Source: a virus | Strand: one strand, 5' to 3' | Virus record (IMG/VR): IMGVR_UViG_3300031221_000001 | Coordinates: 1 to 64,000 of that record | Length of the DNA stretch: 64,000 bases | Position numbers and translations under genes: made by a program | Notes under the pieces: generated by a model | What the model was told of the DNA's origin: nothing | Seen by the model: the letters and a program-made list of their open reading frames with translations, nothing else | The model's database searches: none | In this document: positions 1 through 64,000 of the stretch, piece after piece | Layout of the letters: every line of letters begins with the position of its first letter | How positions within the stretch are numbered: the stretch's first letter is position 1

Positions 1-5
1 GTATA

Positions 6-809
6 ATGAGTAAAGAACAAAAGTTACTAGACAAAATTAAAAAGCTACTTGCATTAGGAAACGATCTAAGCACAACTCAGCAAGAAGCACAATCAGCACT
101 TAGAAAAGCAAATCAATTACTACTGCAACACAATCTGACTTTGACGGACGTTGAAGTGAGTAGTATTCAATCTGATATTGTAGAAACAGATAAATCTAAA
201 CTTGCGTTTGGATCCATCAGAGAAGAAGGTCAATGGGAAGCTAATTTACTCAACGTCCTTTGCTATTACAATCTATGTCACAGCATTAAGCATGTGACAA
301 TATACTCCAGTAAAGGATCGCTGTCAATTATAGGCAAAAAGCATAATGTGGAGATCGTAACTTATTTGTTTGACGTTGCACGACAAATGTTTAGATCATT
401 AAGTAAGCAAGAGTACAATAAACACAGAAAACAAGTACTTGAGCAATTTACACCTGAAGGATTGAGTGAGAGAGATTGTTTGAAACAAAAGCATTTAGGA
501 TATCGTATGCCTTGGATACGATCATATCTCAAAGGATGCGTGTTTGGACTAAGCGCTAAATTGAAGTTGGAGAAGAAATCGGTCGAGAAAGATATCAGTG
601 GAGATAAGTATGCAGTAATGTGCACCAACACTAGTGTAGCGATTGAAAACTTTAAAAAACAGCAGTATAGTAACTTGAAAAAGGGTAGAGTTGTAGGCAA
701 AATAAAAGATGATCACGGTGCATATACTAAGGGACTGATTGCTGGAAGAAATAGCAATCTATCTAAAGCAATATCGTCAAGAGAAACTACTGCAAAACAA
801 TTATCGTAA
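6..809 (+). CDS. DUF2786-domain protein
   Basis: N-terminal LLDKIKKLLALG...EAQSALRKANQLLLQHNL matches the DUF2786 pattern. Confidence 0.75.
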   Translation: MSKEQKLLDKIKKLLALGNDLSTTQQEAQSALRKANQLLLQHNLTLTDVEVSSIQSDIVETDKSKLAFGSIREEGQWEANLLNVLCYYNLCHSIKHVTIYSSKGSLSIIGKKHNVEIVTYLFDVARQMFRSLSKQEYNKHRKQVLEQFTPEGLSERDCLKQKHLGYRMPWIRSYLKGCVFGLSAKLKLEKKSVEKDISGDKYAVMCTNTSVAIENFKKQQYSNLKKGRVVGKIKDDHGAYTKGLIAGRNSNLSKAISSRETTAKQLS

Positions 810-1237
810 TGAAAAAACTGTTAAACAGACTGTATAAGTGGATGTACAAATTCTCATCAGTCAAATTAGGAATCACAGAAGAGTCTCTAACAAGCACAAC
901 AACCAAAGGTCTACACATCAATCAGTACGCAGTTAGAGTGCATCTAAATGCTCAAGATGCAGGAATCTTGCAATCGGAATCTCTTGGATTTGGACCTTTA
1001 GTAGAGTTAGCAAACCGATGTAGTCCTGCAGAAGCTGTGAGGGAGTGGAAAGATAACGTTCAACAAGTTCATTCAGTAGCATCGGTTGTTGACAGAATGA
1101 ATCGTGAATTTGTTGAAAAACTGACTAGTAGCCATAAAACGATTGCACAGCTAGCAGATTGGGAGATTGAGCAATCGATGATGGGAGAACCTACAGCAGT
1201 AATATATAAACTACTAACAGTCAAACCAAAGAAGTAG
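809..1237 (+). CDS. hypothetical protein
   Basis: 142-aa ORF, translationally coupled (TAATG). Confidence 0.6.
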   Translation: MKKLLNRLYKWMYKFSSVKLGITEESLTSTTTKGLHINQYAVRVHLNAQDAGILQSESLGFGPLVELANRCSPAEAVREWKDNVQQVHSVASVVDRMNREFVEKLTSSHKTIAQLADWEIEQSMMGEPTAVIYKLLTVKPKK

Positions 1238-1238
1238 T

Positions 1239-1697
1239 ATGGCAAAGAAACACGAGTACATAGAAAAGAACGGAAACTTAATTGATATGTTTAGTCAAGG
1301 AGAATTTGATGCAATTGCACACGGATGCAATTGCTTCAATAGAATGGGAGCAGGATTGGCTGCTCAAATTTCAATTAGGTATAGAGAGGCTATGGACGCT
1401 GATAACTTAACGACCTCAGGAGATTTACTTAAACTTGGATCATTGACATTAGCAGCAACAGATGATGGTGTGATATACAATCTTTACACGCAATATCAAG
1501 GAGGAAAGCACTTAGACTACGACGCATTGACGTTATCATTGAGAAAAATGTCAAAAATGATAAAAGGAAAGGACTGGACTATTGGGTTTCCGCAAATTGG
1601 AGCAGGTATTGCTGGAGGCAATTGGAATAAGATTAAAAGAATTATACTGAGAGAGTTTGCTGGCGAAAAAATTGTGTTCGTTTATTTCAAAAAATAA
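1239..1697 (+). CDS. macrodomain (Appr-1-p processing / ADP-ribose hydrolase-like) protein
   Basis: GNLIDM..FDAIAHGCNCFNRMGAGLA, NLYTQ and FPQIGAGIAGGNW motifs. Confidence 0.9.
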   Translation: MAKKHEYIEKNGNLIDMFSQGEFDAIAHGCNCFNRMGAGLAAQISIRYREAMDADNLTTSGDLLKLGSLTLAATDDGVIYNLYTQYQGGKHLDYDALTLSLRKMSKMIKGKDWTIGFPQIGAGIAGGNWNKIKRIILREFAGEKIVFVYFKK

Positions 1698-1710
1698 TAG
1701 GTCCAAAAGG

Positions 1711-1741
1711 TTGCTATAAAGATAACGGTTAGGTATCTTTA
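1711..1741 (+). promoter_or_regulatory. Bacteroidetes-type promoter (TTG-N20-TATCTTTA) with AAAGATA-N9-TATCTTT palindrome
   Basis: Matches Bacteroidetes -33 TTG / -7 TAnnTTTG elements; same layout recurs at several intergenic sites. Confidence 0.75.
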
Positions 1742-1766
1742 TGATATAATCTAAAACATCAATATC

Positions 1767-1958
1767 ATGTACAAGTCAGTATTATTACAATCAGTAGATC
1801 AAGCTAAAGAATTCAAAAAACAATTTTCTAAAGTAAATGATCACAAAACTTTCAGACAAGGAAAAGTGATCAACATCAAACTTGATAAAAATATATCAGA
1901 AAACTTTACAATCATATGTGATGTAAGAGATCAAATAATTCAAACGTTAACAAAATAA
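1767..1958 (+). CDS. small hypothetical protein
   Basis: ORF directly downstream of the promoter. Confidence 0.55.
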   Translation: MYKSVLLQSVDQAKEFKKQFSKVNDHKTFRQGKVINIKLDKNISENFTIICDVRDQIIQTLTK

Positions 1959-1969
1959 AGATAGGTATT

Positions 1970-4183
1970 ATGGAACTTAATCAAACCACATTTAAAGACT
2001 CGGTATTTGGAGCAGAATCGGAAATGAGCTTTTCGATTGACGACAACAATTCAATCATTTTTGACATTCTTAGAGACAAAATGTATTCGAATAAAATAGG
2101 ATCATTATGTAGAGAAGTTGCATCGAATTCAAGAGATGCGAATAGAGAAGCTGGAATGAACGATACTCCAATTGAGATCGAAATAATTAACCCAGATAAA
2201 CTTGCATTTATCAGCGATATGTGTGTAGTTTTTAGAGATTATGGTATAGGAATTACTCCTGATCGTATGATGAATGTGTTCGTTAAGTATGCGTCGTCAA
2301 CTAAGAGAAGTTCAAATGCTCAAACAGGAGGATTTGGCCTTGGAGCTAAGACACCATTTGCATACACTGACACTTTCAGCGTAGTTACTATATGTGACTA
2401 CGAGGGTTCTCGTAAAAAATACACATACACTGCAATGATCGATAGCAGTAGAAAGGGCAAAATGATACTGTTCGATTGTGAAGAAACTGATCAATCTACA
2501 GGAACGCAAATCATTGTTCCAATTCAAGAAAAAGATAGAGGTACATTTGAAAGAGAATGTCTATACAGTACATGTTTGTGGGAAGTACAGCCAAAGATGA
2601 TTAATTTCAATATCAATCAGTACGTGATTGATAAGATAATTGACCAGCCTACTTTCAGTATTGTTAAAGATGATGATGATGAATGCAGACTTGGTGATGA
2701 AGGATATTTCGTTAACATAGATGGGATTTGCTACAAAATTGACAGAGGAGCATTAAAGATTCGAGATCAAGGAATAAATGACGGATACAAGGTGATTGCA
2801 AAGTTTAATGTCGGTGAACTAACTATATCGGCCAATAGAGAAGCTTTGCAGTACGACGAACAGACTAGTGAAAAGATAAAGGCTACTTTCAATGATGCGA
2901 AACATCACTTGTTGGATCTATTGAGTGAGCAAATATCGTCGAGTCAGACTTATTTAGCTGCATGTGAAGCCTTGAGCTCGATAATTGGAAAGCGAGGAAA
3001 CAGTATAGAAGAAGGTAGAGACGATCTTAAAGTAATTTCATCAGCAATTGGAGATCGGCATTCATCAACAATTCTAGGAGAAATAGACAGCGAACAAGTT
3101 AAAAGCAGAATCAAGTGGAACGGAAGATCGTTAACGAATAGATTAGTGCTAAATGCACACTCAATAGCCTATGTTAGAGAGCCTTTAAATGAAAAAGTTA
3201 ATTATGATACATTAACAAACAACCACATAAATCGTTTACTAACAGACTCTCCAATATATTACTTGGACACTAGAAAGAACGTTCGAAGAAACATTACAAT
3301 CTGGAACAATAGACCGAAGAGTCAGAAAGGATTCATATTGATCATTCCTAACAGTAAAGCAACAAGAGATCAATTACTTGATGATGGAATTAAGTTGAGT
3401 GTGGATTATGATATTGATGTCAAAATGTATAGTGACGTTGAGAAAGCAGAAAATAACACAATTAGCGGATCTGCATACACTCCTTCAGAGACAGTAACAA
3501 TAAGAACTCGGACAGACGACTCAGCCTATCTTCACAGAAAGTATGAGTGGAGTACTAGTAGATCAATTGATCTACACAGAGAAAAGATGCAGTTTTGGGA
3601 CGTAAGCAATCAAAAGGCATTAGATGAGAAATTTGCATATTTAGTAGTAGATCAATTGAGCGATACTAGCAGACTAAATACTTCATTAATTAGAGACAAG
3701 ATCAAATTGATTAAATCAATAGATAAAAGAACTGTGGTATTGATCAACAAAACTACACAGAGCAGATACGCAGATAAAATAACCGATTTTGTAGAAGTGT
3801 CAGAAAGAGGAGATCAGTTGATTAAGAAATACAGAAAGCAATTGAATCAAGCGAAGCTTTTCGAGAAGCTAAATGCAATCGTATCTGCAATTCCTGAACT
3901 TATGAGAGAGGAGTTTGTAAAATTATATCCGAAAACTGTTCAAGACTTTGTTCAAAGATCAAGCGAAGGAGAACAACAGGAATTTCCTCTATTAGAGACG
4001 TTAGAGGTTAAATTCGACTTTAAAGGATTGAAAGATAAAATTCAAGCGTCGTTAGACAAGTATCCAATGCTTGAATCTTACGTAGATGCACATTTGAGAG
4101 GGTATCATTGGAGAACGACGCTCCATACGGAAAAGTTGAATCACTCAAAAGTGATAAAAAATTACATTGAGCTTGTAGGATAG
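1970..4183 (+). CDS. rIIA: rIIA-like protein (GHKL/HSP90-type ATPase N-domain)
   Basis: ILRDKMYSNKIGSLCREVASNSRDA, FRDYGIGI, STKRSSNAQTGGFGLGAKTPFAYTD, GELTISANREAL; adjacent to rIIB. Confidence 0.88.
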   Translation: MELNQTTFKDSVFGAESEMSFSIDDNNSIIFDILRDKMYSNKIGSLCREVASNSRDANREAGMNDTPIEIEIINPDKLAFISDMCVVFRDYGIGITPDRMMNVFVKYASSTKRSSNAQTGGFGLGAKTPFAYTDTFSVVTICDYEGSRKKYTYTAMIDSSRKGKMILFDCEETDQSTGTQIIVPIQEKDRGTFERECLYSTCLWEVQPKMINFNINQYVIDKIIDQPTFSIVKDDDDECRLGDEGYFVNIDGICYKIDRGALKIRDQGINDGYKVIAKFNVGELTISANREALQYDEQTSEKIKATFNDAKHHLLDLLSEQISSSQTYLAACEALSSIIGKRGNSIEEGRDDLKVISSAIGDRHSSTILGEIDSEQVKSRIKWNGRSLTNRLVLNAHSIAYVREPLNEKVNYDTLTNNHINRLLTDSPIYYLDTRKNVRRNITIWNNRPKSQKGFILIIPNSKATRDQLLDDGIKLSVDYDIDVKMYSDVEKAENNTISGSAYTPSETVTIRTRTDDSAYLHRKYEWSTSRSIDLHREKMQFWDVSNQKALDEKFAYLVVDQLSDTSRLNTSLIRDKIKLIKSIDKRTVVLINKTTQSRYADKITDFVEVSERGDQLIKKYRKQLNQAKLFEKLNAIVSAIPELMREEFVKLYPKTVQDFVQRSSEGEQQEFPLLETLEVKFDFKGLKDKIQASLDKYPMLESYVDAHLRGYHWRTTLHTEKLNHSKVIKNYIELVG

Positions 4184-4206
4184 AAGATAACATTTAAGTA
4201 TCTTTA
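4176..4206 (+). promoter_or_regulatory. promoter variant (TAG-N20-TATCTTTA; GAAGATA-N9-TATCTTT)
   Basis: Same spacing as the other copies; upstream of rIIB. Confidence 0.5.
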
Positions 4207-4236
4207 AAAAAACAAATTAATTTAAAACACTGTAAA

Positions 4237-5535
4237 ATGAAAATCAAAGGATTGATTAGTGAAAAAACCGTCGTATTGAAGTACGACGGTCAAGAGATCA
4301 ACATACAGAGATCTCAAGATGAAAAAATATTCCTCAAAATCTCTCAATTACTTATTGATGGAAAACAAGAGGAGTTGATTAGTGAATTCTTAGACATAAA
4401 AGCTAAGATCGAAAATTTCAGCGAAAATACTTTCACAGTTAAAGATCAAAAGATAGTATTGAAGGACGATTCAACAGCTATTCCACAAGCAATTGCTAAA
4501 AAATTACTTGAAATGGAAAAAGAGGGTGAAGACTTTCTTCCACTAATTAGGTTTTGGAAAAAACTGAGAAAAAATCCATCTAAAAATTCTAGAGAACAAT
4601 TGTATGGATTTATGCTTGCGAACGATATAGCACTAACTGTGCTAGGAGATATTGTAGTTGAGAAAGGAGTTCGGCAAAAGTATCAAGGACTTCCAGGAGA
4701 GCTAGTTGATTGCCACTCTAGGTCTGTAGACAATAGTGTAGGAATGATTGTTGAAATGCCTAGAGAAAAAGTCAATGACGATCCTGCACAAACGTGTAGT
4801 TATGGACTTCATGTAGGTGCTCCAAAATATGTGAGACAGTGGTATTCTTCCGACATCATTGTCGATTGCATAGTCAATCCAGTAGATATAGTTTCTGTTC
4901 CTAAAGACTACAATAATACAAAGATGAGAGTGTGTAGATATCAAGTGATGGGATATAGCGATAAATCAAGAAATCCCAAAAGGATTGTCAATCTAAATGA
5001 GTTTCTCAAAACTCCTACAGAAGAGGCTAAAAAAACTATAAATACTCAAATCAAAGCTGATAAAGGATCTTCTCACAAAGCAGACAATGACAAAGTCAAG
5101 TCGGTGAAGCAATCTGTTAATGTAGAACAAAATCCTTACATGAATGAAATTGAAGGAAAGACTGCAAAACAGATCATTGAATATGTATTGCAGAAGACAG
5201 GAGTTAATGTTGAGGGAAGTCTAAAGAACAAATCCTCAATAGTAAACAAAGCTGTTAGAATACTTGAACTGAAGGACACCGACTACAAAGATCAAGATGT
5301 GATTCAAGATCAAAAAGCTCTACCATCTAACTGTCATCCAGTCAAGCAAGTCGAAGATCAAGGAAAGTTTGTTGATTTGACCAAGTACAGTAAGGACAAG
5401 AAGCACAGAAAAGAATTGATCGAATTGATTAAATCTAAGTTCAACGAGCAAGTGAGTAAGTTTGCTCCAACTAAGAGTATAGTTAAGAAGGCAAGAGAAT
5501 TATACACTGAAGCAGGGTACGAAGTTAAAGGATAA
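4237..5535 (+). CDS. rIIB: rIIB-like protein
   Basis: FWKKLRKNPS..SREQLYGF, VEMPREKVNDDPAQTCSYGLHVG, VNPVDIVSVPKDYNNTKMRVCRY. Confidence 0.9.
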   Translation: MKIKGLISEKTVVLKYDGQEINIQRSQDEKIFLKISQLLIDGKQEELISEFLDIKAKIENFSENTFTVKDQKIVLKDDSTAIPQAIAKKLLEMEKEGEDFLPLIRFWKKLRKNPSKNSREQLYGFMLANDIALTVLGDIVVEKGVRQKYQGLPGELVDCHSRSVDNSVGMIVEMPREKVNDDPAQTCSYGLHVGAPKYVRQWYSSDIIVDCIVNPVDIVSVPKDYNNTKMRVCRYQVMGYSDKSRNPKRIVNLNEFLKTPTEEAKKTINTQIKADKGSSHKADNDKVKSVKQSVNVEQNPYMNEIEGKTAKQIIEYVLQKTGVNVEGSLKNKSSIVNKAVRILELKDTDYKDQDVIQDQKALPSNCHPVKQVEDQGKFVDLTKYSKDKKHRKELIELIKSKFNEQVSKFAPTKSIVKKARELYTEAGYEVKG

Positions 5536-5543
5536 TAACAACT

Positions 5544-5647
5544 AAGACCGATCTAAAGTCTGATTCCGTGACAAGGATTCTGACCTTGAAGAGAAGATGT
5601 GTTTACAGACGATACATCACATCACACCACATCGGTCTTTCTTTTTC
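5544..5647 (+). other. structured intergenic element (candidate ncRNA or terminator)
   Basis: AAGACCGAT/ATCGGTCTT closing stem, two internal hairpins, followed by a T-tract. Confidence 0.4.
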
Positions 5648-5654
5648 AAAATAC

Positions 5655-6326
5655 ATGAAAGTAACATTACTGTTGGTTAGCGCCAACACATTCGGAGCAG
5701 GCAAAGACACTGCATGTGACTTAATTGCTAAGTCAATCAAACAATCGACTCAATCAAAATCTACAAAAATATTTTGCTATAGATTTGCAGATAAGCTGAA
5801 AGAGTGGGCACAACAAATGACAGGAATCAAAAGAAAGATTCTACCATTTGAACACTACGATGATATAGTTGTAGACTTCACTCAAGAACAAAAAGAACAG
5901 TACTGCACAATGTGGCAAATGACGTTAGGTCAACTATTGCAGAAGTTTGCTACTGAAGCTTGTCGAGACAATTTCGATGAATTGATTTGGTGCAAATGTT
6001 TAGCTCAAGAAATTAACGATCAGATTAGCGACACCAAACAGTATAGTCCTGATTGTGATAGATTAGTGTTTTTAATTCCAGACTTCAGATTCAACAATGA
6101 AGAGCAATTAATAGATTACGTCACAAGCAGTTGTGTAGTCTATCAACAAACTATGAGAATCGAAAGACCATTAACTGAAATATATCATAACACTAGAGAT
6201 GTTAATCACCGATCAGAGACGGAATTGTCTAAAAAAACAAATTGGACACACGAAGTAGATAACAGCAAAGACATATCATTCTTAGAGGATCAGTGCAAGC
6301 AGATAGCTTTAAAAATCTGTAGATGA
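5655..6326 (+). CDS. deoxynucleoside monophosphate kinase
   Basis: GAGKDT P-loop, FADKLKE, LLQKFATEACR, IPDFRFNNE, HRSETEL; start moved from 5568 to the ATG at 5655. Confidence 0.85.
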   Translation: MKVTLLLVSANTFGAGKDTACDLIAKSIKQSTQSKSTKIFCYRFADKLKEWAQQMTGIKRKILPFEHYDDIVVDFTQEQKEQYCTMWQMTLGQLLQKFATEACRDNFDELIWCKCLAQEINDQISDTKQYSPDCDRLVFLIPDFRFNNEEQLIDYVTSSCVVYQQTMRIERPLTEIYHNTRDVNHRSETELSKKTNWTHEVDNSKDISFLEDQCKQIALKICR

Positions 6327-6811
6327 GAGAAATAATCGTATACACAGATGGGAGTGCGAATAATAAAAAGACTGCTAGAGATGGAGGTCTTGGAGTTGTA
6401 ATTCGATACAAAAATGCTAACGGAACTCTATACAAAAAAGACTATTGTGAAGGACAGTTTGTAAACACATCTAGTGCACGAATGGAGATATTGGCTGCAA
6501 TAAGAGCATTGGAGCTGATAAAGCCTACCAGAAAGTATAAAATCAAGATTCATAGCGACAATCAATACGTAGTCAAGACTGTAATGTGTGGATGGTTAGA
6601 AAATTGGCTAGTTACACAACAGAACAAAGCCAATATGGACTTGTGGCACAGATTCAATTCAATCTTCAAATCACATGGAGGATTGCAGAATGTAGAGCTA
6701 ATATGGATTAAAGGACATGCAGGGATTGAGTTAAATGAATTAGCAGATAAGCTAGCAAATCAAGGTAGAAAGAAACAGCAACTAATAACAGATCGTAAAA
6801 ATGAAATATAA
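6323..6811 (+). CDS. rnhA: ribonuclease HI
   Basis: YTDGSA, RMEILAAIRAL, HSDNQYV, WIKGHAGIELNELADKLA. Confidence 0.93.
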   Translation: MREIIVYTDGSANNKKTARDGGLGVVIRYKNANGTLYKKDYCEGQFVNTSSARMEILAAIRALELIKPTRKYKIKIHSDNQYVVKTVMCGWLENWLVTQQNKANMDLWHRFNSIFKSHGGLQNVELIWIKGHAGIELNELADKLANQGRKKQQLITDRKNEI

Positions 6812-8270
6812 GCCAAGCAAATATCAAAGCGATATTTACCGAGAGTTTCAAGACAACAACACAAACATATTAATCTCTGCTGTGGCTGGAAGTGGTAAGA
6901 CATCCACATTATTAGAGCTACTCAAATTGACACACGTACAGACCACTTTTGTTGCATTTAACAAATCAATACAGCAAGAGATAGAGGCTAAGGTAGGTCA
7001 ACAATCCAATGTGGATGTGATGACGATTCACTCATTAGGAATGAAAGCGTTGATGAGACACTTTAGAAGAAAGTTAGAGGTCAAGTCAAATAAGATATGG
7101 GATTTCACTAACAAGTTGAACAAACAGTGGGATATTCCTAAAAACAAATACGTACAGACAGTACTCACCATTCAAAATCTAGTTGACATATACAGGCTGA
7201 CAATGTGTGAAACCGATGATCGTCTCAGAGAAGTTGCAGATGGTTTAGGAATTGATTATACCAACGACGACATTAGATATTCAATGGAAGTTCTAGCTGA
7301 ATATAAAGTATACAATCAAAATCCAGAAGTGATTGATTTTACTGACATGATCTATATTCCAGCAACCAACAAACAAATAGGACTTACAGTAAGACCTAAA
7401 CTTGTATTCATTGATGAGTGTCAAGATCTCAATGCCTGTCAACACGCATTGATTGATAGAATGATAAAGAAAAACCACTCTAGATTTGTTGCTTGTGGAG
7501 ATCCTTACCAATCGATTTACGGATTTGCAGGAGCAGACAGTAACTCTTTTAATCAGTTTCTAGACAAGCCAAACGTAAAACAAATGCCATTGTCAATATG
7601 TTATAGATGTCCGACGAGAGTTGTGGATAAGGCTAATCAAGTACATAACATAATGGAGCCTTTTGAAGGCAATGAGCCTGGAGAAGTTCGTTTAGGAAAG
7701 CAAACAGAAATTCAAGAAGGAGACATGGTTCTTTGTAGAAATGTTAAGCCTTTAGTAAAAGTGTATTTTAATCTACTTGCGCAAGGGAAGAAGGCTTCGA
7801 TTAGAGGGAAGGATTTAGGAAAAGGATTGATTAAATTGGTTAAGCCATTTGAATATCAATCTGTAGGACATTTAATGGCATCTCTATCGTCCAAGCTGAA
7901 TCAAAAGCGACAAGAATTAATTAAAAGAGAGATAGAAAACCCTTCAAACCACCCCTCATACGTCAACTTGCAGGAAAAGATTGAAGTGATCACGTTTGTA
8001 GGTGAACAATTCGAAAGAGCAAGCCAAATTATTGATTTTTTTGAGAAATTATTTCAAGACAATCAAAAGAAAGGAGTAATGTTATCGACTGTTCATAAAT
8101 CAAAAGGGCTAGAAAGTTCCAATGTGTTCTTATTGGACAGACAACTGATTCCTTCAAAATTTGCAAAGACGCCAGATCAAATTAAGCAAGAGCTAAATCT
8201 GATGTATGTGGCAATTACAAGAAGTCAATCAAAACTAATTTTTATACACTCACAACAAAAAAACAAGTAG
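6801..8270 (+). CDS. UvrD/Rep-like SF1 helicase
   Basis: AVAGSGKT, FIDECQD, GDPYQSIYGFAGAD, YRCP, TVHKSKGLE, YVAITRS. Confidence 0.92.
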   Translation: MKYKPSKYQSDIYREFQDNNTNILISAVAGSGKTSTLLELLKLTHVQTTFVAFNKSIQQEIEAKVGQQSNVDVMTIHSLGMKALMRHFRRKLEVKSNKIWDFTNKLNKQWDIPKNKYVQTVLTIQNLVDIYRLTMCETDDRLREVADGLGIDYTNDDIRYSMEVLAEYKVYNQNPEVIDFTDMIYIPATNKQIGLTVRPKLVFIDECQDLNACQHALIDRMIKKNHSRFVACGDPYQSIYGFAGADSNSFNQFLDKPNVKQMPLSICYRCPTRVVDKANQVHNIMEPFEGNEPGEVRLGKQTEIQEGDMVLCRNVKPLVKVYFNLLAQGKKASIRGKDLGKGLIKLVKPFEYQSVGHLMASLSSKLNQKRQELIKREIENPSNHPSYVNLQEKIEVITFVGEQFERASQIIDFFEKLFQDNQKKGVMLSTVHKSKGLESSNVFLLDRQLIPSKFAKTPDQIKQELNLMYVAITRSQSKLIFIHSQQKNK

Positions 8271-8272
8271 TT

Positions 8273-10339
8273 ATGATTAAAAAGTTTAAGTTAAAGCAGC
8301 AATTTATTGACAGCTATCGAACTGCGACACCTCCATTTGGATTCAATGGACTTGGAGAACTGACTTATATGAGAACGTATTCTAGGCTAATTTGTCCAGA
8401 AACAGAGACGTACGACTATACAGTAGATGACCAAGGCAAAAATGTCTCAGACGAATCTGGAAAAGAGATGATCAACGAGCAATGGTTTCAGACAATTAGA
8501 AGAGTAGTTGAAGGAACGTATAACATGCAAAAAAGACACATCACAGAAAACGGACTGGGATGGAGTGAGAAAAAAGCACATAAATCTGCTCAAGAAATGT
8601 ACGATAGAATGTTCACAATGAAATTTCTTCCACCTGGAAGAGGACTGTGGGCAATGGGAACTAATCTTACAGAAGAAAGAGGCCTGTACGCTGCGTTGAA
8701 TAACTGTGCGTTCGTTTCGACAGAAAATATAGGAGCATCTACTGAAGATGCCGTTAAGCCATTCGAATTCTTAATGGACATGAGCATGTTGGGTGTTGGT
8801 GTTGGATTTGACGTTAAGGGAGAAGGTAAAATCAAAATAAACGATCCAGTAAGAGAAGGTATTTTTGTAATTCCGGATACTAGAGAGGGATGGGTAGAGT
8901 CTTTATCAATTATACTAAAAGCATTCTTTACCAAAACCACAGCTTTACCACAAATGGACGTGAGTCTGTTGCGTAAAAAAGGAGCTCCGATAAAAACTTT
9001 TGGAGGAACAGCTTCAGGACCAGGGCCACTACAAATTCTACACGAGCAAGTAATTTCCTTATTTGAAAATAGAGAAGGAGGTGCGATTACACAAACAGAC
9101 ATCGTCGATATTATGAACATGATTGGATGTTGTGTTGTAGCTGGAAATGTTCGAAGAACTGCAGAGATAGTCTTTGGAGATCCTACAAGCGACGAATATT
9201 TATCACTAAAAGATTATCGTTGGAACAGCGAGAAGATGGGATGGGAAGGTAAGAACGTAAGAAGATCTGAATTTGGCTGGACATCAAATAATAGCGTATT
9301 TGCTGAAGTAGGAATGGATTACACTAGAGTTGGAGATCAAACAGCTTTGAACGGAGAGCCTGGATACGCTTGGCTACACAATATGCAAAAATACGGACGA
9401 TTAGTTGATCCTCCTAACTGGAAAGACAGGAAAGCTAAAGGAGGAAATCCTTGTTTAGAACAAACGTTAGAGTCATTTGAACTTTGTTGTTTGGTTGAAA
9501 CATTTCCGACACAATGTGATTCGTTAGAAGATTATTTAAGAACACTGAAGTTTGCGTACCTCTATGCAAAAACAGTAACGTTAGGAAAGACTCATTGGAA
9601 CGAGACCAATAGAGTAATGCTTAGAAATAGAAGAATTGGAACTTCACAAAGTGGAATCGTTCAGTTCATAGAGGCTAATGGAGTTGAGGATTACAGACAG
9701 TGGTGTGATGCTGGATACAAAACCATTCAATCACATGACACTGAATACAGCGATTGGCTATGTATTCCAAAATCAATCAAAACTACATCAGTCAAGCCTA
9801 GCGGAACTGTGTCATTACTTCCAGGAGTAACGCCAGGAATGCACTATCCTGAAGCAAATCATTACATTAGAAGGATTAGAATAAGCGAAGACAGTGCTTT
9901 AGTTCAAAAATGTACAGATGCAGGATATCATGTAGAAAAAGATGTAGTTAGTCAAGGAACTATGGTAGTTTCTGTGCCAATTAGTGTAGAAGGAGTTAGA
10001 ACAGTCAATGAAGTTTCAATGTGGGAACAGTTATCGTTGGCAGCATTAATTCAAGAGTGGTGGGCAGACAATCAAGTATCGTCTACAGTAACGTTTAAGA
10101 AAGAAGAGGCTTCACAGATTAAGCATGCATTGAACTACTTTCAATATAAGCTGAAAGGAGTTAGTTTCTTACCAAAACTAGACATGGGAGATACTACGTA
10201 CGCACAGATGCCATACGAAGAGATCTCCAAAGAGACTTTCGATCAAGAAATCTCTAAAATAGGAACATTAAACTTTTCTGGAGTATCAGAAGATTCGACA
10301 CCAGAAAAATATTGCGATTCAGACAATTGTGAAATTTAA
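8273..10339 (+). CDS. nrdJ: class II (adenosylcobalamin-dependent, monomeric-type) ribonucleotide reductase
   Basis: YMRTYSR, FLPPGRGLW, NNCAF, GNVRRTAEI, NPCLEQ, TSVKPSGTVS, C-terminal CDSDNC. Confidence 0.93.
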   Translation: MIKKFKLKQQFIDSYRTATPPFGFNGLGELTYMRTYSRLICPETETYDYTVDDQGKNVSDESGKEMINEQWFQTIRRVVEGTYNMQKRHITENGLGWSEKKAHKSAQEMYDRMFTMKFLPPGRGLWAMGTNLTEERGLYAALNNCAFVSTENIGASTEDAVKPFEFLMDMSMLGVGVGFDVKGEGKIKINDPVREGIFVIPDTREGWVESLSIILKAFFTKTTALPQMDVSLLRKKGAPIKTFGGTASGPGPLQILHEQVISLFENREGGAITQTDIVDIMNMIGCCVVAGNVRRTAEIVFGDPTSDEYLSLKDYRWNSEKMGWEGKNVRRSEFGWTSNNSVFAEVGMDYTRVGDQTALNGEPGYAWLHNMQKYGRLVDPPNWKDRKAKGGNPCLEQTLESFELCCLVETFPTQCDSLEDYLRTLKFAYLYAKTVTLGKTHWNETNRVMLRNRRIGTSQSGIVQFIEANGVEDYRQWCDAGYKTIQSHDTEYSDWLCIPKSIKTTSVKPSGTVSLLPGVTPGMHYPEANHYIRRIRISEDSALVQKCTDAGYHVEKDVVSQGTMVVSVPISVEGVRTVNEVSMWEQLSLAALIQEWWADNQVSSTVTFKKEEASQIKHALNYFQYKLKGVSFLPKLDMGDTTYAQMPYEEISKETFDQEISKIGTLNFSGVSEDSTPEKYCDSDNCEI

Positions 10340-10363
10340 GTGTGATTAGTTTGTTTGTTTTTT

Positions 10364-10389
10364 AAAAGCCACTCGAAAGTGGCTTTTTT
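10364..10389 (+). terminator. intrinsic terminator
   Basis: AAAAGCCACT-CGAA-AGTGGCTTTT followed by TT. Confidence 0.85.
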
Positions 10390-10447
10390 ATTGGTGTCAA
10401 CCATACTGTTTTTCAGTATATTCATGGTCACATACATAAAAACAAAT

Positions 10448-11968
10448 ATGGGATTGAAATATCAGAAAATCGCAAAAAAACTTTCGTCAAAAATTCAAAA
10501 AGTACATGACGAAAATCCAGGAATAAGTGATAGGAAACTAGCAGTCAAGATAGTAGAGAGGTTCAACCTTGAAGTCACACCAGACTATTTACGAGCAGTG
10601 ATCCGTACATGGAAGGCTTTGGTTCAACAAAATAAAACTGATGAACTAGAAGAGGAATCTAAATCACAGCCTGTAAAAGAAAAAACAGGACTGGAGCTCA
10701 GAGACAATTATGTGATCAATTGGAGTGACAAAACAATGGTCACTGATTTAGGAGTTTTCGGAAGCTATATATGTTCAATTGATCGTCACATGATGATTCA
10801 AAGAAAATATGTATACGATGATGGGAACGAGACAGCAGCGATAGTTGCAATGGAATTTGACTTTGCACATACGAAAGCTGTTTATGTATATGCACGGATT
10901 CACGGATTCTCTAAAGCATCTCCTCCACAAACAGACATCGAATTTGAATTAGGAAAATCTGTAAATGAATCTGTAGAGGAAAATATTCAAACAATCAAGC
11001 GCAATGTGTATAAAAAGACACAGAAGCGTAAATGGAAGGAGACAGTAGATGCTGCAGATAAGTGGTGGAATTTAGAAGACACAGTCATCGAAGCAATCAA
11101 AGCTCTATCATTTGAGCTTCAATCAGAAAACGTCGAGAGCTTACAATTTGTGATTCCAGATTCAGACTATAAATTTGCTGCATTTGTAGGAATAACAGAT
11201 GCGCACTATCTCAAACTGTGCTACAATCACTCAGGAGAGGTTATGTACAATAAAGAGATTGCTAAGAAACGAATTCAAGATCACGTACAGAGATTAGCTA
11301 CAGAGGCTTCGAGATATGGTAGGCCTGAAAGATTTTACGTTACTTGTGGAAATGACAATATTCATGTAGACGGAATGCATCATTCTACCACCAAATTAAC
11401 TCCTCAACATCAAGCTACAGATGGCCTTTGGAGACTAGAATTGAAGAACTATATCAAAATTCAAATTGATTTAATTAACTATTACAAACAGATAGCTCCA
11501 GTAACAGTTCTTCCAGTGAAAGGAAATCACGATTATGAAACTTCAATAGCTGTTCAAGCCTTCATGGAAGTCTATTTCGAAAAGGATCCTTTAGTAGAAG
11601 TGCAAATTTGTCATGACGCAAGAGTGTACATTCAATATCACAAAGTATGTATGATAGCAACTCATGGAGACGAGCTGGGTAGTGTCAAGAACTTAGAAAG
11701 TCAGGCACATAAATTAATTATGGGAGAGGCTAAGGATCAAGGAATTGATGTGATGGAGGTGGAATACTATATACTATTTCATGGACACGAGCATGTTGGA
11801 AGTTCAAGAGATCTCAATGGAAGAGTGCAAAGAATTGGATTATCGTCTTTGTCAGGAATAGACGATTGGTGGCACAAAGAAAAAGGATTTGTTGGAAGAC
11901 AGCCAGAAAGTCAATTGATAATTGTTGATAAAAATACGGGAAGAAAGGCGATATTGTACGTTCAATAA
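10448..11968 (+). CDS. calcineurin-like metallophosphoesterase with N-terminal extension
   Basis: DAH, GND, GNHD, THGD and GHEH motifs; start moved to 10448 because the longer ORF runs through the terminator. Confidence 0.8.
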   Translation: MGLKYQKIAKKLSSKIQKVHDENPGISDRKLAVKIVERFNLEVTPDYLRAVIRTWKALVQQNKTDELEEESKSQPVKEKTGLELRDNYVINWSDKTMVTDLGVFGSYICSIDRHMMIQRKYVYDDGNETAAIVAMEFDFAHTKAVYVYARIHGFSKASPPQTDIEFELGKSVNESVEENIQTIKRNVYKKTQKRKWKETVDAADKWWNLEDTVIEAIKALSFELQSENVESLQFVIPDSDYKFAAFVGITDAHYLKLCYNHSGEVMYNKEIAKKRIQDHVQRLATEASRYGRPERFYVTCGNDNIHVDGMHHSTTKLTPQHQATDGLWRLELKNYIKIQIDLINYYKQIAPVTVLPVKGNHDYETSIAVQAFMEVYFEKDPLVEVQICHDARVYIQYHKVCMIATHGDELGSVKNLESQAHKLIMGEAKDQGIDVMEVEYYILFHGHEHVGSSRDLNGRVQRIGLSSLSGIDDWWHKEKGFVGRQPESQLIIVDKNTGRKAILYVQ

Positions 11969-11980
11969 AAATTAAAGATC

Positions 11981-12166
11981 ATGGAATTGAAAGACTTTTT
12001 AAAAACAACAGAAGCTTTAGTAGTACTGTTAGGACTGTTCTTGGCTGTAGTGTTAGGAAAGTTCTGGGCAATCGCAACAGCGATCGTTTATGTATTGATT
12101 AATGTACCTAAACTATGGGACAAGTTAAAGCAACTCTACAAAGACAAAGTCAAAAACCGACAGTAG
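11981..12166 (+). CDS. small membrane protein
   Basis: Hydrophobic core, basic tail. Confidence 0.6.
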   Translation: MELKDFLKTTEALVVLLGLFLAVVLGKFWAIATAIVYVLINVPKLWDKLKQLYKDKVKNRQ

Positions 12167-12167
12167 T

Positions 12168-12524
12168 ATGGAATTGACAATCACCTTAGTGATGCTTGCA
12201 GCAATATCGTTCATTCAAAACATGGCATTCACTTTCACAAGTAGAAGTAGAAATTCTGGAGATCCAAGCTATCACAGAAAGGCTGCGTGGGGAAGTAATG
12301 GAATTTGGCTATTGAATCAAATCTTTTTAGTCAAGATAGTTTGGGAGCCTGTAATGAATGGAGACTGGCTACAAGTAACTTTAGCAGCAATCGTATATAT
12401 CGCATTTACCACAGAAGGTAGTGTGTATATGATGAAATTGATGCTCGGACACATCACCAAAGGAGCTTTAGCTAAATTATTCAAAGAAAAAGGTAGTAGA
12501 AAAGTTGGTGCAGACAAGAAGTAA
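12168..12524 (+). CDS. multi-TM membrane protein
   Basis: Three hydrophobic segments. Confidence 0.65.
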   Translation: MELTITLVMLAAISFIQNMAFTFTSRSRNSGDPSYHRKAAWGSNGIWLLNQIFLVKIVWEPVMNGDWLQVTLAAIVYIAFTTEGSVYMMKLMLGHITKGALAKLFKEKGSRKVGADKK

Positions 12525-12742
12525 TGCCAAGGAAAGTCACATACATAACTGTTCGATATAGATTGACTGGAGAGATCTACTATCAGCCATGTGACATAGA
12601 CATTCCTTTAAATCTTGATCAAGACGATCAGACACTATCAGATCACTGTCACAATGTAATGGCAACTAGATTTAGAAATAAGCTAGTTGCTTTTTTCATT
12701 TACAGAAAACGATATTCAAAGCGTTGCAAGAAAGATGTGTAG
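12524..12742 (+). CDS. hypothetical protein
   Basis: Coupled ORF. Confidence 0.5.
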   Translation: MPRKVTYITVRYRLTGEIYYQPCDIDIPLNLDQDDQTLSDHCHNVMATRFRNKLVAFFIYRKRYSKRCKKDV

Positions 12743-12754
12743 GTAGTATCTTTA
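12724..12754 (+). promoter_or_regulatory. promoter TTG-N20-TATCTTTA
   Basis: Copy of the recurrent motif. Confidence 0.7.
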
Positions 12755-12772
12755 TTTTTAAATACTAAAAGA

Positions 12773-13072
12773 ATGGATAATAATTTACTACAGAAAGGAC
12801 AGCAGATTATTGATAGCTGTGAAACACAAGATCATTTCAACACGTCACTTAAATGGATTGAATTGGTTGGAAGAATAGACGTACACGTAGCAATCTTTTT
12901 ACTCAAATCAACAAGGCAAAGAATCAGAGCTCTTCGAAGAGAAGATTTTTCGAGATCAGAATACATGCTTACGATATCGTTGATGATAGAGATTCAGTTT
13001 CTAATCGACAGTCTCAAAAATCGACAATCTGTCGATCTTAAATGGAGCCAAGCTTTGTCATTACACAATTGA
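12773..13072 (+). CDS. hypothetical protein
   Basis: ORF downstream of the promoter. Confidence 0.55.
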   Translation: MDNNLLQKGQQIIDSCETQDHFNTSLKWIELVGRIDVHVAIFLLKSTRQRIRALRREDFSRSEYMLTISLMIEIQFLIDSLKNRQSVDLKWSQALSLHN

Positions 13073-13097
13073 TTAATAAAACCCACAAAATATTCAA

Positions 13098-14036
13098 ATG
13101 ATAAATGCAGAAATCATTGCTGATAGCAAGAACACTATCACTGAAGAAAGAATCACAACATTTATAGTTAGATTTCCAAGAATAGTTCTTGCAGAACTGA
13201 ACACACACAGAAATTTCAGTAGAAATAGCGCAAGTAGTAGGGCGATACCTTTCGATAAAATGTTAGATCAAGTAATCGAAGATCCTTTTGTACCAATTAG
13301 ATTTCACAGAGATCATAAAGGAATGCAAGGCTCAGCATACTTGACAGGAGAAGAGCATCAACTAGCAACCAATCGGTGGTTGAGTTCTAGAGACAAAGTG
13401 GTAGAGCAAGCAACCCTACTCAATAAGAATCTTAACGTAACCAAACAGCTTTGCAATAGACTATTAGAACCATACATGTGGCATACAGCGATAATCACTG
13501 CAACTGAATGGGAAAATTTCTTTGCTCTCAGAGCTCATCCAGCAGCAGAAATTCACATAGCTAAATTAGCAGAGAAGATGTTGGAAGCGTACAATAGAAG
13601 TATTCCTAAAAATCTATGCCCTGGACAATGGCACATTCCGTTCGCAGAGAAGATGTATAGATGGCGGCTTTTAGACCTAGTAAAGGTTGATGCTGATGGA
13701 GACAAGATGTTTACTCCTGACATTGAACAATCTTTGAAAGTTAAGATTGCAACTGCAAGATGTGCTCGAGTTTCCTATTTGAATTTTGAAGGAAAAGACG
13801 ACTATGAAGCAGACATTAAACTACACGATTCGTTAGCTAAAATGGGACATTGGAGTCCATTTGAACACTGTGCTCGAACAATGAATAGTGACGAATACTA
13901 TCCATACGCTCACGTAGAAGGACTAAGAGATGCAGACCGAATAGAGGGATGGAGTGGAAACCTAAAAGGATTCGTACAATATAGAAAGATGTTCAAACAT
14001 GAATCAAAAAAAGATTCAAGAATTATTGTCAAATAG
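13098..14036 (+). CDS. thyX: FAD-dependent thymidylate synthase
   Basis: ELNTHRNFSRNSASSRAIP, ARCARVSY, HWSPFEH. Confidence 0.9.
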   Translation: MINAEIIADSKNTITEERITTFIVRFPRIVLAELNTHRNFSRNSASSRAIPFDKMLDQVIEDPFVPIRFHRDHKGMQGSAYLTGEEHQLATNRWLSSRDKVVEQATLLNKNLNVTKQLCNRLLEPYMWHTAIITATEWENFFALRAHPAAEIHIAKLAEKMLEAYNRSIPKNLCPGQWHIPFAEKMYRWRLLDLVKVDADGDKMFTPDIEQSLKVKIATARCARVSYLNFEGKDDYEADIKLHDSLAKMGHWSPFEHCARTMNSDEYYPYAHVEGLRDADRIEGWSGNLKGFVQYRKMFKHESKKDSRIIVK

Positions 14037-14124
14037 GCTGCTCACTAAAATCTGTAAACTGACAACGAGAGACATCTTAATTGGGTATCTTCACAAACCT
14101 CAATGAATAAACAGAGAAGGAACA

Positions 14125-15291
14125 ATGGCAGACAGATACACCGACATAGAGAAGCAAGTAGAACAGATAGTCGACAACCAAGACGATAAGTCAATTACGG
14201 TACCTGATACGGTCAAAGATCAGGTAGCTTATAAGAGGTACGTTAAGCTAAAAGATGCAAAGTCTTTACAGAGAGATAACCGCATGATTACTACTAGTGA
14301 CGTCAATCTAACGATAGATCCAATAGGGAACCTAAGTAGGACAGAAAAGCTAATAGTACACTTGCCAAGCGATGAGCAAGATACCATACTAAAAAGGTGC
14401 AAAGCAATAAAGGTGATCTATCTAAAAGTAGGTGCCTTAAAGCTCAAAGCGTATGGTATGAAGCGTCCCAGGTACCATCACACACTACAGATGGGACTTC
14501 TTGATGAACGCAAAAGCGAGTTGATAGAATACTATGGCAGGATGCTAACGACGAAGGAGGTGCATAAGATCATCACTGTCGAATGGGGTTATGAGGTGGC
14601 TATTGAAACGTTGAGAAAGTTCAAGAAAACATACATTGACAAGATTAAGGATCGACAGGAACACTTTCAAAGGGACTTTAATGACATTAGGTTAGGTCAC
14701 AAGAAGGGACGTTTGGAAGAGCTTGTGTGGATGTACAATAGTAGAAAGCAAAAGTATGAGGATACAGAAACCAAGACTGACTATCAGTTAATGCTTCAAA
14801 CGTTAAGAGCAATACGAGATGAGGTGGAAGACAAGTCCCTACGCATTGATCACAACATTAATGCAAAGCTTGAAATAACGGTTAACAATCACATTCAAAC
14901 CGAGATAATGAAGGGGTTAACGATAAACGACATAATCATTGCAAGGGTTGCTGCGAGAATGAATATTAATCCACGATTCCTCATAACAAGACTTCACAAT
15001 AGTGCGTATGCGAAACATAGCGGATTCATTCGTCCAGATAGTGACCTAGATAAACAAGACGTCACTTACCCTTCTTCAATAGTATACAATTGGGACAAGA
15101 TTGAAAAGCAACACAAGAAGTATGGCGATGTTGGCCTGGACGAGGCTGAATGGGAAGAGGTGACTGAGCCAGAAAAGCAAAGAGCAGGAGACTTAAAAGA
15201 TGTACTACTCGCTAAGATATTGGACAAAAAAAGTGATCTTTCGACAGCAAAACAAAGAATCGTTAAAAATAGCGATCCTAAGAAAGAATAG
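14125..15291 (+). CDS. hypothetical protein, possibly terminase small subunit-like (DUF2280-like segment)
   Basis: HTH-like segment followed by RQEHFQRDFNDIRLGHKKGRLEEL; functional call is weak. Confidence 0.4.
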   Translation: MADRYTDIEKQVEQIVDNQDDKSITVPDTVKDQVAYKRYVKLKDAKSLQRDNRMITTSDVNLTIDPIGNLSRTEKLIVHLPSDEQDTILKRCKAIKVIYLKVGALKLKAYGMKRPRYHHTLQMGLLDERKSELIEYYGRMLTTKEVHKIITVEWGYEVAIETLRKFKKTYIDKIKDRQEHFQRDFNDIRLGHKKGRLEELVWMYNSRKQKYEDTETKTDYQLMLQTLRAIRDEVEDKSLRIDHNINAKLEITVNNHIQTEIMKGLTINDIIIARVAARMNINPRFLITRLHNSAYAKHSGFIRPDSDLDKQDVTYPSSIVYNWDKIEKQHKKYGDVGLDEAEWEEVTEPEKQRAGDLKDVLLAKILDKKSDLSTAKQRIVKNSDPKKE

Positions 15292-15335
15292 GCTACTCAA
15301 TAGATGGATTTTAGGCATTTTAGAAAAACATAATT

Positions 15336-15851
15336 ATGGAAGACGTCACAAAAGCAATACAAGAGAGAAGGGCCAAAATGAAAAGCAATCTAGCTTCACA
15401 ATTTGAGCCATCTCCTCACGAACAGTATTTACGAAAAAAGAAAGCTGAAGAAGCAAAGCCTAAACAAGACGATACAGTAATCAAAGCAATCGAACAAGTT
15501 TTGATGGGAGAAGATGATCTATTGGTCAAGGGACGAGCGCTTCCAGTAGGTACGATCAAAAAGAGAGGACCGAACAGTTTCATCAAGACAGCAAGTGGTT
15601 GGAAGTATCATGGTAGAGCTAATGAAAAGCAAAGTAGTTCGTCAAGTGAAGACAAGTCAATGACTAGAATTCAGATGGTAGAAAAATTGAACCATTTACA
15701 ACAAACTCGAGACGACTTCTACAATAGAGGATTCGACGACCAAGGAAAGAGGGTTCAGAAAGACATAGATAAGCTAGGAAAGAAAATGAAGGAGAGTGAA
15801 TCAACACTTAGAGAAGTTCTAGCAGATAAGGATGCAAAAAAGACTGATTGA
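15336..15851 (+). CDS. putative virion internal (cargo) protein
   Basis: VTKAI/VIKAI/LVKGR sites followed by ALPVGTIKKRG..FIKTASGW, similar to a segment of ORF 38902. Confidence 0.5.
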   Translation: MEDVTKAIQERRAKMKSNLASQFEPSPHEQYLRKKKAEEAKPKQDDTVIKAIEQVLMGEDDLLVKGRALPVGTIKKRGPNSFIKTASGWKYHGRANEKQSSSSSEDKSMTRIQMVEKLNHLQQTRDDFYNRGFDDQGKRVQKDIDKLGKKMKESESTLREVLADKDAKKTD

Positions 15852-15933
15852 ATCTGTAGAAGAGCGTAACAGATATTAATAACGGCACAATTCAAGTATT
15901 TGCTGTGTCAGATCAATTCACAAATCTAAAACA

Positions 15934-16572
15934 ATGATCACAACAGACGAACAGGCGTGGGAAACGTGCTCTTTGAAAGACAAGTGGGTATTCAACAAGT
16001 TAGAAGTTGCAATGAGAACGGGATTGAAGTGCGGTTTGAGAGAAATTCCTGTATTTATGAAAGGACAGTACATTATTCGACCAGTATACAACCTAAACGG
16101 ACTGAGTCGAGGAACGAAAGACAGATACCTCACTCCAAAAACTACAGAATTCAACGTTCCGTTAGGACATTTTTGGAGTGAAAAGCTACAAGGAGAGCAC
16201 TTATCGGTAGATTATGTGTTCGGAACGCCTGTATTGACAGTGGTTGGAAAGAAGTTTAAGAACAGCCTATCACTATTCGATTCATGGACAAAGATATCTA
16301 GCGAGAAAGCGCCACAATTGCCAGACTTCTTGTACGATTTGACAACAAGACATTCAGTGATTAATGTCGAATTCATAAACAACATACCGATAGAAGTGCA
16401 TTTAAGGCCTAACCCAGACTTCACCAATCACAACTACAACAAATTGATTACAGTATTCAGTCCATTAGAAGCTGATCTAAGCAATCCTGATTTTATCGAA
16501 GATAAAGCGACTGTACATGGACAAGATGGCCAGAAATTCACTAGATACGGATTTATTGGAAGTGATGAGTAG
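15934..16572 (+). CDS. conserved phage protein, possible ATP-grasp-like fold
   Basis: WVFNKL, YIIRPVYNL.G, FWSEKLQGEHLSVDY, INVEFI..IPIEVHLRPNPDF. Confidence 0.5.
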   Translation: MITTDEQAWETCSLKDKWVFNKLEVAMRTGLKCGLREIPVFMKGQYIIRPVYNLNGLSRGTKDRYLTPKTTEFNVPLGHFWSEKLQGEHLSVDYVFGTPVLTVVGKKFKNSLSLFDSWTKISSEKAPQLPDFLYDLTTRHSVINVEFINNIPIEVHLRPNPDFTNHNYNKLITVFSPLEADLSNPDFIEDKATVHGQDGQKFTRYGFIGSDE

Positions 16573-16615
16573 GTTATAGAGAGCAACCTAAACCTTTTCT
16601 GTGTATCTTTGCAGC

Positions 16616-17059
16616 ATGAATCTGATAACAAAGGACATAGAAAAGGCAATTGTTCAGTTCGAACATAGAGCTCCAATAAGATCTTTACGAACTAGTGCGA
16701 TATATCCAAACCACGAATGCGATGCTCTAGTAATTACCAATAGCAATTATGCAGTTGAGTATGAAATAAAGATTTCTAGAGGAGACTTCTTCGCAGACTT
16801 CAAGAAGAAGAAGCATAAATCGATGAGGCGGAATGATGGAGGCAAGATTAGTCGTTTCTACTACGTAATGCCAAAGGACATGGTCTCACTAGACGATATT
16901 CCTCAATATGCTGGACTAATTTACGTTGACAAATCACTGGAGTGCTCAATAATCAAACCAGCACCAAGACTTAGGTGCGAAAAGGTTAGTGATAAGGACA
17001 TAAACCGAGTGTACAGATCAATCATGTTTAGGTGGTTAAAGGATCAGTCAGAAAAATAA
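16616..17059 (+). CDS. PD-(D/E)XK nuclease, MmcB-like
   Basis: ECDALVI...EYEIKISRGDFFADFKK, FYYVMP, YAGLI. Confidence 0.75.
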   Translation: MNLITKDIEKAIVQFEHRAPIRSLRTSAIYPNHECDALVITNSNYAVEYEIKISRGDFFADFKKKKHKSMRRNDGGKISRFYYVMPKDMVSLDDIPQYAGLIYVDKSLECSIIKPAPRLRCEKVSDKDINRVYRSIMFRWLKDQSEK

Positions 17060-17071
17060 TTTCAGTAACGG

Positions 17072-17102
17072 TTGCTTTAAAGATATCTTTAGAGTATCTT
17101 TG
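17072..17102 (+). promoter_or_regulatory. promoter TTG-N20-TATCTTTG upstream of the cassette array
   Basis: Perfect -7 TAnnTTTG; leader TGTCATAAGACA is shared with the 20760 promoter. Confidence 0.8.
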
Positions 17103-17120
17103 TTATGTCATAAGACAATT

Positions 17121-17306
17121 ATGAAAACAATACTATTTTTACAAGGTCGTGGCCCAGACAAATGGACGCCAGCGTGTGACAATCCGAATCCTCCATTTTG
17201 GTGTGATGAACAAGTAGAACCAGGAGCGCCAATTGATCAATATATCTTATGCCTTCTTATTATTGCAGTTCTCCTTGGAATTTATATTATATGGAAAGAT
17301 AAATAA
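17121..17306 (+). CDS. small protein with PID-CTERM-like sorting signal
   Basis: Pro-rich stretch, then APID, a TM helix and KDK. Confidence 0.55.
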   Translation: MKTILFLQGRGPDKWTPACDNPNPPFWCDEQVEPGAPIDQYILCLLIIAVLLGIYIIWKDK

Positions 17307-17309
17307 GTG

Positions 17310-17522
17310 ATGAAGCTAAAAGAATTTAAACAACAAATTGAACAACATTTTATACTGAGAAATTTGACAAGCACTTATGCGAATGCACGGGCACAATTGC
17401 ATTAAATAAAGGCGATAGATTTACAGACAAAAAAAGGTAATGTATATGAAGTTGTTTGGAACTTATTTAATGTAACAGATATGATAATGGTTTATCACGG
17501 TAAATTAATAGTGGGAGCTTAA
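17310..17522 (+). pseudogene. interrupted ORF ending at the first attC-like site
   Basis: 71 codons with an internal TAA at 17403-17405. Confidence 0.45.
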
Positions 17523-17660
17523 TGCACCCTAACGGTTTGTATAAGGTACGTTGCGACCTTGAATTAAGCGACAAAACTAATCAATAAATAGAAATTATGA
17601 GTAAAGAAATAAGTAACCAAAAATATAAAAAGCAATGGACTTTATACGGTATTCTGCAAC
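17523..17660 (+). repeat. attC-like site 1
   Basis: CCCTAAC, arm GTATAAGGTACGTTGC (17539-54) / GCAATGGACTTTATAC (17632-47), degenerate core ATTCTGCAAC. Confidence 0.65.
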
Positions 17661-17815
17661 GTTATTTTTTTATTAGTTGGCATAAATATTGGAAAGGAAT
17701 TTACATTCACTTACCTAGAGTAACGCACCGATTTTACCTTAATAAGCGATGGATATTTAAACACGATAAATATTCAAATGTAGGTTCAAGAATATCACAA
17801 AAATTAGGTGTGTAA
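17597..17815 (+). CDS. cassette ORF A (starts inside site 1)
   Basis: 72 aa; stop abuts site 2. Confidence 0.55.
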   Translation: MSKEISNQKYKKQWTLYGILQRYFFISWHKYWKGIYIHLPRVTHRFYLNKRWIFKHDKYSNVGSRISQKLGV

Positions 17816-17816
17816 T

Positions 17817-17952
17817 GTTGCATAACGTGTTGTATATGGTTTGTAGGCATAGACAAGAGCTAACTTTAGATTAAGCACCTACTTAAAGAATAGAAAATAA
17901 ATATTGAATTATTAACTAAATTGCCTATAAATTATATACTTTGTTAGGCAAC
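17817..17952 (+). repeat. attC-like site 2
   Basis: GTTGCATAAC, arm GTATATGGTTTGTAGGCA (17832-49) / TGCCTATAAATTATATAC (17922-39), core GTTAGGCAAC. Confidence 0.8.
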
Positions 17953-17967
17953 GTAAATTAGATAAAA

Positions 17968-18189
17968 ATGAGTAAAGATAAAATTAACATTACAGCAGAC
18001 CAATTAGAAACCATAGAACATTACCAGCGAATGTTTAGACTTAATTCTGAAACAATACAAGGCTTGTGTAGTGAAGAGCAAGACGATGTTGTCTATGGTT
18101 TTGAATTAGGAAAGATGCACTCACATTTAGAAGAATGCTTTATGGGAATGATGAAGTTAACTGATGAGATTAGGTCTAATAACAGTTAG
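17968..18189 (+). CDS. cassette ORF B
   Basis: 73 aa between sites 2 and 3. Confidence 0.65.
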   Translation: MSKDKINITADQLETIEHYQRMFRLNSETIQGLCSEEQDDVVYGFELGKMHSHLEECFMGMMKLTDEIRSNNS

Positions 18190-18196
18190 GTATTAT

Positions 18197-18338
18197 GTTG
18201 CTTAACGGACGAGTATATGGCAAGTTGCTTATTAATAAATAAAACAAAAACTTTGAATATGATTACAAAATATATAAATACTTGGAGACTTAAAAAATGG
18301 CAAAGTAATTTGCTATATACATTGTTAGGGTTAGTTTA
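18197..18338 (+). repeat. attC-like site 3
   Basis: GTTGCTTAAC, arm GTATATGGCAAGTTGCTT (18213-30) / AAGTAATTTGCTATATAC (18303-20), core GTTAGGG. Confidence 0.8.
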
Positions 18339-18498
18339 CTCTACAAAGATTGTAAAAGGTGACAAAATTAGATGTTATGGAATAGGCTACCCTCATTGGA
18401 AAGGTGAAGAGTTTGAATGTACACTTGACTTTAAAGATGGAACAATAGGTGTAAGAAATGCAGTAAGGGTATCCGAGAAAGATTTTAGGAAACTATAA
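18259..18498 (+). CDS. cassette ORF C (starts inside site 3)
   Basis: Probable start MITKY (alternative 18217); stop overlaps the left end of site 4. Confidence 0.55.
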   Translation: MITKYINTWRLKKWQSNLLYTLLGLVYSTKIVKGDKIRCYGIGYPHWKGEEFECTLDFKDGTIGVRNAVRVSEKDFRKL

Positions 18499-18644
18499 AT
18501 TAACCCTAACGGGATGCAAATAAATAAAGTACGACTATGAAAACACTAAATGACATTTTAACAAAACTCAAATTCGACAAGGAATCAAGCCCAATTGAAG
18601 CACATAATCAAGTATTGGATTTATTTGCTGTTAGTGGCTGGCTC
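18496..18644 (+). repeat. attC-like site 4
   Basis: TAACCCTAAC, arm GCAAATAAAT (18516-25) / ATTTATTTGC (18619-28), core GTTAGTGG. Confidence 0.7.
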
Positions 18645-18779
18645 GAATTTGAAGGTAACGAATCAATCTTTAATGAATATGCAAAACGCAATTGTCTTTG
18701 TAAATTCGATGATGGAACTGAATGCAGGTATGAGGATGAACACCCAATAGCATTACTCACTCACTTTAGATGTAAGTAG
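18537..18779 (+). CDS. cassette ORF D (starts inside site 4)
   Basis: 80 aa; stop abuts the half site GAGCTTGCTACTAAC. Confidence 0.6.
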   Translation: MKTLNDILTKLKFDKESSPIEAHNQVLDLFAVSGWLEFEGNESIFNEYAKRNCLCKFDDGTECRYEDEHPIALLTHFRCK

Positions 18780-18971
18780 AGCTTGCTACTAACAAAACCA
18801 TGAATGAAATTGATAAATTACTAAAAAGCTCAAGCAAGATCAAAATATCCTATTGGAGAACTTCAGGGAAGAGGTTTTAAGAATCCAATCAGGACAGCAA
18901 ACAATCGACGTAAGTAACGTGGAGAAAGAAGGATTTGTAATTACTGCATCAGCGGGATCATTTGCATTCGT

Positions 18972-19187
18972 ATGATAAGAATTTACAAGAAGACTCAAGT
19001 CAGTCACACACATAGCGCTTATTTAATGGTCAACGATAAGAATGGTCAAGCAATCGAATCACTATGTACTGAAGATGAGATCGAAAAGTTGAAGAATATT
19101 CTACCATGCACTGAAGTTAGTGAGAGACCAAACAACTTTACCAAACTACCAAAATCAGAAGAAGAGGAATTTTTCATAAACGCATAA
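18972..19187 (+). CDS. hypothetical protein
   Basis: ORF. Confidence 0.5.
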   Translation: MIRIYKKTQVSHTHSAYLMVNDKNGQAIESLCTEDEIEKLKNILPCTEVSERPNNFTKLPKSEEEEFFINA

Positions 19188-19189
19188 AG

Positions 19190-19432
19190 ATGGATTATTA
19201 ATATTGGAAAGCACTGGGAATTTTAGGTCACGCAAACTCAGGAACTGCTCAAGTAGCGAATCAAATGGCTGAAAGAGGAATAAACATCGTATCAGAAGAG
19301 TCCACCACACTCCGTATAGCGAACTGTGCATATTTCAATCAGTCATATATAATAGATCCTCAAATCAAACAAAGTAGACGTGAGAGGAGGGCTGAACAGA
19401 GACGATTAAAAAGTTGCATAAAAGATAATTAG
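19190..19432 (+). pseudogene. ORF with a premature TAA at codon 4
   Basis: ATG GAT TAT TAA, then an open frame (ILGHANSG...SRRERRAEQR) to the TAG at 19430-32. Confidence 0.35.
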
Positions 19433-19444
19433 TAGCTATCTTTA
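19414..19444 (+). promoter_or_regulatory. promoter TTG-N20-TATCTTTA
   Basis: Motif copy with perfect 7-9-7 palindrome. Confidence 0.75.
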
Positions 19445-19468
19445 AGAAATAATTTAAAGACTGTACAA

Positions 19469-19702
19469 ATGGGAAACATGATCACAGACAGAGAATTAAT
19501 CTGTCAAAAGCACTTATCTATCAGCACAGGAAACAATGCTGATAGATTTTCACTAGAAGAGTTCTGTGAATTTCACTCACTGAGATCCAAAGATGCTGTG
19601 GGGTTGATTCAATCATTGCAAGATGTTTCGATAATGAGAGACATGTGTGAAGGAGATTTCTTATCTTTCGACTTTGATAAACTAATTGGTCAAATAAAAT
19701 AA
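19469..19702 (+). CDS. hypothetical protein
   Basis: ORF after the promoter. Confidence 0.55.
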   Translation: MGNMITDRELICQKHLSISTGNNADRFSLEEFCEFHSLRSKDAVGLIQSLQDVSIMRDMCEGDFLSFDFDKLIGQIK

Positions 19703-19704
19703 TT

Positions 19705-19971
19705 ATGGAAATCACACAAGGACAAGATTTTGGACAAATATTACAGACAGTGATAGTAACGTTCGGCGTAATGACCGTTCTAGCAATCACACTACTAAGT
19801 GGAATATATGTAATTTGGAGGTATATATGGGATAGTAGAGGGAAGCATAACTCTATCGAAGACATAAATCTAGCTCAGGAAACTTTATGTACATGCGAGA
19901 AAAGTCTGAAATATCCAATGGATAAGGACGGGATTTCGGATTGCAATACATGCTTAAACGGAACAATTTAA
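19705..19971 (+). CDS. small membrane protein with Cys-rich tail
   Basis: TM helix, CTC...CNTC. Confidence 0.55.
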   Translation: MEITQGQDFGQILQTVIVTFGVMTVLAITLLSGIYVIWRYIWDSRGKHNSIEDINLAQETLCTCEKSLKYPMDKDGISDCNTCLNGTI

Positions 19972-19981
19972 CAATAGAGTT

Positions 19982-20356
19982 ATGTCACATTTAATATCAT
20001 GGCTACTAGTGATTTCGATAATGATTTCGATAATAATAGCAACAGACACGTTTCGAGTTCGAAGAAAACGTAAACAGTATAGAAAGCAAATTGCAGAAGA
20101 CAATTTAAGATTTAACCAATGCGTTGATTCAATTAATGATCAAGACGTCGAGTTGGCGATTAAATTGTACAATCAACTAATCAGTCGAAATGGTAATAGA
20201 GCATTCCTTAACGGAGTGATGATTGGAATGCAACTACCAAAAACTAAAGCAAAACTTCATCGTCACAAATATCAATGCTGTGATCCTGAAGCAACACTTA
20301 ATCAATTATTCAAAGTAGGAACAAGTAACACACAAGACAATGAAGACAGTAAATAG
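19982..20356 (+). CDS. membrane-anchored hypothetical protein
   Basis: N-terminal TM followed by a basic patch. Confidence 0.55.
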   Translation: MSHLISWLLVISIMISIIIATDTFRVRRKRKQYRKQIAEDNLRFNQCVDSINDQDVELAIKLYNQLISRNGNRAFLNGVMIGMQLPKTKAKLHRHKYQCCDPEATLNQLFKVGTSNTQDNEDSK

Positions 20357-20540
20357 AGTAGCGACAGCGATGATTTTATTATTAGGACTAATGATAATTT
20401 GCGGATGTAGTTCAGTCAAAGAACCATTGATAGTTCTAACTGGCCGAGAGGTCGTAGCAATGATAGTATTTGGAGTAATCGTAGCAGTTGCAGTGATATA
20501 TACCTTTGCAGCGTGGCTAACAAAAGTTTTTAAAAGATGA
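20340..20540 (+). CDS. small putative lipoprotein / membrane protein
   Basis: Signal with ICGC lipobox-like motif plus a TM helix. Confidence 0.5.
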   Translation: MKTVNRVATAMILLLGLMIICGCSSVKEPLIVLTGREVVAMIVFGVIVAVAVIYTFAAWLTKVFKR

Positions 20541-20749
20541 ATTCGACTCTAAAAACAACTACAATAGGAACCGACTATTTAATTACTGCAAAAGGTCCTT
20601 CAATAATTAGAGCATTTAATGCAAAGAGAGTGCAGAACCAGCAGGACTTGTTTGAAATGTCCGAAACTATCGGAAATAGAAAAACAATACTCTACAAGCA
20701 GATAACACTGGATAAGTGTAAAAAAGTTGCTGCAATGTTAGTAAAATAA
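20537..20749 (+). CDS. hypothetical protein
   Basis: Coupled ORF (ATGA). Confidence 0.5.
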   Translation: MNSTLKTTTIGTDYLITAKGPSIIRAFNAKRVQNQQDLFEMSETIGNRKTILYKQITLDKCKKVAAMLVK

Positions 20750-20759
20750 TTCAGAAAGG

Positions 20760-20790
20760 TTGCTTAAAAGATATAGATAAGGTATCTTTG
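20760..20790 (+). promoter_or_regulatory. promoter TTG-N20-TATCTTTG
   Basis: Motif copy with perfect palindrome. Confidence 0.8.
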
Positions 20791-20826
20791 CTGTGTCATA
20801 AGACAGTAACCATAAAAGACCGTAAA

Positions 20827-21273
20827 ATGAAAACAATGATCTTATTTAGATTTGGAGTAATGCCAAATCCTTCAGTATCAGAAATCTTAGCAAATCACAT
20901 GGCAGATAAGGGCTATGTAATGAAAGTTCCAGGAGCAGTAGTTTCGATCTTCCATACAGACAGTGAACTATCACAAATCGATCAAGAACTCAAGAGGCTA
21001 AGTACCAAAGAGGAACCGAGCACTGTTCCTTTAACGTATATGTTGACTGAAATAACCGATCTTCCATACAGCATTGCTTTGCAAGATCAATTGATCAACG
21101 ATTATGTTGGTCAATACACAAACTATAACAGTTATAGCCAGAACTCTACGACGAATCTTCAAGAAAAAATTCAACAATTGCAGAAAAAGCTTGAACAAGC
21201 GATTGCGACAGAGGAGTTTGAAGAGGCTGCTGCGATTAGAGATCTAATCCTAACAGCAAACAATCAGTTATAA
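20827..21273 (+). CDS. UVR (UvrB/C coiled-coil) domain protein
   Basis: C-terminal LQKKLEQAIATEEFEEAAAIRDLI. Confidence 0.75.
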   Translation: MKTMILFRFGVMPNPSVSEILANHMADKGYVMKVPGAVVSIFHTDSELSQIDQELKRLSTKEEPSTVPLTYMLTEITDLPYSIALQDQLINDYVGQYTNYNSYSQNSTTNLQEKIQQLQKKLEQAIATEEFEEAAAIRDLILTANNQL

Positions 21274-22247
21274 TGAGAGAGTCAGTAACAATACACTACA
21301 CAGAAAAACAGGTATGTACTGAGCAGATCAAAGAGGAGAGCTATTCAATGTCTCCTCTTAAACCTGCACTATACATAGAAGCAATTAAGACTCATTTAAC
21401 AAAGTATCCTAATCTAGTACGGTGGAATACGCAAATCAAGCCATTTAGAAGAAGAGATTTCTTCAATGCACACACTCCTAAGTACGTTGAGAACTTCTTC
21501 GATGGAGTCAATAATTGCACTAGTAACGGAATTCCTTGGAGCAAAGAGCTTGCACGATCAGTGAGATACACCAATAGTAGCTTATATACAGCGATTAATG
21601 CAAGCGTTCATCAACCAAACGACATACACGTTAGTCCTACAAGCGGATTTCATCATGCAAGACCTGAAGGAGGTTCTGGATTCTGTACATTTAGTGGTCA
21701 GGTGATAGCTAGTTTAAAGCTATATCGCAAACACAAACTTAAAGGAGCTTACTTAGATTTAGACGGACATCATGGAAACAGTATAGAAGATAGTCGTTGG
21801 TACGTTGAAGATAGATACGGAATCGACTTAGATGAGGTGATTCCTATGAACATCAATCCAAAAGGGTGTGGAGAAACTTATTTGTGTGACTTACAAAGAA
21901 ACTTATTCTGGTTGGAGGACAAAATCATCAAAGGAGAGGTGGATTATGTTGTGTGGTGTCATGGAGCAGATAGTCATCAAGACGACGATCTAGGACATCA
22001 ACTTAGCACAAAACAATGGATTGAGGCAAGTACAAGATTCTATCAATGGCTCAATGATCTAGAAAAAAGACTAGGTAGAAAGATTCCTTTAACACTATCG
22101 CTGTTTGGAGGATATAGAAAAGACGACTATGATAGCGTAATTAACTTACATTTGACAGACCTCATAGTGGGAATTAATCATCTTACCAATAAGACAATTT
22201 CAACGAAACGGTTTAAGGTAAACGCAAAAGTGGCAACGTATGTCTAA
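21273..22247 (+). CDS. histone deacetylase-family (Zn-dependent) amidohydrolase
   Basis: SGFHHA, GSGFCTF, LDLDGHHGN, GADSHQDDDLG, GGY. Confidence 0.88.
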   Translation: MRESVTIHYTEKQVCTEQIKEESYSMSPLKPALYIEAIKTHLTKYPNLVRWNTQIKPFRRRDFFNAHTPKYVENFFDGVNNCTSNGIPWSKELARSVRYTNSSLYTAINASVHQPNDIHVSPTSGFHHARPEGGSGFCTFSGQVIASLKLYRKHKLKGAYLDLDGHHGNSIEDSRWYVEDRYGIDLDEVIPMNINPKGCGETYLCDLQRNLFWLEDKIIKGEVDYVVWCHGADSHQDDDLGHQLSTKQWIEASTRFYQWLNDLEKRLGRKIPLTLSLFGGYRKDDYDSVINLHLTDLIVGINHLTNKTISTKRFKVNAKVATYV

Positions 22248-22635
22248 GGGATTCGAACAGTACACATATAAGCTGACAGATATTGAAAGGTATACATTGA
22301 TTCCAGCAATCATCAAAGCATGGGAGAGAAAACGTATTGGAGAAAAGGTGACTGCATCTGAAATGATTGGAGGACTGAATGATTTCTGCAAAAAGCACAA
22401 CATTCTCAATGCACACAATAAGCAATACAAGGTTCATGGAGCTAGGTTGAGGAAAATGATACACTACATTCGTAACAGAAACCTAATTTGTAATTTAATT
22501 GCAAACCAAAGCGGATATTGGAAGTCAAGTGATAGTAGTGAAATTATCAGCTTCATCGACTCGTGTGAGGAAAGAGGGTCTTCTTTAATAGCAACAGCAG
22601 AGGCACTGAAGTCTCGATTAACACGACAGCAATGA
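22240..22635 (+). CDS. putative winged-HTH protein
   Basis: ARLRKMIHYIR...LIANQSGYW pattern. Confidence 0.5.
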   Translation: MSKGFEQYTYKLTDIERYTLIPAIIKAWERKRIGEKVTASEMIGGLNDFCKKHNILNAHNKQYKVHGARLRKMIHYIRNRNLICNLIANQSGYWKSSDSSEIISFIDSCEERGSSLIATAEALKSRLTRQQ

Positions 22636-22931
22636 ACGAAATTGTATATCAATCACTAATAGCATTAGGATCGCAAATAGCATTTTTGTGGGCAAGAACG
22701 TACAATGTTCACGCTACAGCAAGGTTAGAGATCAGTAACACGTTGAAGAGTGGTATAGTAATTCATCTACTATGGCTAATCGGAATCTCAATAGGTGCAA
22801 ACGGTGCATATAAGGTGCTGGTAGATTTTGACTGGAAGTATTTGCCAGTATTAGGATGTTCTTTGATTGGAAGTGTAATTGGCAACTACATTGGATTAAT
22901 CAAGAGAAAAGGTAGTTGCGAGAAGAAATAG
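22632..22931 (+). CDS. three-TM membrane protein
   Basis: Hydrophobic segments. Confidence 0.6.
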   Translation: MNEIVYQSLIALGSQIAFLWARTYNVHATARLEISNTLKSGIVIHLLWLIGISIGANGAYKVLVDFDWKYLPVLGCSLIGSVIGNYIGLIKRKGSCEKK

Positions 22932-22934
22932 CTG

Positions 22935-22965
22935 TTGCATATCTTTATTGTGCAGAGTATCTTTA
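22935..22965 (+). promoter_or_regulatory. promoter TTG-N20-TATCTTTA
   Basis: Motif copy without the palindrome; possible tandem copy at 22916-22947. Confidence 0.6.
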
Positions 22966-22980
22966 TAAAAACAAACACAA

Positions 22981-23091
22981 ATGAAATCAATTATCAATTA
23001 TTTAAACAACAATCAAGGCGTAGTGGAGGTATTACAAGCAACAATATTAGCAATGTTTGGATATGCCTTAATCTATTTATCATCAATCTAA
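22981..23091 (+). CDS. 36-aa membrane peptide (not in the ORF track)
   Basis: MKSIINYLNNNQGVVEVLQATILAMFGYALIYLSSI with an A-rich leader after the promoter. Confidence 0.5.
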   Translation: MKSIINYLNNNQGVVEVLQATILAMFGYALIYLSSI

Positions 23092-23103
23092 AACACACAA
23101 ACG

Positions 23104-23613
23104 ATGGAAGCTGCAGTAGAAGTAGTTAACTCAATATTTGGACAGCCTGTCATAGGAATGATTATAGGGCTCTTAATATTGGTAGGAGTATCGATTTTAA
23201 TTAAGATTAAATTTCCACTAATAGTTTTTGACGAAGAGATTAAAGGAGATCCGACAGAACATTCAGAAGAAATGGTGACAAAAAGATCTGTTGTTGTTGA
23301 AAGAAGAACTGTAGGACTGTTAAATTCAGACGTAGAAGTGCCTATAACTCTTGGATGGGAAAATCCTAGGGAAGTTATCGGAGTAGCTACGGCACACAGG
23401 AACGATCAAGGAGAAATTGTAGCTGATATGAAAATCTACCATAAATGTGTAGAAACGGACAAGAATAAAATTGACTACATAAAAGGAATGTATCCTTCAA
23501 TAGGTGGCAAGATTGTCGAAATGAGTGAGGAGGGAGATATATTGAAATTTGAGCTGATAGGAATATCTCTAGGCATAGAACCTAATCAAGATCCAACAAT
23601 CAAGTCGTTATGA
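23104..23613 (+). CDS. TM-anchored protein with prohead-protease-like C-domain
   Basis: VIG...IVADMKI...PSIGG...ELIGISL..EPN resembles the HK97-type protease pattern. Confidence 0.4.
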   Translation: MEAAVEVVNSIFGQPVIGMIIGLLILVGVSILIKIKFPLIVFDEEIKGDPTEHSEEMVTKRSVVVERRTVGLLNSDVEVPITLGWENPREVIGVATAHRNDQGEIVADMKIYHKCVETDKNKIDYIKGMYPSIGGKIVEMSEEGDILKFELIGISLGIEPNQDPTIKSL

Positions 23614-23819
23614 GAGACAATTTAAGCAATATTGTATTTATAGCCCTAGCGATCGGATTGTTGTTGTGTTGATTCGTTGCATCAATGGAACCGATCATCA
23701 TAGCATATATTCAAGGAAACGACTGGTTGATATCATACACAGTTTGGTGGATTTCAATGATTGGAGTCGCCCTATTGATTAGAGGATTAATTAATGTACT
23801 TATTTCATTAATGGAATAA
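23610..23819 (+). pseudogene. membrane-protein ORF with in-frame TGA
   Basis: 70 codons with TGA at 23670-72 inside a hydrophobic stretch. Confidence 0.45.
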
Positions 23820-23848
23820 AAGTTAGAAGTTTACCAAAAAAAAATAAA

Positions 23849-25606
23849 ATGAGCAATTTTTCATTAGACGACACATTAAATAAAAGCGTATTCGTTACGC
23901 TAGATAGTGATCAGTTGATAAATGTACACCACATAGCAGATAGATTGAAGAATTTAGGCAATTGGCCAAAGTTCTACGAAGAAGATCAAGTGAGAAAGGC
24001 GCTAGATAGTGAAGGAATAGACTTAGATCAGTTAATCAAAGCTGGAAGAAACATTGGTAACTTGATTCCTGTTAGACGAAGAATGGTCAATAAGCAAGGA
24101 ACTGCATACATGAAGACCGTCTACATCAAGAAGGAGGATCCAGGAGATCCTCAAAAGTCAGCAAGATTCTTAGAGCAGAATGAATTGGAGCAGTCTTTGG
24201 CAGTAGGAGATAGGGTTAATGTCAATTTCAAGGGATGGAATAGTGGAACAAAATATTCCACAGACAAAGTGAGGGTCAAGAAAATTGAGAGTAACAAAAT
24301 TACTGTAGAGTTCACTGAAGAATTCCAAACAAACAATAGTCGAAATTATAAGTACTCTGTTGGAGATGAGGTGGTGATCCCTAAATCAGAATCATCAGAA
24401 TGGAACAAAGATATGTCAATCTCTCGTTATGTAGAGCCTACACCTGAGCCTGTAGTTGAACAATCAGTAGCAAGTGAGATAGTCGAATCGATAGATCAAA
24501 TTAGTGTTGGTGACAAAGTGATGGTCAAGCAAAGAGGAGACGTTGACGATGTTGAGGGAGAGATAAAGTACATCCATCCAAGAGGAGACTTTATCGATAT
24601 CCAAGTTGGTGATAAAGTTAAGAGAAGAAAGCTCGGAAGATTTTCTTTAGTTCAAGAAACTCCAGCAATTCAAGGACTAAATTCAGAAAGAGTTGCTAGA
24701 TTGAGAGAGATGGGAATGTCAATTTCTGGACCAGGATCTGCGATGATCTCGAGAGAAGACAGAAGTAGAGTGGTTGGTCAAGAAGAGTATCAAATTAGAA
24801 CTCGTATTGATAGGTTTGGAGTGCCAAATTCCAGAGGTAGAAGTTGGGGAAACGTTACTAAAGTTAGAAATAAATTCTATCAACGAACCGATGAAGAGAT
24901 GGAGCAATTAAGACAAGAAGCTGATCGAACTCAATTTAAACAGTTCAATGAAAAGTTTGGCAACTTTGATTTCGAAACATATATACAAGAAACTAGATCT
25001 GTGATAAGAGAAGCGGATCCTACAGTGAGTACTAACGCAATAGGTTTCACTGTTAGTGTAGCTGCTTCAGGAAATTTTGCACTAAGAGTAGGCGGACCCG
25101 GATTGACTATGACAAGAAGGTTCGATGCAGACAAGATGAGCGTTGATCATTCATATTTTACATTAGCTTCAACTGACCAAGGAAAGGGCGTTGGTAAAAA
25201 GTTATTTAAGGCATTGTATAAGCAGTACAAAAGAATTGGACTTAAAAGCGTAACTTGTCATGCAAACATTGATGTGGGAGGATATGCGTGGGGAAGGTAT
25301 GGATTCGATGCTCCAAGAGACACAGCAGAAAGGTTCGTAAGGGCTTATCAAACAAATATTGGAAGATCGAGAGGTGGATATGTCGTAACTCAACAAGATG
25401 CTGACAAAGCTAAGCAAGCGTATAATGAATTTTATCAAAGAAACGATGCGCAAACTAGATTTCCAATGAACTTACTGTCATGTATAGGACCTGACAGTAA
25501 GGCAGGAAAGGCAATTCTTTTAGGAGCAGACTGGAGGGGTAGATTGAATTTGGAAAACACTACGCAAAGAGTTCATTTTGAAAATTATATTGGATTCTCT
25601 GAATAA
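23849..25606 (+). CDS. multidomain protein: K-S/A leader, SH3/KOW-like repeats, C-terminal GNAT-like domain
   Basis: LAVGDRV/YSVGDEV/ISVGDKV repeats; DQGKGVGKKLF...ANIDVGGYAWGRYGF acetyl-CoA-binding-type motif. Confidence 0.7.
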   Translation: MSNFSLDDTLNKSVFVTLDSDQLINVHHIADRLKNLGNWPKFYEEDQVRKALDSEGIDLDQLIKAGRNIGNLIPVRRRMVNKQGTAYMKTVYIKKEDPGDPQKSARFLEQNELEQSLAVGDRVNVNFKGWNSGTKYSTDKVRVKKIESNKITVEFTEEFQTNNSRNYKYSVGDEVVIPKSESSEWNKDMSISRYVEPTPEPVVEQSVASEIVESIDQISVGDKVMVKQRGDVDDVEGEIKYIHPRGDFIDIQVGDKVKRRKLGRFSLVQETPAIQGLNSERVARLREMGMSISGPGSAMISREDRSRVVGQEEYQIRTRIDRFGVPNSRGRSWGNVTKVRNKFYQRTDEEMEQLRQEADRTQFKQFNEKFGNFDFETYIQETRSVIREADPTVSTNAIGFTVSVAASGNFALRVGGPGLTMTRRFDADKMSVDHSYFTLASTDQGKGVGKKLFKALYKQYKRIGLKSVTCHANIDVGGYAWGRYGFDAPRDTAERFVRAYQTNIGRSRGGYVVTQQDADKAKQAYNEFYQRNDAQTRFPMNLLSCIGPDSKAGKAILLGADWRGRLNLENTTQRVHFENYIGFSE

Positions 25607-25610
25607 AGCG

Positions 25611-25641
25611 TTGCTAGAAAGATGTGTGTAGTGTATCTTTA
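25611..25641 (+). promoter_or_regulatory. promoter TTG-N20-TATCTTTA, probably also driving the RNA cluster
   Basis: Motif copy. Confidence 0.7.
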
Positions 25642-25663
25642 TAGAAACAAACAAGTAGAAATT

Positions 25664-25867
25664 ATGGAAGATACATTTATAGGCAATGAAGTCGGAGAAG
25701 ACGCCATTGTGAAGGAAACAGCTAGATCGAACGATTATGCAAATTACAATGCATATCTCAAACTAACGCAATTAGACTACACTCACGAACAGGCAGCAGA
25801 TCACATGTCGCTGACTAGCAAAGAGCTAGAAAACATAATTGACAAATTCGATCCAGGAACAGAATAA
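25664..25867 (+). CDS. small acidic protein
   Basis: Start moved to MEDTF, downstream of the promoter. Confidence 0.55.
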   Translation: MEDTFIGNEVGEDAIVKETARSNDYANYNAYLKLTQLDYTHEQAADHMSLTSKELENIIDKFDPGTE

Positions 25868-25869
25868 AC

Positions 25870-26102
25870 TAGCTCTTTGTTTGAAGGTAAACGTAACGTG
25901 TAGGTGAAAGTCCTACTACCCTGTGGTATTTGTATTAAGCCACATTAAGGCAACTGAGAGGGGAATTGAACTCGAGACATCGATTTAATTTGCGACCGAA
26001 AAGAGAGACATGGAAAGTTCATTGAAATAAAACAATTGTTAGTAACAGGATCAGTACCGTTGTGAAGAGAGGTCTCATCACCTAGTACAACACTAACAAT
26101 TG
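25870..26102 (+). ncRNA. candidate structured RNA(s), unidentified
   Basis: GTAGG-TGAAAGT-CCTAC, TGTGGT/GCCACA, TGAACT/AGTTCA, 11-bp CAATTGTTAGT/ACTAACAATTG; no sense ORF. Confidence 0.4.
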
Positions 26103-26104
26103 AT

Positions 26105-26457
26105 GGGGGCGACTGGTTTTGACTGGTACGTAGTAAATAATGTTCAGCCGTTGTAGTCAACGTAAAAACGTGGTGAATTTCTTTAAATGGAAACACAGAT
26201 ATGACAGCAGGAGAGACTGCACAAGTAGAAGCTAATATGAACGTAGTACACAATCTCGTGAATAACAGTAACGAAATTGCCGAATACAAATTAGCAGCAT
26301 AAAAGTACTCTGAGTGTAACTAGCTCAGATGGTGGATTGTTGGAAGACTCGTCTTTCGACCCTATTGTGACGACAATTCAAACACGTAGCAAGCTGTGCT
26401 AAAAACATTATTTATAAAATGCTTGGGACGGGAGTTCGAATCTCCCCGCCTCCACAA
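26105..26457 (+). ncRNA. ssrA: tmRNA
   Basis: 5' GGGGGCGACTGGTTTTGAC; 3' GGACGGGAGTTCGAATCTCCCCGCCTCCA; G3.U acceptor pair; internal frame ending YKLAA-stop. Confidence 0.93.
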
Positions 26458-26460
26458 ATT

Positions 26461-26628
26461 AAAATGACGAGAAAAGTCAATTGACTTAGCGGTCTTTTGA
26501 GTCAGAAACCTGCAAGCGGAATAGACGCTCTGTGATATCGAAATTCTAATTCTAACTCCAATGCCCGCGCGAGAAAGCTCAGGAAGCATAAAGATTGCAG
26601 GAGGAATGGATCTGCAACTAGTCGTTTT
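26461..26628 (+). ncRNA. candidate structured RNA, unidentified
   Basis: AAAATGAC/GTCGTTTT closing stem, TGACTTA/TGAGTCA, CCTGCAA/TTGCAGG. Confidence 0.4.
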
Positions 26629-26634
26629 TATCAA

Positions 26635-26752
26635 ATAAAGATGTTGAGTAGTATGTGAAAGGCTGTAAGAACCGTAAGGTGCCCTACAATGAAACTACAA
26701 GACTAACAGCTTGGTTTGCTACGTATTTCTGTTAGTGCGTAGCCATCTTTAT
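26635..26752 (+). ncRNA. candidate structured RNA with possible pseudoknot
   Basis: ATAAAGATG/CATCTTTAT closing stem; ACTAACAG/CTGTTAGT stem whose loop GCTACG pairs with downstream CGTAGC. Confidence 0.45.
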
Positions 26753-26805
26753 CTTTAACAGTTTTCGCCGTAATGCGTGTCTCTGTAAAAAGCACAACTT
26801 ATAAA

Positions 26806-26878
26806 TGTCCTGTGGTGTAATTGGTAACTCTTCTGGTTTTGGTCCAGAAGAGTCTAGGTTCGAGCCCTAGTAGGATAA
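26806..26878 (+). tRNA. tRNA-Gln(TTG)
   Basis: TGTCCTG/TAGGATA acceptor, TCTGG-TTTTGGT-CCAGA anticodon arm, CTAGG-TTCGAGC-CCTAG T arm; one D-stem mismatch; CCA not encoded. Confidence 0.9.
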
Positions 26879-26949
26879 CAAATAACAAATCATAGTAGAT
26901 GGGTGGTAATTTTTTAGGATATTTACATCCATATCAAATTATTATTATT

Positions 26950-27333
26950 ATGGAAGCTATCAAAAAAGACGTTAGAGGAGAACATAGTGCAAATATAGGC
27001 CTACTAACAGAATATCAAATCAACTTATCAGTTGCTGAAGGATATCCAGGAGGGGCTCTTGTAGCAGATTTATTAGGATACAGACTAGCTTCAGTTACTG
27101 TATCAGGCACAGGAGCTTCAGGAACCTCTGGAACTGCTGCGATTAAACAATCAAATGAAATCAGCGGAACCCTTTTCGATCTAGCAGCACCGAAGTCAGT
27201 AGACTTTAGTGCTAACGGAACTGACGGAGCTTTCGATATTGAAGTTAGTGGTCAGTACTTAATCATTGACGCATCATCAATTGTATTTGGACAAGTAGGA
27301 AAGTTGACAGTACGAATCGTAGGCAAAAGATAA
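26950..27333 (+). CDS. putative virion structural beta-rich protein
   Basis: G/S/A-rich; precedes the fibre gene; start moved to MEAIKK. Confidence 0.55.
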   Translation: MEAIKKDVRGEHSANIGLLTEYQINLSVAEGYPGGALVADLLGYRLASVTVSGTGASGTSGTAAIKQSNEISGTLFDLAAPKSVDFSANGTDGAFDIEVSGQYLIIDASSIVFGQVGKLTVRIVGKR

Positions 27334-27335
27334 TT

Positions 27336-30332
27336 ATGACTCAGCAGAACATAAGGGATTACAACAACACTCAATATTCAATTGCTGAAGGTGCTGCAAT
27401 CATAAGCGAATTAAACGCTAGAACCTCTCACGCAATTAATGGATACAATAGCATCGCAGAGCTAGGAGTTAAAGTTAAAGCGATTTATGACGACAAGGCA
27501 ATCTCTCCTCTTGCAGTAGTTGAGGGAAGTTATTCTATTCCAACAATAGACCCTTCAAAGACAAAGCTAGTACAAATAGCAGAAGAAATTAGTAATGGTG
27601 CAGACTTTAAATTAGACAAGTCCACTCTAATAATCTTCACTGTAATTTATGGAGATGTAATAGTCAAAGGTACTCTAAGAGGAGTGCTTGAAGGATCTTA
27701 CGGAATTAACGGATCAAGTATTGCATCAACCGACTTAGTGCTATTTTCTGAAGTAACATTGAACAGTACAGGAGTTGATTCTTCAAGCGCAGATAGAATT
27801 GATTTAGGAAACATAGGAACAACTGAAATACACACACATCTAGCTAATCTGTCAGACATGGATGCAATAGATGTTCAGCCACTTGCTCTTGGATTTACAA
27901 TCTTTAAAGCAGTTCAAAACGGAGTTCCTTCACAATGGGTGTATTACGGAAACAGTGGACTAGTAGGAGAAAGCTACTACCAACCGATTCAATCAGATCT
28001 CAAGCCATTAGTGCTTGCTACAGGAACTTTGCCGACATACCAACAAGTAATCGACGCATCGACTATACAACAAGCGCTATTTGCTTCTGGAAACAAGATG
28101 GGTGACGACGGAACTAAGCTCGTGATGATTAGTCAAGACGACAATTCTGTAATCACTGTTCAAAACGGACAAATAACAATCAATAGCGATAAATTAATTC
28201 TTCAAGGATCAGATAGTGATGGATTTACAGGGAGAGTTCTTCGAGTAAATAGTGATGGAGAAGCTGTTTGGGAAGACCTTCTAGGAGAAACTTCTACTAC
28301 AGCATATAGAGGAGATCGAGGAAAATCTGCATACGAGCATAGTGAACTTACTGAAGGAAATCCTCACCAAGTAACGAAAGAAGAGGTAGGATTAGGTAAC
28401 GTAGACAACGTCTCAGACGAGAACAAGCCGATAAGTATATCAGTACAGAGTGCTCTCAATGCATTTCAGACTAAGTTCAAGAACATCAGCAGTCCAGCCA
28501 ACGAAGTTAACATGTCGAATCAAATGATGGACTTGTACAACTGGACAAGTCCTACAGATCAAATCAATTTTAATTTAACCAATCTACAAGCAGGAGGTCG
28601 TGCAGTGATTAGAATTCTAAAAGATACTTTAGGCAATCCTCAAACAGTTACCGTTAACGGATCAGAGAATTTCAGAACATGTTCAAGGCAAAATTGGAAT
28701 GATTCAGAAATAATGGAACTATTCATCTTTGCAACATCAACGACTACATTTGAGTGGTTTTATAATGTAAAGCAAACTTACAATAACGATAGATACTTCA
28801 AAGGACTATACGCTACAGAACAGGCACTAATAGATGCCACGTCAACCATGGACCCTGCACCTAAGACAGGAGACTACGCAAAAGTAGATCAAGGAGCTGG
28901 TAGTGATGTCGTTAAGTATATATGGGACGTGTCAGATTCTCAATGGATAATTGGTGGAGGAACCGGATCAGTAGAAAGTGTAAATAACGTTGCTCCAGAT
29001 CCGAACGGAAATGTAGATACTCCACAATCTGATTGGGATCAAGCAAACACTTCTGAACCTGATTTTATAAAGAATAAGCCAACTCCTTTACAAGGAGATG
29101 ATGGAATTTCAGCCTATCAAGCTTGGCTTAATTTAGGTAACACAGGAACTGAGCAAGACTATTTAGAATCTCTGGTCGGGTCTAAAGGTGACAAGGGAGA
29201 TCAAGGAGATGACGGTCTAAGCTCTTACCAAGTATGGCTTGCAAATGGCAATACAGGCACTGTCCAAGATTACTTGGACTCTCTAGTAGGTGCTGACGGT
29301 GCTGATGGTAACGATGGTGCAACTGGTCCACAAGGGATTCAAGGTGATGATGGAGAACAAGGTACTGGATTAAATATTGTTGGAAGTTTAAATAACGAAA
29401 CAGAATTACCTTCAACTGGAACTTTGGGAGAGGCTTATTTGATAAGTGGTGATATTTGGGTATGGGATGGAACAAGCTATATAAATGCGGGTAATATTCA
29501 AGGTGCTCAAGGTGAAACTGGGCCACAAGGAGATCCGGGAGCCGACGGAGCCGACGGAGCTGATGGTGCCGACGGTGCCACTGGTCCGCAAGGACAAGTG
29601 GGAGATCCGGGTGCTGATGGAGCTCAAGGAGATCCAGGCCCACAAGGTGCTGACGGAGCAACTGGAGCAACTGGACCACAAGGACCTATAGGTAACGATG
29701 GACCTACTGGTCCACAAGGTATTCAAGGTGTAAAAGGAGATGACGGTCTAACCTCTTACCAAGTATGGCTTGCAGATGGTAATGAAGCATTAAAGCTAGA
29801 AGATTATTACGAGTTCATTAGTGGCCAAGATGCTATAGCTTATATATCTAAGTGGAATCCCACAACCAATGTGCCTTCGCTTACAGATGGAAATGCATCC
29901 AAGGCTAGGAATGCATATAGATGTACCAATAACTTTACCCGTTTTAGCATAGATTGGAAAATCGGGGATTATTTACTCTATGATGATAATGGAGATATAT
30001 TTCGCGAACCAAACCCAGATGTTAACCAGTATCTAGAAACTAAAACAGCGGTAACTAGTTATTTATTTGAAGAAAATAACAAGTCGGTAGCCCCTATGTT
30101 CACAGCCTCTACTGCGGTGAGTGCAGTGGTAAAGCTAGATATACCTGTAGGCACTCTTTTTTTGCTTAGTCCGTGGGGAGAAGGAGAAGTTACCATTACT
30201 GGAGAAACTGGTGTAACCTTAAGATTTCCAGAAGATGAACTTCCTATCATAGCTTCTAGATATAGCTGGATTCAACTCAAGGTAGTAGATATTAATGAAG
30301 TGGCCATAATCGGCAGACTAAAACCAGCATAA
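27336..30332 (+). CDS. collagen-like fibre protein
   Basis: NPHQVTKEEVGLGNVDN fibre repeat, GETSTTAYRGDRG, three DG(I/L)S(A/S)YQ.WL-type repeats, long Gly-X-Y runs. Confidence 0.88.
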   Translation: MTQQNIRDYNNTQYSIAEGAAIISELNARTSHAINGYNSIAELGVKVKAIYDDKAISPLAVVEGSYSIPTIDPSKTKLVQIAEEISNGADFKLDKSTLIIFTVIYGDVIVKGTLRGVLEGSYGINGSSIASTDLVLFSEVTLNSTGVDSSSADRIDLGNIGTTEIHTHLANLSDMDAIDVQPLALGFTIFKAVQNGVPSQWVYYGNSGLVGESYYQPIQSDLKPLVLATGTLPTYQQVIDASTIQQALFASGNKMGDDGTKLVMISQDDNSVITVQNGQITINSDKLILQGSDSDGFTGRVLRVNSDGEAVWEDLLGETSTTAYRGDRGKSAYEHSELTEGNPHQVTKEEVGLGNVDNVSDENKPISISVQSALNAFQTKFKNISSPANEVNMSNQMMDLYNWTSPTDQINFNLTNLQAGGRAVIRILKDTLGNPQTVTVNGSENFRTCSRQNWNDSEIMELFIFATSTTTFEWFYNVKQTYNNDRYFKGLYATEQALIDATSTMDPAPKTGDYAKVDQGAGSDVVKYIWDVSDSQWIIGGGTGSVESVNNVAPDPNGNVDTPQSDWDQANTSEPDFIKNKPTPLQGDDGISAYQAWLNLGNTGTEQDYLESLVGSKGDKGDQGDDGLSSYQVWLANGNTGTVQDYLDSLVGADGADGNDGATGPQGIQGDDGEQGTGLNIVGSLNNETELPSTGTLGEAYLISGDIWVWDGTSYINAGNIQGAQGETGPQGDPGADGADGADGADGATGPQGQVGDPGADGAQGDPGPQGADGATGATGPQGPIGNDGPTGPQGIQGVKGDDGLTSYQVWLADGNEALKLEDYYEFISGQDAIAYISKWNPTTNVPSLTDGNASKARNAYRCTNNFTRFSIDWKIGDYLLYDDNGDIFREPNPDVNQYLETKTAVTSYLFEENNKSVAPMFTASTAVSAVVKLDIPVGTLFLLSPWGEGEVTITGETGVTLRFPEDELPIIASRYSWIQLKVVDINEVAIIGRLKPA

Positions 30333-31225
30333 TGACAGGAATACTAGCATCTAGTCGAGTTAGGAGGTCAACAAGAAATCTATTGTTGATTACAACTAGC
30401 ACGAGTTCATCTTGGAAAATAAATTCAGCTCTTTTTAATCATAATGTTGATTATCAATATGTAGATAATACAAATGGAAACGTTTTATATTCTGGTAGTG
30501 CTGCAGATTTAGGTTTTGAAGTTGATCTTAGTATAGGTAATGGAGATACTTCTTTATTTATTTTAGATAGAGAATTAGGTTACGATATTGATGAATTAGA
30601 TTTGAGAGTTTTACTTCTTAATGCTATTAATGTAAATTTTTTACCTTCTTTATTATCTTTAAATATTGATACTAACAATGTTACAGTTTTAGATATTACA
30701 AAAAATACAAATTTAACAGGTTTAAGATTTGAAAGTAATGATATTTCAATATTAGACGTTACACAACATATAAATTTGACAGATTTATTAATTGCTCGTA
30801 ACAACATTTCAGTATTGGATGTTACACAAAATATAAATTTGACAGGTTTAAGTTGTTTTAGTAATAACATTTCAGTATTGGATGTTACACAAAATACAAA
30901 TTTGACAGCTTTAGATTGTGGTGATAACCCTTTTTCAGTTTTAGATTTAAGTCAAAATACAGCTTTAAGTTTTTTAGTAAATAGTCTCGGCAATATTTCA
31001 GTTTTAGATTTAAGTCAAAATACAGCTTTAAGTTTTTTTAAATGTATAGGAAATACGTTAACATCTTTAAATTTTAAAAATGGAAACAACACAAACATAT
31101 TAACTTTTAACATAACAAACAACCCAGATCTAGAATGTGTGTTAGTTGATGACGTAGCTTATGCAAATGAAAATTTTACAAGCAAAGATGCTCATACCAA
31201 TTACAGCGATACCACTTGCCCTTAA
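30332..31225 (+). CDS. leucine-rich-repeat protein
   Basis: Tandem 21-aa N.ISVLDVTQNTNLT.L.C repeats; very AT-rich. Confidence 0.85.
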   Translation: MTGILASSRVRRSTRNLLLITTSTSSSWKINSALFNHNVDYQYVDNTNGNVLYSGSAADLGFEVDLSIGNGDTSLFILDRELGYDIDELDLRVLLLNAINVNFLPSLLSLNIDTNNVTVLDITKNTNLTGLRFESNDISILDVTQHINLTDLLIARNNISVLDVTQNINLTGLSCFSNNISVLDVTQNTNLTALDCGDNPFSVLDLSQNTALSFLVNSLGNISVLDLSQNTALSFFKCIGNTLTSLNFKNGNNTNILTFNITNNPDLECVLVDDVAYANENFTSKDAHTNYSDTTCP

Positions 31226-31265
31226 AATAAATAATAATAACAAGTAAATAAATAAATAAAAAATT

Positions 31266-31556
31266 ATGAAACCAAATGCAATAGCAAGTCCAGACGTTTT
31301 TCATCAAGCGACAACAGGACAATACGGAATAGTCAAACTTATAACTGATGATGTTAGTGCTGATAAAGTAGATGATTCTAAAGTTAATTTTGCCTTCATT
31401 AAATCTGAAGAAGACAACAGCTCTTTTGCTTGTAAGCTAAGGAGAGATTATGACGATGTGTTTACTTGGAACTTAGACAAAGGCGATGTAATACCTGGTC
31501 CTTTTTATGAAATCACAAAGGTCGTTGGCATCTTGGCTTGCTATCCTACAAAATAA
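31266..31556 (+). CDS. hypothetical protein, probably virion-associated
   Basis: ORF in the fibre module. Confidence 0.55.
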   Translation: MKPNAIASPDVFHQATTGQYGIVKLITDDVSADKVDDSKVNFAFIKSEEDNSSFACKLRRDYDDVFTWNLDKGDVIPGPFYEITKVVGILACYPTK

Positions 31557-31562
31557 ATTATT

Positions 31563-31721
31563 ATGAAATTAGGAATGGGTTTAGGACTACATAAGCACAG
31601 GTTTAGAGGTGTTGGTGGAGATAGAACTCCCCCTAACAAAATGACTATTGAAAGTGTTGAGCTTACTAATGACACAACACCTCCTAATAAGATGACTATT
31701 GAATCTGTAGAATTAACTTAA
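31563..31721 (+). CDS. 52-aa protein with internal duplication (not in the ORF track)
   Basis: MKLGMGLGL..., D(R/T)TPPNKMTIESVELT x2 with synonymous divergence. Confidence 0.65.
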   Translation: MKLGMGLGLHKHRFRGVGGDRTPPNKMTIESVELTNDTTPPNKMTIESVELT

Positions 31722-31732
31722 AAATAAATAAT

Positions 31733-32755
31733 ATGGTATTAAAAATAATAGCAAATTTAAACGGAGGTGACTTAGTTACTCTTGATAATGAACTAACATA
31801 TAAAATATATGGTTCTGCTGATAACTATGCTTCACCAATAGCTACTTTAGGTAGTGCTATTAATGATAGTAAAGTAAGCGTTGCAAATGGAATTGTAACT
31901 ATTGATAATGTTAACGTAGGAACTGAAGATGTTTTTAAAATATCTTCTGTTGATGAGGCTGGAAATGAAGCTGAATTAAGTGATGCGATTTATAATATTG
32001 ACCCACAAGCACAGGCACAAATAACACGTATTCAAAACGCTGGTGGTACTATTGAAGATGCTAATATAATTGATGCAGACATTAAATTTCTGAAATCAAT
32101 AGGATTATTTGCAAATTTAAAATATGCAGTAGACCCTCGTGCTGGTATTATACAAAGAGTAGATGGTTCTGATATTTTTGCATCTAAGATATTTGATTAC
32201 AGTGGTAGTGATGCAGATACAGCAAATGCTACAGGTTCAGAACAACCAAAAAAAGGTGTTCTAAACGGTGTTACTTCATTAGATTTTGATGGAGTAAACG
32301 ACAGGCTTACAAATACAAATACCGTTAGTTTCCTTGCAGGTGAAGAAATGTTTTCTGTTGCTGTTTATGCACAGGATTTTGATAGTTCAGAAAAATACGG
32401 TTCTATAATAGACAAATTCAGCCTAAATGAGAGTGGAAAAGAATTTGCAAAATCAAGAGATGATATAGGAATTTTCGGAAATAGAATACCATACACTCCT
32501 TATCAAAACGTACAAATAATAGCTAGTGGTACAGTTGACACAAATAATTTGTCAACAGGTTTTATTAATGGTTCTCAAATCGGACAAAAAACTGAAGTAG
32601 CTAATGCTGTAGGTAAAAGATTAGGAGTTAATAGAAATGACTCATTTTATGCAAAAGCAAAATTTCAAAAGAATTGGGATTTTAACAAACTTCCTACAGA
32701 ATCACAGGCTGCTGCAATTAATACTTATTTAACCAATCAATTTAATATTTCTTAA
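31733..32755 (+). CDS. putative adhesin (Ig/FN3-like plus LamG/ConA-like domain)
   Basis: SSVDEAGNE, SEQP...LDFDGVNDRL, AINTYL..QFNI. Confidence 0.6.
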   Translation: MVLKIIANLNGGDLVTLDNELTYKIYGSADNYASPIATLGSAINDSKVSVANGIVTIDNVNVGTEDVFKISSVDEAGNEAELSDAIYNIDPQAQAQITRIQNAGGTIEDANIIDADIKFLKSIGLFANLKYAVDPRAGIIQRVDGSDIFASKIFDYSGSDADTANATGSEQPKKGVLNGVTSLDFDGVNDRLTNTNTVSFLAGEEMFSVAVYAQDFDSSEKYGSIIDKFSLNESGKEFAKSRDDIGIFGNRIPYTPYQNVQIIASGTVDTNNLSTGFINGSQIGQKTEVANAVGKRLGVNRNDSFYAKAKFQKNWDFNKLPTESQAAAINTYLTNQFNIS

Positions 32756-32757
32756 TT

Positions 32758-32961
32758 ATGTATTATAAAGGAACTAAATCGCAATGTGAAGATTATAACT
32801 TAGAGGTTTATAATGGCACAGAAAGCATGAAGCAAGACCCCTTTACAACCTCTTACGCTTCAATTCAAGAAATAGAAGGACAGTTTTATATTTTGAAGCA
32901 TAAAGATTTTGAAAGTAATATGGATGAAGTTAGTCAAGTCCCAAAAAAAACAGAAATATGA
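32758..32961 (+). CDS. small protein, possible fibre chaperone
   Basis: Position after the adhesin. Confidence 0.5.
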   Translation: MYYKGTKSQCEDYNLEVYNGTESMKQDPFTTSYASIQEIEGQFYILKHKDFESNMDEVSQVPKKTEI

Positions 32962-33236
32962 AAAAATTTAAAGATTACCTAAAAAGAACACGCCACCACC
33001 TTCACGCTATTGTAGGCATAGCGGGCGGATTCCTAGCCTCTTTGTCACTTTCATGGGTTTGGCTAGGTTTTAGGAATTTAGAGGCTTTAGACAAGGCTAT
33101 GTGGTTTCTCGCACCAGCTTTTATTATAGGTTTGATTTGGGAATGGAAACAGGGAAAAATTAATAAGTGGGATATTTTTGTGAGTGGTATAGCGATTTCT
33201 ACAGGAGTATATTTAGGGGGAATTGTATTTAACTGA
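32958..33236 (+). CDS. three-TM membrane protein
   Basis: HLH...IGLIWEWKQ...DI pattern; hydrophobic. Confidence 0.6.
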   Translation: MKKFKDYLKRTRHHLHAIVGIAGGFLASLSLSWVWLGFRNLEALDKAMWFLAPAFIIGLIWEWKQGKINKWDIFVSGIAISTGVYLGGIVFN

Positions 33237-33273
33237 ATTGTAAAACATTTATTACAATAAATAAATATAAATT

Positions 33274-33615
33274 ATGAAGTTTTTTGACAAGATTATTAAA
33301 GAGAGATGGCACTTACACATTATTGTAGGGGAAGGTTTTGGATTTCTTCTATTTGTAGCATTTAGTTTGTTAGGATTTTATGATTCTACGAGATGGTGGG
33401 AAGAGATGGTTATTCAATTAGTTTTTGGAACTGTGTTTGGCTTGGCTTTTGAAATTATCCAGGACCACACTTCGGCGGTTTATTACAAGAAACTGGAGAT
33501 ACTCTACAAATTACAAATTTTCTCAAGAAATAAAATCGTAGAGAGCAAAGCAGATGCTTTCGCCACAGGCATTGGTTTTGCGGTCATTATTCCACTTATT
33601 TACATTTTTATTTAA
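33274..33615 (+). CDS. three-TM membrane protein (paralogue-like of 32958)
   Basis: RWHLHIIVG...GLAFEIIQ...DA.ATG pattern. Confidence 0.6.
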   Translation: MKFFDKIIKERWHLHIIVGEGFGFLLFVAFSLLGFYDSTRWWEEMVIQLVFGTVFGLAFEIIQDHTSAVYYKKLEILYKLQIFSRNKIVESKADAFATGIGFAVIIPLIYIFI

Positions 33616-33744
33616 TTTTATGAGTATATTGCTACATAAGAGTCGTAATGAAGGCGAAAGTCACTAATATAAACACTACATAGCCATTCGTCGGTAGGCA
33701 ATGTAGTGTAAATGTATAATCGACAAAACCAAAATTAAAATCAA

Positions 33745-34143
33745 ATGAGTAAAGAAGACAGTAAAAAAGTAGAAGTAGAGATCAAGAATCTCTCAGAAGT
33801 GGAATTGAATGCGCACGAGTCAGGAAGAATTATCGTAACAGAGACTGAAGACGGTCAGGTAACGATTTCAGCAAAGACTAAAGGAGCGGTGAATGTAACG
33901 TATTTAGTTGGATTACTGGAGGTAGCTAAAAACGACATCCTCAATCGTCAAGAAGGAGACGAACATCAGCAAGAGACTGTTGATGTCGTTCTTGAAGAAA
34001 TCGACTTTGAGATGGATGTCCAAGGACAACTAAAATCTCAAGGAAAGAAAGTAGGAGACACAATTCAGATGCCAGAGCAAATCGCTGAACTTAGGAACAC
34101 AGCCAAATTACAGTTTGAAAAAAGTAAGAAGGTTAACAAATAG
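33745..34143 (+). CDS. acidic hypothetical protein
   Basis: ORF with A-rich leader. Confidence 0.6.
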   Translation: MSKEDSKKVEVEIKNLSEVELNAHESGRIIVTETEDGQVTISAKTKGAVNVTYLVGLLEVAKNDILNRQEGDEHQQETVDVVLEEIDFEMDVQGQLKSQGKKVGDTIQMPEQIAELRNTAKLQFEKSKKVNK

Positions 34144-34162
34144 TAAAATCACGACAACAATT

Positions 34163-34197
34163 AAAAGTCCTACAGATTAACGTTTGTAGGACTTTTT
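34163..34197 (+). terminator. intrinsic terminator
   Basis: AAAAGTCCTACAGA / TTTGTAGGACTTTT. Confidence 0.85.
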
Positions 34198-34198
34198 G

Positions 34199-34229
34199 TT
34201 GCATTAAACATATTGTTTAGTTATCTTTA
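34199..34229 (+). promoter_or_regulatory. promoter TTG-N20-TATCTTTA
   Basis: Motif copy (AAACATA-N9-TATCTTT). Confidence 0.65.
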
Positions 34230-34250
34230 GTAAATATTAAATCTAATGAT

Positions 34251-34682
34251 ATGGACAATAAGTATCGAGTACTAAAGGCATTGCAGAAGATAGAGCAATT
34301 ACCACAAGACATACCTTCAGAAAAAGGATTGTCACAGATATTCAAAGATCACGACTGTAAAAATTATGTGCGCTTAGCTAAGTATCTGGTGAACAATAAA
34401 TATCTTGAAAGAAAAGGATCTCCTAAAACTAAATACGTTTACACTTGGAGATGTAGTCACAGACCGAACATAAAGATGGTTGAGTTAATAATCAAAGGAG
34501 TTAGTAAAGTCAATAAAATCCAGAATCGACAGTACAATAAGTCGTCCAGAGCAAGTAGGCACCTATCGCCTAGCCAAGATTTTAGAATACAGATAGACCA
34601 ACAAATCGATAAAGTTCAAAAAGAAATTGACGAAAGAAGATTAATTTTACAGGCATTAAATACATTAAGATCAGAACTATGA
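34251..34682 (+). CDS. basic protein, possible winged-helix plus coiled coil
   Basis: Composition and C-terminal heptads. Confidence 0.5.
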   Translation: MDNKYRVLKALQKIEQLPQDIPSEKGLSQIFKDHDCKNYVRLAKYLVNNKYLERKGSPKTKYVYTWRCSHRPNIKMVELIIKGVSKVNKIQNRQYNKSSRASRHLSPSQDFRIQIDQQIDKVQKEIDERRLILQALNTLRSEL

Positions 34683-34990
34683 GAGAGCTAGAAAAACACA
34701 ACCCTGACAGTCACAAACAGATCAAGCAGGCAGAAATTAAGAAACAGCACAACCTACTAGGGTCATTCAAAAAAATTAGAGGACTAACACTGTTTCAAAT
34801 GGATGTTACTACAGGAAAGATCTCCAAAGCAAAATTTGAACAACGGACCGTAGAATATGTTGGACAAAAAAAGCGAAACAAACTGATAGCAGAAGAGAAC
34901 TGTCTGTATGTTCAAGCGTTGAATTTTAAGAACGCTAAAAAGAAGTTTACTAAGAAAGTTAAACAGCTAATAGCACAAAAACATGACTAA
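34679..34990 (+). CDS. basic hypothetical protein
   Basis: Coupled ORF. Confidence 0.6.
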   Translation: MRELEKHNPDSHKQIKQAEIKKQHNLLGSFKKIRGLTLFQMDVTTGKISKAKFEQRTVEYVGQKKRNKLIAEENCLYVQALNFKNAKKKFTKKVKQLIAQKHD

Positions 34991-35369
34991 ATTACACGCA
35001 ATCGCCTTTGATCGGTATAAGAGTGAGCAGACTACTGAAGGAGTGATTTATAACATAGTGGATCAAGAGCACAACGTAATTGTCCAGTACTTTGTGTCGC
35101 ATAAAGAATACACACTCCACGACATGTATATAGAGAATCAATCTAGAGCACCAAGTAGTATGAAAAGAGCCTTGCAAAATTATCTCGATGATAGGTACGG
35201 TAAAGATTTGTGGAAGATCAAAACAGTATTTACAGGAATGATGGTCAAGAGGAGTCAGAGGTTGAGGCAAATAACGTTCAATCGAGATTCGATAAGGCTA
35301 GTGTACAACATGACAGACAAGCAAGTAGAGACAGGTAAGGCGAATCAAAACTCACAAAACGGTTTTTAG
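34983..35369 (+). CDS. hypothetical protein
   Basis: Overlapping ORF. Confidence 0.55.
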   Translation: MTKLHAIAFDRYKSEQTTEGVIYNIVDQEHNVIVQYFVSHKEYTLHDMYIENQSRAPSSMKRALQNYLDDRYGKDLWKIKTVFTGMMVKRSQRLRQITFNRDSIRLVYNMTDKQVETGKANQNSQNGF

Positions 35370-35416
35370 TTAACGATTAATTGGTGAGCTTTAGAAAAAT
35401 TATACACAACAATCTC

Positions 35417-35959
35417 ATGGAAGACATTTCACAACACATAAAGGATAGACAGAACTTAATTAGAAACAACATTGGAGATAGTATTTCTAAAGGATCCTTT
35501 TCAGACGAATTTAGATATAACAGTAATGCAATTCCAATATCTAAGACAGGGAAAGAAATCAAAGTCAAGCTAGAAGACGTTAAGCGAGGTTCAATAAATC
35601 GTTGCAACGATTTAGCGAATGAAATGAAAGATCTATTAGCCAAGTGCTCAACTGTGCCAACAGAAGAACCTTCTACATACGAGTTTCAAAAAATGAAAAG
35701 CAAGTTCGATGTCATCCCTAAAATGTTTTCATTCAAACACGAAGAGATGAATGTGTCAGAAGGATCAATGGATCAGCCAAAACAAATGTCTTCTGAAGAA
35801 AAGGCTCAAAGAGAGTGCTGTCACATGTACAACGAAAAGGTATACAGCTACATTAATGCAAAAATTGATGCCTATGTAATTGATATAATGATTGACGGAC
35901 TTAAAGATAGTCGCAACTACGACTTAACAATAACACAAGCAACTCATTTAGGATTTTAA
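35417..35959 (+). CDS. putative head-associated protein
   Basis: MEDISQHIKDRQNLI...ISKG leader; upstream of the portal. Confidence 0.55.
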   Translation: MEDISQHIKDRQNLIRNNIGDSISKGSFSDEFRYNSNAIPISKTGKEIKVKLEDVKRGSINRCNDLANEMKDLLAKCSTVPTEEPSTYEFQKMKSKFDVIPKMFSFKHEEMNVSEGSMDQPKQMSSEEKAQRECCHMYNEKVYSYINAKIDAYVIDIMIDGLKDSRNYDLTITQATHLGF

Positions 35960-35961
35960 TT

Positions 35962-36267
35962 ATGGAGCACAAGATAAGAGAACATGCACAAGCAAAAGAA
36001 AACAACATTCACAGTCTATTGAAGAAGTCAATAGATCAATCAATGACTGAGCAGGAATTTACTGAAAAGTACGGATCAGGATATGAAGTATTTGCAAAAT
36101 CTGACATTGCACAATTTGTACACGATGCAGTAGATACAGAAGACATGTCTTTCGAAGATGCCGTGACTGAAGTTAAGACCTTAAATCCTGTATTGATCAA
36201 AGCAAACGGAATCGATGAACTTTCTACTCGATATGTTAGAAAAATTGAAGAAGAGAACCAACAATAA
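35962..36267 (+). CDS. putative head-associated protein
   Basis: LKKS/FAKS/LIKA sites; adjacent to the portal. Confidence 0.55.
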   Translation: MEHKIREHAQAKENNIHSLLKKSIDQSMTEQEFTEKYGSGYEVFAKSDIAQFVHDAVDTEDMSFEDAVTEVKTLNPVLIKANGIDELSTRYVRKIEEENQQ

Positions 36268-36277
36268 ACGAAGCTAA

Positions 36278-38002
36278 ATGGAGTTTAATTACGTCTCTAC
36301 GTCAACGCTAGGGGACTCAGATGATTCTAAAAAAGAATCTATTAACGAGAACCAACTAGGCGATCAGCTAGATGCAATAAAAAAGTCACGCCATCAAATG
36401 GCAATAGATGAAGGTAGGGTGCTTGAAAGAGCATTCCAATCGTCAGATCCAGACATATTGCTCAAAGCAAACAGTCATTGGGAGGACGTTCAGCAACGAG
36501 AGGGGAGTGGTACGAAATCTGACTTAGTAGACCCTAACGCATGGACCGATTCTGTAGGGTATAAAAGTAAGGCAGTCTCAATGTCTTACGGAATGCTTAG
36601 AAAAATGGCAATAACGCCAGTAATTAAAGCAATTATAAGTACAAGACAGACTCAAGTATCTGCGTTCTCATCTCCTCAAAAAAATAAGTACGAAACGGGA
36701 TTTGTTGTAAGGAAAAAGAAAGAGTTTTATACTGAAGAAGAGCCCAAAGTTTCTAATTCAGACAAGCAAACAATAAAAAAGATCACTCAATTCATAATTA
36801 GTGGTGGAGAAAAATCTAACGCATGGCACGGAGACAGTTTTGATAGCTTTTTGAAGAAAGTTACCGCAGATTCGTTGACAATCGATCAGGGATGCTTTGA
36901 AGTTGTAAGAAACAGAAAGGGAATTCCAACAGAATACTTAGCAGTCGATGGAGCTACCTTTAGAATAGCTGATAGCTATGACGACGACAAGTATAGTGAA
37001 GGATCTTCTACTAAAAGAGAAAAGATTAGAGGATATTACCCTTCATACGTTCAAGTAATTGATGGGATAATCAAAAACGAATACTATCCGTGGGAACTGT
37101 GCTTCGGAATACGAAACACTACGACTGACATATATGCTAATGGCTACGGGAAAAGTGAAGTCGAGGAGCTAGTAAGCATAATCACATGGATGTTGTACGC
37201 AGATTCTTATAATGGTAAATTCTTTTCGCAAGGATCAAGTCCTAAAGGAATGATTAAAGTGTCTAAAGGAATGAACCGTAACAGACTTGCAGAATTTCGT
37301 CAACAATGGATATCAATGGTTGCTGGAGTACAGAATGCATGGAAAATGCCAATCATTGAAGCAGAAAAAATGGACTATATCGACTTGCAAAAAAGCAACA
37401 CAGACATGCAATTTGCTCAATGGCAAGAATATTTGATTAAAATTGCATGTGCGATATTCAAAATTGCTCCAGAAGAGGTAGGATTTAATTTAGGGAATGC
37501 ATCTGGAGGCGGAGCAATGTTTGAAGGTAACGGAGAGGCTAAGATTAAATACTCTAGAGACAAAGGATTGAAGCCATTGCTCAAATCGATTGAATTCTGG
37601 ATCAACAAATGGATCGTCAATGCAATCGATGAAGATTTTGAATTTAAGTTCGTTGGATTAGAGGTTGATACTGAAGAAGCTGAAGTGGAGTTGGATATCA
37701 AAAAAGTAGGCAGCTTTATGGGATTCAAAGAAGCTCGAAGAAAACACAACCTTCCAGAAGAGCTTGAAGAGGGAGACTTTACACTAAACCCACAATACAT
37801 TCAAATGATTCAGTCAAGAGAAATGAAGGGAGAGCAAGAAGAAAACGGTCAAGCTGTTGAAGAAGAATTTGAAGAAGACTCATTGTGGGACAATTTAGAG
37901 ACCGATGATGAAGTGATCAAATCAATGTTTACGTCAGAACAGTTATCAGGACATCAAAACAATCCTATGATGGCAGATGCATTTAAAATGTTAATGGAAT
38001 AG
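36278..38002 (+). CDS. portal protein
   Basis: DSLTIDQGCFEVVRNRKGIP..YLAVDGATFR, GYGKSEVE, FFSQGSSPKG, DMQF..WQEYLIKIACAIFKIAPEEVGF. Confidence 0.93.
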   Translation: MEFNYVSTSTLGDSDDSKKESINENQLGDQLDAIKKSRHQMAIDEGRVLERAFQSSDPDILLKANSHWEDVQQREGSGTKSDLVDPNAWTDSVGYKSKAVSMSYGMLRKMAITPVIKAIISTRQTQVSAFSSPQKNKYETGFVVRKKKEFYTEEEPKVSNSDKQTIKKITQFIISGGEKSNAWHGDSFDSFLKKVTADSLTIDQGCFEVVRNRKGIPTEYLAVDGATFRIADSYDDDKYSEGSSTKREKIRGYYPSYVQVIDGIIKNEYYPWELCFGIRNTTTDIYANGYGKSEVEELVSIITWMLYADSYNGKFFSQGSSPKGMIKVSKGMNRNRLAEFRQQWISMVAGVQNAWKMPIIEAEKMDYIDLQKSNTDMQFAQWQEYLIKIACAIFKIAPEEVGFNLGNASGGGAMFEGNGEAKIKYSRDKGLKPLLKSIEFWINKWIVNAIDEDFEFKFVGLEVDTEEAEVELDIKKVGSFMGFKEARRKHNLPEELEEGDFTLNPQYIQMIQSREMKGEQEENGQAVEEEFEEDSLWDNLETDDEVIKSMFTSEQLSGHQNNPMMADAFKMLME

Positions 38003-38006
38003 CGCA

Positions 38007-38735
38007 ATGAAATCAATCAAAGATTACATACTAATTTTTATAATTGCAATGCTGGCAATCTTCTCTGGATATCAGTGGTGGAGAGCTAGTCAGGCTGATG
38101 ACGTAATCAAAGATTACAAAAGGTACGTGATAGAACGCGACACCTTAATTGAAGTGTCTAAAGGACAGTACAAAAAGATAGTCGACGATACCAAGTCAAT
38201 TAAAGAGTTAAATCAAACACTGAAAAATAGGAATGAGGAATTGTTTGAGGTGATAGAAGAACAGAATAAGGACATAGTTTCGCTAATTGAAATAACTCAA
38301 TCATTCAAGTCGAAAACCGATACAGTCTATGTTGAAAGCGACAACTCTTTTGTAGACTATTATCCGTCAAAACAAGATCCGTTTGTACAGTACACCAGTA
38401 GATACGTTTCCAGTAATAAAAGAATCGGTGAATGGTCTCTTTCAGATATAAACATAGACTTAGTGATTAGCGAAAAGATGCCAGGACTATTTGAGGCAGA
38501 TCTTAAAGGACCCTCTTTCTTAAAAATAAGCTCGCTGCAAGTAGAATCGTTGCCATTAGAAAACGTCAATCCAGATAATTTCGGATGGCTGTTGGGAGGA
38601 TCGTTGGATTACAATTGGACAGATCAGTCCCCAGCAGTAGATTTGTATGGAGGAGTGCGTGTTAAGAAAACTAACATATTTCTTAAAGCAGGAACTGACG
38701 CAACTTTAGGAGTAGGACTAATTAAAGAGTTTTAA
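38007..38735 (+). CDS. membrane-anchored coiled-coil protein (possible spanin-like lysis protein)
   Basis: N-terminal TM, coiled coil, C-terminal amphipathic beta strands ending in F. Confidence 0.45.
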   Translation: MKSIKDYILIFIIAMLAIFSGYQWWRASQADDVIKDYKRYVIERDTLIEVSKGQYKKIVDDTKSIKELNQTLKNRNEELFEVIEEQNKDIVSLIEITQSFKSKTDTVYVESDNSFVDYYPSKQDPFVQYTSRYVSSNKRIGEWSLSDINIDLVISEKMPGLFEADLKGPSFLKISSLQVESLPLENVNPDNFGWLLGGSLDYNWTDQSPAVDLYGGVRVKKTNIFLKAGTDATLGVGLIKEF

Positions 38736-38737
38736 CG

Positions 38738-38875
38738 GTGGCTAAGCGATACAAAGACAAGCCTAGATACAAAGCAATCAATGGCTATGAGAAAGAGTTT
38801 AAGAAGCAGTTTTCTAGCGTTTTAAGCCTTGCACTGAAAGACGTCGAAAAGAAAATGTATCAAATGATAAAATAA
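38738..38875 (+). CDS. 45-aa basic protein (GTG start, not in the ORF track)
   Basis: Fills the gap exactly; MAKRYKDKPRYKAINGYEKEFKKQF. Confidence 0.4.
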   Translation: MAKRYKDKPRYKAINGYEKEFKKQFSSVLSLALKDVEKKMYQMIK

Positions 38876-38901
38876 TTGTACTTTTATAAAAAAATAAATC
38901 G

Positions 38902-39867
38902 ATGGAAGAATTTAATGTTATAAAGCAAAACCTTCAAAGAAAATCTCAAATACTCAAGTCATTTGGATACGAAGATCCTGACACTATTGAAAAAGGAAAG
39001 GCTGCGAATGAGGGAGAAGAAAGAGAGTGGAATGGCAAAAAGTATAAGAAGACTGGAGGCAAGTGGATTCCAGTAACAGGAGATAAGAAAGGCAAAAGTG
39101 ATGACGGTAAAGGCGACAAGTCTGCTAAAGACGATCAGAAGAAGATAAAAAAACCTGTACAATCAGGAGAGCCTGGAGAAGTGAGCAATCACGAAATCGC
39201 TCAGATGTCTTATATGAAAAAAGTGATGGATGAGAGTCCAGAAAGAGCTTATGAAATTTACCAAGAATTGTCACCAGAAGCACAATCAAAGATTCCTCAA
39301 GATGTAGTAAACAAGATTGTTGAATCTGGAATGAGTGAAGGAGAAGATCCTGCAGCAAAAGTGTTTGACGACGACAATAAAGGCAGTGAGCAGTCATTCA
39401 AGTATTCAGACGATATGAACAGCTTCAGAGAGTCGGTTCGTCGAATGAGAAAGATATATAATACGTTGACAGATGCGCTCGAAGACGAAGTTGTATTAGA
39501 GCAGTTAGGATACGATAAAGAAAGCGCTCAAGAAAAAATTGGTAATATCTACAAGTGGATGGACGGTGCTAGAGAGCACAAAAAACAGTTAGAGAGCAAC
39601 AAAAAACAGTTAGAGAGCAACAAAAAACAGTTAGAGAGCAACAAAAAACAGTTAGAGAGCAACAAAGTGAGCACTCCTGCTGAAGCAGCTAAAAGGTACG
39701 ATGAGCTGAGACAGTCAATAGGACAGTCGATGCTTGAAGAGTTTACGAGTGAAGGAAACAGCGCTGAAGACGTAGATTGGTCATCGTTTGAAGATGAAAT
39801 GAACGACAGAATTGCAGACATGTTAGGTGAAGAAGGAATGGAGTTGTATGAAAAAAACTTCGAATAA
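38902..39867 (+). CDS. putative virion internal (cargo) protein
   Basis: RKSQILKSF, IEKGKAANEGEEREWNGKKYKKTGGKW. Confidence 0.55.
   Translation: MEEFNVIKQNLQRKSQILKSFGYEDPDTIEKGKAANEGEEREWNGKKYKKTGGKWIPVTGDKKGKSDDGKGDKSAKDDQKKIKKPVQSGEPGEVSNHEIAQMSYMKKVMDESPERAYEIYQELSPEAQSKIPQDVVNKIVESGMSEGEDPAAKVFDDDNKGSEQSFKYSDDMNSFRESVRRMRKIYNTLTDALEDEVVLEQLGYDKESAQEKIGNIYKWMDGAREHKKQLESNKKQLESNKKQLESNKKQLESNKVSTPAEAAKRYDELRQSIGQSMLEEFTSEGNSAEDVDWSSFEDEMNDRIADMLGEEGMELYEKNFE
39580..39663 (+). repeat. perfect 21-bp tandem repeat x4 (KKQLESN)
   Basis: aaaaaacagttagagagcaac x4. Confidence 0.95.
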
Positions 39868-40292
39868 TGCTGAAACAGCAAATTATACAGAGCAACATCT
39901 TTAAAGGATTTAAGGCAGAGATAAATTCTGCCGTTGGAGTGGTATTTGACAAATCTAACAAGATCCTAATAGGCCTATCAAATGACGACGATGATAGAAA
40001 TGGAAAGTGGTGCTTTTTAGGAGGAGGAGTCGACGAAGGAGAAAGTCCTTTACAAGCAGCAATAAGAGAGGTTTATGAAGAAGGAGGTGTCTCAGTTACG
40101 CCATTAGCGATATCAATGATCGTACATCCGTCAAAACCTACAGTAGGATTTTTTGTATTGAAATGCGATACAGATATGCCAGAAATGGTTAAGAACGAAG
40201 AGTTTGACGAAATGAAGTGGATTGAGGTGTCTAAGATACCAGAAACAATGCTTCCGTTGAACTTAGAAATATTGAAAATGATAGGTAAATAA
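39867..40292 (+). CDS. Nudix hydrolase
   Basis: GGVDEGESPLQAAIREVYEEGG Nudix box. Confidence 0.92.
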   Translation: MLKQQIIQSNIFKGFKAEINSAVGVVFDKSNKILIGLSNDDDDRNGKWCFLGGGVDEGESPLQAAIREVYEEGGVSVTPLAISMIVHPSKPTVGFFVLKCDTDMPEMVKNEEFDEMKWIEVSKIPETMLPLNLEILKMIGK

Positions 40293-41257
40293 TGATATTT
40301 ACGCCTCAACAGATCGTAGAAATATTACAAATCGTTGACAGATACACTTTAACGTTTGTAGCACATCACGTAAGTCCAGACATTTTATCAGATCAAGACA
40401 AAGAAGTGTTACGTTCAAGTGGTATCGACTTGACAGGAATTCCTATTGACAGATCTAACGTCACTCAGGCATTCAAGTTTGGAATTTTAAGCACAACACT
40501 TCAAGATCCTACAGTCAGGTCTATGAGCTATCAACAATTTAAGTCGTACCTGAGTAGTGGAAAAATGTTTAGCTTAAATCCGCTAGAACTTTCTGCATTA
40601 AACAATTTACAGTATCAAACATATAGAGATGTATCAAAACTGTCAGGGAAGGTCAAGGATGACATTACAGACACGCTAGTTCATGCAGACAGAAAGAATC
40701 ATACAGTCAAACATTCCAAGACAGTAACAGATGCTGCAAGAAGAGCTGTTGAAAACAGAAAAGGCGTTGCAGATATTGTATCGACAATAGGACGAAAAAC
40801 CGAAAAGTGGGATAAGGATTTAGGAAGAATAGCAGACTTCACATTACATACAGCATTCGATGAGGGACGCGCTATGGGATACGTTAAGGAGGGAGGAGAC
40901 CATGCGATCGTATATAAAGACGTGTACCCAGGAGCATGTCCTCACTGCATAAGAGCATTTTTAAAAGGAGGAGCAGGTAGCGAACCTAAACTATTCAAAG
41001 TTAGTGAGCTTAGAGCTAACGGAACCAATGTTGGAAAAAAGGTTGGTGACTGGCTTCCAGTAATAGGACCTCATCATCCATGGTGCAGGTGTACTTTAAT
41101 GGACACTCCTAGAGGATTTACAGTAGCAGACTACAATGCAGGCAAATGGTATTGGAATGGCAAGGACTTTGAAAGAGATATGAGTAAGTTCGAAAGAAAA
41201 GTAAATAGAAACAGTAAAGTAAACGTAACCGTAAACAGCAAAACTACACAAATATGA
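40292..41257 (+). CDS. MuF/gp7-like head morphogenesis protein
   Basis: RIA...AFDEGR, ACPHC, GPHHPWCRC. Confidence 0.8.
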   Translation: MIFTPQQIVEILQIVDRYTLTFVAHHVSPDILSDQDKEVLRSSGIDLTGIPIDRSNVTQAFKFGILSTTLQDPTVRSMSYQQFKSYLSSGKMFSLNPLELSALNNLQYQTYRDVSKLSGKVKDDITDTLVHADRKNHTVKHSKTVTDAARRAVENRKGVADIVSTIGRKTEKWDKDLGRIADFTLHTAFDEGRAMGYVKEGGDHAIVYKDVYPGACPHCIRAFLKGGAGSEPKLFKVSELRANGTNVGKKVGDWLPVIGPHHPWCRCTLMDTPRGFTVADYNAGKWYWNGKDFERDMSKFERKVNRNSKVNVTVNSKTTQI

Positions 41258-41463
41258 AAAGAGTGTTAATAGCAATTAAAGAATGGTGGAACAGAAACAA
41301 AATCTTGAAGCAAGAGAATCAAATTCTCAAGAACAAGTTAGTGCAAAGAGATCGTCAACTGATAATGGCATCAATCAACTACTCATCGGTTAAGGATCAA
41401 CTCTCTGAAGCACAGCAAGAGCTGATTGTGAAAGAATTACATATTGCATTGTTAAAAAAATAA
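41254..41463 (+). CDS. small coiled-coil protein
   Basis: Coupled ORF. Confidence 0.5.
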   Translation: MKRVLIAIKEWWNRNKILKQENQILKNKLVQRDRQLIMASINYSSVKDQLSEAQQELIVKELHIALLKK

Positions 41464-41545
41464 ACTTTTAGGACAGTTAGGTTGGTGACTTGTGTATGAA
41501 ATAGGTATATTTGTAACCAATAAGAACAGTTTAATAAACTTAAAG

Positions 41546-41833
41546 ATGAAAACGATAATCTTAAAATCAGCAGACAACTCAATCAAATCAGAAGTCAAAG
41601 TAGATATTTTTGCAACCACTGCAGAATTGCAAGTTCCAGGATTCGATACTAGATTTACTGGAATGGAAATTGTAGACGATGAAGCTGCAATTGTGGCAGG
41701 AATTAATGTGAGAAACATTGAATACAACTGGCAATCTCTAGTTGCTCTTGCTCAAGAAAACAACCTATCATTATTTGTAATAGATCTCAATGGATCTGAA
41801 AGTGGTCCGGTAGAAGTTGTGGAAGCTCCATAG
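41546..41833 (+). CDS. putative virion protein
   Basis: Follows a TATATTTG -7 element at 41506. Confidence 0.55.
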   Translation: MKTIILKSADNSIKSEVKVDIFATTAELQVPGFDTRFTGMEIVDDEAAIVAGINVRNIEYNWQSLVALAQENNLSLFVIDLNGSESGPVEVVEAP

Positions 41834-41835
41834 CA

Positions 41836-42621
41836 ATGCGTGATCGCAAAATGAATAGTAATCGAAAAATTGAAAGTATGTTTACTGGATTTTGGGGCAC
41901 AGTTAAAACACTAAAGCCCTCTCACATATTTATTGTTGTTTTATTAGGTCTATTAGCATATACTTTAATTAATGGAGGATTTAACTACTTAACTGAACAA
42001 TCGAAAAACAAGCTGAAACAAGAGCTTGCTACTGAAATTGTACAGCTACAAGAAGAAAATCGGAGAATTAAAGACTCAATAACTAGAGACAGGCAGATAA
42101 GAGAACAAAATCAAAGTAGAATTAATGTAGATAAGATTTACGAGTTGATGGACGAGATTGAAAGAAACATTCCGTCAGCAAACAGTATTTCAATATACTA
42201 CATTCACGATTCAGGTGGTGTGCCTAAAAGTGGTGTACCACTTAAAGCAACTGTCCTTTATGAAAAAAGAGACAAAGAGGTTCCTTCATTAAAAAAATAC
42301 TGGAAATCAGAGCCTATACCAGAAGGATTTTTCTACTACAACAAATTTATATATGATTACAGAGAAAAATACGTCTCAGACGTAACTCAAGAAAAGAAAA
42401 TTTACGTAGAAGAAACGATTGAATTATTGTCGAGATATAAGACTAAAGCTATGTACGGAGTGTTTATAGAACAAAGCACTGCAGGAACGTATTACTTGAA
42501 TTTCGGATTTCCTAAAACAGATCCGTTTGAAGAGGATAGATACATAAAATATCGAGTGTTAGAATACGCAAAAAGAATCAGGCCGTTACTTCAAGTAGCA
42601 GAGGCTTCAATACTAAATTAA
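41836..42621 (+). CDS. single-TM protein with coiled coil and soluble domain (T4 T-like holin architecture possible)
   Basis: One TM, then a large domain with IYYIHDSGG; functional call is weak. Confidence 0.4.
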   Translation: MRDRKMNSNRKIESMFTGFWGTVKTLKPSHIFIVVLLGLLAYTLINGGFNYLTEQSKNKLKQELATEIVQLQEENRRIKDSITRDRQIREQNQSRINVDKIYELMDEIERNIPSANSISIYYIHDSGGVPKSGVPLKATVLYEKRDKEVPSLKKYWKSEPIPEGFFYYNKFIYDYREKYVSDVTQEKKIYVEETIELLSRYKTKAMYGVFIEQSTAGTYYLNFGFPKTDPFEEDRYIKYRVLEYAKRIRPLLQVAEASILN

Positions 42622-42622
42622 G

Positions 42623-44191
42623 ATGAACAGTCAATTTAACACAGTCCTTTCAATCGAATTAATCAAGGCTAAGTCTAGTGGCGGCAAGTCTGTGATGAAG
42701 ATGAAAGGAATTGCATCCACTCCCTCATTAGATAGTGACGGAGAGTACTTAGATCCGAAAGGGTTCGAAGTTGAATACTTTTTGAAGTACGGATTTATGA
42801 ATTGGAATCATCAAACCAACAGTGATCCTTTATCTGTAGTAGGAAAGCCTTTATCAGCAAAGGTGAATCGAAATGGAGATTTTGAAATAGAGTTTGAGCT
42901 GTTTGAGAAGAGCGCAAAAGCTATTCAAATTTACGAGCTACAAAAGATTCTTGAAAATCAAGGAATGTCTCTAGGACTATCAATTGAAGGTAAGGTAATA
43001 GAGAGAAATCCAAAAGACAACAGGATAGTAACTAAGGCTCAAATAACAGCATGTGCAATAACTCCTAACCCAAAGAACCAAGATACAGTCACTTCGATCA
43101 TAAAAGGTCAAGGATTTAACAAACTTTCTGCATACGACGAAATGTCAGAGGAGGAAAGAGAAAAGGCATTGATGGCCGGAAGTAGTAGTGGATCTGCACT
43201 GTCTAAGGAATCTCTCAATGGGAGTGTTAAAGAAATTGAGAAAAAAACTTTTAGTAAAGCCAAGTTCTTTGATAAAGTTTTCAGAAAGTTACCCTCGATT
43301 TCTATAAGAGGTGCACAAAAGATGTACGAATTAACTTACAAAATTGAAAAATCATTAATTATGTCAGAAGAGAATAAACAAAAAGAAGGGTTCGTGTCTG
43401 AAGAGGCTATTCAGAAAGCACTTGAAATATTAGAGCTCCAAGAACCTGAGGCGAAACAAACGCCAGAAGGAACTGAAATGCCAGCAGCACAACAATCGCA
43501 AGAGTCTGCTGACCAAGAAGAAGAGGTTTCTGTTAAAGAGTCTAAACAAGAACACGCTCAATCTTCAGCTACTGAAGAAGAAGAGACTGAAGAAGAAGAG
43601 ACTGAAGAAGAAGATGTAGATCATAGAGACGCTGCTTTAGTAAAGGCAAGATTGACAATTGAAGAATTGTCAAAAGCGCTAGAAGTAAAGACGCCGTCAA
43701 AGAAAGATCCAGAGCCAGAGATTCAAAAGTCAATTGAAACAGAAACTCCTACACAGTCAGACAACGTATTGTTGAAAGGAATTGGTGAACTTCTAAAAGG
43801 TGAAATTAGTGGATTCAAGTCAGAAATTGATAAGAAGTTTCAAGCAGTTGGAACATTGACTAAGTCGATGACAGACCAAAACGCTGAACTTTTTAAAAGA
43901 ATCACTAACCTAGAGAAAGAGCCTCAGGGAAGAAAAAGCATAACCACACAATCGTATGTGGAAAAAAGCTTTGGAGACGGTGACATAAAAAAAGGAGCAC
44001 AAGAAGATCAGTTAAGCATCTCTCGACACAAAAGACAAATTTGTGATTTATTGACTAAGTCAATTACAGGAGATGAAGGAATTACTGATCAGAGAACTGC
44101 TAGTGAGATCATGGCTTTTGAACAAGCAGGTCACGTAAGTAAGGGCTTAATTCAAAAAGCAAAAGATTTAGGGTACGCACTAACCAAATAA
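42623..44191 (+). CDS. prohead protease fused to acidic scaffold domain
   Basis: KGIASTPSLDSDGE, NWNH, GLSIEG, CAITPNPKN; acidic C-half with many [ILV]xK[SAG] sites. Confidence 0.88.
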   Translation: MNSQFNTVLSIELIKAKSSGGKSVMKMKGIASTPSLDSDGEYLDPKGFEVEYFLKYGFMNWNHQTNSDPLSVVGKPLSAKVNRNGDFEIEFELFEKSAKAIQIYELQKILENQGMSLGLSIEGKVIERNPKDNRIVTKAQITACAITPNPKNQDTVTSIIKGQGFNKLSAYDEMSEEEREKALMAGSSSGSALSKESLNGSVKEIEKKTFSKAKFFDKVFRKLPSISIRGAQKMYELTYKIEKSLIMSEENKQKEGFVSEEAIQKALEILELQEPEAKQTPEGTEMPAAQQSQESADQEEEVSVKESKQEHAQSSATEEEETEEEETEEEDVDHRDAALVKARLTIEELSKALEVKTPSKKDPEPEIQKSIETETPTQSDNVLLKGIGELLKGEISGFKSEIDKKFQAVGTLTKSMTDQNAELFKRITNLEKEPQGRKSITTQSYVEKSFGDGDIKKGAQEDQLSISRHKRQICDLLTKSITGDEGITDQRTASEIMAFEQAGHVSKGLIQKAKDLGYALTK

Positions 44192-44273
44192 GAGTACCTT
44201 TATCAAAAATATTAAAGACTGTATAAATTAACTGAATGATTGGAAGCAAAAACTTTAATAAAACAAATTACCA

Positions 44274-45800
44274 ATGGAAAACATGTCAGTAAATCTTGCA
44301 GACTATCAGCACGGTTCTGGTTTTGGTGATTCAGCAATGAATCAAGCTAACCTAAGCACTGAACAACTTAGTGAGTTAAACAAAGCACTTGAAGCAGGAC
44401 AACTGCAAGGTGGTGATTTAACTGGAGATCAGTCAAGTGGTGGAGCACTAAAAACAGAAAGCCTCGAAAGCTCTTTAAAACTTATCACCTTCAAAGAAAG
44501 TGATATTCGTTTTTGGAAACGCTTTCCTAAAAGTGCTGCATTCAACACAGTTGAAGAGTATAATCAATTAACTAGCTACGGTACCGATCGTGGAGGATTC
44601 AACAACGAAGGCGAACTGCCCGAAGAAGAAGACTCTAATTACATACGTAAGGCTGAGCACGTCAAGTACTTAGGCGTAACGAAGTCTGTGACTCACCAAA
44701 TGCAGTTAGTGAACACTAACATCGGATCTGTTATTCAGAGAGAGACTACAAACGGAATTATGTGGATCTTGAGAAAAGCAGACAGAGCCTTATTTCACGG
44801 AGACTCAGAGGTCGTAGGTCAAGAGTGGAATGGTCTATATGCACAGCATATGAACAACGATCAGTACGCAAACCTAGACGAGTATATGGACTCTGATTTA
44901 GTGATCGACTTACGTGGCAAGACACTAAAACAAACCGATCTTGAGAGAGGGTCTCAAACACTATTGAACAAATTTGCACAAGCAGACTTGTTAGTGGCTC
45001 CTCCAGTTGTACTTTCTGATTTCGCTACAGGATTTTATGACAAGCAACGTGTTATGCTTGGAGGTGGTGCGAACAACACCAACACAACTTCTGGACAGCA
45101 CATGAGCAACTTCCAGTCTATGTACGGGAAGATAGAGTTTGAATACGATATTTTCGCTGCAAAATCTCCAGCAAAGCTTCCAAGTGCAAACGCAACATCG
45201 CCAAAAGCACCTAGTGCACCTACTGCTGACGGAACAGCTCCAGCAACAGTAATTACTTCAGATGGATCAAGTAAGTTTGCTGATGGGAAAGGAGATTACT
45301 TCTATGGAGTAGCTGCAATGAACAGATATGGTGAATCAGCAATCGCTCAAATTGGAGGCACTGTAACAGTTGCAAACAATGACGACTCAGTCGATCTCAA
45401 ATTTGCTGCAACAGCAGGTCCTTATCAACCAAACGCTTACATCATATTTAGATCAAAAGTCAATCCAGGAACAGCATTTGCTAACACACCAATGTCTCCT
45501 ATCATAGTAATTCCAGCGACAGGAAACGACGTTAAGAGAGGATCTCTTGCTAACGGAGTTGATGGTGGAGCTGCAGGTATCGTAAGAGATAGAAACAGAT
45601 ACCTTCCAGGAACACAAGACAGTTTACTATTGCAAGCAGACACTGACGTGATTGAATTTAAACAATTGGCACCTTTAATGAAAATGCCACTTGCTAAGTT
45701 GAGTCCAGCCGATAGATTTATGGTACTATTGTATGGTACTCCTATCGTGTACGCACCAAGTAAAATGGTCAGATATATAAATATTGGTAGAGAATTTTAA
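44274..45800 (+). CDS. major capsid protein (SPO1/Twort-like)
   Basis: LNKAL.AG, GGALKTESLE, VEEY, EGELP, KYLG, EWNGL, VIDLRGK, LAPLMKMPLA. Confidence 0.93.
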   Translation: MENMSVNLADYQHGSGFGDSAMNQANLSTEQLSELNKALEAGQLQGGDLTGDQSSGGALKTESLESSLKLITFKESDIRFWKRFPKSAAFNTVEEYNQLTSYGTDRGGFNNEGELPEEEDSNYIRKAEHVKYLGVTKSVTHQMQLVNTNIGSVIQRETTNGIMWILRKADRALFHGDSEVVGQEWNGLYAQHMNNDQYANLDEYMDSDLVIDLRGKTLKQTDLERGSQTLLNKFAQADLLVAPPVVLSDFATGFYDKQRVMLGGGANNTNTTSGQHMSNFQSMYGKIEFEYDIFAAKSPAKLPSANATSPKAPSAPTADGTAPATVITSDGSSKFADGKGDYFYGVAAMNRYGESAIAQIGGTVTVANNDDSVDLKFAATAGPYQPNAYIIFRSKVNPGTAFANTPMSPIIVIPATGNDVKRGSLANGVDGGAAGIVRDRNRYLPGTQDSLLLQADTDVIEFKQLAPLMKMPLAKLSPADRFMVLLYGTPIVYAPSKMVRYINIGREF

Positions 45801-45819
45801 TCGCCAATCAACACTATTC

Positions 45820-45849
45820 AAAACCCGATCTAAAATAGATCGGGTTTTA
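45820..45849 (+). terminator. intrinsic terminator after the major capsid gene
   Basis: AAAACCCGATCTA-AAA-TAGATCGGGTTTT. Confidence 0.88.
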
Positions 45850-45896
45850 TTGTTTAATTTTATGTATATTTAGATCTAACTTAAAAACTGTAAACA

Positions 45897-46340
45897 ATGG
45901 CATTTATTAAATCCAACAAGATTGATGAAAGAGCAAAATCAAGAAGCACACCCTTCGGACAAATTAGCTTTGACGAGAAAGGTGTAGCTGAAGTAGAGCA
46001 GTCAGTAGCTGATCACTTATGTAAAATCTCTCCATCATTAACACTAGTGTCAGATCAAGGATCGAGCACACCAGAAACAGACACACCAGAAACAGACACA
46101 CCAGAAACAGACATCGCTTCAACTCCAAAAGTTGAAAACGCTATCCAAGAATCTGTAGAAGAGGAAAGCAAAGATCAGTTAGATGAGGTACGTCAATCAT
46201 TAGATCACAAATCTATGTCTGAAATTCGTCAAATTCTTAAAGACGCAGGAATAGAAGAGGAGGAGTTTGAAAAAGAAGAATTTAAAGGTAAAGAAGGAAA
46301 GCCTGCCTTAATCGAATTTGTAATCCAGAAATTGCACTAA
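45897..46340 (+). CDS. conserved post-capsid protein (TPETD x3 repeat)
   Basis: TPFGQISFDEKGVAEV; syntenic position. Confidence 0.6.
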   Translation: MAFIKSNKIDERAKSRSTPFGQISFDEKGVAEVEQSVADHLCKISPSLTLVSDQGSSTPETDTPETDTPETDIASTPKVENAIQESVEEESKDQLDEVRQSLDHKSMSEIRQILKDAGIEEEEFEKEEFKGKEGKPALIEFVIQKLH

Positions 46341-46351
46341 GAACAAATTTA

Positions 46352-47134
46352 ATGGCTACATTAAAATATCTAGTTCGGTCAAATAAAAACGATTCGTTAA
46401 TTTCACCAAGTGAATTGACGAATCGTTATTTCTTTGGCATACCAATCATTGATCAAGGAGGCAATGTAATGAGTGAGGAGTCTCTTAACTTTTACATTCA
46501 GTCTGCAACTAAGTCTATCGAAGGACTGATCAATTCAAAGTTAAAAAAACAAGTGATTGAAGAGTCACTAAGTTATCACATAAATGACTATAAGAGTTGG
46601 GGATTTATACCAACTAGCTTTCCTGTAATAAAAGCACATTCATTGACAGGATTTATAGGCAACGTTCAGCAAATAGAATTTCCACCAGAATGGCTGTCTG
46701 CAAAGAGAACCACTGACGAAGGAGGATATCATAGAGCGATTTATCTAATACCTACGACTGGTGCTGCAAAAAGTAATAGTGTAGTGTATAGCGGAATTTC
46801 TCCACAATTAGGATGGTTTGGTCAAAAAACGGTACCTAATTATTGGACAATAAAATACTGTACATCGTTTGAAAATGTACCAGAAGATATCATCGACGCT
46901 GTAGGAAAGCTCGCTGCAATTAACGTGTTTCACCAGTTAGGAGACATAATTTTAGGTGCAGGTATCGCCTCACAATCAATAGGGATTGATGGACTCAGTC
47001 AAAGCATTTCAACAACATCATCAGCAACAAATGCTGGGTACGGTGCTAGAATAACTGGATACTTGACGGATCTAAAACAAGCTAAGGTCGATCTAAAAGA
47101 GAAGTACGACGGAATAGTTTTCGGAGTGCTGTAA
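46352..47134 (+). CDS. head-tail adaptor / neck protein
   Basis: YFFGI, IILGAGIASQSIGIDGLSQSISTTSSA. Confidence 0.75.
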   Translation: MATLKYLVRSNKNDSLISPSELTNRYFFGIPIIDQGGNVMSEESLNFYIQSATKSIEGLINSKLKKQVIEESLSYHINDYKSWGFIPTSFPVIKAHSLTGFIGNVQQIEFPPEWLSAKRTTDEGGYHRAIYLIPTTGAAKSNSVVYSGISPQLGWFGQKTVPNYWTIKYCTSFENVPEDIIDAVGKLAAINVFHQLGDIILGAGIASQSIGIDGLSQSISTTSSATNAGYGARITGYLTDLKQAKVDLKEKYDGIVFGVL

Positions 47135-47145
47135 AAAATTACAAC

Positions 47146-47964
47146 ATGGACAATCTATCAGGAAACAGCTATATTCAAGCCACTCCAGTCAACACACAAG
47201 GAAAGGCTAGAGTCGATCTAGCTAAGAGCGATTTTGATGCAATTATCTGGCAGAAAGGATATGACGTGTTGCTGGATAGAGCAATTAAGTGTCCTTGTAG
47301 AAATGTTGCTGACAATCAAGGATTGTCAGACTGCAAGAATTGTGGAGGTAGTGGATGGTGCTTTATCAATAGAAAGGCCACTAGGATGGTTCTTCAGTCA
47401 ATGAACAAAGACACACAGTTTAAGGAGTGGAGCATGGAAAGATTAGGCACCACTAGAATTTCTTGTTTAAACGAAGAAAGAATATCCTACATGGATAGAA
47501 TTACTGTGACAAGTGCGACAGTGACCACATCACAAACAGTTCACTTTAAAGAGCATAGTGACGGTGTATTTAGAGCAGCGATTATATATCCGATAAAGAA
47601 ATTAATTTATAGCTTCCTATTTAAAGGATCACAAACACCCTTATTCAGAGCAGTAGAAGGAACGGATTTCGATATTGTAGATGGGAATTGGATTGAGTTA
47701 AAAAGTCAGCACAATCAAGATCATCCTACAATGTCTTTGAGATATGAACACAATCCGATGTATCACATACTAGATACAAATAGAGATGTAATGACAAGTA
47801 AAAAGTCTATCTCAGGCAAAAATGTCAAGAACAACTATCCTGTCTCAGGAATAGCAAAACTAGCTCATTACGTGTTAGATGAACAAAGCTTCAATGGAGA
47901 TTTTTTACTCGACAATAGCTTTGAGGAAAATTGCAAAGATAAATATACAGACAAACAGTGCTAA
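47146..47964 (+). CDS. head-closure / neck protein
   Basis: AIKCPC...CKNCGGSGW; synteny. Confidence 0.7.
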   Translation: MDNLSGNSYIQATPVNTQGKARVDLAKSDFDAIIWQKGYDVLLDRAIKCPCRNVADNQGLSDCKNCGGSGWCFINRKATRMVLQSMNKDTQFKEWSMERLGTTRISCLNEERISYMDRITVTSATVTTSQTVHFKEHSDGVFRAAIIYPIKKLIYSFLFKGSQTPLFRAVEGTDFDIVDGNWIELKSQHNQDHPTMSLRYEHNPMYHILDTNRDVMTSKKSISGKNVKNNYPVSGIAKLAHYVLDEQSFNGDFLLDNSFEENCKDKYTDKQC

Positions 47965-47967
47965 TAA

Positions 47968-48735
47968 ATGATTGATCTTCAAATAGACACTAGAGCTCTT
48001 TCAGAAGAGTTCAGCATGACACAGCAAGACGTTGATGGAATGTCTGAGTTCGTTGTCGACGAAGTGACTGCTGCATTTGCTAGAAAGTGGGACAATCAAG
48101 CAAAAACAAACTTAAACAGCACTAGAGAGCAGTATAGAAACGCTCTTCAAGTAAGTAAAAGAGGTAGATTTACAGGAGTGGTGTCATTGAATCCTGCAGT
48201 ATGGATAGCCAATGCATTAGAGATGGGAGCTAGTTCATATGATATGAAAACAGGACTTCTCAACTCATCTAAGGTAAAATATACCAGTAAAGGAAAGCCT
48301 TACATAACGGTACCTTTTAGATTTGCGACTGCAGGATCTGTTGGAGAAAGCTCTTTGTTCGCAGGAGTAATGCCAACAACGATCTCAAATCAAGTTCAAC
48401 AGGCACCGCCAAAATCTAGCTTAAAGATGGAGCAAATTCCATCACAATATCACATGCCTAAAAGTGCTTCGTTGAGAAATAGACTAAGAAGTAGAGGATT
48501 TTCTCAAATGGAAAGAAACACTAAAGTGACTTCAATTTATGAAGGACTTCAAAGAAACAGTAAAGGGTCTGGGTATGTAATGTTCAGAAGAGTAAGTTTA
48601 AACAGTGATGCAGATAGATTTATTCATCCAGGATTTGAACCTAGAATGTTGGCTGATAAGGCATTAAACAATATGAACGTCCCACAAGTAGTAGACGTAG
48701 CAATAGACAACTACTTAGCAAATTTAGGAATGTAA
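47968..48735 (+). CDS. neck / tail-completion protein
   Basis: LEMG...DMK, PYITVPFR, YVMFRRVS...FIHPG. Confidence 0.65.
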   Translation: MIDLQIDTRALSEEFSMTQQDVDGMSEFVVDEVTAAFARKWDNQAKTNLNSTREQYRNALQVSKRGRFTGVVSLNPAVWIANALEMGASSYDMKTGLLNSSKVKYTSKGKPYITVPFRFATAGSVGESSLFAGVMPTTISNQVQQAPPKSSLKMEQIPSQYHMPKSASLRNRLRSRGFSQMERNTKVTSIYEGLQRNSKGSGYVMFRRVSLNSDADRFIHPGFEPRMLADKALNNMNVPQVVDVAIDNYLANLGM

Positions 48736-49409
48736 TGGCAATAATGATACCAGAGCTAGTGTTGTTCAATATCGTGAACAATCTAGTCGAATATTTAGGA
48801 ACCAATTTTACAGAAGAATCTGATGAAACTAAAACGTTTTTACACAGAATCTTTAAGGGAAGTGTGCACGACAAAAAAGATTACTACGATCAAGCAGTAG
48901 CGTTGTTTACTAGAAAAAATGACAACCCGAGAAGTGTAAGAACTAGGCTGTTTTTTGATGCAGAAAGAGCTAAAATACCGACCGTCCACATAACAATGCC
49001 TGCAGACAGTAATGGAGAAGACTCGATTGGAGTAGGAGAGAGCGGAATGCCAGAATCTATGTATGAAGACAGCACTTCTCTAACCCCAAGTTACGAAAGA
49101 AGATTTGACACAACATTTCAGATCATATGTACTTCAGACAACCATTCAGAGGTGTTAATAATGTATCACGCAATTCGTGCAGGGCTGATTAGCATATTCG
49201 ACACAATAAGCTTATCAGGTCTTGAAAATGCAAAAATTAGTGGTCAAGAACTCAGAATTAAATCGGACCTTGTGCCAGAAAACATATTTATGAGGGGGAT
49301 AGGAATAGCGTCCTCTTATGAAGTTAAGGTTCCTAGATTGTGGAGTGAACAGAAAATCGTAGATCTCTTCATATGTCCAGATCAACCTAAAATTAAATTA
49401 GATGAGTAA
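48735..49409 (+). CDS. putative tail terminator
   Basis: Position before the sheath gene. Confidence 0.55.
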   Translation: MAIMIPELVLFNIVNNLVEYLGTNFTEESDETKTFLHRIFKGSVHDKKDYYDQAVALFTRKNDNPRSVRTRLFFDAERAKIPTVHITMPADSNGEDSIGVGESGMPESMYEDSTSLTPSYERRFDTTFQIICTSDNHSEVLIMYHAIRAGLISIFDTISLSGLENAKISGQELRIKSDLVPENIFMRGIGIASSYEVKVPRLWSEQKIVDLFICPDQPKIKLDE

Positions 49410-49605
49410 GAAAATTAAAAAAGTAACAGCAAAGCAGTTTTCGTCAATGATAGGAATATCTAATAGAGGGAAGTTTTACGTAAACAAAATGCTATCGAAC
49501 GAAAAAGCGTCACTCAAAGAGTGGTCAAATACATTTATTAAAATTGGTTTAATCGAAAAGGAGCCTTCAATAGTAACTAATCAAAGCTCCAATAACAACA
49601 AATAA
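49402..49605 (+). CDS. small basic protein
   Basis: Syntenic small ORF before the sheath gene. Confidence 0.55.
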   Translation: MSKKIKKVTAKQFSSMIGISNRGKFYVNKMLSNEKASLKEWSNTFIKIGLIEKEPSIVTNQSSNNNK

Positions 49606-49607
49606 AC

Positions 49608-51236
49608 ATGGCAACAGAGTTCAACTTTAACGGTCAATTAATTAAGCTACCAGGTGCATATGCCGAAATCAAATCTGGAATCAACAATGCTCCTTTAGCA
49701 TTTTCTTATGGAAATGTTTTAGTGATCGACACAGACTCAAGCAATGAGTTTGGAGGAGGTTCTGGAATTAATGGAGAGAGTGCTGAAGGGCAAGATTCAA
49801 TCTATACCTTCGACAATGTAAGAGACGTTCGACAATTTTTAGGAGGTGGCGAATTGTGGGACAATGTAGGACCCTTATTTCGACCTTTTGGCTCTGGATC
49901 TCAAGGAGTCAGTAACTTAATCTACATTAGAGCATTAACTACTGTAGCAGCTACATTGGAATTGACACTAGAGAACGGAGCATTAACGTTTGCCGCAAAG
50001 CATGAAGGCCTTGTAGGAAACGGAGTGGAAGTCGATGATGAATTAATTAAGGGATTTGCAGTAACCGTTGAAGCAGGAACATTAAGTACTGACAAATTTA
50101 GATTAAGATTCTGGAGAGGAACTTTTACAGGAAACGCACAAGATGGTCGCTCATATAACGGACTGTCTCAAGAGCAGTCTAGACCAAGATTACTTGCAAC
50201 ATCACCTGAGGTAGCAACGATTCAAGAGATAATCGACTGGGCTGAAGCGAATTTTGATTTCAACAATCACTTTTTGCTAACAGGCAACACAATTTCAAAT
50301 ACTGGAGAGATCGTATCTGGAGATCTAACGTCACTAGCTGGAAACAACTTATTTAGCGGAGGAACTCAAACAAGCGCTCCAGCAGACATGGATGCAGTTT
50401 TAGATGCAATTACCAAACTAGATTATACTCACATCTACAGTCTAGAAAGCGGAATAGACGCTTTAGGAGTCAACAACTTTAAAATATTATCTCACTTAGA
50501 GAGTGAAGCTAGATATGAAAAATTCCTAGTAGTTGCTGGAGGTGAAGACAAAGACACATTCCAATCGCAAAGTATCGCTTCTGCAACAGCATTTAACAGT
50601 CAAAAAGTGATACTTTGTCACGGAGGATGTTACGATAGAGGAATTTCTGGAACTGCTGGATTGAGAAAGAAAAATGCAAGATATCATGCAGCGTACATTA
50701 TTGGAAGAGTTGCAGGATTGCCACCACAAACTCCACCAACATTCAAAGGACTAGGATATTTAGGAGAGTTGCACAAAATGACGGACAGTGAAAGAGAGCT
50801 TGCACTAGATGCGGGAGTGATCACTACTTATTTAGACGATGAAATAGGATCCTCTGTCATCACTCAAGGGGTTAACACACTGCAGAAGAATGACAATTTA
50901 GTCAATGAGGATGGCACGTCATATTCTTGGCAATTAATGAGAATTGCTGCTCAGTTGAACAAAGAAATAGTAATCAACGCTAAAGTTCAACTTTTAGGAA
51001 ACCAAAACGAAGGACCTAATAGAGCAACACTTTCTCCAGAAGTAGTTCAAGAGTGGGTTAGAGGTTTCTTGAAAAACAAGACTGCAAGGGCAACAGAAGA
51101 CGATCTAATCTTATCATCACAAGATGTGACTGTAACGATAGATCAAGATGCATACTGCATTAATTATGCATTTGTGCCAAACTTTGAAGTAAATAAACTA
51201 TTTTTCACTGGATTAATTTTAGATCCAAACATATAA
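49608..51236 (+). CDS. tail sheath protein
   Basis: FNGQLIKLPGAY, GRVAGL...PTFK, ALDAGV, ITQGVNT. Confidence 0.9.
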   Translation: MATEFNFNGQLIKLPGAYAEIKSGINNAPLAFSYGNVLVIDTDSSNEFGGGSGINGESAEGQDSIYTFDNVRDVRQFLGGGELWDNVGPLFRPFGSGSQGVSNLIYIRALTTVAATLELTLENGALTFAAKHEGLVGNGVEVDDELIKGFAVTVEAGTLSTDKFRLRFWRGTFTGNAQDGRSYNGLSQEQSRPRLLATSPEVATIQEIIDWAEANFDFNNHFLLTGNTISNTGEIVSGDLTSLAGNNLFSGGTQTSAPADMDAVLDAITKLDYTHIYSLESGIDALGVNNFKILSHLESEARYEKFLVVAGGEDKDTFQSQSIASATAFNSQKVILCHGGCYDRGISGTAGLRKKNARYHAAYIIGRVAGLPPQTPPTFKGLGYLGELHKMTDSERELALDAGVITTYLDDEIGSSVITQGVNTLQKNDNLVNEDGTSYSWQLMRIAAQLNKEIVINAKVQLLGNQNEGPNRATLSPEVVQEWVRGFLKNKTARATEDDLILSSQDVTVTIDQDAYCINYAFVPNFEVNKLFFTGLILDPNI

Positions 51237-51245
51237 TCAACAATC

Positions 51246-51725
51246 ATGGCAGATAAAGTATTGACAGCTCCATTGGCATTAATTAAAGTTAATGGAGTCA
51301 CCATAGGAAAGATGAAGAACTTGAGAATCACAGAAACCTTCAGAAGAGGTAGAGTTAGTGGCATCGGTGAAGTTGTAGCTTCTGAAGTTCCTGTATTGGA
51401 ATTTAACGGAACCGTAACTTCAGAATTCTATGAAATAGATTTCTCGACAACAGGAATTCCAGATGCAATTAAAAGAAAAGCTACCTCTGTTCAAGGATTT
51501 ATTGACAACATTCTTCTTCAAGAAGAGGGAGTTAATATAGTGATCTTTAAGAAAGTTACAGACTTTACAGATCCTCAAACAGGACTGTTGAGAGCTAAAC
51601 TTAAAGAGCATGCGACGATAACTAGAGCATTCATCGATAGAGAAGGAATGGATGTTTCTGAAGGACAAATCAGTGGACATAACCAGGACTTCACTTATCT
51701 AGATCCAATTCTATCTAGCTTATAA
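51246..51725 (+). CDS. tail tube protein
   Basis: Follows the sheath; IG..KNL...E...V.GIGE..E, FTYLDP. Confidence 0.85.
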   Translation: MADKVLTAPLALIKVNGVTIGKMKNLRITETFRRGRVSGIGEVVASEVPVLEFNGTVTSEFYEIDFSTTGIPDAIKRKATSVQGFIDNILLQEEGVNIVIFKKVTDFTDPQTGLLRAKLKEHATITRAFIDREGMDVSEGQISGHNQDFTYLDPILSSL

Positions 51726-51747
51726 ATTAATTGCAAAACCGTATAAA

Positions 51748-52137
51748 ATGGAAAGCTTAAAAAGAGCCCTAACGTTCAACGTTAAAGGAAATCAGTACAA
51801 CATTAAAACTCCAACGTCAGGACAGTTATGGGATGTGGAAGAAATGAAAGCATTATTGACTAACGGTCAATACGGAAACGTATTGAATCACAGAACGTAT
51901 TGGTCTGAGTATAACTTAGACAACGTAGACATGTTTGCTTATATCTCAGTATTGTGCCCACAAGTGATTAAAGACTTAGAGGTAGAGACGTGGAAAGACT
52001 TAGATCCTTTCGACTTGGCAGAGTTGAAGAACGCATACAAAAAACAATTTCTTCCGTGGTATAATGAGTTTACTAAAATGCTGAAATCTGTAGAAAAGCA
52101 AAACGTAGACTCTCCTGATGAAAAATCTGATAAATAA
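51748..52137 (+). CDS. tail assembly chaperone
   Basis: Position between tube and tape-measure genes. Confidence 0.65.
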   Translation: MESLKRALTFNVKGNQYNIKTPTSGQLWDVEEMKALLTNGQYGNVLNHRTYWSEYNLDNVDMFAYISVLCPQVIKDLEVETWKDLDPFDLAELKNAYKKQFLPWYNEFTKMLKSVEKQNVDSPDEKSDK

Positions 52138-52585
52138 ACTATTTCGGGCACTATCGTCGACGAAAAGGCCTCTTGAAAAACATCAAGAGGTTTCTTCGTT
52201 AACGTTGATAGATCAGGCAAGAAGAGATGTCAAGCCTTCATACAATTCATCCAGTGACTTAAAAGAATTCATTACTCGATGGAACGCGATGTATCCGATA
52301 GACAGATGGTGGAGAGAGAAGTATAGAATCCCACTGAACAGTCCAGAACATAGAAGGGCTGTGGTGCTAGATATGAAATTAGATTGGGAAGAAGACTTAC
52401 TGTACAGACAAGTCAAAACTGAAATAGGTACACAAAGTAAAACAAAATACGTTCCAGGTCGAGGAGCGTGGTTAAAAAAGCGTGAAATTGAAAAGCCAAC
52501 AGACGATCAGGTTAACGATATGTTCGATGGTTTAGATTTATCTAGAATTGAAGGAGGTGAAGATTCTTCAGAAATAATAGTATAG
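52118..52585 (+). CDS. second tail assembly chaperone-like protein
   Basis: WWREKYRIPLNSPEHR; position. Confidence 0.6.
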   Translation: MKNLINKLFRALSSTKRPLEKHQEVSSLTLIDQARRDVKPSYNSSSDLKEFITRWNAMYPIDRWWREKYRIPLNSPEHRRAVVLDMKLDWEEDLLYRQVKTEIGTQSKTKYVPGRGAWLKKREIEKPTDDQVNDMFDGLDLSRIEGGEDSSEIIV

Positions 52586-52586
52586 C

Positions 52587-54317
52587 ATGTCCCAGTCTAG
52601 GAGAGAAATAGTATTTAATGCAAGAGATAACGGAGTAGGTGACTTTATGTCAAAGCTTCGTCAATCGGCAAATGAGTTAGGTAGAGACTTGATTAGAGAG
52701 TCGATGCAAAACTCTAGTAGTGCTCAAGAAGCAGTTAAGTATTACGAACAACAAGTTCGATTGCTTGAGAAAAAAACTCGACTAGAGCAGAAAAGTACTA
52801 GAGCGTCTCTAGACAGCAGATACAACAATCTACTAGGAAAGGATGGTGCCAATCAATCCAAATTAAGTAGCGACTACAAAGATCAAATTTCAGACCTACA
52901 AAGAAGTACTCGAGAAGACACAATTCAGCTCGACTTACTTAGAGAACTGATTGATACAGTCAAGTTGACCTCAAACGAAGAAGTTCGTTCAGACAACAAA
53001 AACTCTACAAGAGAACAAAGTAGTGCTGAAAGAAGTAGATTAGCTTCAGACGTAGGTCCAGAAGCGACTGATCTAGCAGATCAGCTTTCTGAAGAAGGTG
53101 GCGGAGGATCTGGCGGAGGATCTGGCGGTAAGAGATCGAGACTCTCAGGACTTAATGTAGGATCGTTAATGAAAAAGGTTGCTACTTCAGGAGATTCAGT
53201 TGGTGCAGTCAACAGTGTCTTAGAACAGGCCAATGACATGGAGATCATGGGTACTGGATTGGGAATTCTAACTGGAGTGATAGGAACTAGTGTCGCTGCA
53301 TTAAATATTCGTGCGCAAAGAGAGAAGTCAGCAGAAATGATGTCAGCTCTTTCTGGACTATCAATAGATTCAATACTTGATCAAGGAATTGGAGGTACAG
53401 AGTTTGGGGGATACGGAGCAGGCACCTTAGGAGTGTCGAGAGAAGATTTCTTATCAAACAACATTCCAAGTACAATTAGAGCGTTAGGAACTAGTAGAAA
53501 TGCTGGAAGAAGTGCTGTTCAATCATTAGAAGTTCAAAAAGGATTCGGAGTAGATCAGTCTACTGTAGGAACGCTGGATAGATTAAGTAGGGTGATGGAA
53601 GGCGTTGCAGGATCTCAAGCATTGGCTTCTAAAGTGTACAGCAGTATGTACGGAACAGGAGCTCTTGGCCAGAACAATAATGATATGGCTAGAATGCAAG
53701 ACATTATGCAAGGATTCGCGTCATTTCAAGAGGGACAATTTATGCGATCTGGAACTGTTGACGGAACAACTACGCTAGGACTAATGCGGTCTCTACAAAA
53801 TCTTGGAGGAAACTTTCAAAGAGACGACTATGCGTTCGATACAATAAACCGACTAAATTCTGGACTGTCACAAGGAGGATCTCCAGAATCTAATGCAATA
53901 AAATTTGACGTTTTAAGAAGGCAAAATCCAAACAAAAGCTTTTTTGAGCTTCAAATGGAAATGGAAAAAGGTGTCAACTCAAAAGGATATCTTAGTGGGA
54001 TGTTTGATTATGTCAAGAATACTGGAGGAGATGTTAATAGTCAATCAATGCTATTTGATCAACTGACTGGAGGATCTATGAGAAAGAAAGATATTTTCGA
54101 CTTAATTTCTGGGAAAACTAGCCTAGATCAAATTAATACTGAAGGAGATGCTAGAGATCCTAGCATTCAACAAAGAGCAGCTAGTGCCAGTTCTGGAGCT
54201 CAGGCCGAACTATTGAATTTCACAGAATCGTTTAAGGACGTAATGGAGCCTGTTGGAGAACAAATTGAAGAACTAATCAAATTGGTTGGTGAAATGAATA
54301 GAAAAATAGACCTATAA
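52587..54317 (+). CDS. tape measure protein (short)
   Basis: Helical, G/S/A-rich; position. Confidence 0.7.
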   Translation: MSQSRREIVFNARDNGVGDFMSKLRQSANELGRDLIRESMQNSSSAQEAVKYYEQQVRLLEKKTRLEQKSTRASLDSRYNNLLGKDGANQSKLSSDYKDQISDLQRSTREDTIQLDLLRELIDTVKLTSNEEVRSDNKNSTREQSSAERSRLASDVGPEATDLADQLSEEGGGGSGGGSGGKRSRLSGLNVGSLMKKVATSGDSVGAVNSVLEQANDMEIMGTGLGILTGVIGTSVAALNIRAQREKSAEMMSALSGLSIDSILDQGIGGTEFGGYGAGTLGVSREDFLSNNIPSTIRALGTSRNAGRSAVQSLEVQKGFGVDQSTVGTLDRLSRVMEGVAGSQALASKVYSSMYGTGALGQNNNDMARMQDIMQGFASFQEGQFMRSGTVDGTTTLGLMRSLQNLGGNFQRDDYAFDTINRLNSGLSQGGSPESNAIKFDVLRRQNPNKSFFELQMEMEKGVNSKGYLSGMFDYVKNTGGDVNSQSMLFDQLTGGSMRKKDIFDLISGKTSLDQINTEGDARDPSIQQRAASASSGAQAELLNFTESFKDVMEPVGEQIEELIKLVGEMNRKIDL

Positions 54318-57263
54318 ATGAAATCGGTACTAGGACAATTAGTAAACAATCAAGCTATTCGAGGAAACGATAGTGCAGGATCTGGGAGGTTCGGTAGTAG
54401 TAGGAAAAGGAACATTGATGGCAAGTGGATAAATATACCACAAGGACATCAGGGATTGGATATAATCACTTTTCCTGGACAAGCGATAAAAAGTCCTATC
54501 AGTGGAAAAATTGTAAAAGTTGGGAAAGCATATTCAGACGATTCAAGATTTGACACACTTCACATTCAAGGAGATGAGGAATGTTACAGCGGAATTAGGT
54601 GCAAATTACTATACATATCTTCATCAGTGTCAGGAATACTGAATAAAACCGTTACTAGAGGCGAAGTAATAGGAGTTGCTCAGAACATAAGCGTAAAATA
54701 CAAAGGAGCGACGAATCACTTACATTTAGAGGTGTTTTTCAATGGACTGATTCAAGATCCAACTAGTCTTTTTGGTCCAGAAAGTTGTGACGCTATCGAC
54801 AATTCAATAGCAATCTCAGAAGTTGCGAATTTATTGAATCAAGAAAACACACAATTCACTGCAGTAGAATACATACACCACATAGATCAGCCAGCGCAAA
54901 TTGAAGACTTATTATCTCAAGAAGAATTTCAAAAAGTCTCTTTAGATAAAAATCAACTATTGCAGATTAGATATGAGGGAAGAACTAATCACCGAAGACT
55001 GTATGAAGGCCTCTCAATAACTGAAAAGAAAAAGTACAATAAAGGTTCAACAGAATACAGCCCTTCTGCGAACTATCCAATAGTACAAGGAACTACAATT
55101 TTCATTCCAGTAAAGTCTGTTACGATTCAGAGCGCTTATGAAAGCAACATTACGGTGACGAAAACCGTCTCCACAAAGTATTTCGCGCCAATCCTTAGAG
55201 AACTGACAAACGATCCAGGATTTGTGCCAGGATCTAAGAATAGAGGAGTAGATGCAAAGGACATTAGGCCTCAACTAACAGTTTGGTTATGGTCAAGAAC
55301 TAAGTACTTAGAGAGTGGAGGAGATGATGGATTCGTTGATCTTACAAAAGACATTGTATCGTGCAATACAGGGAATACAATGGTCGATGGAGGCAACTTT
55401 ACCATAAACCTTGCTCCAGTAATTACTAGGCTAATTGAAGAGCAAGATTCAGAAGGAAATTCTAGAAGCTATTGGAAGAAGATCGACAGCGATCACTACT
55501 CAGATCAAGATTCGTCTGACAGCGTATCTCTAGGTCATATAAATAGAGAAAGAGCTTTCACATCAAACACAATAGGTTCTGAGTACGTTAGAAACGATCT
55601 GTATTACGAGAAAATTATTCAACAAAACGATTTAGTTTTTATCTCTTTTGAGAAATTAAAGATTGAAGGAAATGATATTTTAAACTCAGTTGGTGGTAAG
55701 TGGTACGATATGATTGGACTAGTTGACATTGTAACTAGACAAGATACAGCATCGACTTCAGATGCAACGATGTCTATTAGAGGGAGAGATTTATTCAAAG
55801 TGCTTCAAGACGACAATAGCTACTTCAATCCATACAGTATTGGACACGTAAATAGCTTGTATGGAGGAGAGTTGGGATCTCGATTTCTTCAAGGAGAGTT
55901 CAAAGAGATTTCAGCAATCATTCCGAGATCAATTAGAGACTCGATTGAATTCATTTTTCACAGAATAGCTTCAATTGGATATGTTCCGAATGATATTTTT
56001 AAAGACTTTACAAACAAAACCCAAACAACAAAGACCGTAAAAGGTGAAGACAAAAACGTAGAGAAGCAGGTTAAAGGAGTTTGGCAGTTGTTCAAAGTAT
56101 TTATCGATCAATCGATTCAAGATTTAAAGGTAATTGATGACAGTGTTGCAAATCCTAACGGATCTGTGTTGCAAATAATTAGAAAAATTTGTCAACAAGA
56201 ATTTGTAGAATTTTTCGGTGACACCTATGGCGATAAATACTATTTGACTTGTAGAAAGCCTCCATTTACATTTGATGCAGTCAGTCAAGCAGTTTGGAAC
56301 TTAGATACAGTAGACGAAGACTTTTCTTCATTCCAACAAGAGCAGCAAACTCCTGTAGGTCAAGCGACTACGCAACAAAAAAATCGATACGCTCAGAGAG
56401 AGGTTAGAAAACAGAAAGAGGTTGATGCAAGACAGAATACAAACGACATAGTAATTGACGACAACAATGACACAGCATTTGCTGTTCAAGGACTAGACGA
56501 AGCCGTAGTTACTGTTTCGGAGAACTATCCAAGAGTAATTAATATCAATGAAGACGACATTCACACATCAAATTTACAGTTCACTAACGAATATTATGCA
56601 TGGTACAAACTAACAGATAAGGGGAATTTTGCTGGCAATGCTGTAAATTTAGGACACGTTCCAGCGATATATTTTGACGAATACGCTCAGATTTTTGGAA
56701 ACAGAATGCTAGATGTGACAAACAATTACAGCAACTATAACTTTTTTGATCACAAAGAAGGCGAGAGAGAAGCAGACTTGTACGCTGAACAGGCATCTCA
56801 ACTACTATCGTTTCTAGTAGAATCCAACATATATCTACCATTCACAAGGCAAGGAACGATTACGATTAATGGGGACCGAAGAATCAAAAAAGGACATTGG
56901 ATATATTATAGGCCTACCAAAGAATTCTTTTATGTTACAGGAGTAGATCATTCAATTGCAATAAGTAAAGACAGTATTGATCGAACGACAAGATTGACGG
57001 TTGAGAGAGGGATGGTCAAATCTTACATTAGAAACAAGCCAGTCACAGTAACGGACAGATCAGGACAGGAAAGGCAGATTGACGTATCGTACTTCAATAT
57101 AGTGGATATTGAAAAGCTAAAGGACGGAATATATGACGTTGTGACTAAAGGATCAGCAAGTGAAAAGTTTGATTACAAAGCAAACATGTCTCTAAATGTA
57201 GATGTGATGGACTTCTTTTTACAGAAAAGACAATTTGAACAAAAGTATCAGTATGAAGACTAG
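54318..57263 (+). CDS. baseplate hub with N-terminal M23 peptidase
   Basis: HQGLDI and HLHLE M23 motifs; IRGRDLFK, EFFGD, GTITINGDRRIK.G, FYVTGVDH, T.LTVERG hub motifs. Confidence 0.82.
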   Translation: MKSVLGQLVNNQAIRGNDSAGSGRFGSSRKRNIDGKWINIPQGHQGLDIITFPGQAIKSPISGKIVKVGKAYSDDSRFDTLHIQGDEECYSGIRCKLLYISSSVSGILNKTVTRGEVIGVAQNISVKYKGATNHLHLEVFFNGLIQDPTSLFGPESCDAIDNSIAISEVANLLNQENTQFTAVEYIHHIDQPAQIEDLLSQEEFQKVSLDKNQLLQIRYEGRTNHRRLYEGLSITEKKKYNKGSTEYSPSANYPIVQGTTIFIPVKSVTIQSAYESNITVTKTVSTKYFAPILRELTNDPGFVPGSKNRGVDAKDIRPQLTVWLWSRTKYLESGGDDGFVDLTKDIVSCNTGNTMVDGGNFTINLAPVITRLIEEQDSEGNSRSYWKKIDSDHYSDQDSSDSVSLGHINRERAFTSNTIGSEYVRNDLYYEKIIQQNDLVFISFEKLKIEGNDILNSVGGKWYDMIGLVDIVTRQDTASTSDATMSIRGRDLFKVLQDDNSYFNPYSIGHVNSLYGGELGSRFLQGEFKEISAIIPRSIRDSIEFIFHRIASIGYVPNDIFKDFTNKTQTTKTVKGEDKNVEKQVKGVWQLFKVFIDQSIQDLKVIDDSVANPNGSVLQIIRKICQQEFVEFFGDTYGDKYYLTCRKPPFTFDAVSQAVWNLDTVDEDFSSFQQEQQTPVGQATTQQKNRYAQREVRKQKEVDARQNTNDIVIDDNNDTAFAVQGLDEAVVTVSENYPRVININEDDIHTSNLQFTNEYYAWYKLTDKGNFAGNAVNLGHVPAIYFDEYAQIFGNRMLDVTNNYSNYNFFDHKEGEREADLYAEQASQLLSFLVESNIYLPFTRQGTITINGDRRIKKGHWIYYRPTKEFFYVTGVDHSIAISKDSIDRTTRLTVERGMVKSYIRNKPVTVTDRSGQERQIDVSYFNIVDIEKLKDGIYDVVTKGSASEKFDYKANMSLNVDVMDFFLQKRQFEQKYQYED

Positions 57264-58161
57264 AAGGATATACAGACAAATAGGACACTCAAAGATTGTA
57301 GGAGTTGGAGAGGATAGTCCTGTAGTTGGTTTTGGATTTGCAATAATTCCAAACGACATGGACCGATCTACGTATATAAATCGATACTACAAGACAGGAC
57401 TGTGTATGATCGTCAGTACATACAATGAAGTAATTAAAGACGTGAGAGTGCCTCTACACTTACTTCAAGAAATACAGTTTCCACAACAATCAGGAGCGTA
57501 CGGATCATTAGTTTCTTGGAATTGCCAGCCTGTCACGAATCAGATTTCTTTAACAGGAATACATCAAGGACCAGGCAAAATTTTCCTTAAAAAAGAAAAC
57601 GTGTGGACCACTTCTAGAACGATTGCTGGAAAGGGACGAATATCGACTATAACAGACCTCAATACAAAGACTCATACAATCAACAGTCGAAACGACGAGA
57701 GTGTAGAAGGAGGAATCTCGCTGATATCGTCTAGTGAAGTAGGAAAGTCAAAGTTCAGTATATACAATAACGGATCTGCGATACTGGAGACAGATGACAA
57801 ATTAGATGTGGTTTGTGAAAATCAAATATCGATTAAAATAGGATCGGAAAAGCCTAGCCACTTAACTATTGATGGTGAAGGCAACTTATCATACACCGAT
57901 CAGCACGAAAATACGGTCCGGATTACACAAGAAGGAATATTGCAAGAAGCAAAGCTAATTCAGTTAGGCAAGGAGGCCGAGCAAGAAGCTATGCTTTCGG
58001 GAGAATGGAAGACTCTTCAAGAAAAGCTAATTCAAGCGATTCAATCATTGACCGTGCCAACAGCGCTAGGACCGTCAGGAACTCCAATCAATACGCAAGT
58101 GTTTAGTCAAATAGCACAAGAGCTAGATAAAGTGAAATCTAAAAAAGTCACCCTAGAATAA
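57253..58161 (+). CDS. baseplate spike (gpV/gp5-like)
   Basis: Beta-rich; C-terminal VPTALGPSGTPIN. Confidence 0.65.
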   Translation: MKTRRIYRQIGHSKIVGVGEDSPVVGFGFAIIPNDMDRSTYINRYYKTGLCMIVSTYNEVIKDVRVPLHLLQEIQFPQQSGAYGSLVSWNCQPVTNQISLTGIHQGPGKIFLKKENVWTTSRTIAGKGRISTITDLNTKTHTINSRNDESVEGGISLISSSEVGKSKFSIYNNGSAILETDDKLDVVCENQISIKIGSEKPSHLTIDGEGNLSYTDQHENTVRITQEGILQEAKLIQLGKEAEQEAMLSGEWKTLQEKLIQAIQSLTVPTALGPSGTPINTQVFSQIAQELDKVKSKKVTLE

Positions 58162-58622
58162 TGCTTAATCAAAAGATTCTTATACAAGAAATTCGTAAAA
58201 TTGCAGATCAAGAAAGTCCGCAATTCGAACGCTTTCCTAAAACTTCAATCGAAGTTGCTGAGAGATGGTCAAAGGCAATTGACGTATACGCAAAGGCAAT
58301 TGTACCACAATCAACGTCGTCAGCAAAGGCTAGGACAGAAATGATTGCTATAATGAGCACAATCTCTCCTACAGTAGACGGATTAACTATTCTCAGTCAA
58401 GCAATTACTACATACGCTATATCACTAGCGATAGGAATGGGACCTACTTTTGTAGCAGTGCCTCCTACAATTCCGTTAGCACTAGCTTCAGTAGCTCCTG
58501 TAGGTCTGTCAGGAGGATCGTCTGATCAATGCTGTACTCTACTTGGTGAAATTATTGACAAATGGTTCAGATTAGGGATAGCAGTAAATACATCAACGGG
58601 AGCGACTATCGTTTGGAATTAA
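58161..58622 (+). CDS. baseplate-region protein
   Basis: Coupled ORF. Confidence 0.55.
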   Translation: MLNQKILIQEIRKIADQESPQFERFPKTSIEVAERWSKAIDVYAKAIVPQSTSSAKARTEMIAIMSTISPTVDGLTILSQAITTYAISLAIGMGPTFVAVPPTIPLALASVAPVGLSGGSSDQCCTLLGEIIDKWFRLGIAVNTSTGATIVWN

Positions 58623-58648
58623 ATTAGGATATTTACTGCAAAAATAAT

Positions 58649-59062
58649 ATGAGTCAGAGAATTGTAATAGATCGGTACAGCCCTGAAGAGTCTCAGACAA
58701 TTGGAAAGTTCTACTTATTAGGTCAATCCGACAGTCTCTTGAAGGAGTGGGACTCTATGGAATTGCCATGGCTAAACAATCAACAATATATAAGTTGCGT
58801 TCCTATTGGAATTTACACTGCAATTAGACACTACTCACCAAAGTTTGGAGAATGTCTATGGATTCAAGACGTTCCTGGCAGATCTGAGATATTAGTGCAT
58901 TATGCTAACTATCACTATGACCTACTTGGATGTATTGGTATTGGTCAAGACCTAGCTTACATTGATCAAGATAAAGACATCGACATCACATCTTCTAGAA
59001 AATCAATGAGAGAGTTGATGGAATTAATAGAAGGAGACGCGATAGAGATTGAAATAAAATAA
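58649..59062 (+). CDS. DUF5675-family putative peptidoglycan hydrolase
   Basis: ELPW.NN...SC.P.G.Y, VPGRSEIL.H.AN...LLGCI..G. Confidence 0.8.
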   Translation: MSQRIVIDRYSPEESQTIGKFYLLGQSDSLLKEWDSMELPWLNNQQYISCVPIGIYTAIRHYSPKFGECLWIQDVPGRSEILVHYANYHYDLLGCIGIGQDLAYIDQDKDIDITSSRKSMRELMELIEGDAIEIEIK

Positions 59063-59065
59063 CGC

Positions 59066-59803
59066 ATGGCACTAGAATCAGCACAGCAAATTCAAAAATT
59101 CATAACAGACGCAGGAAAGGCGGGTGCAAACGCACTATTTCCTAATGACTTTGAATATTATGCAATTACGCTTGAATTGACAGATTCTAAAGGAACCACT
59201 GTAGACTACTTGACTTTTCCTGTCAATCCTGAGGGAATTGATTATAATGAAACTAGTTTAGTCAACATTAAAAAGACATTAGGTGGAGTAACTGCACTAG
59301 ATACATCAAGCTTCATTCCAAAAAAATACACAATTACAGGAACGTTTGGTAAAAAGTTTAGATTGCTACTAACAAAGCCTTCCACTAGTGAACTGTCTAC
59401 AGATAAAGGAGTGTACGATAAAATTCAAAGTGGATTAGAAATCAAAACATCTGTATTGAACGCAAAGCTCAAAACAGGGTACGGAACCACAAAGCTATTA
59501 GAGGCAATCATAACAAAGTCTAGCGGATTAGATCAGTACAATCGTCCAATGAGACTGTACTTATACAATCCTACTCTCAATCATAATTTTTTGGTTAAGA
59601 GTCAATCGATCATGTTACATCAAGACAAGCAGGCGTCGAATATGATGTGGAAGTACACACTAACGCTAACAGCAATTGCACCAATCGACAGATTGAAGGT
59701 CGATCAAGATGTAGACTCTTCTCTTTTGAACTCCTCATCAATTTCTGTGTTGAGTAAAGGAGCGAACATTTTAGCTAAGAACATCAAACAAAGCATTTTT
59801 TAA
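59066..59803 (+). CDS. baseplate / tube-initiator protein
   Basis: FPVNPE, KTLGG, ITGTFG. Confidence 0.65.
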   Translation: MALESAQQIQKFITDAGKAGANALFPNDFEYYAITLELTDSKGTTVDYLTFPVNPEGIDYNETSLVNIKKTLGGVTALDTSSFIPKKYTITGTFGKKFRLLLTKPSTSELSTDKGVYDKIQSGLEIKTSVLNAKLKTGYGTTKLLEAIITKSSGLDQYNRPMRLYLYNPTLNHNFLVKSQSIMLHQDKQASNMMWKYTLTLTAIAPIDRLKVDQDVDSSLLNSSSISVLSKGANILAKNIKQSIF

Positions 59804-60729
59804 TGGCACTTCCAAACGACATAGTCTCACAATTTCACAAATTGACTAGATATCCATTAGCTGAGTATCTAAATCAATTCGTCGACTTTATTGACGTTGA
59901 TAGAAACAATATTTTAGAATATTATTCGGGAAACGTTGACGTTCCTAATAAAACTAGTTTTGAAAAACTAAACAACTTACTCAAGCACAGCTCGCTAATT
60001 AATGATACGATAGAGAATTATAGAGACAGAATGAATAATGGAGCTTACTGGGAACTTGTTGAGCTTCTATCTAACATAGAAGTCTCTCTCTCAACAATTG
60101 AAAACAGCTCTAAGTGGTTACGATCTACAATTTCAAAAAACAACTTTACTCCACAAGTTGAGTTAAATTATGTACTAAAACAGTTAGAAACGTTAGAGGA
60201 TGCTTCTGTCAAGTCTGGATCCAATGACAAGGACAACGATTGGGTGACTATTGCATTAAGAAATGACCTAGAAGAAGAATTGTACACTCCAGACGGAGGG
60301 AATTCACTACTAATAGGATATCAAAACAAACTGACAGTAAGACTGCAATCAGTTGTTGATAATGTAGTAGGTGAAAAAGCATATGGACTAGACTTCAATA
60401 AAAAGCTGACCTTCAACCAAGAAGGACTTGAGGTGTTAGGCTATAAAGAAACGATGTCTCAGTCCGTCAATGTTCTAGCAAATTTGAGACAAGGAAACAC
60501 TCCAGAATTTCCGCAAGACGGGATTCAAAGTGAGTTAGTTGTTGGAAGCAACAGAGCAGCGATTGCATATCCAGTACTGTTTAGACAGTTTTATGCAACT
60601 TTTAGAAGAGATGATACGTTAAAAGCACTAAGGATAACCAATATAGAAAATACGCAAGAAGCACTTTTATTAGACTTCTCAGTAGAGACTAGATTGGGGG
60701 AAGAAATAGAACAAACAACGCAACTATGA
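59803..60729 (+). CDS. baseplate wedge protein (LysM-like plus gp25-like)
   Basis: ETLE...WVTIALRNDL, G..PEFP..G; precedes baseplate J. Confidence 0.6.
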   Translation: MALPNDIVSQFHKLTRYPLAEYLNQFVDFIDVDRNNILEYYSGNVDVPNKTSFEKLNNLLKHSSLINDTIENYRDRMNNGAYWELVELLSNIEVSLSTIENSSKWLRSTISKNNFTPQVELNYVLKQLETLEDASVKSGSNDKDNDWVTIALRNDLEEELYTPDGGNSLLIGYQNKLTVRLQSVVDNVVGEKAYGLDFNKKLTFNQEGLEVLGYKETMSQSVNVLANLRQGNTPEFPQDGIQSELVVGSNRAAIAYPVLFRQFYATFRRDDTLKALRITNIENTQEALLLDFSVETRLGEEIEQTTQL

Positions 60730-61913
60730 TAACTAGAATTTCGACAATAAACGAACTCAAACAGATATACGTTGAGATCTTATTAAACAAAACAGATAAG
60801 ATAACTAAAATATCTGACGAGAGCGTTAATAATGGCATTGCGTATGGTATTGCTAAGATAGGCCAGAAAGCAGCTAAGGACATAGCACTAGTTGAAAGCC
60901 ACTCCTTTCCGAACAGCGCTTTCGGGAAACACTTAGATCAAGTTGCAGAAAAGAATGGGATTGCGCCTAGATTTGGAGCAAGTCAGTCATCAACTTATTT
61001 AAGGGTAGTGGCTACTCCAGGAACTGAATATGTAGTAGACACTCACACATTCTTCGGAAGCGGAGAGACGTTTGAACTAATTGAAGATGTTACTGTCGGC
61101 ACTGAAGGATATGTGTACGCAAAAGTACGAAGCCAAGATGTGGGACTGAAAACTAATCTTGCAGCACTGACCATAAATACAGTAACTCCACAACCGACAG
61201 GACATTTATTTGTAACAAATGAATATGAAGCTACTGGAGGTAGAAATGTTGAAGGAGATGCGTTATTCAAATTAAGAATTAAGGACGGTGCAAACATTAG
61301 TGCTAGAGGAACCTTAGCGTATATCACTCAAGTATTTTTGAAATTCAACTCAAACATACTTAGCGTATATAGTTATGGGGTGAATGATCAAAATCAAACA
61401 GTACTTGCAATAGCAACGCAGAACGGAGTAGATCTCAATTCAGATGAATTGAGTCAATTATCTGTAGACGTAGCGCCGTATTTAAGTTTGACTGAATTTA
61501 ATTCAGTAACCAACAATAGTATAGGAGTAGAATTGAGAAATGTAGAGTATCAAGAAATAGACATTAGCTTTAGAACGGAGCTGATTCAATCAACCTCTGC
61601 AGACTCAATTAGAAAAGACCTACAAATTAGAATGAGCAAATATTTAGATATAAGAAACTGGAAGGCAGGACAGCAAGTTGAGTGGGATGCTCTGTTACAA
61701 ATAGTCAAAGAACATCCAAGCATAAAATATGTTGCAGATTCATTCTTTTCTCCAAGAAGAGATGTGTATGTTGAGCCAGGAAAGTTTCCTAGGGTTCGAG
61801 GATTTGTGATGCTCGATCTCGATGGTAAATTAATCAATGACAATCAAGGACTGCTAGATCCAATCTTCTATCCGAACGATATAGACTTTAGCTTTCAACA
61901 AACTATACTATAA
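60726..61913 (+). CDS. baseplate J-like protein
   Basis: A.GKHLD..A...GIAPR, VTN...ATGGRNVEGD..F.LRI. Confidence 0.88.
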   Translation: MITRISTINELKQIYVEILLNKTDKITKISDESVNNGIAYGIAKIGQKAAKDIALVESHSFPNSAFGKHLDQVAEKNGIAPRFGASQSSTYLRVVATPGTEYVVDTHTFFGSGETFELIEDVTVGTEGYVYAKVRSQDVGLKTNLAALTINTVTPQPTGHLFVTNEYEATGGRNVEGDALFKLRIKDGANISARGTLAYITQVFLKFNSNILSVYSYGVNDQNQTVLAIATQNGVDLNSDELSQLSVDVAPYLSLTEFNSVTNNSIGVELRNVEYQEIDISFRTELIQSTSADSIRKDLQIRMSKYLDIRNWKAGQQVEWDALLQIVKEHPSIKYVADSFFSPRRDVYVEPGKFPRVRGFVMLDLDGKLINDNQGLLDPIFYPNDIDFSFQQTIL

Positions 61914-64000
61914 TGAGTGGAGTCTCCGATTTAACCTCTGCAGGAAAGACTAAGACCATAGTATCTAATCCTAGTGGTCAGGTAAAGAACGCAACTACAT
62001 ACTACAAAGATTGTGGATTGCCTAATACACCTCCAATTTTAGAGGATATTAGAATTAGAATCGACAGCAATTCTACCCATCAGTTCACTACATCAGATTT
62101 TTTGGAAAAATATCAAGATGTAGAAGGCGACTTGCCGTTAAGTGTCGTTGTAACTAGAGTGCCTAATAAAGGAACCTTAAAGCTAAATCAAATTCCAGTA
62201 ATAAATGGTCAAAAGATTTCGTTTTCACAGATAGAGAGCTTGTCATTCACTCCTGCAGAAGGAGGTGGTGGAATTAAATACACTAACTGCAAAGTTCAAA
62301 TTAATGACGATGGGATTGCTCCGAATCCGTTTAGTGTGGTTTCTAAAATAACGTTTGACGTAATTATAAACGAACCACCATCAGTACAAGACAACAGCAT
62401 TTCAATCATAGACGATGAATCCTACACTTTTAAGGTCAACGACTTTCTTATAGGATTCGTTGATAGTCAAAATGATCAGCCATTACAGTTGCAGATACAG
62501 TCTCTTCCAGAACAAGGAATTCTCAGACTTGACGGACAAACGTTAACTGTAGGACAAATAATTGGAATCTCACAAGCACAGCTAATAAGATACATCCCAA
62601 CACAAAATTCATTCGGAACTCCAGTCACTAGCTTCTTATTTGCTGTTAGCGATGAAGGTTCTCAAGAGTTTAGTGAAAGTGCACAAATGTTCATTAACGT
62701 AAACGCCAGGCCACAGTTCAATGGGTCTGTGATTACATTAGAGTTCAATTCTTCGTTCAGATTCTCACAAGACTTTTTTAATCAAAGAACTGTAGATCCT
62801 GACGAAGATGGTTTGAGCGCAATAAAAATAATCAATCCGCCAGCAGTTGGTCAATTGACATTCAAAGGCGTTCAAGTTCAGCAGAATCAAGCAATACCAA
62901 TATCCTCACTAAGTCAATTCGAATTAAAGTACACTCCTATAATAGGACAGTCAGGATACGGATATACTACAATAATATTTCAAGTAAGAGATGCTGATAG
63001 TGAGAGTCCTGCTTGGAGTAACGCTAACACTACGACAGTTAATGTATTGGAAGAAGTCAATGAGCCACCTACAGTTTCTAATGGATTATCATTTACCATA
63101 GAGACCTCAACAGAATATTCATTTACGTGGGCACAGTTTGAGAATGAGTTTGTAGATCCTGAAGGCGATCCTATGCAAACGGTGAGAATAGAATCTCTTC
63201 CACAGATTGGATCTCTAATCTATCTAGGCAATCCAGTTGCGCAAGGAGATGAATTTACACAAGCACAAGTTGCAGATTTGAAATATCAATCGGCACTCGT
63301 AGCTCCTCTAACAGAAGCGTTTAGTTGGTCTGCAGAAGATAGTGTAGGTCAATTTAGCAACATAGGAACAGTGACAGCAACGATAGAGCAGCCAGTACAA
63401 CCTGCTCCAGACACGATAGCGTTAGAAATTGCTGTAGGAGGGTGTAGAGTTGTTGCAAATAATTGGACACCTGCATGGATTTTGGCAACCGACTTTGTAG
63501 AACTTAACACGATAGTGTATTCAGATGAGCTATTAACTCAAAGAGTAAATGGACAAAATCAAATTCACAGAATCAAGCAAATTCCGTTTGTAATTCCAAA
63601 AGAATTTGTAATCAACTCTCAAGGAGAAATTACTTTAGTCAGGAATTGTGGACTTCAAGTATCAGCAGCTTCAGTCGAAGTTGCGCCAGGTAATTGTACC
63701 GATTCGATTGGAGATCTGCAATTTACAGAGCTTTTTTATTCGTCAGGAGCTACTTTGGAAGAAGGAACGATTTTATACACAGAAGATTCGTTGACTACAA
63801 AATTCAATGGTGGTGGAAACGATTATAGATTTAAAAGTGTAAATGGATTGCTAATTGAGCAACTATTTACAATAGAAAGTAATGGAGAAATTGGTAGCGC
63901 AGATGCTTGCATCAATGCTCAAGGATATGACGGAGTGCTTTTAGTCAATGACTGTTCGACTAGTGGAGGACTAAATACCCTAGTTGATTTAACAGATACG
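61913..64000 (+). CDS. large Ig/cadherin-like repeat protein, truncated at the window end (not in the ORF track)
   Basis: Open frame from the ATG at 61913 with repeated N.PP...F...D..GD....I..LP..G.L units. Confidence 0.8.
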   Translation, partial: MSGVSDLTSAGKTKTIVSNPSGQVKNATTYYKDCGLPNTPPILEDIRIRIDSNSTHQFTTSDFLEKYQDVEGDLPLSVVVTRVPNKGTLKLNQIPVINGQKISFSQIESLSFTPAEGGGGIKYTNCKVQINDDGIAPNPFSVVSKITFDVIINEPPSVQDNSISIIDDESYTFKVNDFLIGFVDSQNDQPLQLQIQSLPEQGILRLDGQTLTVGQIIGISQAQLIRYIPTQNSFGTPVTSFLFAVSDEGSQEFSESAQMFINVNARPQFNGSVITLEFNSSFRFSQDFFNQRTVDPDEDGLSAIKIINPPAVGQLTFKGVQVQQNQAIPISSLSQFELKYTPIIGQSGYGYTTIIFQVRDADSESPAWSNANTTTVNVLEEVNEPPTVSNGLSFTIETSTEYSFTWAQFENEFVDPEGDPMQTVRIESLPQIGSLIYLGNPVAQGDEFTQAQVADLKYQSALVAPLTEAFSWSAEDSVGQFSNIGTVTATIEQPVQPAPDTIALEIAVGGCRVVANNWTPAWILATDFVELNTIVYSDELLTQRVNGQNQIHRIKQIPFVIPKEFVINSQGEITLVRNCGLQVSAASVEVAPGNCTDSIGDLQFTELFYSSGATLEEGTILYTEDSLTTKFNGGGNDYRFKSVNGLLIEQLFTIESNGEIGSADACINAQGYDGVLLVNDCSTSGGLNTLVDLTDT

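Follow-up and report, generated by a model that had tools for sequence, protein, structure and literature searches.

Sites, cassettes and edges of the array

The window analysed here is a stretch of 64,000 nt (positions 1 to 64,000 of the IMG/VR virus record IMGVR_UViG_3300031221_000001). Four sites, each consisting of TAAC, stem, loop, stem and GTTA, were located at 17530-18633 and are followed by a closing TAAC at 18790 (Table 1), which confirmed the four-element array of common layout described in an earlier note made from the sequence alone; only the first TAAC had been placed one base off, and its correct position is 17530-17533. Genome-wide, 110 TAAC..GTTA pairs are spaced 100-170 nt apart, and the top six arm complementarities among them all lie within the array tract, with no additional copies of the four sites detected in their own genome by blastn-short. 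The tract has a GC content of 0.27-0.31 versus 0.35-0.42 in its flanks, consistent with the AT-richness noted earlier, and the cassette ORFs stop 11-17 nt ahead of the end of the next TAAC, again as had been described. The previously reported unit lengths of 292, 381 and 306 bp were measured as 293, 380 and 304 nt from TAAC to TAAC, and the fourth unit, formerly considered truncated, is complete (283 nt), since the breakpoints fall in the TAAC(G) 5′ of each site, so that a cassette comprises a site and the ORF downstream of it. Three of the four ORFs, including that of cassette 1, have their start codon within the loop, which makes the right arm and GTTA part of the coding sequence. No family could be assigned to the four cassette ORFs in Pfam and PHROGs searches, and a search of positions 16000-20500 against Rfam 15 (E ≤ 10) gave two chance-level matches only.

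Table 1. Positions of the sites, cassettes and edges of the array in the window
Feature	Coordinates	Strand	Details
Orphan 3′ cassette arm TTAATGCACCCTAAC	17519-17533	+	Array left edge; ends in TAAC of site 1
Site 1, attC-like	17530-17654	+	TAAC 17530-17533 .. ATTC 17651-17654; R1 covariance model 94.7 bits
Cassette 1, 293 nt (site 1 and ORF 17597-17815, 72 aa)	17533-17825	+	Arms 17651-17664, 17813-17826
Site 2, attC-like	17823-17946	+	R1 90.7 bits
Cassette 2, 380 nt (site 2 and ORF 17968-18189, 73 aa)	17826-18205	+	Arms 17943-17957, 18192-18206
Site 3, attC-like	18203-18327	+	R1 83.6 bits
Cassette 3, 304 nt (site 3 and ORF 18259-18498, 79 aa)	18206-18509	+	Arms 18324-18338, 18496-18510
Site 4, attC-like, divergent L boxes GCAAATAAAT / ATTTATTTGC	18507-18633	+	R1 50 bits
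Cassette 4, 283 nt (site 4 and ORF 18537-18779, 80 aa)	18510-18792	+	Arms 18630-18644, 18779-18793
Terminal TAAC	18790-18793	+	Array right edge; no site beyond

The 3′ R box of site 1 is degenerate, with ATTC in place of GTTA, and the site shares 75% identity with intergenic, unannotated sequence of Tenacibaculum phage PTm1, in which GTTA is retained. The stem of site 2 spans 18 bp, its three mismatches all being G·T on the + strand, and the arms of site 4 are 17 nt long and 82% complementary. Single-strand folding of the four sites was weak (-5.2 to -9.9 kcal/mol, z-scores of +0.7 to -1.2); their loops are approximately 90 nt long, mostly unpaired, and half of them are coding.

At the left edge, the orphan arm has the form of a 3′ arm, and its TAATG motif contains the stop codon of a 13-aa ORF remnant; its partner GTTAGGGTGCGTTAA was sought upstream and not found, and when the genome was scanned for inverted ends resembling those of cassettes, nothing above background appeared outside the array (shuffled sequences yield about 9 pairs at ≥12/15). 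The right edge is the same end at which recombinase-bearing phages have their recombinase gene. Here it is followed by a 26-aa ORF (18801-18881), and the stretch 18796-18901, frameshifted by 1 nt, matches an unrelated DnaA-C-like gene at its N-terminus. This very abundant 107-nt stretch was considered as an attI-like anchor or a recombinase N-terminus, and both were rejected, as in another locus (L219) it forms the N-terminal part of a 131-aa DnaA-C-like gene that no full site precedes. Upstream of the array, the promoter near 17072, for which a role like that of Pc had been suggested, looks like an ordinary phage promoter, because its -7 box and leader (17095-17116) recur at 20783-20804.

A site family in phages and Flavobacteriaceae

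A strict pattern of the sites was matched at 88 loci in IMG/VR and at least 120 in bacteria, nearly all of the latter in Flavobacteriaceae. In the viral loci, the R1 covariance model detected arrays with as many as 15 sites on one strand, and bacterial arrays of the same sites reached up to 135 kb and >100 cassettes. Within 81 distinct sites, the YAAC/GTTR helix was paired in 99.4% of cells and corresponds to the R″/R′ boxes of attC (RYYYAAC / GTTRRRY, with invariant AAC/GTT). Pairing in the 18-bp inner helix reached 91.5%, compensatory pairs were numerous (UA37/CG33; AU39/GC19/UA12; CG44/GC24), and its covariation score was reached by none of 500 shuffles; two of its G·U (G·T) pairs are nearly invariant and present on one strand. 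The L boxes read GTATAWGG / CYWTATAC, the spacer (5-6 nt versus 3 nt) is unpaired, and the stem covaries, with loop lengths ranging from 6 to about 100 nt. Inner L″/L′ boxes, an unpaired spacer, strand-marking bases and a variable terminus are thus all present as in attC, in a geometry that departs in detail from that of class 1 attC.

The viral ORFs are located on the strand of the site model in 117/123 cases, each after its site, and start inside the loop in 48/106. The bacterial array ORFs are on the opposite strand in 95/103 cases, which is the canonical integron order; in the viral arrays, the ORF does not read toward the site and the site is not 3′ of the gene. The viral and bacterial site pools are joined solely by the covariance model, with blastn of the viral against the bacterial array loci (1e-10) giving no HSP and no common cassette in this small sample, and an all-against-all comparison of the bacterial loci giving one uninformative shared stretch. 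With this site family present in both, an integron-like system of gene shuffling appears to be common to the phages and their Flavobacteriaceae hosts, and a literature search returned no description of either the Flavobacteriaceae arrays or the present phage system.

In 105 viral cassettes, the 15 nt starting from GTTR pair with the 15 nt ending in the YAAC before the next site. Watson-Crick pairs made up 84-93% at positions 4-9 (60% at position 10), whereas at positions 4-9 the two flanks of a single site reached 24-46% and random pairs 25-43%, and the corresponding values in bacterial cassettes (n = 103) were 93-98% versus 29-60%. Where a site ends in GTTG, the next one begins with CAAC. The complementarity of each cassette to its own end, proposed earlier as a signature of recombination, was therefore kept in both pools with same-site flanks at chance level, and it matches the complementarity of an attC cassette start to its own inverse core with a crossover at G|TT. 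It had also been stated that each end in the window fits its own partner better than the neighbouring half of the hairpin, which holds for cassettes 2 and 4 (both 13/15, with the position-11 G·T taken as a match) and cassette 3 (14/15 plus the recurrent position-11 G·T, or 15/15 if G·T counts), but not for cassette 1, where the ends are 11/14 complementary, no better than with the arm of the neighbour.

Exchange of cassettes and the linked recombinases

Two contigs with unrelated flanks (L076 and L057) have only two units in common, which are 99.0% and 100% identical and each span the interval between two successive TAACG motifs, and equal TAACG boundaries were found for L076/L050 and L023/L085. 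As TAACG is the complement of CG|TTA, the breakpoint at G/TT put forward earlier applies to the complementary strand and not to the GTTA of the + strand, the shared units being cut at TAACG on both sides. Together with the own-end rule, these 99-100% identical single cassettes in unrelated contigs support an integron-like cassette array without integrase in a phage, so that the interpretation of the earlier note is partly supported, being right in its core and wrong in some details. The N-terminus encoded by cassette 1 (MSKEI..KKQWTLYG) is also present at four other loci (L003, L013, L061 and L080) with differing upstream flanks. Positions 18240-18510 of cassette 3 are 87% identical to gp30 of Cellulophaga phage phi18:1, and the similarity ends at TAAC; the phi18:1 copy is without the left half of the site and lies within a 58-bp direct duplication, which indicates that other recombination routes move these genes too. 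The stretch occurs in 23 salt-lake metagenome runs, available as contigs and with no RNA run among those listed; in the four of these examined, contigs branch or break at the sites, and site 2 showed one 66-nt loop-length variant. Excised circles or deletion joints at cassette boundaries were absent from the assembled contigs, which break at the sites and speak neither for nor against excision.

In three complete bacterial chromosomes, a tyrosine recombinase is located at the end of the array. This array-linked enzyme is a short Xer/IntI-like tyrosine recombinase, matched by archaeal XerA along its full length. Its alignment with IntI4 is broken into two parts, 24 residues standing where IntI4 has 67, which indicates that the IntI-specific insertion is missing; the segment matching IntI4 residues 180-247 is absent from the array-adjacent host enzyme, which scored 192 bits with TIGR02249, under the cut-off of 265 bits. 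A complete integron, with an adjacent IntI carrying the specific insertion, was found neither in the genome of the window nor in the host chromosomes. Five phage contigs encode a tyrosine recombinase of 261-278 aa with 34-53% identity to the enzyme of a Polaribacter genome (G001), and R1 sites adjoin four of these five genes. Searches with PF00589, PF01797 and PF00239, and tblastn with the array-linked recombinase, gave no match in the 95-kb, 92%-complete phage genome; this agrees with the reported lack of an integrase in the window, and speaks against the suggestion that the recombinase is encoded elsewhere in the phage. Absence of the recombinase is the usual state of phage arrays, as it is missing from 41 of the 50 array-bearing viral records.

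Proposed mechanism, alternatives and related systems

We consider it likely that the tract forms an array of four cassettes belonging to an integron-like system common to marine/saline Flavobacteriaceae and their phages, in which a short Xer/IntI-like enzyme recombines folded sites. Each site would be recombined as a folded strand, in which the R box (YAAC pairing with GTTR) leads to an asymmetric unpaired spacer and an L box with its fixed G·T, and then to a covarying stem and the variable loop. The short Xer/IntI-like tyrosine recombinase would exchange strands inside TAAC(G) on the + strand of the window, a point equivalent to the G|TT of canonical attC on the other strand. The mobile unit would then begin at the C of a TAAC, end with the AA of the following TAAC and contain the site, GTTR with the 5′ arm, the small ORF and the 3′ arm; in its circular form the two arms may pair and lengthen the R-box stem, which would explain why every cassette has its own complementary 15-nt ends. 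The folding strand is probably the + strand, which is the equivalent of the attC bottom strand and the coding strand in phages. As the phage genome itself is without a recombinase, the enzyme would be supplied by the host or by a co-infecting phage, and the array may allow the phage to gain, lose and reorder small accessory genes.

The inverted ends, nearly perfect over 15 nt on almost every cassette, may suggest that each unit is a MITE-like small transposon with 15-bp terminal inverted repeats, placed between existing hairpins by a transposase, and an 'empty' 24-nt cassette in one locus (L071) indeed consists of the two arms alone. However, the ends vary among cassettes while remaining complementary within each, so that pairing is kept rather than a transposase binding sequence, and the shared units contain the entire upstream site and are bounded by TAACG rather than by inverted repeats. 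With none of the enzyme types searched for (Y1/HUH transposase, serine recombinase and tyrosine recombinase) present in the genome, we regard this explanation as highly improbable. Alternatively, the elements may be RNA hairpins that function in processing, stability or translation control of a polycistronic phage transcript, with the genes shuffled by homologous recombination between the repeats as in the promoter-early stem-loops (PeSLs) of other phages (PMC2839356, PMC4122927). The suitability of the wobble pairs for the sense strand only, the frequent ORF starts in the loop and the lack of a phage recombinase fit such a role, but in the bacterial arrays the strand with the same fixed G·T pairs is antisense to nearly all ORFs, and thus a role in mRNA gives no explanation of their conservation there. 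Since the breakpoints also fall exactly in TAACG at both ends instead of being scattered over the 125-nt repeat, a dedicated recombinase family adjoins the arrays, and the Bacteroidota -7 promoter motif is not enriched in the loops, we think it unlikely that RNA hairpins account for the sites.

The array may be decaying rather than active, given the missing GTTA of site 1 and the 50 bits of site 4. An inert fossil, captured once from a recombinase-bearing relative and no longer shuffled in this lineage, would be in keeping with these two divergent sites, the 2-3 arm mismatches in cassettes 1, 2 and 4, the lack of a recombinase and the frameshifted gene remnant beside the right edge. Conversely, sites 2 and 3 score 84-91 bits, the arms of cassette 3 are perfect, the metagenome contigs branch at the sites, and most viral arrays likewise are without a recombinase, which makes complete inertness doubtful.

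For the family as a whole, we lean towards a distinct, IntI-independent counterpart of the integron, in which a short Xer-like enzyme acts on folded hairpins and maintains arrays of up to 135 kb in Flavobacteriaceae chromosomes, accompanied by a separate, phage-adapted cassette pool with the site turned upstream of the gene. If so, the turned-round site would often provide the start codon and N-terminus of phage genes, and lytic phages could exchange accessory genes singly via a host, helper-phage or own enzyme. How lytic phages acquire and reorder the many small accessory genes of their plastic regions is a long-standing question, and the present system would offer a concrete, testable mechanism whose sites, strand and cut point are defined, as is a candidate enzyme family, and in which single genes pass between unrelated phages with base-exact boundaries via sites of which the hosts make very extensive use. 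Integron-type gene capture would then reach into Bacteroidota and their viruses, carried out by an enzyme lacking the supposed defining feature of integron integrases. The system also predicts a route of gene flow between the phage and host cassette pools, including DNA methyltransferases and other anti-defence cargo.

The closest published kind of element is the integrase-less attC cluster (CALIN) of virulent phages, of which the present array is a variant. With four sites in 1.1 kb and no recombinase in 95 kb, it falls within the definition of a CALIN (≥2 attC sites, no nearby integrase), valid only if the sites count as attC-type. A 2023 study described CALINs in lytic phages, including Polaribacter phage P12002L with a Flavobacteriaceae host, using canonical attC models and showing recombination by IntI1 (PMC9892861). 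Both are integrase-less rows of hairpin-type sites with small cassettes in a lytic phage, with DNA methyltransferases common as cargo or neighbours; in contrast to those CALINs, the ORFs here are on the equivalent of the attC bottom strand, often starting within the site, and the enzyme linked to the family is not a classical IntI. The reported methyltransferase CALIN of P12002L does not belong to the same site family, the sole match in that phage (14488-14639) being outside the locus.

Sedentary chromosomal integrons (Cury et al. 2016, PMC4889954; VchIntIA structure 2A3V) share with the present family the R-box AAC/GTT core, L boxes, unpaired spacer, variable loop and strand-biased folding, the G|TT crossover with a cassette start complementary to its own inverse core, and arrays of >100 cassettes next to a tyrosine recombinase. 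They differ in the IntI-specific insertion, which the array-linked enzyme lacks, in the own-end complementarity (6-7 nt in integrons, 15 nt here), in the spacer (here 5-6 nt on one side against 3 nt on the other) and in the phage cargo being inverted relative to the site. The PeSLs of T4-type phages are promoter-terminator composites that act by homologous recombination (Arbiol et al. 2010, PMC2839356; Comeau et al. 2014, PMC4122927), and resemble the present sites in being conserved intergenic stem-loop modules that separate small accessory ORFs where lytic phage genomes are plastic; for PeSLs, shuffling via circles was proposed. The combination of early promoter, terminator stem-loop and homologous recombination was not found here: the Bacteroidota promoter TAnnTTTG occurred in 1/107 loops versus 2.0 expected and is not enriched, the breakpoints are exact, and the arrays have a dedicated family of site-specific recombinases linked to them.

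A folded single strand also forms the site for a host-supplied Xer-type tyrosine recombinase in the attP of CTX phage, which is recombined by XerCD. Such Xer-exploiting elements insert whole genomes at dif, whereas here several small cassettes are arrayed within the phage genome.

The window array and its site family

Four elements of one layout were present on the plus strand at window 17519-18793, each consisting of TAAC, 5-6 nt, an arm of 16-18 nt, an AT-rich interior of ~90 nt, the return arm, 3 nt and GTTA. The 95-kb phage genome contains 110 TAAC..GTTA pairs at 100-170 nt spacing, with the best six arm complementarities all located inside the array, and 8/9 of the arm mismatches in sites 1-3 combine a left-arm G with a right-arm T, allowing pairing on the plus strand only. 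The tract has a GC content of 0.27-0.31 (0.35-0.42 outside), and is filled by four plus-strand ORFs of 72-80 aa, three of which begin within the 'loop', so that the coding sequence extends through the right arm and GTTA. The fourth cassette, described as truncated in the earlier note, is complete. Folded as single strands, the window hairpins are thermodynamically weak, and the array may be partly decayed, with site 1 lacking GTTA and site 4 divergent. Contigs of three salt-lake runs (depth 50-223) omit 66 nt of the site 2 loop (window 17857-17924), which indicates that site 2 occurs with a shorter loop in a relative that is more abundant there.

Coordinates of array features (window positions unless stated otherwise)
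Feature	Position	Strand	Remark
Site 1	17530-17654	+	terminal ATTC in place of GTTA
Site 2	17823-17946	+	layout TAAC..GTTA
Site 3	18203-18327	+	layout TAAC..GTTA
Site 4	18507-18633	+	L boxes divergent
Closing TAAC	18790-18793	+	no site after
Cassette 1	17533-17825	+	293 nt
Cassette 2	17826-18205	+	380 nt
Cassette 3	18206-18509	+	304 nt
Cassette 4	18510-18792	+	283 nt
Polaribacter sp. R77954 array (NZ_CP138992.1)	1,898,458-2,035,813		at least 145 sites in chromosome, most in one ~135 kb array

A blastn search of isolated phages gave two short matches, in Tenacibaculum phage PTm1, where an unannotated intergenic stretch is 75% identical to window site 1, and in Cellulophaga phage phi18:1, where gp30 has 87% identity to window 18240-18510; the latter match stops exactly at TAAC, and is followed by a short, perfect TAAC-stem-loop-stem-GTTA hairpin. 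A search pattern made from the common boxes (TAACG N4-5 GTATAWGG N75-105 TATAC NNN GTTA) was found in 88 IMG/VR loci. In an alignment of 82 sites, 91.5% of the 18 bp inner helix was paired, compensatory changes were abundant, two G.U pairs were almost invariant, and the observed covariation was reached by 0/500 shuffles. A covariance model of the family (R1) detected 256 sites in 90 viral loci (the 88 from IMG/VR and the phi18:1 and PTm1 regions), organised in same-strand arrays with a spacing of ~250-600 nt; three of the loci contained 11 (L077), 10 (L047) and up to 15 (L070) sites, while the only four matches in the phage's own genome were the four window sites.

Viral arrays are often located directly upstream of packaging genes, as in phi18:1, and 14 viral loci have a large terminase subunit near or inside the arrays, with an N6_N4 DNA methyltransferase family member similarly placed in 16 (for example at 8345-9325 of L040). 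In the viral locus L071 (1154-1262), a 24-nt 'empty cassette' made up of the 5′ arm and 3′ arm alone (GTTG...CAAC) lies between two short sites in tandem, each ~50 nt long with a 6-nt loop.

Cassette ends and the mobile unit

The end complementarity noticed earlier in the four window cassettes is real, and is a rule of the whole family. For 105 viral cassettes, the 15 nt from the GTTR right after a site were compared with the 15 nt ending in the YAAC right before the next site, which gave Watson-Crick pairing of 93, 87, 93, 84, 86, 84 and 60% at positions 4-10, a recurrent G.T (66%) at position 11, 74, 78, 70 and 51% pairing at positions 12-15, and background from position 16 onwards. The flanks of one and the same site paired at chance level (24-46%). 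A GTTG-ending site was followed by a CAAC-starting site in 10/14 cases, and the end sequences vary between cassettes yet match inside each cassette. Bacterial arrays obey the rule as well (93-98%).

The exchange point was located by comparison of the 11-kb viral loci L076 and L057, which cannot be aligned except for two common units with 99.0% (610 nt) and 100% (855 nt) identity, each running from the T of one TAACG through the TAACG of the next junction, with unrelated flanks on both sides. The same TAACG boundaries were found in L076/L050 (83.8%) and L023/L085 (92.2%), and near-identical sites keep their downstream flank, but not the upstream one. Based on these boundaries and the downstream-flank conservation, the mobile unit is a site with its downstream ORF, with crossover within TAAC(G) on the strand read by R1; read on the other strand, this point corresponds to the canonical G/TT of the attC R′ box. 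The core of the integron-like reading in the earlier note stands, whereas its cut point and unit boundaries are replaced by those of the shared units.

Assembled salt-lake contigs that include the array stretch break at sites and show other neighbours, and neither an excised circle nor a cassette-boundary joint was seen in these contigs, which come from among the 23 runs containing the stretch. Ordinary recombination moves these genes as well: in phi18:1, cassette 3 is present without the left half of its site, and is enclosed by a 58-bp direct duplication. There, the terminal 58 nt of the VRR-NUC gene occur on either side of the gp30 cassette and its short hairpin (L001 2440-2498 and 2893-2950), with the second occurrence forming the end of a 32-aa ORF, an arrangement resembling the scar left when DNA inserts by recombination that is not site-specific.

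Host arrays and the probable source of the recombinase

The site pattern was also detected in at least 120 bacterial loci, nearly all from marine Flavobacteriaceae, including Polaribacter, Winogradskyella, Lacinutrix, Tenacibaculum and Olleya, and 80 of these loci contained 351 R1 sites. Complete chromosomes have very large same-strand arrays, as in Polaribacter sp. R77954, Seonamhaeicola (37 kb) and Olleya (two arrays). Phage arrays mirror those of the hosts: cassette ORFs are on the site-model strand in viruses (117/123; site then ORF; median 87 aa) and on the opposite strand in bacteria (95/103; ORF then site, as in integrons; median 178 aa). The strand with the fixed G.T pairs thus corresponds to the attC bottom strand in bacterial arrays, and carries the coding sequences in phage arrays. 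Phage cassette ORFs start within the site in 48/106 cases, and their stops lie in the 3′ arm, either as the TAA of TAAC (28) or as a TAA 11-13 nt upstream (~37).

In 3/3 chromosomes examined, the array end carries a tyrosine recombinase gene. This enzyme scores slightly below the cut-offs of the XerA and integron-integrase models. Its alignment to archaeal XerA covers the full length, but that to VchIntIA (PDB 2A3V) is in two pieces, with 24 residues against the 67 of IntI4, and the enzyme hence lacks the insertion which defines integron integrases. In Polaribacter, a 371-aa Xer/IntI-like recombinase (L215 1368-2483) is encoded 1.2 kb from the start of the array; it has an extra N-terminus of ~95 aa and is without the IntI-specific insertion.

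Among 50 array-bearing viral records, nine had a PF00589 match, and five of these proteins were short (261-278 aa) with 34-53% identity to the Polaribacter array-linked enzyme, so that one recombinase family accompanies the site family. Four of the five short genes adjoin same-strand R1 sites, at the R1-downstream end of the array, with no R1 sites found beside the fifth (L220). The co-occurring tyrosine recombinase sought in the earlier note is present beside arrays in four viral contigs and three bacterial chromosomes. That note also allowed for a recombinase encoded elsewhere in this phage, which was not borne out, as family searches of the phage genome found no tyrosine recombinase, Y1 transposase or serine recombinase, and tblastn with the short recombinases gave nothing (best E-value 0.12). 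The enzyme acting on the window array is likely to be supplied by the host or a co-infecting phage.

Known systems and genomic neighbourhood

Published work describes attC clusters without an integrase in virulent phages, Polaribacter phage P12002L among them (PMC9892861), but the P12002L locus lies outside the present site family, and Bacteroidota integrons have been reported in general terms (PMC8618304). The PeSLs of T4-type phages have a similar role to the window elements but a different mechanism. In the literature searched, no description was found of the Flavobacteriaceae arrays, the short recombinase or the inverted phage cassettes. P12002L also has a single site of the R1 family (14488-14639, 50.7 bits) between two hypothetical genes, apart from its published methyltransferase CALIN.

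The genome is that of a phage (IMG/VR virus record, 92% complete), encoding a portal protein, RNR, ThyX and a UvrD-type helicase, with all large ORFs but one on the plus strand. A tmRNA (ARAGORN tag AEYKLAA*) and tRNA-Gln are encoded at window 26105-26455 and 26806-26879, respectively. The 22-nt stretch TATCTTTGTTATGTCATAAGAC is present at 17095-17116 and 20783-20804 (2 mismatches; 0 matches expected by chance), and as it contains a -7 box of Bacteroidota type (TAtcTTTG) together with a common leader, it has the appearance of a phage promoter and 5′ leader used more than once. The array is adjoined on the right by a 107-nt stretch (18796-18901) with up to ~1000x the phage depth in salt-lake metagenomes, which matches, at 95% identity, the beginning of a 131-aa DnaA-C-like ORF on the minus strand of an unrelated viral contig (L219 6782-7174). 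Relative to L219, and to a variant seen behind 18822 in about one third of the metagenome depth, the window copy is one A short; it also diverges past 18901, and therefore looks like a frameshifted remnant.

Follow-up and report, generated by a model that had tools for sequence, protein, structure and literature searches.

Sedentary chromosomal integrons carry homogeneous attC sites of the VCR type, about 123–126 nt in length. R64 shufflons (Rci/sfx) and the invertible tail-fibre segments of Mu (Gin) have site-specific recombination sites within coding sequence, through which protein ends are exchanged in frame; both swap C-termini by inversion in one locus, next to a dedicated recombinase. 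Rickettsia palindromic elements and REPINs are dispersed palindromes of about 100–150 nt that can be read in frame within proteins. In phages, integron-type arrays lacking an integrase (CALINs) have already been published (Qi et al. 2023, PMC9892861), and the stem-loops termed PeSLs of T4-type phages have been described together with mini-circles as shuffling vehicles (PMC2839356, PMC4122927).

The window, a 64,000-nucleotide stretch of viral DNA, contains at 17.5–18.7 kb an array of four imperfect hairpins on the plus strand, identified from the sequence and its ORF list, whose feet read YTAAC at the left and GTTAG at the right. Hairpin 1 (W1, 17526–17665) has its left foot ACCCTAAC at 17526–17533 (TAAC at 17530–17533) and a degenerate right foot with ATT at 17651; its homologues are found in Tenacibaculum phage PTm1 (75%) and in contigs L021 and L091. 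Hairpin 2 (W2, 17815–17955; TAAC at 17823–17826, GTTAGGC at 17943–17949) is entirely intergenic. Hairpin 3 (W3, 18197–18339; TAAC at 18203–18206, GTTAGGG at 18324–18330) possesses an 18-bp stem including three G.T pairs, and shows compensatory changes relative to L004 and L007, with a T-A pair turned into A-T and one pair inserted relative to L007. A further compensatory change, GTTAGCGGC/GCCGCTAAC, is present in L013. Hairpin 4 (W4, 18503–18640; TAAC at 18507–18510, GTTAGTGG at 18630–18637) keeps its left arm in L008–L013 and partly in L003. Directly upstream of the array is a Bacteroidota-type promoter, TTG-N20-TATCTTTG (17077–17107, plus strand), with a second copy of this type at 20761–20804. 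The segment 17066–17102, considered as a fifth hairpin, corresponds to this promoter and not to a family hairpin, and was rejected.

The four sites share the main features of integron attC sites, including AAC/GTT feet, an unpaired, asymmetric internal spacer, a long imperfect stem, a variable loop, and an arrangement of one site per gene. Inverted boxes of the RYYYAAC ... GTTRRRY type are located at the ends of an imperfect palindrome. The left boxes of sites 1–4 are CCCTAAC, GCATAAC, GCTTAAC and CCCTAAC; the right boxes are GTTAGGC, GTTAGGG and GTTAGTG, and the degenerate box of site 1 is ATTCTGC. In each of the four sites, the minimum-free-energy structure is the long-range stem, with shuffle z-scores of +0.8, −1.1, −2.0 and −4.2 for sites 1, 4, 3 and 2. 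On the plus strand, site 2 folds with −36.5 kcal/mol (−28.3 on the minus strand) and site 3 with −26.4 kcal/mol (−12.3 on the minus strand). Taken alone, fold energy thus singles out only sites 2 and 3; the case for real hairpins rests on the family to which the sites belong. Rfam covariance models gave no match at E ≤ 1 across 17000–19000.

Three of the four ORFs in the array overlap with a hairpin. The initial annotation had placed the starts of ORFs A, C and D in a hairpin loop, with translation through the right arm, and the coordinates and ORF list confirm this placement. ORF A (72 aa, 17597–17815, plus strand) has its start and residues 1–18 in the loop of hairpin 1, whose right arm encodes residues 15–22 and is read as LYGILQR. 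ORF C (79 aa, 18259–18498, plus strand) starts in the loop of hairpin 3 and reads the right arm as LYTLLGLV, and ORF D (80 aa, 18537–18779, plus strand) starts in the loop of hairpin 4 and reads it as LFAVSGW. The right-foot triplet is a whole codon in ORF A (I19) and ORF D (V32), the latter being the GTT itself, and is split over codons 22/23 in ORF C; the annotated frames, in phase for A and D and shifted for C, are therefore right. ORF B (73 aa, 17968–18189, plus strand) begins 25 nt past the right foot of hairpin 2.

Homologue searches returned 12 clusters for ORF A, 36 for ORF C and 22 for ORF D, and all three are real, conserved genes. A start of ORF C at 18217 was rejected in favour of 18259, as most of the 36 clusters are 77–83 aa long from this Met; gp30 of Cellulophaga phage phi18:1 is 87% identical to ORF C and has the identical start. 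Starts located past the GTT are unlikely. The loop codons of ORF D, which differ from those of L011 by seven synonymous and two non-synonymous changes, are under purifying selection, and no in-frame ATG, GTG or TTG occurs shortly past the right arm in ORFs A, C or D. Pfam, PHROGs and the protein atlas assign no function to ORFs A–D.

All four hairpins fall into a large family, which was collected with an exact two-arm pattern in which portions of both arms are fixed. At least 130 copies, with core boxes present by construction of the pattern, occur on at least 120 IMG/VR contigs, and their lengths peak at 122–125 nt (about 123 nt). Polaribacter phage P12002L alone carries at least ten. Among 401 Bacteroidota genomes, 36 contain the pattern, whereas a backwards control pattern was found in one. 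The family hairpins are associated with gene starts: in 77% a gene begins within the hairpin or no more than 40 nt beyond it, and in about one third the start is within the loop. The commonest layout is that of ORF B, with a start 0–40 nt past the foot (38 of 87 hairpins). An early impression that GTT nearly always falls in codon phase 0 (seven of eight examples) was dropped when 50 embedded ORFs gave phases of 20/10/20.

With RNA parameters, the sense strand forms the more stable fold in 25 of 26 hairpins, the mean difference being about 7 kcal/mol; DNA parameters give 24 of 26. This asymmetry stems from G.T pairs together with the asymmetric internal loop. Sense-strand folding, rich in G.U pairs, is equally compatible with a role in mRNA. 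A single-strand promoter of the Frpo type was rejected, since the folding strand is the sense and not the template strand. At all 15 bacterial loci examined, the hairpin is oriented antisense to the genes around it, as is canonical for integrons, and these genes resemble those of cassettes (LinB-like nucleotidyltransferase, Fic, beta-lactamase family). The hairpins from ten bacterial loci gave no match in Rfam.

The unit that moves can be delimited most precisely for ORF D. The complete mobile unit (18507–18793, plus strand) comprises the left foot, the hairpin, the gene and a terminal box, GCTACTAAC, at 18785–18793. Elsewhere, 286–296 nt of it are found at 87–99.7% identity (L008–L011 and L013), and 275 nt in L012, where the contig end interrupts the match; outside the unit, these six loci contain nothing matching this genome. 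Identity starts at TAAC|GG and stops at CTAAC|. At five of seven right ends, only 3–5 bases are shared before unrelated, non-hairpin DNA follows. In general, identity between copies stops precisely at both feet, TAAC and GTTA, and branch points of metagenome contigs lie at 17531, 17946 and 18788; at 17946, other genomes part directly past GTTA.

Moreover, the feet on either side of a gene body match each other. Outside the triplet, a right foot agrees with the left foot that follows it at 6.9 of 10 positions, but with its own partner at 3.3 of 10 (p = 1e-5). In 43 of 63 viral hairpins, a downstream partner adjoining AAC matches at 7 or more of 9 positions, compared with none of 63 in the upstream control; for the 23 viral hairpins with an 8/9 match, the partner lies 87–522 nt downstream. 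In the ORF D unit, the terminal box can pair with the internal right foot at 8–9 of 9 positions, and the two covary in L013. Inverted foot extensions bracketing each gene body are the classical integron-cassette signature: each foot is a hybrid, with an outer portion matching the opposite end of its own cassette.

Linkage is to the gene downstream. In six contigs with otherwise unrelated DNA on both sides, ORF D has retained the left arm, the start codon and the N-terminus, and seven different genes precede its hairpin; ORF C likewise keeps its hairpin in L004, while three different hairpins follow its body (in the window, L004 and phi18:1). Among 108 loop-similar hairpin pairs, three, from IMG/VR, have only the downstream gene in common and 99 have neither flank in common; the upstream gene and hairpin were never seen as a shared unit (0 of 108). 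Judged from these comparisons, the moving unit is the hairpin plus its downstream gene, which places the main crossover at the left foot and leaves a complete ORF in each cassette. These results alter the reading given in the initial annotation. The 18–31 N-terminal residues are indeed hairpin-encoded, but they are not the property of the previous cassette, as the hairpin travels with the gene that follows it. The proposed restriction of crossover to the right arm and the ORFs split between cassettes are contradicted by this linkage. Nor would ordinary cassette reshuffling swap N-termini, as had been expected from reordering, since hairpin and downstream gene move together; the constant N-termini of ORFs C and D in these contigs agree with this.

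N-termini are nevertheless shared and exchanged among proteins. In viral contigs, 38 of 41 pairs with similar N-modules have unrelated bodies, and N-modules 70–95% identical, alike by construction in their last few residues because the pattern fixes parts of both arms, are found on unrelated bodies that include two different methyltransferase classes. Conversely, a single body may carry several N-modules, with junctions at the GTT codon or up to about eight residues upstream. The ORF D family contains nine clusters with 7–28% N-terminal versus 80–94% body identity. At the protein level, P0057, P0058 and P0071 join the ORF D N-module (68–89% identical to that of the window) to three unrelated bodies and break directly past V32, the GTT codon (after V or VS). 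These clusters bear out the expectation that homologues would break in or near the predicted junction and have unrelated N-termini. In P0053, P0055 and P0056 the break is next to the GTT codon, before V, and PTm1 parts from the window exactly at GGT|GTT; several other swaps (L003, P0047–52) break about 17 nt upstream of GTT. Eight of the ORF C clusters bear another N-module. The ORF A family breaks after residue 20–22, and in L021 and PTm1 its N-module is joined to other bodies. A scan of viral contigs with the alignment of the ORF D N-module gave no match, nor did tblastn searches of phage records with P0058 and P0071.

Together, these observations suggest that the hairpins are probably a widespread family of attC-type sites of about 123 nt, common to Bacteroidota and their phages, in which the crossover lies in the left foot and the phage cassettes are mirror images of bacterial ones. 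The folded strand would be the sense (plus) strand, the counterpart of the integron bottom strand, and the gene-moving crossover would occur in the left foot at ..TAA|C. A cassette would extend from one left foot to the next and contain, in order, hairpin, leader, start codon, N-terminal codons, right arm, gene body and terminal box, mirroring the bacterial integron cassette, whose site comes after the gene. The placement of the site before the gene would explain why it overlaps with the 5' end of the ORF and why loop and right arm are translated, and one hairpin family on many unrelated genes would give unrelated proteins common hairpin-encoded N-termini. A rarer exchange in or near the right arm would replace the hairpin in front of a body and thereby swap the N-terminus in frame, with part of these junctions falling at GTT itself; such right-foot junctions may reflect rarer events on the other strand. 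The exchange would be site-specific, acting on folded single strands, and may be carried out by a host IntI or Xer-like tyrosine recombinase.

The phage genome offers no candidate recombinase. In this 95-kb, 92%-complete phage, no gene for a tyrosine or serine recombinase, Y1 transposase, GIY-YIG or HNH protein was found. It contains no match to PF00589, and no IntI with attI stands beside the array as in an integron; nor is there a match to PF01797, the Y1 HUH transposase expected of an IS200/IS605-type or REP/RAYT element. A tyrosine recombinase is also absent from four of five related phages. In bacteria, one genome (G021) encodes a full-length integron integrase (429 bits) with two family hairpins at distances of about 4.7 and 6.4 kb, and in 8 of the 36 hairpin-positive genomes an Xer/IntI-like recombinase lies at most 5 kb from a hairpin. 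At the genome level, bona fide IntI is not enriched (12 of 36 hairpin-positive genomes versus 11 of 36 controls). An Xer-like recombinase located 1.7 kb from the ORF C cassette in genome G002 was dropped as a candidate; no hairpins adjoin this recombinase gene. The sole family member tested at the bench, the short-loop P12002L_attC1 (30059–30005), earlier predicted as an attC site, yielded no recombinants with IntI1 (PMC9892861).

The phage array resembles VCR-type sites in that one homogeneous site family is distributed over unrelated genes, and phage CALINs in forming arrays without an integrase in virulent phages (PMC9892861). Several features distinguish it from integrons. The phage gene is inverted relative to the site, which is 5' of the gene with the sense strand folding; a site 3' of the ORF with the sense strand as top strand is seen in the 15 bacterial loci and not in the phages. 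In addition, the phage site encloses the leader, start codon and 17–32 codons, its extended foot measures 12–13 nt (AAYT-N5-YAAC) compared with 7 in integrons, and the computed folds have no clear extrahelical bases. The lack of an integrase or attI in the phage and the negative IntI1 result are further differences. Unlike in shufflons, it is N-termini that vary, between genomes, and neither inversion nor an adjacent enzyme is involved. Rickettsia palindromic elements and REPINs fit neither the flank signature seen across the gene nor the linkage of hairpin and downstream gene.

An alternative that we regard as unlikely is that the hairpins act in the mRNA, as 5' stabiliser, processing site or terminator, and are kept for expression, comparable to T4-type PeSLs, with ordinary recombination acting on them. 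Mosaic joints would then lie at hairpins because these are the sole sequence common to otherwise unrelated genes, serving as linkers for homologous or relaxed recombination. The better folding of the sense strand is in line with this, as are the position of the hairpins at gene starts in gaps between co-oriented genes, the terminator-like short forms (phi18:1, and T-tracts in bacterial copies), the missing phage recombinase and the inertness of P12002L_attC1 with IntI1. PeSLs, like the hairpins here, are conserved stem-loops between small accessory ORFs of plastic regions that mark modular joints, and PeSL-mediated shuffling with mini-circles is documented (PMC2839356, PMC4122927). However, an RNA role explains neither the complementarity that links a right foot to the following left foot across the gene, instead of to its own partner, nor the antisense position of the bacterial copies. 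PeSL joints fall within a homologous motif of 40–60 bp, whereas those of the array are at feet of 3–5 nt, with unrelated non-hairpin DNA beyond them at most ORF D right ends. The arms contain no promoter (right arms do not match TTG-N19-21-TAnnTTTG), and the PeSL combination of promoter and terminator is not found here. In further contrast to PeSLs, genes start within the hairpin loop, and members of the family also occur in bacterial chromosomes.

It is very improbable that the hairpin is a palindromic element of the MITE type, about 123 nt long and mobilised by a transposase in trans, that lands before genes and sometimes fuses its own ATG to them, much as Rickettsia palindromic elements are inserted in frame. 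The discrete, tight copy length and the 99 of 108 similar pairs with unrelated flanks on both sides would fit such an element, but there are no target-site duplications, the loops are highly diverse, no transposase was found in the phage genome, and the flanks of the element are unrelated to each other while those across the gene are related. Fast N-terminal divergence of small phage proteins, with the breaks as domain boundaries, is hardly credible either. The N-terminal decay in the ORF A family looks gradual, and a common pattern persists in part of the alternative N-modules of ORFs C and D, but this explanation accounts neither for closely similar N-modules on unrelated bodies nor for discrete N-module classes (Fisher p down to 1e-14) and loop DNA 85–98% identical between pairs with dissimilar flanks. 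The model of the initial annotation, in which canonical geometry with the plus strand as top strand, crossover only at G|TT of the right arm and an N-terminus from the upstream cassette are combined, so that reordering makes or silences fusions, is almost certainly wrong: it fits the breaks beside GTT in P0053, P0055–P0058 and P0071, the divergence of PTm1 at GGT|GTT and the foot complementarity, which suits both orientations, but not the absence of shared upstream flanks, the different hairpins after ORF C and genes before the ORF D hairpin, or the better folding of the plus rather than the minus strand.

Returning to mirror-image attC-type cassettes, a possible but still doubtful extension is that Bacteroidota phages own integron-type cassettes with an inverted gene, in which the site provides leader, start and N-terminal peptide, captured coding fragments lacking a start would be expressed, N-terminal modules of unrelated proteins would now and then be swapped in frame at the second foot, and a host-encoded or unrecognised recombinase would act on the sense strand. 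A translation start supplied by the recombination site would be a simple route to expressing captured DNA. The opposite placements of the site, after the gene in bacteria and before it in phages, would constitute a natural experiment on strand choice, and Polaribacter phage P12002L, Cellulophaga phage phi18:1 and Tenacibaculum phage PTm1 offer culturable test systems. The findings bear on the source of chimeric small proteins and on the origin and exchange of integron cassettes and their sites. They also bear on the movement of accessory ORFans between unrelated phages, as illustrated by a 287-bp gene unit that is 99.7% identical in a foreign genome.

The 95-kb viral record, of which the window covers the first 64 kb, is 92% complete. 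The + strand carries every gene of the window, and nucleotide matches were found to the Flavobacteriia phages Cellulophaga phi18:1 and Tenacibaculum PTm1. At 17.5–18.8 kb, four small ORFs alternate with four imperfect hairpins, each with a left foot (YTAAC) directly after the stop codon of the preceding gene and a right foot (GTTAG) ~120 nt downstream. ORFs A, C, and D (+ strand, starting at 17597, 18259, and 18537) begin in the hairpin loop and translate the right arm, as the initial annotation described, with correct junction peptides and codon phases; ORF B (17968–18189, + strand) starts 25 nt past its hairpin. The minimum-free-energy fold is the long-range stem at all four sites, with a clear excess over shuffled sequence only at sites 2 (z −4.2) and 3 (z −2.0). 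A Bacteroidota-type promoter (TTG-N20-TATCTTTG, then GTCATAAGAC) is present in two copies, at 20761–20804 and at 17077–17107, the latter driving into the array. A 61-aa membrane-like ORF follows (17121–17306), where salt-lake metagenomes show raised depth (~90–160) and a divergent allele over 17105–17306, and metagenome contigs break nearby at 17111. Further downstream, the phage carries a tmRNA (26105–26455; tag AEYKLAA, ARAGORN) and a tRNA-Gln (26806–26879).

Homologues of the same length form 36 clusters for ORF C, 22 for ORF D, and 12 for ORF A. The annotated start of phi18:1 gp30 is the same Met as that of ORF C, and across the ORF D copies available as DNA, changes in the loop codons fall mostly at third positions, with seven synonymous and two non-synonymous changes against locus L011. 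These observations make true starts downstream of GTT unlikely. ORFs A, C, and D are real and start where they were originally placed.

The same hairpin type was found by an architecture scan in PTm1, in phi18:1 (short loop), and at least ten times in Polaribacter phage P12002L, where the annotated starts of gp37, gp41, gp57, and gp60 are located in loops and that of gp42 in a left arm. Two P12002L genes on the − strand of locus L017, gp41 (50 aa, 32695–32494) and gp57 (44 aa, 39710–39518), lie almost wholly within long-loop hairpins, starting in the loop and stopping at or just past the right foot. The exact two-arm pattern occurs at no fewer than 130 sites, spread over 120 or more IMG/VR contigs, with lengths peaking sharply at 122–125 nt; at 50 of 130 sites, an ATG-initiated ORF of at least 40 aa starts inside and crosses the right arm. 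Among the 87 sites with enough flank, the next gene starts inside the hairpin in 29 and at most 40 nt past the foot in 38. Flanking sequence is coding on the same strand as the hairpin in 74% versus 16%. Compensatory changes are observed between window site 3 and locus L007, and as GTTAGCGGC/GCCGCTAAC in L013, and no Rfam family matches the hairpins.

The ORF D unit (18507–18793) is 87–99.7% identical in loci L008–L013, the identity starting at TAAC|GG and stopping at CTAAC|; beyond it, no part of these loci matches the phage genome, and the genes on either side differ in all of them. ORF C behaves in the same way in locus L004, and its homologues in phi18:1, L006, and L015 lack the left arm and have a decayed right foot and terminal box. 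Salt-lake metagenome contigs with the phage branch at 17531 (AAC, site 1), 17946 (GTTA, site 2), and 18788 (the box after ORF D). Comparison of 133 hairpins gave 108 loop-similar pairs, of which 99 have neither flank in common, six come from the same genome, three share the downstream gene alone, and none the upstream gene alone. The hairpin thus always moves with its downstream gene, which places the gene-moving crossover in the left foot and makes the + strand the attC bottom strand. This agrees with the folding strand: of 26 hairpins, 25 with RNA parameters and 24 with DNA parameters have the more stable fold on the sense rather than the antisense strand, because the mismatches are G·T. Each cassette is therefore a whole gene, start included, leaving unsupported the proposal of the initial annotation that the previous cassette supplies the N-terminus and that reordering creates fusions. 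Directly after the ORF D unit, segment 18790–18900 reaches a depth of ~1,000–11,000 in salt-lake metagenome contigs, against ~8 for the phage, and is probably another widely shared module; a +A variant behind 18822 is common there, and the window may have a frameshift in its small ORF at 18801 compared with the majority form. In phi18:1, ~65 nt from the 3′ end of the VRR-NUC gene are duplicated on either side of the gp30 insertion (locus L001, 2434–2500 and 2886–2955), which looks like the footprint of its entry.

The feet carry a further signature. Outside the conserved triplet, complementarity links a right foot to the left foot that follows across the gene body (6.9/10 positions) rather than to its own partner (3.3/10; p = 1e-5; window, P12002L, and ORF D loci). 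A partner matching at least 7/9 positions and abutting AAC was found for 43 of 63 viral hairpins, 87–522 nt downstream in the 23 with 8/9, and the upstream control gave 0 among the 63. Integron cassette boundaries are classically defined by this cross-gene foot matching. The complementarity points to crossovers within the triplet and a circular or excised form; alone, it fits either orientation, and linkage decides. The main rival, an mRNA element that recombination uses as a linker, comparable to PeSLs (PMC2839356), explains the strand bias of folding but leaves the cross-gene complementarity unexplained.

The sharing of N-termini is NEVERTHELESS real. Within nine clusters of the ORF D family, identity is 7–28% in the N-terminus and 80–94% in the body, with the best split after residues 24–31; the break in the ORF A family follows residues 20–22, and eight ORF C clusters carry another N-terminal module (N-module). 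A search with the 36-residue ORF D N-module recovered it, 68–89% identical to that of the window, on three unrelated bodies (clusters P0057, P0058, and P0071). In these three, the break comes directly after V32 (GTT), but several swaps (L003, P0047–52) break ~17 nt upstream of GTT. At the DNA level, the site-1 hairpin and its N-module precede other bodies in PTm1 and L021. The second gene of L008 shares an N-module with P0060 (14/25 identical by BLASTP; 13 of residues 1–17 by eye), then diverges after HVV. Viral contigs gave 41 pairs with similar N-modules, and in 38 of these the bodies are unrelated, the last few N-module residues being alike by construction of the search pattern. A single N-module (20/21 residues identical) precedes four bodies, including an N6/N4 methylase and a C-5 methylase whose Pfam domain starts at residue 28, profile position 2. 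The phases (20/10/20) indicate no universal frame, and some loops, as in L091 versus PTm1, retain their DNA sequence but not the ATG.

Of 401 Bacteroidota genomes, 36 contain the pattern (one for the backwards control), and at 15/15 loci examined it is antisense to the flanking genes, the canonical integron geometry. The neighbours are cassette-like (LinB-like nucleotidyltransferase, Fic, beta-lactamase family). Genome G021 encodes a full-length integron integrase ~4.7 and ~6.4 kb from two hairpin copies, and 8/36 genomes have a Xer/IntI-like recombinase no more than 5 kb from a hairpin, by our estimate far above chance given one or two such genes per ~3.5-Mb genome. Across whole genomes, however, the presence of the pattern makes no difference to the frequency of bona fide IntI (12/36 with it, 11/36 without). 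Of 72 sampled Bacteroidota species genomes (67 plus five more), 23 (~1/3) encode a full-length integron integrase that passes the NCBIfam cut-off, far above the frequency expected from publications on complete RefSeq genomes. A group II intron domain (RF01999; L139, 3062–3123) lies 1.4 kb from one bacterial hairpin copy; attC sites are the targets of group IIC introns. A full recurring unit of Xer/IntI-like recombinase, LinB-like nucleotidyltransferase, and 123-nt hairpin (L142/L143; G180, G252) is possibly a small mobile element with the hairpin as attachment site; in L158 and L159 (G086, G341), a recombinase also lies 0.8–1.8 kb from the hairpin. Neither the 95-kb phage nor four of five relatives encode a tyrosine recombinase. 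Locus L018 (G002) encodes a 277-aa Xer/IntI-like tyrosine recombinase (1177–2010; NF040815 136 bits, TIGR02249 96 bits) lacking the IntI-specific insertion, 1.7 kb from the ORF C cassette of that record and with no adjoining hairpins. CALINs have been described in virulent phages including P12002L, whose attC1 gave no recombination with IntI1 (Qi et al. 2023, PMC9892861); this attC1 belongs, with a short loop, to the 123-nt hairpin family.

The best reading of the array is a set of integron-type cassettes in which each gene is inverted relative to its site, so that the site encodes the start and N-terminus of the gene. Both the recombinase at work and the way in which junctions arise within or close to the right arm are inferred. 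N-modules are shared and occasionally exchanged, though by another route than originally proposed.
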